DNA from: a bacterium
GTDB taxonomy: Bacteria > Sysuimicrobiota > Sysuimicrobiia > Sysuimicrobiales > Kaftiobacteriaceae
Length of the DNA: 17,377 nucleotides
Reading direction: 5' to 3'
Assembly: GCA_044868695.1 (NCBI GenBank)
Contig: JBIOWP010000046.1
Span: 1 to 17,377, forward strand
Part shown: piece by piece, positions 1 through 17,377 of the stretch
How the letters are laid out: every line of letters starts with the position of its first letter
How positions within the stretch are numbered: the first letter of the stretch is position 1
Program-made: the position numbers and the translations under genes
The notes under the pieces: model-generated
What the model saw: only the letters and a program-made list of their open reading frames with translations
What the model was told of the DNA's origin: nothing
Databases searched by the model: none

Positions 1-2
1 AG

Positions 3-440
3 CGGCTGGGGCTGCTGGACCATCACCTCGCGCTGGTCCTCATCCATGCGGCATTGACGCTGCCGTTCACCGTGCTAATCCTGACCCTGTACTTTCGCAC
101 CATTCCCGCCGAAATCGAAGAGTCCGCGGAGCTCGACGGCGCAACGCGGCCGGTGATTCTGCGGCGGGTTGTGCTACCGCTGGCCCTGCCCAGCCTGGTG
201 GGGACCGGGCTGTTTGCCTTCATGCTGTCCTACAGCGAGTTCCTCTTCTCGATGCTGGTGTTGGGATCGCCGGAAACGCGCACGCTGCCGGTGACGCTGG
301 CCTCGGTGTCCAGCAATCCCGACGTGACCTGGAGTCTGCTCAGCGCCGGGACGACACTGGCGGTGCTGCCGGCCCTCGCGCTCGCCTGGCCCATCTGGCG
401 CTACATGGTGCGGGGGCTGGTAAGCGGCGGCGTGGCCTAG
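3..440 (+). CDS. Carbohydrate ABC transporter permease (MalG-like), 5'-truncated by window edge
   Basis: Frame is open from position 3 (RLGLLDHHLALVLIHAALTLPF...). EAA loop IPAEIEESAELDGA, hydrophobic segments, typical C-terminus RYMVRGLVSGGV. Confidence 0.9.
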   Translation, partial: RLGLLDHHLALVLIHAALTLPFTVLILTLYFRTIPAEIEESAELDGATRPVILRRVVLPLALPSLVGTGLFAFMLSYSEFLFSMLVLGSPETRTLPVTLASVSSNPDVTWSLLSAGTTLAVLPALALAWPIWRYMVRGLVSGGVA

Positions 441-487
441 AGGGGACAGACCGCACGTGTCGGAAATCATCTTCGTGAGGTGGGAGG

Positions 488-2440
488 ATGCCCGACCGGA
501 CGATTGAGGCATTGCTGCTGGAGAACCGCACGTTCGTACCGCCGCCTGCCTTCAGCCAGTCTGCGACGATGCGTGACGCGCGGGTGTACGACGAGGCCAC
601 GCGGGACCTCGAGGGGTTCTGGGCCAAAGCCGCCGAGCAGCTGCACTGGTTTGCGAAGTGGCGGACGGTATTGGACTGGCAGCCGCCCTATGCCAAGTGG
701 TTTGTCGGCGGCCAAACTAACATTGCGTACAATTGTGTCGACCGCCACGTGGCCGGGGGCCGGCGCACCAAGGCCGCGATCATCTGGGAAGGGGAACCCG
801 GCGACGAGCGCGTGCTGACGTATGGAGACCTGCTGCGCGAGGTCAGCAAGTTCGCCAACGTCTTGAAGACGCTGGGCGTCCGGCGCGGCGACCGCGTCAC
901 CATCTACCTCCCGATGATTCCTGAGCTGCCGATCGCCATGCTGGCCTGCGCTAGGATCGGGGCGCCGCACACCGTCGTCTTCGGCGGCTTCTCCGCGGAG
1001 TCGCTGCGCGACCGCGTCAACGATGCGCAGGCGAAGGTGCTTATTACTGCGGACGGCGGCTGGCGGCGCGGTAACATCGTCCCGCTCAAGCGCAACGCCG
1101 ATGAGGCGCTGGCTGGCACACCGACCATCGAACACGTCGTGGTCGTCCGCCGGATCGGGGATGCCGCCCCGATCCACATCCAGGAGGGACGGGACCACTG
1201 GTGGCATCGGCTGATGGTGGATGCGTCCGCCGTATGCGAAGCGGAGCGGGTGGACAGCGAAGACCTCCTCTACATCCTGTACACGAGTGGGACAACCGGC
1301 AAACCCAAGGGCATCGTTCACACGACCGGCGGGTACATGGTCGGGACGTACCTTACGACCAAGTGGATCTTTGATCTGAAGGACGACGACGTGTTCTGGT
1401 GTACCGCCGACATCGGCTGGGTCACCGGGCACTCCTACATCGTGTACGGTCCACTGGCCAACGGCGCCACCACCGTGATGTACGAGGGGACCCCCGATTA
1501 CCCAGACAAGGATCGCTTCTGGGCGATCGTGGAGAAGTATGGCATCAACATCATTTACACGGCGCCGACGGCCATCAGGACGTTCATGAAGTGGGGTCCG
1601 GACTACCCGGCCCGCCACAACCTGTCTTCGCTGCGCCTGTTGGGAACGGTCGGCGAACCGATCAACCCCGAGGCGTGGATATGGTACCACCAGCACATCG
1701 GCGGGGGCCGCTGCCCCGTCGTGGACACCTGGTGGCAGACCGAGACCGGCATGATCCTTATCACGCCGCTGCCGGGGATCACCACGCTCAAACCCGGCTC
1801 GGCCACGCGCCCGTTCCCCGGGGTATCGGCGGAGATCCTCAACGAGCAGGGGAAACCCGTCGGGCCGGGGGAGGGTGGGTACCTCGTGTTAACCCGGCCG
1901 TGGCCGGCGATGCTGCGCGGGATCTACCGAGACCCCGACCGGTACGCGAAGCAGTACTGGAGCCGCTTCGCCGGTCTGTACTTCACCGGTGATGGCGCGA
2001 AGCGGGACGAGGACGGGTACTTCTGGCTGTTGGGCCGGGTGGACGACGTGATCAACGTGGCCGGTCACCGCATCGGGACCTATGAAGTCGAATCGGCCCT
2101 GGTGGACAACCCCGCCGTCGCCGAGGCCGCGGTGATCGGCGTCACCCACGAGATCAAGGGCCAGGCGATCGCGGCGTTCGTGACCCTTAAGGAAGGCCAC
2201 AAGCCCGGATCCGACATGGTCGAGACGCTCAAGGGGCACGTGGTGAAGAAGATCGGCGCGCTGGCGCGGCCTGAACAGATCCTGTTCACGGGCGAGCTGC
2301 CCAAGACCCGTAGCGGGAAGATCATGCGGCGGCTCCTCCGAGATATCGCCGAGGGCCGGGTGCTCGGGGACACGACGACGCTGGCCGACCCAACGGTAGT
2401 CCAGTCGCTGAAGGAACGATACGAGGAGGAAGCTAGCTAG
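488..2440 (+). CDS. acs: Acetate--CoA ligase (AMP-forming acetyl-CoA synthetase), 650 aa
   Basis: [12 protein letters not shown]-loop, [57 protein letters not shown] (catalytic/acetylated Lys). GAGGTGGGAGG just upstream. Confidence 0.97.
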
Positions 2441-2489
2441 ACCCAACACAATCTCATGATGGAACCCGGCTGCTGCCAGAGGTGAGAGG

Positions 2490-3011
2490 GTGACGCACAC
2501 GATTTCGTTGACAGTCAACGGCACGACCCATCGTCATGAGGTCGAGCCGCGGCTGCTGCTGGTGTACTATCTCCGCGAAGTCCTGGGTCTGACCGGTACG
2601 CACATCGGCTGCGATACCACGAGCTGCGGGGCGTGCACCATTCTAATGAACGGCCAGGCGATCAAGTCGTGCACGGTGCTGGCGGTGCAGGCGGATGGAA
2701 CGGAGATCCTGACCGTGGAAGGGCTGGCAGAGGACGGGAAGCTCCACCCGATTCAGGAGGGATTCTGGGAGGAGCACGGCCTGCAGTGTGGGTTCTGCAC
2801 ACCCGGCATGATGCTGGCCGCGGTCCAGCTCCTGGCCCGCAGCCCCGCTCCCAGTGACGAGGAGATCCGCCACGGCCTGGACGGGAACCTCTGCCGGTGC
2901 ACCGGGTACCAGCACATCGTCAACTCAGTCAAATATGCGGCGCGCAAGCTGGCCGAGCAGCGCCAGCCCGCGATCCCCGTCCGCGGCCCGGTCCGCACGC
3001 CCGCCCGATGA
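2490..3011 (+). CDS. coxS: (2Fe-2S)-binding small subunit of a xanthine oxidase-family molybdoenzyme (CoxS/CutS-like)
   Basis: GCDTTSCGAC..C and QCGFCTPG...NLCRCTGY iron-sulfur motifs. GTG start preceded by GAGGTGAGAGG. Confidence 0.92.
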   Translation: MTHTISLTVNGTTHRHEVEPRLLLVYYLREVLGLTGTHIGCDTTSCGACTILMNGQAIKSCTVLAVQADGTEILTVEGLAEDGKLHPIQEGFWEEHGLQCGFCTPGMMLAAVQLLARSPAPSDEEIRHGLDGNLCRCTGYQHIVNSVKYAARKLAEQRQPAIPVRGPVRTPAR

Positions 3012-3871
3012 TTCCGGCCGCGTTCGAGTATCACCGGCCGGCGTCCGTGGCGGAGGCGCTGCAGTTGCTCGGCCGGCTGCCCGAGGCCAAGCTGCTTGCC
3101 GGCGGGCACAGCTTGCTGCCGATGATGAAGCTGCGCCTGGTCTCCCCGCCGCACGTGGTGGACCTCGGGCGCATCGACACGCTGCGGTTTGTCCGGGAGG
3201 ACGGCCGCACGGTCGTCCTCGGGGCCCTAACCACGCACTGGACCGTGGAGTCCTCGCCTGTGGTGCGCGCGCGTGTGCCGATGCTGGCGGAGTGCGCGGG
3301 CCGCATCGGCGACGTCCAGGTGCGCAACGCGGGCACCATCGGTGGGAGCCTCGCGCACGCCGATCCGGCGGCCGACTATCCAGCGGCCATGCTCGCGCTG
3401 GACGCGCAGATCGTCGCCGAAGGCCCGCGGGGCCGCCAGACGATCCCCGCCGACCGGTTCTTCACCGGCTTGTTCGCCACGGCGCTGGCTCCCGATCAGA
3501 TTCTTGTCGAGGTCCGGGTGCCGGTTCCCGCGGGGCGCGGCGGAGGCGCCTACCTGAAATTCCCGCATCCCGCCTCGGGATTTGCGGTGGTGGGCGTTGC
3601 CGCGCAGGTCACGTTGGATGGGCAGGGGCGGTGCGCCGCCGCGCGCGTCGGGATCACCGGCGTGGGGCCGGCCGCGTACCGGCCCGCCGCCGTCGAGAAA
3701 GGGCTGGTGGGCGCCGTCCTGGCTGAGCAGGCCGTGGCTGCCGCCGCGGCTCACGCCGCCGAGGGCGTGGACGTGAATGAGGACTTGTTCGCGTCCGCCG
3801 AGTACCGCGCGCACCTCGCCACCGTTTTCACGAAGCGGGCCGTCCTGGCCGCCGTCCAGCGCGCCACATGA
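3008..3871 (+). CDS. coxM: FAD-binding medium subunit of a xanthine oxidase-family molybdoenzyme (CoxM/CutM-like)
   Basis: Starts MIPAAFEYHRP at ATG 3008, an ATGA overlap with the coxS stop. Motifs LAGGHSLLPMMKLR, QVRNAGTIGGSLAHADPAADYP, ASAEYRAHL. Confidence 0.92.
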   Translation: MIPAAFEYHRPASVAEALQLLGRLPEAKLLAGGHSLLPMMKLRLVSPPHVVDLGRIDTLRFVREDGRTVVLGALTTHWTVESSPVVRARVPMLAECAGRIGDVQVRNAGTIGGSLAHADPAADYPAAMLALDAQIVAEGPRGRQTIPADRFFTGLFATALAPDQILVEVRVPVPAGRGGGAYLKFPHPASGFAVVGVAAQVTLDGQGRCAAARVGITGVGPAAYRPAAVEKGLVGAVLAEQAVAAAAAHAAEGVDVNEDLFASAEYRAHLATVFTKRAVLAAVQRAT

Positions 3872-4605
3872 CGGCGGTTCTGTGGGAAGAGGTCGGCTGG
3901 GTCGATCTGGAAGCCTACCTCCGCCGCGATGACCGCGCGATTGTCCCTGTCGGCTCGTGTGAGCAGCACGGCCGCCATCTTTCCTTTGCCACCGACTATC
4001 TGATCCCCACGGAGATTGCGCAGCGCATCAGCGCGCGCACTCGGGTCCCGGTTGCGCCCACGCTGTGTTTTGGAATGTCTGTGCACCACATGGAGTTCCC
4101 CGGAACCATTACGCTGTCGCCTGATACGTTCGTCGCCGTGATCCGTGATGTGTTGGAAAGCTTGCACCGCCATGGGTTCCGCCGGGTGCTCATCGTGAAC
4201 GGTCACGGAGGAAATATTGCCCCGATTTCCACCGCCCTGGCCAGCCTCGTGGACCGCCATCGCGATCTGCGGGTGAAGGTAGAGCACTGGTGGCAGGACC
4301 CCGCCGTCCAGACGGTGATGCGCGAGGCGTGGGGCGACGTGGAGTACCATGCCGCGGCGGGCGAGACGTCGGCGATCCTGGCGATCCGGCCGCAGATTCC
4401 CAAACTCGAGCGGGCCGCGTACACGCCGTGGCGGGAGGGTATCGAGTTCAGGGGGCCGCGTCACTGGAAGGCGTTCTTTCCCCACGGCGCGATCGGCGTC
4501 GATCCGAAGAAGGGGTCGGCGGAGGTCGGCGAGCGGCTGCTGGCCGCGGCGACCGAGCGCGGGGTGCGCGAGCTGGAATCGTGGGAGCCGCTTGAACCGA
4601 AATAG
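3868..4605 (+). CDS. Creatininase-family amidohydrolase
   Basis: PVGSCEQHGRHL..TD, VNGHGGN and HAAAGETS metal-binding motifs. ATGA overlap with the coxM stop. Confidence 0.9.
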   Translation: MTAVLWEEVGWVDLEAYLRRDDRAIVPVGSCEQHGRHLSFATDYLIPTEIAQRISARTRVPVAPTLCFGMSVHHMEFPGTITLSPDTFVAVIRDVLESLHRHGFRRVLIVNGHGGNIAPISTALASLVDRHRDLRVKVEHWWQDPAVQTVMREAWGDVEYHAAAGETSAILAIRPQIPKLERAAYTPWREGIEFRGPRHWKAFFPHGAIGVDPKKGSAEVGERLLAAATERGVRELESWEPLEPK

Positions 4606-4619
4606 CCGGCGGGCAGCGG

Positions 4620-5039
4620 ATGGATAGTCATGCGGAGTTGATGGACACGCTGGCCGGACTCGCGTTGTTCGCAGATCTCGCCCGGCCTCAGCTCGAAGCC
4701 GTCGTGCACACCTTTGAGGAAGAGTACTTCGCCGACGGGCAGCGGATTCTCCGCCAGGGATTCTCGGGCAGCAACCTCTACGTCATCCTCACCGGGCAGG
4801 CGGCGGTGCACGTCGACGGGACGCAGCGGGCCACGCTGTCCCGGGGAGACTTCTTCGGCGAGATCTCGGTGCTGCTGGGCGAGCCGCCCGCGGCCGACGT
4901 GGTCGCCGTGGGTCCCCTCCGATGCCTCGCGCTCTCCGGTCCTGAGGTGGAGCAATTCCTCCTCGCGTATCCCCGCGTCGCGTTCCGAATGCTGCAGGCC
5001 GAAGCGCGGCGCGTCCGGAGCGCGAACTTGTGGCGCTAG
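4620..5039 (+). CDS. Stand-alone cyclic nucleotide-binding (CAP_ED) domain protein, no HTH
   Basis: LALFADL..., GQRILRQG, LYVILTGQAAV, GDFFGEISVL. At 139 aa it is too short for a Crp DNA-binding domain. Confidence 0.88.
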   Translation: MDSHAELMDTLAGLALFADLARPQLEAVVHTFEEEYFADGQRILRQGFSGSNLYVILTGQAAVHVDGTQRATLSRGDFFGEISVLLGEPPAADVVAVGPLRCLALSGPEVEQFLLAYPRVAFRMLQAEARRVRSANLWR

Positions 5040-5057
5040 GACGAGTGGGTGTAGGGT

Positions 5058-6590
5058 GTGGGGTCGATGACGCGGGCCGCGAAGCAGCGCCGTTTCACCA
5101 CAGGCAAGGCGAAGCCGTTCCCTCCTGGCCGGTATCCCATTGTCGTGGTCGGCAGCGGACCCGGCGGGCTGCAGGTGAGCTACGCGCTCCGGGCCCTCGG
5201 CGTCAATCATGCCGTCCTGTCCGCGGATCGGGCCCCCGGCGGGATGTTCCGCCGCTATCCACTCTTCCAACGACTGATCACCTGGTCTAAGCCGTACGCG
5301 CCGGCGGAGCGCGGCACCCGTCCCTACGAGTGGTATGACTGGAACAGCCTGCGCGCCGATGACCCCGCGCAGCAAGCGTTGGTCCCTGAGTTCATGGACG
5401 GCGCGTCGTACTTTCCGTCGCGTCCGGAGATGGAGCGGGGGCTCGTTGCGTTTGCGACGCGGACGGGCGTTAGGGTGCGCTATGGCTGTCGGTGGGAAGC
5501 GACGCGGCGGACCGGCGACGGCTTCGTGCTGATGACCTCCGACGGTGACTACACGTGTCGTGCCGTTGTGTTTGCCGTCGGCATGGCGGAGCCCTGGAAG
5601 CCGGACACGCCGGGGATGGCGCTGGTGCCTCACTACGTGGAGACCCGCGCGCCGCGCAGCTACGCGGACCGGCGCATCGTCATTCTGGGCAAGCGCAATT
5701 CGGGATTTGAGGTCGCCGACGCCCTGCTGCCCTGGGCCCGGCAAATCGTCTTGCTTTCGCCCAGGCCTACTCTGCTGTCCATTCATAGCCGGTCAACCGC
5801 GGGAGTGCGGGCGAGGTATCTGCTGCCATATGAGGATCACGCGTTGGGCGGCGGGGTATTCGTTCTGGACGCGGCCATGGACCGGATCGAGCGCGCGGGG
5901 CGGGGCTTCCGGGTCTTCGCGAAGGGGACGACACGCCCGGGCGAGTTCATGTTCGAGGCGGACGATGTGATCGCTGCGACCGGTTTCACGACGCCGCTGC
6001 GGGATCTGCGGGCGCTGGGGCTGGCCACATTCAGCCAGGACCGTCTGCCGGCGCTGACGCCGTTTTGGGAGAGCACGACGGTGCCGGGCGTGTTCTTCGC
6101 GGGCACGATCACGCAGGGCGCCATCGGGCTGAAGAAGCACGGCATCCCCAGCAACTCGGGCGGGGTGGCCGGGTTCAGGCACAACGCGCGTGTGCTCGCC
6201 CGCTATCTCGCGGAGACGCACTTCGGCGCCGCCGTTCCAAGACCGTCGCTCGGGCCGGAGCGCGTCGTGCCGTTCCTGCTGTCTGAGGTCTCACGGGCGC
6301 CGGAGTTGTGGAATCAGCGGTCGTACCTGGCCCGTGTGGTCACGGTCGACCGCGCCCGCGGTATCACCGACGACGGGATTGTGCCGCTGGCCTCCTTTGT
6401 GGACGCCTCCGGACCCGACGCCGCGGCGGTAGTCCTGGAGACCGATCAGACTGGCGACCACCATCCGGCGGTCTACGTCCGCCGCGACGGCCGAGTCTCT
6501 GAGCATACCCTGCCGTCAGACCCGCTGCACAACTTTGAAACGCCAGCCTATCACACGCAGCTCGCGTCGATCCTCGACGGTCTCCTCTAA
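5058..6590 (+). CDS. FAD/NAD(P)-dependent oxidoreductase, FOXRED2/flavin monooxygenase-like (start GTG 5058 or ATG 5067)
   Basis: VVVGSGPGGL FAD motif, second dinucleotide motif ILGKRNSGFE, VIAATGF, PGVFFAG. DWNSL and GFRHNAR segments resemble FOXRED2 as recalled. Confidence 0.85.
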   Translation: MGSMTRAAKQRRFTTGKAKPFPPGRYPIVVVGSGPGGLQVSYALRALGVNHAVLSADRAPGGMFRRYPLFQRLITWSKPYAPAERGTRPYEWYDWNSLRADDPAQQALVPEFMDGASYFPSRPEMERGLVAFATRTGVRVRYGCRWEATRRTGDGFVLMTSDGDYTCRAVVFAVGMAEPWKPDTPGMALVPHYVETRAPRSYADRRIVILGKRNSGFEVADALLPWARQIVLLSPRPTLLSIHSRSTAGVRARYLLPYEDHALGGGVFVLDAAMDRIERAGRGFRVFAKGTTRPGEFMFEADDVIAATGFTTPLRDLRALGLATFSQDRLPALTPFWESTTVPGVFFAGTITQGAIGLKKHGIPSNSGGVAGFRHNARVLARYLAETHFGAAVPRPSLGPERVVPFLLSEVSRAPELWNQRSYLARVVTVDRARGITDDGIVPLASFVDASGPDAAAVVLETDQTGDHHPAVYVRRDGRVSEHTLPSDPLHNFETPAYHTQLASILDGLL

Positions 6591-6600
6591 GTTCGAATAC

Positions 6601-6686
6601 GTCTACCTGGTCTCCCTGGTCTACATGCAAGAGAACCCAAGTAGTGAGACCAAGTAGACCAAGTAGACGAGGAAGACCAGGTAGAC
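6601..6686. repeat. Inverted array of 9-bp tandem repeats between convergent genes; probable hairpin
   Basis: Left arm GTCTACCTG GTCTCCCTG GTCTACATG (6601-6627). Right arm CAAGTAGAC CAAGTAGAC GAGGAAGAC CAGGTAGAC (6651-6686). CAGGTAGAC is the exact reverse complement of GTCTACCTG. Confidence 0.9.
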
Positions 6687-6691
6687 CGGTC

Positions 6692-7114
6692 CTAGTGTGT
6701 ATGGTGTTCGCTGGCGGCGCGGAGCCGTCCGGCGACGATGCGCAGCATCGCGAGCGTGATCTTAGGGTTCTTTTCGAGCAGCCGCGCGAGGTCCCAGGAC
6801 GCCAGTGCCAGGCACGTGGTGGGTTCACCGGCGACGACGTGGGCCATCCGCGGCGACTGATCCAGGACCGAGAGCTCTCCGAAGAAGTCCCCGGGTCCGA
6901 GTTCGGCAACGACGGTACTACCCCGCAGCACTGCGGCCCGCCCGCTGGCGATCAGGTAGAACCCCGTGCCCACCTGGCCCTGTCTCACGATGTACCGCTG
7001 GGGCGGGAAGTCGATCTCCGTCATCAGACCGGCGATGGCGGCCAGCGCGCGCGGACCGACCCCGGAAAACAGACTGACCTTCTGCAAGAGCGCGACCTTT
7101 TGCTTTTTTGTCAT
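6692..7114 (-). CDS. Stand-alone cyclic nucleotide-binding domain protein (start ATG 7114 or GTG 7120)
   Basis: LLQKVSLFSGV, YIVRQGQVGTGFYLIASG, GDFFGELSVLDQSPRMAHV (intact phosphate-binding cassette). GAGGAG on the minus strand near 7133-7138. Confidence 0.88.
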   Translation of the reverse strand: MTKKQKVALLQKVSLFSGVGPRALAAIAGLMTEIDFPPQRYIVRQGQVGTGFYLIASGRAAVLRGSTVVAELGPGDFFGELSVLDQSPRMAHVVAGEPTTCLALASWDLARLLEKNPKITLAMLRIVAGRLRAASEHHTH

Positions 7115-7260
7115 CGCCACGAACGGCCTTTTCTCCTCACGCGACGGCGTCTCCTGCGGTCGTATGTGGAGACGGCAGGAGTGGTTAGACGCTGAGCCAA
7201 ATAGACCACTAACGCGCACGAGCCTGTTTGGCCAAGAGTGCTCAAGGGGGTGGGTGGAGC

Positions 7261-8730
7261 ATGGCAGACGGCAAGAATGACCGGTGGGTCCGGGTTGAGG
7301 ACAACCGGTGGCGGCGGCTCTCCCGGCGCGAGTTCCTCAAGGTGACCGCAGCCGGCGCGGCGGGGGCGGGCCTTGCGGCCGGCAGCGTTGGAACTCTGCT
7401 GACGTCGTTTGTCCGCGCGCAGCAGCGCGAGTTGCGGATCATCACCTGGAGCCACTTCGTCCCGGCGTTCGATACGTGGTTCGATCCCTGGGCCCAGAAG
7501 TGGGGCGAACGCAAGGGGGTCCGGGTCACGGTGGACCACATCTCGTTTGCCGACATCGTTCCACGGGCGAACGCGGAGGTCGCCGCCCAGCAGGGCCACG
7601 ACTTGTTCTTCTTCCTGTCTCCGCCCTCGGCGTTCGAGCAGCAGGTCCTCGATCTCAGTGACATCAACCAGGAGGCCGAACGCCGCTACGGTCCCATGGT
7701 CCCGCTGGTGCGGAAGAGCACGTACAACGCCAACACGAAGAAGTTCTTCGGCTTCTCGGACAACTGGGTCCCGGATCCCGGCGATTATCTGCGGAGCGTG
7801 TGGACGGACGCCGGTTTCCCCAAGGGACCAGCGACCTGGGATGACCTGCTGAACGGCGGCCGGGAGATCAAGCGGCGGCACCCCGAGATCCAGATTCCCA
7901 TTGGGATCGGCCTCTCCCAGGACATCGACTCGAACATGGCGACGCATGCCATCATGTGGGCGTTCGGCGCGTCCGAGCAGGACGCCGACGAAAACGTCAC
8001 GCTCAACGCCGAGGAGACCATTCGGGCCGTCGAATTCGGCTCGCGCCTGTTCATCGAGACGATGAACCCCGCGGTGTTGAGCTGGAACGCGGCCAGCAAC
8101 AACCAGGCTCTCAACGCCCGCCAGACGTCGTATATCTTGAACTCGATCTCCGCGTACCGCACCGCCCAGGATAACCAGCTGCCCGTCGCCGACGACATCA
8201 ACTTCGTGGGGGCCCTGCGCGGGCCGAAGGCCCGGTGGGCCAGCGAGCATGTCATGGGCGTATGGGTCATCTGGAAGTTTTCCAGGAACCCTGACAACGC
8301 AAAGGCGTTCATGCTTGACCTCGTCGAGAACTACCGCGAGGCGGTCGTGAACAGCAAACTGTACAACTTCCCGTCGTTCATGGGCTCAGTGGCAGCGCGC
8401 AGCGTCCCGCTCGCCCAGAAGCCCGACGAGGGTCGCAAATGGGTCCGGGCCGCGGTCCTCAAGGATCCCTTCGGATCCAGGCCGGCCGACAAACTGGCGG
8501 TCCTCGTCGACGCGGAGCAGTGGTCGACGAACCCCGGCCATCCCGGACCGGCCAACCCGGCCATCGGCGAGATCTTCGACACCTTCGTGATCCCCGACAT
8601 GTTCGCCAAAGCCGCGACCGCGCAGCAGACCCCTAAGCAGGCGGTGGAAGACGCCAGCCGGAGGGTGAAGGACATCTTCACCAAGTGGCGCCGGCTCGGA
8701 TTGGTGGGAGGCGGCAGCGGGGACCGCTAA
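7261..8730 (+). CDS. Sugar ABC transporter substrate-binding protein with Tat signal peptide
   Basis: LSRREFLK twin-arginine motif, hydrophobic h-region, VRA cleavage-like site. LRIITWSHFVP, PATWDDLL. Heads an ATPase plus two permeases. GGAG before ATG 7261. Confidence 0.88.
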   Translation: MADGKNDRWVRVEDNRWRRLSRREFLKVTAAGAAGAGLAAGSVGTLLTSFVRAQQRELRIITWSHFVPAFDTWFDPWAQKWGERKGVRVTVDHISFADIVPRANAEVAAQQGHDLFFFLSPPSAFEQQVLDLSDINQEAERRYGPMVPLVRKSTYNANTKKFFGFSDNWVPDPGDYLRSVWTDAGFPKGPATWDDLLNGGREIKRRHPEIQIPIGIGLSQDIDSNMATHAIMWAFGASEQDADENVTLNAEETIRAVEFGSRLFIETMNPAVLSWNAASNNQALNARQTSYILNSISAYRTAQDNQLPVADDINFVGALRGPKARWASEHVMGVWVIWKFSRNPDNAKAFMLDLVENYREAVVNSKLYNFPSFMGSVAARSVPLAQKPDEGRKWVRAAVLKDPFGSRPADKLAVLVDAEQWSTNPGHPGPANPAIGEIFDTFVIPDMFAKAATAQQTPKQAVEDASRRVKDIFTKWRRLGLVGGGSGDR

Positions 8731-8742
8731 AGACACGACATA

Positions 8743-8802
8743 GGAACAATGGAACCAGGGAACGAGGGAACACGATTCCCTCGTTTCCTTGTTCCCTGGT
8801 TC
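8743..8802. repeat. Inverted array of 8-bp tandem repeats after the binding-protein gene; probable mRNA hairpin
   Basis: GGAACAAT GGAACCAG GGAACGAG GGAACACG followed by ATTCCCTC GTTTCCTT GTTCCCTG GTTC. 8752-8763 is the exact reverse complement of 8791-8802, and 8761-8770 of 8776-8785. Confidence 0.9.
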
Positions 8803-8820
8803 GCGCAGGTGGGGTGGGCC

Positions 8821-9858
8821 ATGGCCTACGTTGAAACACGCAATCTGCACAAACACTTCGGCGAGGTCCGCGCGGTTGACGGTGTGGACCTGGCGGTCAA
8901 CGAGGGCGAGCTGCTGGTCTTGCTGGGGCCGTCCGGCTGCGGAAAGACCACGCTCATGCGGATGATTGCGGGCCTCGAGCAGCCGACCGCGGGGGAGATC
9001 TTCATCGCGGGCGAGCGGGTGGACGAAGACGTGCCCCCGCGGGCGCGCGGAATTGCGATGGTCTTCCAGAGTTACGCTCTGTACCCGCACAAGACCGCCT
9101 ACGACAATATCGCCTTTCCGCTCGAGGCGCTTCGTCAGGCGCCGGCGCTGATCAAAGATGCCGTGCAGAAGGCCGCAGGCATGTTCGGCATCGGCCACCT
9201 CCTGCCGCGCCGCCCGCGGCAGTTGTCCGGCGGCGAGCGCCAGCGGGTCGCCCTGGCGCGGGCCGTGGTCCGCTCGCCGCGGGTCTTCTTGTTCGACGAG
9301 CCGCTGAGCAACCTGGACGCCAAGCTGAGGGCCATCGCACGGTTTGAGCTGAAGCAGTCCCAGCGCCAGATTGGGACGACGACCATCTACGTGACGCACG
9401 ACCAGGTGGAAGCGATGGGGCTGGGGGACCGGATCGCGGTGATGGAACGCGGCAAGGTCCGTCAGATCGGCTCGCCGCAGGACGTGTACGACCATCCGGC
9501 CGACACGTTCGTGGCCACGTTCCTGGGGGCGCCTCCAATGAACCTGATCGAGTGGACCGTGGACACCATCTTGGGGTTCCGGCCTGAGAACCTTCTGCCG
9601 AGGTCGGTGTTTGAACCGGGCGAGGAGGTCGTGACCCTGCGACTGCGCGTGCGGGAGGTGGAGCACCTGGGCGCCAGCCGGCTCGTGTACGGGACCCTCG
9701 AAGAGCGCGCGCGCTCCGATCAGCCGGTGATCGCGGATCTGCCCGTGACGATCCGCACGACCGTGCATGAAGGGGACACGCTCGACTTTGCGGTGAGCGC
9801 CCGCGCCCTGCGCTACTTCGACGTGCGCACGGGCCTTAGGCGCGACGCCGTTGCGTAG
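8821..9858 (+). CDS. Sugar ABC transporter ATP-binding protein (MalK-like)
   Basis: Walker A GPSGCGKTT, AMVFQSYALYPH, signature LSGGERQRVA, Walker B FLFDEPLSNLD, YVTHDQ. Start MAYVET at ATG 8821. Confidence 0.95.
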   Translation: MAYVETRNLHKHFGEVRAVDGVDLAVNEGELLVLLGPSGCGKTTLMRMIAGLEQPTAGEIFIAGERVDEDVPPRARGIAMVFQSYALYPHKTAYDNIAFPLEALRQAPALIKDAVQKAAGMFGIGHLLPRRPRQLSGGERQRVALARAVVRSPRVFLFDEPLSNLDAKLRAIARFELKQSQRQIGTTTIYVTHDQVEAMGLGDRIAVMERGKVRQIGSPQDVYDHPADTFVATFLGAPPMNLIEWTVDTILGFRPENLLPRSVFEPGEEVVTLRLRVREVEHLGASRLVYGTLEERARSDQPVIADLPVTIRTTVHEGDTLDFAVSARALRYFDVRTGLRRDAVA

Positions 9859-10789
9859 AGACCTCTCTGCCCGCCCGGTCTCCGCGAGCGCGGTCTTCCG
9901 GCACCGCACGCTGGCCGACCGGGAAGACTTACTCGGCCGGCTGATGCTGGCTCCTGCCCTCATCTACGTGGTCGTGCTGGTCGGCGCGCCGCTGGTACTC
10001 GCCATCCTCCTGAGCTTCACGTCCGCGACGGCCGGCAGCCTGTCGTTTTCCTGGGTGGGGCTGCGCAACTTCACGACGATCGTGCGCGATGCCCAGTTCC
10101 AGCTGGCGCTGCGCAACACCGTGCTCTTCACGGTGGTCTCGCAGGCGCTCGTCGTCGTGCTGGCGCTCACCGCGGCGCACGTCCTGGATGCCGCGTTCGT
10201 CGGCCGCCGGGCCGTGCGATTCTTGCTCCTCCTGCCGTGGGCGGCGCCGGTGTCGCTGGCGGCGATGGCCTGGACGTGGATCTTCGACTCCACCTTCAGC
10301 GTCATCAACTGGACACTGAAGGTGGCGGGCCTGCTCGGAGGCTGGTTGTACTGGTTTGGCGATCCCACGCTGGCGATCATTGCGATCGTCGCCGTCCACG
10401 TCTGGCGCACGTTCCCCTTCGCCACGGTGATTGTGCTCGCCGGCATGGGCGCCGTCCCGCAGGATATCAGGGAAGCCGCGGTGATCGACGGCGCGGGGTT
10501 CTTCCGCCGGCTCCTGCAGGTGAATCTGCCCCTCCTGCTGCCTATCGTGACGGTGTCGGTGCTATTTGGGATGGTGTTTACTTCCACTGATCTGAGCGTC
10601 GTCTGGCTGCTCACCCGTGGCGGGCCGTACAACAGCACGCACGTGCTCCCCTCGCTGGCGTTCCAGCGGGGCATCCTCGGCGCCAGTCTCGGCCAGGGAG
10701 CGGCCATCGCCCTGTTCTTGCTCCCGGTCCTGATCGTCGTCGCCATTACGATGCTGCGGATCGCCAGGCGCACGGAGGTCGGGACATGA
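9851..10789 (+). CDS. Sugar ABC transporter permease (MalF-like)
   Basis: WVGLRNF, LLLLPWAAP, EAA loop DIREAAVIDGAG, LTRGGP, multiple TM segments. Exact start uncertain. Confidence 0.92.
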   Translation: MRRDLSARPVSASAVFRHRTLADREDLLGRLMLAPALIYVVVLVGAPLVLAILLSFTSATAGSLSFSWVGLRNFTTIVRDAQFQLALRNTVLFTVVSQALVVVLALTAAHVLDAAFVGRRAVRFLLLLPWAAPVSLAAMAWTWIFDSTFSVINWTLKVAGLLGGWLYWFGDPTLAIIAIVAVHVWRTFPFATVIVLAGMGAVPQDIREAAVIDGAGFFRRLLQVNLPLLLPIVTVSVLFGMVFTSTDLSVVWLLTRGGPYNSTHVLPSLAFQRGILGASLGQGAAIALFLLPVLIVVAITMLRIARRTEVGT

Positions 10790-11682
10790 ACCAGCCGGCC
10801 ACCAGCCGCCCGCAGGGCAGGGGCAGCCGGCGCCTGGTGCGCGGGGTGAAGCGCGCGGCCCTCTACGCGGCCGCGCTCGGGTTTACGCTGTTTGCCGTCT
10901 TTCCCTTCTACTGGATGTTCGTCACGTCGTTCAAGACCAACCGCGACCTGTACGTGGGCGCCACGGACCTGTCTCACATCCCGTGGATCTTCAATGAGTC
11001 CCCGACCCTAGACCACGTGCGCCTCCTGCTGGCCCACACGCCGTACCTCGTCTGGGTGAAGAATACGGCGCTCATCGGGGCGTTGGTGGTGCTGATCACG
11101 CTGGCGGCGGCGGTGCCGGCGGGCTACAGCCTGGCGCGCCTGACAGGGCGCTGGGGCGAGCGGCTGGGGATCGGTATTTTTCTCACGTACCTGGTGCCGT
11201 CGACGCTGCTGTTCATTCCGTTTGCCAGGGTCATCGCGATCCTGGGGCTCCAGAATTCTGTCTGGGCGCTGGTGCTGGTCTATCCGACGTTTACCATCCC
11301 ATTCTGCACCTGGCTGATGATGGGGTTCTTTCGATCGGTGCCGCGCGACATCGAGGAGCAGGCCATGATCGATGGGTACAGCCGGGCGGCGGTCATCCGG
11401 CGGGTCGTGCTGCCCCTGGGCATGTCCGGCGTGCTCACCGTGGTGATCTTCGCGTTCACGCTCGTCATGCAGGATTTCGTCTATGCCCTGACGTTCATCA
11501 GTTCCGTAGGCAAGATGACGGTCAGCCTGGGCGTCCCCGTCGCGCTGGTGCGGGGGGACGTCTTCTACTGGGGCTCGCTCATGGCGGCCTGTCTCATCAC
11601 GAGCATCCCCATCGCCGTGGTCTACAACCTGTTCATCGACCGGTTCATCGCCGGGTTGACTGCGGGAGCGCTCAAGGGCTAA
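10786..11682 (+). CDS. Sugar ABC transporter permease (MalG-like)
   Basis: FPFYWMFVTSFK, AGYSLARL, EAA loop VPRDIEEQAMIDG, C-terminal FIAGLTAGALKG. ATGA overlap with the upstream permease. Confidence 0.93.
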   Translation: MNQPATSRPQGRGSRRLVRGVKRAALYAAALGFTLFAVFPFYWMFVTSFKTNRDLYVGATDLSHIPWIFNESPTLDHVRLLLAHTPYLVWVKNTALIGALVVLITLAAAVPAGYSLARLTGRWGERLGIGIFLTYLVPSTLLFIPFARVIAILGLQNSVWALVLVYPTFTIPFCTWLMMGFFRSVPRDIEEQAMIDGYSRAAVIRRVVLPLGMSGVLTVVIFAFTLVMQDFVYALTFISSVGKMTVSLGVPVALVRGDVFYWGSLMAACLITSIPIAVVYNLFIDRFIAGLTAGALKG

Positions 11683-11722
11683 CCCAGGACATCCGCTGAC
11701 GCGTGGCGAAGAGTGTTCCAGA

Positions 11723-12265
11723 ATGGGAACAGCAAAAGTGGATGGCGACGCTCGCACGGACGCGCTGGCGTTTGGCGCGTACGTCCGGCTGCTGCGGGAA
11801 CATTTCTACGGAAAGGGCCGCGGCAAGGGGCTGCGCCAGCTCGCGCGCGAAGCCGGGATCGCGCCGAGCGTGCTCTCGCGCGGGGAGCGGGGGCTGCAGG
11901 ATCTCCGGCAGGTCGAGTACATCGAGCGGCTTGCTCCTCATCTGGGTGTCCGTCCCTCGGTCCTCAAGCGCGTAGCGGCGCTGATCACTCCCCAGGACGT
12001 CGACGACTTTCGCCGCCTGGATGCCGGGCTGGGGGCGGCGGATTTCCGCCAGGACGGTGCCAGCCGGCTGTTGTGGGCGAAGGTCATTCAAGATCTCCAG
12101 CGGCTGCGCGGCGCATCGCCTGAGACCCTGGAGGCGCTGCTCGCGTATGTTGAGTACCTGTCCGCCCGCGGCGGTCCTCACCGCCCGGCGCGCGCCGACG
12201 GCGCCGGCGTGGACGACAACGGTGACGCTTCCCCCGCCGCGGCCCACGGCCGCCGGGACGGCTGA
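11723..12265 (+). CDS. XRE/Cro-family helix-turn-helix protein
   Basis: FGAYVRLLRE...GLRQLAREAGIAPSVLSRGERG...IERLAPHLGV matches the HTH_XRE pattern. C-terminal part not recognised; start uncertain. Confidence 0.75.
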   Translation: MGTAKVDGDARTDALAFGAYVRLLREHFYGKGRGKGLRQLAREAGIAPSVLSRGERGLQDLRQVEYIERLAPHLGVRPSVLKRVAALITPQDVDDFRRLDAGLGAADFRQDGASRLLWAKVIQDLQRLRGASPETLEALLAYVEYLSARGGPHRPARADGAGVDDNGDASPAAAHGRRDG

Positions 12266-12286
12266 CGCGTGGAGGGGTAGGGAACG

Positions 12287-12760
12287 ATGGCGCAGGTTGC
12301 GGCGACCGCCTTCATCCGTGCTGCCCTCGATGACGTCTACGCGCTGGCAAAGGACGTCGAGGCGTTCCCATCATTCATGCCCGACATGGAGTCCATCACG
12401 GTGCTGCAGCGCGAAGGCACCCGGACGGTCACGGAGTGGGTAGGCGTCGTCCAGGGCCGGAAGGTCCGGTGGGTGGAGGACGACGAGTGGGATGATACGC
12501 GCCATGCGTGCACCTTCCGCCAGCGCGAGGGCGACTTCACGAAATACGAAGGCACCTGGACATTTGCGGCCTCCGGCGGGGGGACCGAGACCACGCTGGC
12601 CGTGGACTTCGAGCTGGAACTCCCGCTGGCCGGGGCGCTGTTGTCGAACCTGCTGAAGGTGCTGGTGCGAAAGAATCTCGAGAGCATGCTCATGGCGATG
12701 AAGGCGCGGCTGGAAGAGACCGCCGGAAGCCGCGCGGCACGCGATGCCGTCGGGAGGTGA
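12287..12760 (+). CDS. SRPBCC/START-fold protein (polyketide cyclase/Coq10-like)
   Basis: DDVYALAKDVEAFPSFMP, FRQREGDFTKYEGTWTF, C-terminal helix LESMLMAMKARLE. GGAGGGG upstream. Confidence 0.85.
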   Translation: MAQVAATAFIRAALDDVYALAKDVEAFPSFMPDMESITVLQREGTRTVTEWVGVVQGRKVRWVEDDEWDDTRHACTFRQREGDFTKYEGTWTFAASGGGTETTLAVDFELELPLAGALLSNLLKVLVRKNLESMLMAMKARLEETAGSRAARDAVGR

Positions 12761-12764
12761 TCAC

Positions 12765-12899
12765 GTGGACCTACTCAGACAGGCGCTGGACCGGGCGCGG
12801 AGCCGCCTCAACAACGAGCGAGGAGACGTCGTTGTCCTGCTCCTCGTCGCCTTCTTGCTCTGGCTGCTGATTACGGGCCGGCACATCGTCGTCCAGTAG
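12765..12899 (+). CDS. 44-aa small membrane protein with class III (prepilin-like) signal: MDLLRQALDRARSRLNNERGDVVVLLLVAFLLWLLITGRHIVVQ
   Basis: Read directly from sequence (below the ORF-track cutoff). GGAGGT RBS at 12753-12758, GTG 12765, TAG 12897-12899, followed by a terminator. Charged leader, ERG, then a hydrophobic helix. Confidence 0.7.
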   Translation: MDLLRQALDRARSRLNNERGDVVVLLLVAFLLWLLITGRHIVVQ

Positions 12900-12913
12900 C
12901 GCGGGTGCGGTGA

Positions 12914-12943
12914 GCCTTAGGGAGCCACTCCCTAAGGCCTTTT
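12914..12943 (+). terminator. Rho-independent terminator
   Basis: GCCTTAGGGAG-CCA-CTCCCTAAGGC perfect 11-bp stem followed by CTTTT. Confidence 0.8.
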
Positions 12944-13023
12944 CGTGCGGTGCGGCGGGCATGGAAGAGAGGCACTGCGGCGAGAATCGCCGGCTGGGTA
13001 TGAGGACACTATAGGGGTATCTG

Positions 13024-14154
13024 ATGCACTCACCGAAGGCGCAGAGCGCCAAACCGATCCCCATCGCCAGACCTCTGATATCGGACGAGGACAAACATCG
13101 GGTGCTGGACGTGCTGGACTCGGGCATGCTCGTGGCCGGCCGCCAGGTCTCCGAATTCGAACACGCGTTTGCCCGCTACCTCGGGGCACGGGACGCCGTC
13201 GCCACCTCGTCGGGAACGACCGCGCTCCAGGTCGCGCTGGAGGCGGTGGACCTCCGGCCTGGCGATGCCGTCGTGACGACCCCGTTCACGTTTGTTGCCA
13301 CGGCCAACGCCATCCTCCATGTGGGGGCCCGCCCGGTCTTTGTCGACGTGGATCCGCGGACGTACAACCTCGACCCACAGGCGGCCGGCGACGCGGTGCG
13401 GCGCGAGAAAGCGCGCGCGATCCTGTGCGTCCACTTGTACGGGCTGCCCTGTGACATGGCCGCCCTGACAGACATCGCACAGCGTACGGGAGCGATTGTC
13501 ATCGAGGACTGCGCGCAGGCGCATGGGGCCTCATTTGCAGGTACGCGCGTGGGTACGTTTGGTCAGGCCGGTATTTTCAGTTTTTACCCCTCAAAAAACA
13601 TGACCACCGGCGAAGGCGGGATGATCGTGACCAATGACGGCGCGGTGGCGTCGCGGTCCCGTGTGCTGGTCAATGTCGGCCAGACCGCGGGTGAGGAGTA
13701 TGTGTACGAAACGATCGGTTACAACTACCGGATGACCAACATGGCGGGCGCCATGGGGGTGGGGCAGCTGTCGCATCTGGACGAGTGGAACCAGGCCAGG
13801 CGGGAACACGCCGCCCGGCTGACCAAGGCGTTCAGCCGGTTGGACTGGCTGATGACGCCGGTGGAGCCGGCGGGTTCCGTCCATGTCTACAACCAGTACA
13901 CGGTACGTGTGCCGGCGGCCCGGTCGCGCTTCCTGGCGTACCTGGCCGAACATCGGATCGGGTACCGCGTCTACTACCCCCACCTCATTCCGCACTCCCC
14001 AGCCTACCGGCGGCTGGGATTCGGCGGATCCTATCCGGTGGCCGAGCAGCTGGCCGCGCAGGTGGTGTCGCTGCCGGTCCATCCGGCGCTGACCGAAGAC
14101 GATGTAGAGCGGATCATCGACGTAGTCACGCACTTCTCCGGTGCGAAGGGCTGA
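13024..14154 (+). CDS. DegT/DnrJ/EryC1/StrS-family PLP-dependent sugar aminotransferase
   Basis: SSGTTAL, TPFTFVATANAI, VHLYG, IEDCAQAHG, FSFYPSKNMTTGEGGM (PLP Lys), GYNYRM, SLPVHP. Confidence 0.95.
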   Translation: MHSPKAQSAKPIPIARPLISDEDKHRVLDVLDSGMLVAGRQVSEFEHAFARYLGARDAVATSSGTTALQVALEAVDLRPGDAVVTTPFTFVATANAILHVGARPVFVDVDPRTYNLDPQAAGDAVRREKARAILCVHLYGLPCDMAALTDIAQRTGAIVIEDCAQAHGASFAGTRVGTFGQAGIFSFYPSKNMTTGEGGMIVTNDGAVASRSRVLVNVGQTAGEEYVYETIGYNYRMTNMAGAMGVGQLSHLDEWNQARREHAARLTKAFSRLDWLMTPVEPAGSVHVYNQYTVRVPAARSRFLAYLAEHRIGYRVYYPHLIPHSPAYRRLGFGGSYPVAEQLAAQVVSLPVHPALTEDDVERIIDVVTHFSGAKG

Positions 14155-14165
14155 GGAGCGCATCC

Positions 14166-15101
14166 GTGGCGCAGAACAGAACGCGGGTCGCGGTCGTCGG
14201 GCTCGGCCAGTGGGGGCGCAACCATGCTCGCACGTACGCCGGGCTGCCGAATGTCGAGCTGGCCGGCGTCGTCGATGTGAACACCGCCGACCTCCGCGGT
14301 TTTGCGCACCGCTACAAGACAACGCCATTTACCGATTATCGGGAGCTCCTCGGCCGCGTGGAGGCGGTGAGCATCGTCGTCCCGACGAACCTTCACTTTG
14401 AAGTGGCGAAGGCGTTCCTGAATGCGGGGACGCACGTCCTGGTGGAGAAACCGATGACCAGCACGACGGCCGAGGCGGAGGAGCTGGTCGACCTGGCCCA
14501 CCGCAAGGACCGCATCCTGCTGGTCGGCCACGTCGAACGGTTCAAGCCTGCCGTCCGCCGGCTGGCGGAGCTGGCCGGCGCGCCGATGTTCATTCAGGCC
14601 CGACGGGTGCGGCCGTACGACCGCACCCGGACGATGGACGTCGGCGTCGTGATGGACCTGATGATTCACGACATCGACATCGTCCTCTCGCTGGTGCGCG
14701 GCCGCATCGTGGATGCCGGCGGCCTGGCGGTCCGGGTGCACAACACGCAGGAAGACCTGGCTGTGGCTCACCTGACGCTCTCGACTGGATGCGTAGCCTG
14801 GCTGCTGGCCAGCCGCGTCTCCGCGGACAAAGCCGCCGAGATCGAGGTCACCACTCCCGACCGCGTGGTCCGGCTCGACTATCTCAGGCAGCGGTTGGCC
14901 ATCCATCCGTTTCACGGCGAGGTCGAAGACATGGCCATCCACGGGGACGAGCCGCTGCGGGCGGAGTTGCGGCACTTTGTCAACTGCGTGAATGGGATGG
15001 AACAGCCGCTGGTGACGGGGGAGGACGGCCTGCATGCCTTGGCCGTCGCCCACCGCCTCCTCGAACAGATGGCGACGGTCGCGCCGCCCGTTCGCGTGTA
15101 G
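14166..15101 (+). CDS. Gfo/Idh/MocA-family NAD-dependent oxidoreductase (GnnA/WlbA-like sugar-nucleotide dehydrogenase)
   Basis: GTG 14166 after GAGGAG. VAVVGLGQWG, HVLVEKPM, VGHVERF, DLMIHDID. Confidence 0.9.
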   Translation: MAQNRTRVAVVGLGQWGRNHARTYAGLPNVELAGVVDVNTADLRGFAHRYKTTPFTDYRELLGRVEAVSIVVPTNLHFEVAKAFLNAGTHVLVEKPMTSTTAEAEELVDLAHRKDRILLVGHVERFKPAVRRLAELAGAPMFIQARRVRPYDRTRTMDVGVVMDLMIHDIDIVLSLVRGRIVDAGGLAVRVHNTQEDLAVAHLTLSTGCVAWLLASRVSADKAAEIEVTTPDRVVRLDYLRQRLAIHPFHGEVEDMAIHGDEPLRAELRHFVNCVNGMEQPLVTGEDGLHALAVAHRLLEQMATVAPPVRV

Positions 15102-15112
15102 TCACGCGAACG

Positions 15113-15180
15113 GGTTGAAGCGTTGGACCGTTGAAGCGAAAGTGACCGGGTCCCCGTTTCAACGTTCCAACGTTTCAACG
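15113..15180. repeat. Inverted array of 8-bp tandem repeats between convergent genes; probable hairpin
   Basis: GGTTGAAG CGTTGGAC CGTTGAAG C, then an 18-nt spacer, then GTTTCAAC GTTCCAAC GTTTCAAC G. The variant middle units (TTGG / CCAA) are complementary. Confidence 0.9.
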
Positions 15181-15184
15181 CTGG

Positions 15185-15418
15185 TCAGGGGGTCACGACC
15201 ACGCAGGTGACCACCTTGCTCACGCCTTCGATCTTCGCCACGGCGGCGGTCACGGTCGGGAACCCCTTCGTTTCCTCCTGCTCCACCACGGCGATCACAT
15301 CGTAGTCGCCCATTGTGACGTGCGCGTCCACGACGCCGGGGACGCTGCGGACGTGGCGGGCCACCGCGGCAGGTGTGCTGCGATCCAGCGCGATCAGCAG
15401 GTACGCCACCTCGGCCAT
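15185..15418 (-). CDS. Stand-alone Lrp/AsnC ligand-binding (RAM) domain protein, 77 aa
   Basis: MAEVAYLLI...VRSVPGVVDAHVTMGDYDVIAVVE...IEGVSKVVTCVV is the typical AsnC C-terminal pattern, with no HTH. GAGG precedes the ATG on the minus strand. Confidence 0.85.
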   Translation of the reverse strand: MAEVAYLLIALDRSTPAAVARHVRSVPGVVDAHVTMGDYDVIAVVEQEETKGFPTVTAAVAKIEGVSKVVTCVVVTP

Positions 15419-15466
15419 GCCTCGTGGGTTTCTGGAGGTCGGTGGCAACTCCTCGTCTCGGCTGTG

Positions 15467-15496
15467 TTGACACCCGCCGCCGGCCGCCTGTACGTT
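15467..15496 (+). promoter_or_regulatory. Putative sigma70 promoter driving the riboswitch leader
   Basis: TTGACA (15467-15472), 18 nt spacer, TACGTT (15491-15496), about 20 nt upstream of the aptamer P1. Confidence 0.65.
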
Positions 15497-15515
15497 GGCA
15501 GGTGAAGCACGACGT

Positions 15516-15672
15516 CCCACAGTCTTGCGGGGCAGGGTGAGGGCCAGCTGGTCGGCTGGCCCAATTCCCGATCGGCGGTGACAGCCCGTGAGGCCCTGGT
15601 TCTGGGACAGGGCCGTGGCCCGGTGGAATTCCGGGGTCGACGGTACAGTCCGTATGAGGCGGAGACGGTGGG
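15516..15672 (+). ncRNA. FMN riboswitch (RFN element) class aptamer, atypical variant
   Basis: Conserved blocks in the correct order: GGGGCAGGGTGA..AATTCCCGATCGGCGGTGACAGCCCGTGA, P4 GGCCCTG/CAGGGCC, CCCGGTGGAATTCCGGG, CGACGGTACAGTCCGTATGAG. P1 CCCAC-AGTCTT / GAGAC-GGTGGG. Confidence 0.92.
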
Positions 15673-15695
15673 GGATCGGCGCCTGAGCGCCCCCA

Positions 15696-15726
15696 GGACG
15701 CCCGAGTTCGGGCGTCTCTTTCTTTT
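15696..15726 (+). terminator. Intrinsic terminator of the riboswitch expression platform
   Basis: GACGCCCG-AGTT-CGGGCGTC followed by TCTTTCTTTT, located between the aptamer and the start codon at 15757. Confidence 0.85.
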
Positions 15727-15756
15727 CGTGACATCGGTTCGAGGGAGGGAGATGCG

Positions 15757-16275
15757 ATGAGGTCACGCGAGCTGGCCGCCGCGGCAATCTTTGCTGCGGT
15801 GACGTTTGTGGTCACGCGGTACACAGTGATCCCGATTCCGGCGACCAAAGGGTACTTCAATCTGGGTGAAGTGGCCATCTACCTGGCCGCGATTGCCTTC
15901 GGCCCGGCTGTCGGCGCCGTTGCCGGGGCGCTGGGGTCGGGGCTTGCCGATGTGGCGGCAGGGGCGCCGCAGTTTGCGCTGTTCACGTTCCTCATCAAAG
16001 GCATCGAAGGGTACATCGTCGGACGGCTCGCCGGAGCCACCGCCGGCTCGCGGCTGCGCGCGACCATCGGGGGCGGCGCGTGGATGGTCGCCGGTTACTT
16101 CCTCGTCGAGGTGCTGTTCGCGCGTGTGCTGGGCATCGCACCCACCCCGGCGGCCGCGGTGACCGCGGCGCTGACGGAAGCGCCATTCAACATCGTCCAG
16201 GCGGCCTCCGGCGTGATCGTCGCCAATCTCGTGGGAACCCGTCTGCGCGATGCCGCCGGCCCGCGAGCGGCATAG
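15757..16275 (+). CDS. ECF transporter S component (vitamin-binding; DUF1393/ECF-ribofla_trS-like)
   Basis: AAAAIFAAV helix 1, IPIPATKGYFNLGE, FGP..GAVAGALGSGLAD, TFLIKGIEG, PFNIVQ. Hydrophobic throughout, 172 aa. RBS GGGAGG. Confidence 0.88.
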   Translation: MRSRELAAAAIFAAVTFVVTRYTVIPIPATKGYFNLGEVAIYLAAIAFGPAVGAVAGALGSGLADVAAGAPQFALFTFLIKGIEGYIVGRLAGATAGSRLRATIGGGAWMVAGYFLVEVLFARVLGIAPTPAAAVTAALTEAPFNIVQAASGVIVANLVGTRLRDAAGPRAA

Positions 16276-17270
16276 TGAAAGCCGGAAAAGTTCCTCCAGA
16301 ACTGCTGACCCGGCTGGTCTATCCACACCTCGGCCGGCGCCCCGACGTGCTGGTCCGCGCCCATGTCGGAGAAGACTGCGCGGTACTGGATTTCGGTGAA
16401 TGGGTGGCCGTGGCCACCTGCGATCCCATCACCGCCGCCGTCCGCCACCTGGGACGGCTCGCGGTCCACGTCGTCTGCAACGACCTAGCCACGAGCGGGG
16501 CGGAGCCGGTGGCGCTCCTGGTCACCCTGCTGCTGCGGGAGGGGACGACCCCCGAGGAACTGGAGAACATTGTGGTGGAGGCAGGGCGGACCGCGGCCGG
16601 CCTTGGGGCAGAGATTGTCGGTGGCCACACAGAGGTGACGCCCGGCCTCGACCACACGATTGCGGCGGTCACCGCCATTGGGAAAGCGCCCAAGGGCGCG
16701 GTGATCTCGGCTTCCGGGAGCAGGCCGCATGACGCGGTCATTCTCACCAAAGGCGCCGGGATTGAAGGGACGGCCATTCTTGCCTCAGACCTGGCGCCCC
16801 GGCTGGCTTCGGCGCTGGGAGATGCGGCGCTCGCCCGGGCGCAGGGGTTTGTGGACCGGCTCAGCGTGGTGCCGGAGGGCATGCTCGGCGCACGCAGCGG
16901 CGCGACTGCGATGCACGATGTGACCGAGGGGGGAGTCCTGGCCGGGGCCTGGGAGCTGGCTGAGGCGTCGGGGCTGGGCATTGTCCTGCGGGCGGACGAT
17001 GTGCCGGTCCTTCCGGAAACGACCGCGGTCTGCCACGAACTGGATCTGGATCCCCTCGCGCTGATCGGCAGCGGCGCGATGCTCATCTGCACGCCGGATC
17101 CGCGGCGCATGCTGCGGGCGCTGGCCGGCGGTGGGATTCCAGCCGCCGACGTCGGCGTCATCACGGAGCGAGACCGGGTGCTGCTGCGCCGGGGGACGGC
17201 CGCTCCCCTCGTCCCGCCGGCCAGGGACGAGATATATCGGGCGCTGGAGGCGGCGCACACGGCGGGCTGA
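16275..17270 (+). CDS. AIR synthase-related (PurM/HypE/ThiL/SelD superfamily) protein of unknown function
   Basis: GTG start overlaps the TAG of the S component (TAGTG). KAGKVP, GEDCAV, DPIT, NDLATSGAEP, IVGGHTE, AMHDVTEGG, LIGSGAML. Confidence 0.88.
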   Translation: MKAGKVPPELLTRLVYPHLGRRPDVLVRAHVGEDCAVLDFGEWVAVATCDPITAAVRHLGRLAVHVVCNDLATSGAEPVALLVTLLLREGTTPEELENIVVEAGRTAAGLGAEIVGGHTEVTPGLDHTIAAVTAIGKAPKGAVISASGSRPHDAVILTKGAGIEGTAILASDLAPRLASALGDAALARAQGFVDRLSVVPEGMLGARSGATAMHDVTEGGVLAGAWELAEASGLGIVLRADDVPVLPETTAVCHELDLDPLALIGSGAMLICTPDPRRMLRALAGGGIPAADVGVITERDRVLLRRGTAAPLVPPARDEIYRALEAAHTAG

Positions 17271-17275
17271 GCCGC

Positions 17276-17303
17276 TTGCAAACGGTCCTGCGAGCGGTAA
17301 CAT
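17276..17303 (+). promoter_or_regulatory. Putative sigma70 promoter upstream of the TPP riboswitch
   Basis: TTGCAA (17276-17281), 16 nt spacer, TAACAT (17298-17303). Confidence 0.45.
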
Positions 17304-17321
17304 GGTAGTAAACCGCATAGC

Positions 17322-17377
17322 AGGGTGGGGAGCTCGGGGCAGCCGGGCTGAGAGTGCGACCCTCCGTCGCAGACCCA
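17322..17377 (+). ncRNA. TPP riboswitch (THI element), 5' half, truncated by window end
   Basis: TGGGG, P3 stem AGCTCGG/CCGGGCT, conserved CTGAGA, P3a stem TGCGAC/GTCGCA, then GACCCA closing P2. The 3' GAACCTGA half would lie outside the window. Confidence 0.8.

Follow-up and report, generated by a model that had tools for sequence, protein, structure and literature searches.

Near the 3′ end of the window, the whole 17,377-nucleotide stretch of DNA analysed, an RNA leader precedes two overlapping genes on the forward strand. The leader has a likely sigma-70-type promoter, read from the sequence (15467-15496, with the -35 hexamer at 15467-15472 and the -10 hexamer at 15491-15496), and an FMN-scaffold aptamer variant (15516-15672) with helices P1-P6 and an extra hairpin in L2, hereafter subtype 1. 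These are followed by a predicted antiterminator strand (15689-15699) and an intrinsic terminator identified by a terminator scan (15696-15727), which consists of a 9-bp stem (15696-15717) and a U-rich tail and is conserved across variants. The first gene (15757-16275) encodes a PdxU2/HmpT-like ECF transporter S-component of 172 amino acids (PF07155, Pfam 121.7 bits). Its stop is overlapped by the start of the second gene (16275-17270), which encodes a PurM/HypE/ThiL-fold protein with the Pfam domains AIRS and AIRS_C. A small AsnC/Lrp ligand-binding-domain gene (15185-15418, reverse strand, 77 amino acids, PF01037) is divergent to the leader and is given as context only. A stand-alone AsnC domain gene is also divergent to the S-component gene in family f6 (L140), where the riboswitch is absent. 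Elsewhere in the window, positions 2490-3871 hold genes for small (2Fe-2S) and FAD subunits of the CO-dehydrogenase/xanthine-oxidase type; no large-subunit gene adjoins them, and a creatininase-family gene comes next.

The aptamer aligns end to end with the Rfam FMN riboswitch model RF00050 over 15519-15669 (58 bits, E 9.5e-13). This is below the gathering score of 66.2, and the whole window has no RF00050 match at gathering level. With our own covariance model, R1, the aptamer scores 148.9 bits as one of the training sequences of that model. The sequence-only reading had proposed an FMN-class riboswitch with substitutions in and around the ligand pocket at 15563-15660, a span that falls inside the aptamer but covers only part of the model match at 15516-15672. 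The five substitutions that it listed were all recovered (T15572, T15589, G15618, T15637 and T15653) and are, in what we take to be F. nucleatum numbering, U30, U46, G63, U82 and U98. This numbering agrees with the triples G12-(G93-C30), G11-(G84-C31) and G62-(C83-G32) in PMC12219259.

The conserved FMN core of C46 and a GGAUG block containing G98 is absent from the window copy, which has U46 and U98 instead. U46 (15589; canonical C) converts the G33-C46 pair at the base of P3 to G-U, U98 (15653; canonical G) can pair with A85 and so lengthen P6, U82 (15637; canonical C) is pairable both with 41 and with 63, and G63 (15618; canonical A) covaries with 82 and 41. In the structure of the FMN aptamer, A85 presumably pairs with G98. 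The Watson-Crick pair that had been suggested in its place is A-U in 32/32 aligned variants, but it is invariant and thus gains no support from covariation. The excerpts of the structural papers on FMN riboswitches that were searched, including PMC12219259, make no mention of G98; G33, the partner of position 46, holds a phosphate-bridging Mg2+ through its N7 (PMC12219259). The window copy keeps G10-G11-G12 (15530-15532), the phosphate pocket in FMN riboswitches (PMC6298564), and the other contact bases G32 (15574), G62 (15617), G84 (15639), A48 (15591), A85 (15640) and A99 (15654), all on the forward strand.

We compared 116 distinct aptamers (64 variant, 51 canonical and one with C46/U98). 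Positions 46 and 98 go together, as U/U in 64, C/G in 51 and C/U in one, so that U46 accompanies U98 in 64 of 65 aptamers and occurs in none of the 51 canonical copies. The collection scans described below were selected on U98, and this linkage is therefore independently tested on the U46 side only. U30 apart, the substitutions are not common upstream of rib genes, the finding that the sequence-only reading had said would count against it: U46, U98 and U82 occur in 0/51 canonical copies of the same phylum (U82 is present in 55/64 variants). U30 occurs in 64/64 variant copies and also in 14/51 canonical copies from the phylum, and is therefore not diagnostic. Among parsed copies in the phylum, G63 is found in 50/54 variants vs 1/38 canonical aptamers.

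G10, G11, G12, G32, G84, A48, A85 and A99 are invariant in both groups, as is G62 in all parsed copies; all of these except G12 are FMN-contact bases, and all are kept in the 64 subtype-1 aptamers (G62 in the 54 parsed). The six-helix fold P1-P6 is present in the variant. Across 32 aligned variants, the peripheral helices have two-sided changes in 19 of 37 pairs, with 98.6% of cells paired, and the helices that carry these changes are P1, the L2 hairpin and P4. The 41-82 pair is G-U in 25, G-C in 5 and A-U in 2 (n = 32), and 63-82 gives the same counts. A subgroup of subtype 1 (L101, L114, L116) has A41, U82, A63 and G61, a concerted three-base change that supports a 41-82-63 contact.

RF00050 is matched in 89 of the 94 genomes of the phylum Ca. 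Sysuimicrobiota. The loci read were 30 matches and 60 lower-scoring ones, with a few more added later, and mid-scoring canonical matches were mostly left out; the genomes are kin, so the counts are not independent events. Two unpublished genomes, G025 (variant matches) and G017 (canonical locus L032), are counted in the tallies, and none of the conclusions depends on either. Scored with a covariance model built from 32 variants, intact variants reach at least 131.9 bits at 39 places in 35 genomes, many of these being training sequences, and canonical copies at most 105.5 bits. The model finds the variant in families f1 and f2 only. A model-free non-G98 pattern is matched in 15/21 f1 genomes plus the window's genome and in 20/34 f2 genomes (one a chance match), and four matches ending in CCCG were taken as chance matches in coding sequence. 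No full variant occurs in 15/34 f2 genomes, and with both methods a non-G98 aptamer was found in 0/38 genomes of families f3-f7. A RibU-type gene in the window's genome is preceded by a separate canonical copy (95.6 bits), and seven other subtype-1 copies pass the Rfam FMN gathering score.

Beyond the phylum, a U98 P5-P6 pattern scan over one genome per GTDB species gave 37 matches, of which 36 belong to the lineage of this variant. The remaining match, a Lachnospiraceae U98 copy (L124), keeps C46 and precedes ribD, and was rejected as a sporadic change. In metagenomes the same pattern gave 49 matches; position 46 could be parsed in 45 of them and is U in every one. When position 98 is left free, the pattern matches 128/301 Bacillota genomes and so catches ordinary FMN riboswitches; among the Bacillota matches listed, G98 is present in 147/150, and the three others are one sporadic U98 and two copies of a second subtype.

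Some aptamers in the phylum are interrupted or enlarged. An inverted-repeat hairpin of ~67 nt with near-identical ends is inserted in loops of canonical and variant f1 aptamers (loop L6 in L035, L040, L044, L091 and L240; loop L2 in L244). It resembles a small mobile repeat and hides these copies from simple patterns, and no copy was found in the window's genome. The canonical FMN riboswitches of f5 (L073-L090) have enlarged L2, L3 and L5 and fall below the Rfam cut-off; they keep the core and precede ribD/ribU. In L242:2290-2400 (G031:C4), a variant has its 5′ half deleted, so that the promoter runs into P5-P6, and the terminator is kept before a binding-protein gene.

All 53 canonical copies read precede a ribD or ribU (RibU-type) gene. 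Homologs with the same changes were gathered and their downstream genes tabulated, as the sequence-only reading had proposed, and a riboflavin synthesis or transport gene follows the variant in 0/40 genome loci and 0/49 metagenome loci. The 40 distinct genome loci comprise 16 with ECF and AIRS genes, 7 with pdxS, 15 with a binding protein gene and 2 cut at a contig edge; the metagenome loci comprise 28 with ECF and AIRS genes, 14 with pdxS, 5 with the binding protein and 2 that are uninformative, one of which starts like the S-component and then diverges. Wherever the contig reaches, pdxS under the variant is followed by pdxT, and PdxS and PdxT pass the NCBIfam cut-offs. One of the 14 metagenome pdxS loci (L181:650-1400) has a variant, then a pdxS remnant of 24 codons and then a gene for an APC-type permease; here pdxS has been lost and the RNA remains intact.

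Within f2, genomes G001-G008, G026-G028, G030 and G033 lack a pdxS match, and there the variant precedes the binding protein gene. In G010, G015, G019 and G024 it precedes pdxS, and G029 has both arrangements. There are exceptions: in the seven f2 loci read, no variant RNA controls the AIRS genes, and pdxS of G011 has neither variant RNA nor PdxR within its short contig. Near variant operons lie thiT, thiamine pyrophosphokinase-like, tenA and thiD-type genes. The thiT gene downstream of variant operons has its own TPP riboswitch, and no thi gene directly follows a variant in any locus read; for these reasons, thiamine regulation by the variant was rejected.

The only PDB sequence match of the window S-component is 4HZU chain S (E 8.7e-15), the pyridoxamine-binding HmpT/PdxU2, which was first named for hydroxymethylpyrimidine (PMC4860826). 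Aligned with 4HZU, the HmpT pocket residues E41 and Y120 correspond to E38 and Y114 of the window protein, N140 and Q143 match N145 and Q148 by position in the family alignment, and His84 and Gln87 are replaced by K81 and E84, so that two of the six pocket residues differ. The only characterised prokaryotic B6 transporters are PdxU and PdxU2 (both PF07155) and P5PA (PF13531) (PMC9997740), and both families occur under variant RNA. The PF13531 member is an AfuA/P5PA-like ABC substrate-binding protein whose top PDB matches, AfuA, a Vibrio homologue and P5PA, have equal E-values. Membership of P5PA has been defined by >65% identity and the ring residues Y103/H203 (PMC8427247). The binding protein was rejected as a P5PA member, being far below 65% identity and not keeping Y103/H203 in the alignment; the S-G-S/T phosphate motif region is kept.

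The PurM-fold protein resembles ThiL among others, scores below all NCBIfam cut-offs and matches no curated family; its gene occurs in 83/94 genomes of the phylum. Neither a pdxS match nor a PF08543 kinase match occurs in the window's genome (95% complete), which should therefore depend on B6 uptake. Across the phylum, PF08543 matches are confined to a single high-scoring type per genome, which we take to be ThiD-like from its score and surroundings; this makes the PurM-fold protein a weakly supported candidate for a B6 salvage kinase. Alternative B6 kinases and transporters are still to be found (PMC9997740). Among sampled Bacillota genomes, 93/301 have the PurM-fold gene, as do 0/9 of those positive for TIGR00687 (PdxK), none of the nine being over the cut-off; this is a weak anti-correlation. 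A PF07155 S-component gene lies within 1.5 kb in 11 of 30 Bacillota PurM-fold loci (L201-L230), and none of the 30 has pdxS or pdxR. AlphaFold, run on the PurM-fold sequence by itself, gave a model with a pLDDT of 37.8, which was set aside.

Sister families have a protein regulator at the same genes. PLP is the ligand of PdxR, a regulator of the MocR family, and is also named in the NCBIfam PdxR model (NF052282, cut-off 320). The four f5 loci read have the order ECF-AIRS-pdxS-pdxT, without the variant RNA, beside a divergent MocR gene. By coordinates, a PdxR homologue is divergent beside the AIRS gene in 12/12 f5 genomes, and AIRS is directly before pdxS in 11/12. The regulators tested, two from f5 and one each from f4 and f6, score 461, 431, 332 and 382 bits, and all four pass the cut-off. 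Upstream of the f5 block lies the Gfo/Idh/MocA gene also found upstream of the window riboswitch (checked for L130). Given that families f3-f7 are without the RNA and that PdxR stands beside the same genes, gene order indicates that the variant RNA is located where relatives place a PLP-sensing protein. Between pdxR and the operon in L130-L133 there are short repeats with GTGGC/GCCAC cores, possibly PdxR operator sites.

A second subtype occurs in a Bacillota class. All 210 genomes of the class were searched with a pattern, which gave 36 places in 34 genomes; every place was read, and 35 are FMN-like and one (L294) was dropped as a chance match. Downstream of the 35 are a PF07155 S-component gene (25), pdxS (8) and a class V aminotransferase gene (1), and one locus is cut. 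One of these S-components, searched again, has 4HZU as its sole PDB relative, and the best family of the aminotransferase is pyridoxamine-pyruvate transaminase, at 285 bits vs a cut-off of 600. The position table covers 33/35 loci (L273 was not matched and L299 was merged with L297) and gives a signature of A98 (33/33), C47 (33/33), U46 (25/33) and U99 (21/33), with A99 consequently lost in 21/33. The P4 loop is short and conserved, and A63 and C82 are as in FMN riboswitches. The Rfam FMN cut-off is passed by 8/10 subtype-2 loci tested. In the Bacillota sample, two A98 matches are directly before pdxST, as are weak matches in two more genomes, and in a fifth genome it is a PdxR-like gene, not the subtype-2 RNA, that stands before pdxS. 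Other RF00050 copies in five genomes of that set are canonical, and 11 of the 12 read precede ribD/ribU, the remaining one having no reference match. Subtypes 1 and 2 share few diagnostic bases and could be sensing different molecules.

The antiterminator strand of the window leader can form 11 pairs with 15522-15533, the 5′ P1 strand and J1/2 (-19.5 kcal/mol), in a duplex that takes up the terminator's first four bases. Similar pairing (-10.2 to -22.0 kcal/mol) is available in 53/54 leaders, that is, in all those with a parsed terminator. Because the antiterminator pairs exclude P1, a P1 stabilised by ligand would allow termination; the conserved terminator and antiterminator are consistent with an OFF switch, and OFF logic fits end-product control of B6 synthesis and uptake. 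The sequence-only reading had called both promoter and terminator intact. The terminator is real, but a promoter scanner found none, and yet a similar hexamer pair (TTG[AC]C...TANNNT) is present in 39/54 homologous leaders. Constrained folding gives -102.6 kcal/mol for the antiterminator vs -106.4 kcal/mol for P1 plus terminator and -109.0 kcal/mol unconstrained, and the probability of the antiterminator in a truncated transcript is 0.02. Equilibrium folding thus prefers the terminator without ligand, and switching would need to be under kinetic control. Kinetic switching has been reported for FMN riboswitches. MFE folding of the whole leader showed no signal (z -0.78) and did not reproduce the aptamer.

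What does the variant sense? The earlier proposal of altered specificity is well supported: the changes are conserved, are hardly ever seen elsewhere and go with another set of genes. The flavin-type ligands suggested with it (riboflavin, a precursor or a breakdown product) are not supported, since no flavin gene follows any variant, the phosphate guanines are kept and the genes point to B6. We consider it highly probable, from sequence and gene context, that the RNA is a riboswitch for a B6 vitamer, most likely a phosphorylated form, built on the FMN aptamer fold. The grounds are that canonical copies precede ribD/ribU in 53/53 cases and variants precede B6 genes; that the characterised prokaryotic B6 transporters belong to PF07155 and PF13531, the two transporter families under the RNA; that sister families use PdxR for the same genes; that subtype 2 also changes position 98 and precedes B6 genes; that the window's genome has a canonical ribU copy and should depend on B6 uptake; and that the neighbouring thiT has its own TPP riboswitch. 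The intact guanine pocket would argue for a phosphorylated ligand. We judge the chance that this ligand is PLP itself to be a little better than even, roughly two thirds of the probability given to B6 as a whole, with PMP or PNP as the alternatives. All three fit; PLP is made by PdxST and acts as effector for PdxR.

Guanines 10, 11, 32, 62 and 84 would hold the phosphate of the ligand through Mg2+, as for FMN, and the changes at 46 and 98, together with 63/82, may reshape the ring slot for a single pyridine ring. Binding would stabilise P1 and free 15689-15699 from the antiterminator, so that the terminator forms. High PLP would in this way shut off the transporter and salvage enzyme in the window, or pdxST in other genomes. 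With somewhat over even confidence we also hold the broader picture, in which RF00050 hides a class for PLP, with two subtypes in two phyla that possibly arose twice from the FMN scaffold, and in which the regulon points to the PurM-fold protein as an unrecognised B6 kinase and to the ABC protein as a new PLP-binding protein.

Several observations count against the B6 reading. PLP is much smaller than FMN, and subtype 1 retains A48, A85, A99 and all phosphate guanines. The retention of all listed FMN contacts, with several variants passing the Rfam FMN cut-off, would suit an RNA that is still an FMN sensor, coupling B6 supply to flavin status, in which the substitutions only tune affinity; a cross-vitamin idea of this kind was raised in passing for Thermaerobacter pdxST (PMC4418817). 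We think this improbable, however, given the near invariance of G98 in FMN riboswitches (147/150 among the Bacillota matches listed), the perfect sorting of the changes by gene context within the same genomes, the U that replaces the flavin-reading A99 in 21/33 copies of subtype 2, and the use of PLP-sensing PdxR for the same genes in sister families. Also against B6 are the tie of the binding protein with AfuA and residues K81/E84 of the S-component, as well as the B6 genes outside RNA control (G011 pdxS and the f2 AIRS genes) and the equilibrium folding.

The binding protein is as close to the sugar-phosphate protein AfuA as to P5PA, HmpT was originally named for hydroxymethylpyrimidine, the PurM-fold gene resembles ThiL among others, and thiT, thiamine pyrophosphokinase-like, tenA and thiD-type genes are nearby, all of which would suit a ligand that is not a B6 vitamer but another phosphorylated molecule linked to B6 or thiamine-pyrimidine metabolism, such as HMP-P, HMP-PP or a PdxS substrate (a pentose or triose phosphate). 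The chance of this is slim: thiamine genes carry TPP riboswitches of their own, no variant is directly before a thi gene in the loci read, and an OFF terminator ahead of pdxST agrees with feedback by the end product and not with sensing of a substrate. The FMN variants already described bind riboflavin, lumiflavin and lumichrome (PMC6298564), but they lose the phosphate guanines that are kept here, and a flavin relative (riboflavin, lumichrome or a precursor) as ligand is very improbable. The same applies to a decayed FMN riboswitch before unrelated genes, which the sub-threshold Rfam score of the window copy and the one half-deleted copy might suggest; the core is invariant over 64 sequences while the peripheral helices covary, and neither idea accords with the absence of flavin genes after any variant.

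Like the FMN riboswitch RF00050 (the F. nucleatum impX aptamer, PDB 3F2Q; the B. subtilis ribD leader), the variant has the six-helix junction, the T-loop sequences, G10/G11/G12/G32/G62/G84, A48/A85/A99 and a terminator-antiterminator logic that acts via the 5′ P1 strand. It differs in having U46, U98, G63, U82, A102 and G104 and in preceding B6 genes, never ribD/ribU, in genomes where it usually coexists with canonical copies. The variants described by Atilho, Perkins and Breaker in 2019 (PMC6298564) are also rare RNAs within RF00050 with another gene association and presumably another ligand. However, those have G-to-A changes in the phosphate pocket, whereas here the pocket is intact and 46/98 change instead; they occur in Clostridium/Atopobium before COG3601 or EmrB/NorM efflux genes, and their subtype 2 is an ON switch. 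The G-to-A changes at ribityl/phosphate contacts are absent from the variant aptamers here, COG3601 or EmrB/NorM genes are not downstream of the variant loci, and the S-component is a 4HZU-like PF07155 protein. As positions, genes and hosts differ, we rejected an assignment to the published Clostridium-type FMN variants, and the available excerpts of PMC6298564 do not mention pyridoxal.

In 2015 an FMN riboswitch was noted before yaaDE (pdxST) of Thermaerobacter marianensis and left unexplained (PMC4418817). This too is an RF00050 member before a PLP synthase operon, but it is a single case that was treated as a normal FMN riboswitch, without sequence analysis; it is probably an example of subtype 2. 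Table 1 of PMC4418817 also lists an unexplained FMN riboswitch before a carbohydrate kinase gene in Clostridium ljungdahlii, possibly a B6 kinase under a variant. PdxR shares the pdxST/pdxU targets and the expected logic, with PLP turning supply off, but is a protein sensor acting on DNA and in this phylum occupies the families without the RNA. Reuse of a scaffold for a new ligand is seen in the pairs guanidine-I to ppGpp/PRPP and guanine to 2′-dG (cited in PMC6298564), in which few core changes switch ligand and regulon. The scaffolds are different, and we found none reported for a B6 vitamer.

Reviews of 2022-2023 (PMC10043782, PMC9971707, PMC11207198) count PLP among the near-universal coenzymes without a validated riboswitch and debate whether evolution accounts for the lack of RNA sensing. 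Judged by titles and the starts of abstracts, the open literature searched describes no PLP or B6 riboswitch class. If the B6 reading is true, the variant would provide a riboswitch for a ligand that reviews name as lacking one, represent reuse of the FMN fold for an unrelated cofactor and offer a genetically encoded B6 sensor. RF00050-based annotations would need correcting, as many copies pass the FMN cut-off. The 150-nt RNA, for which the genome's own canonical FMN riboswitch can serve as control, makes the question of PLP sensing testable, and the regulon would nominate genes for known holes in B6 salvage.
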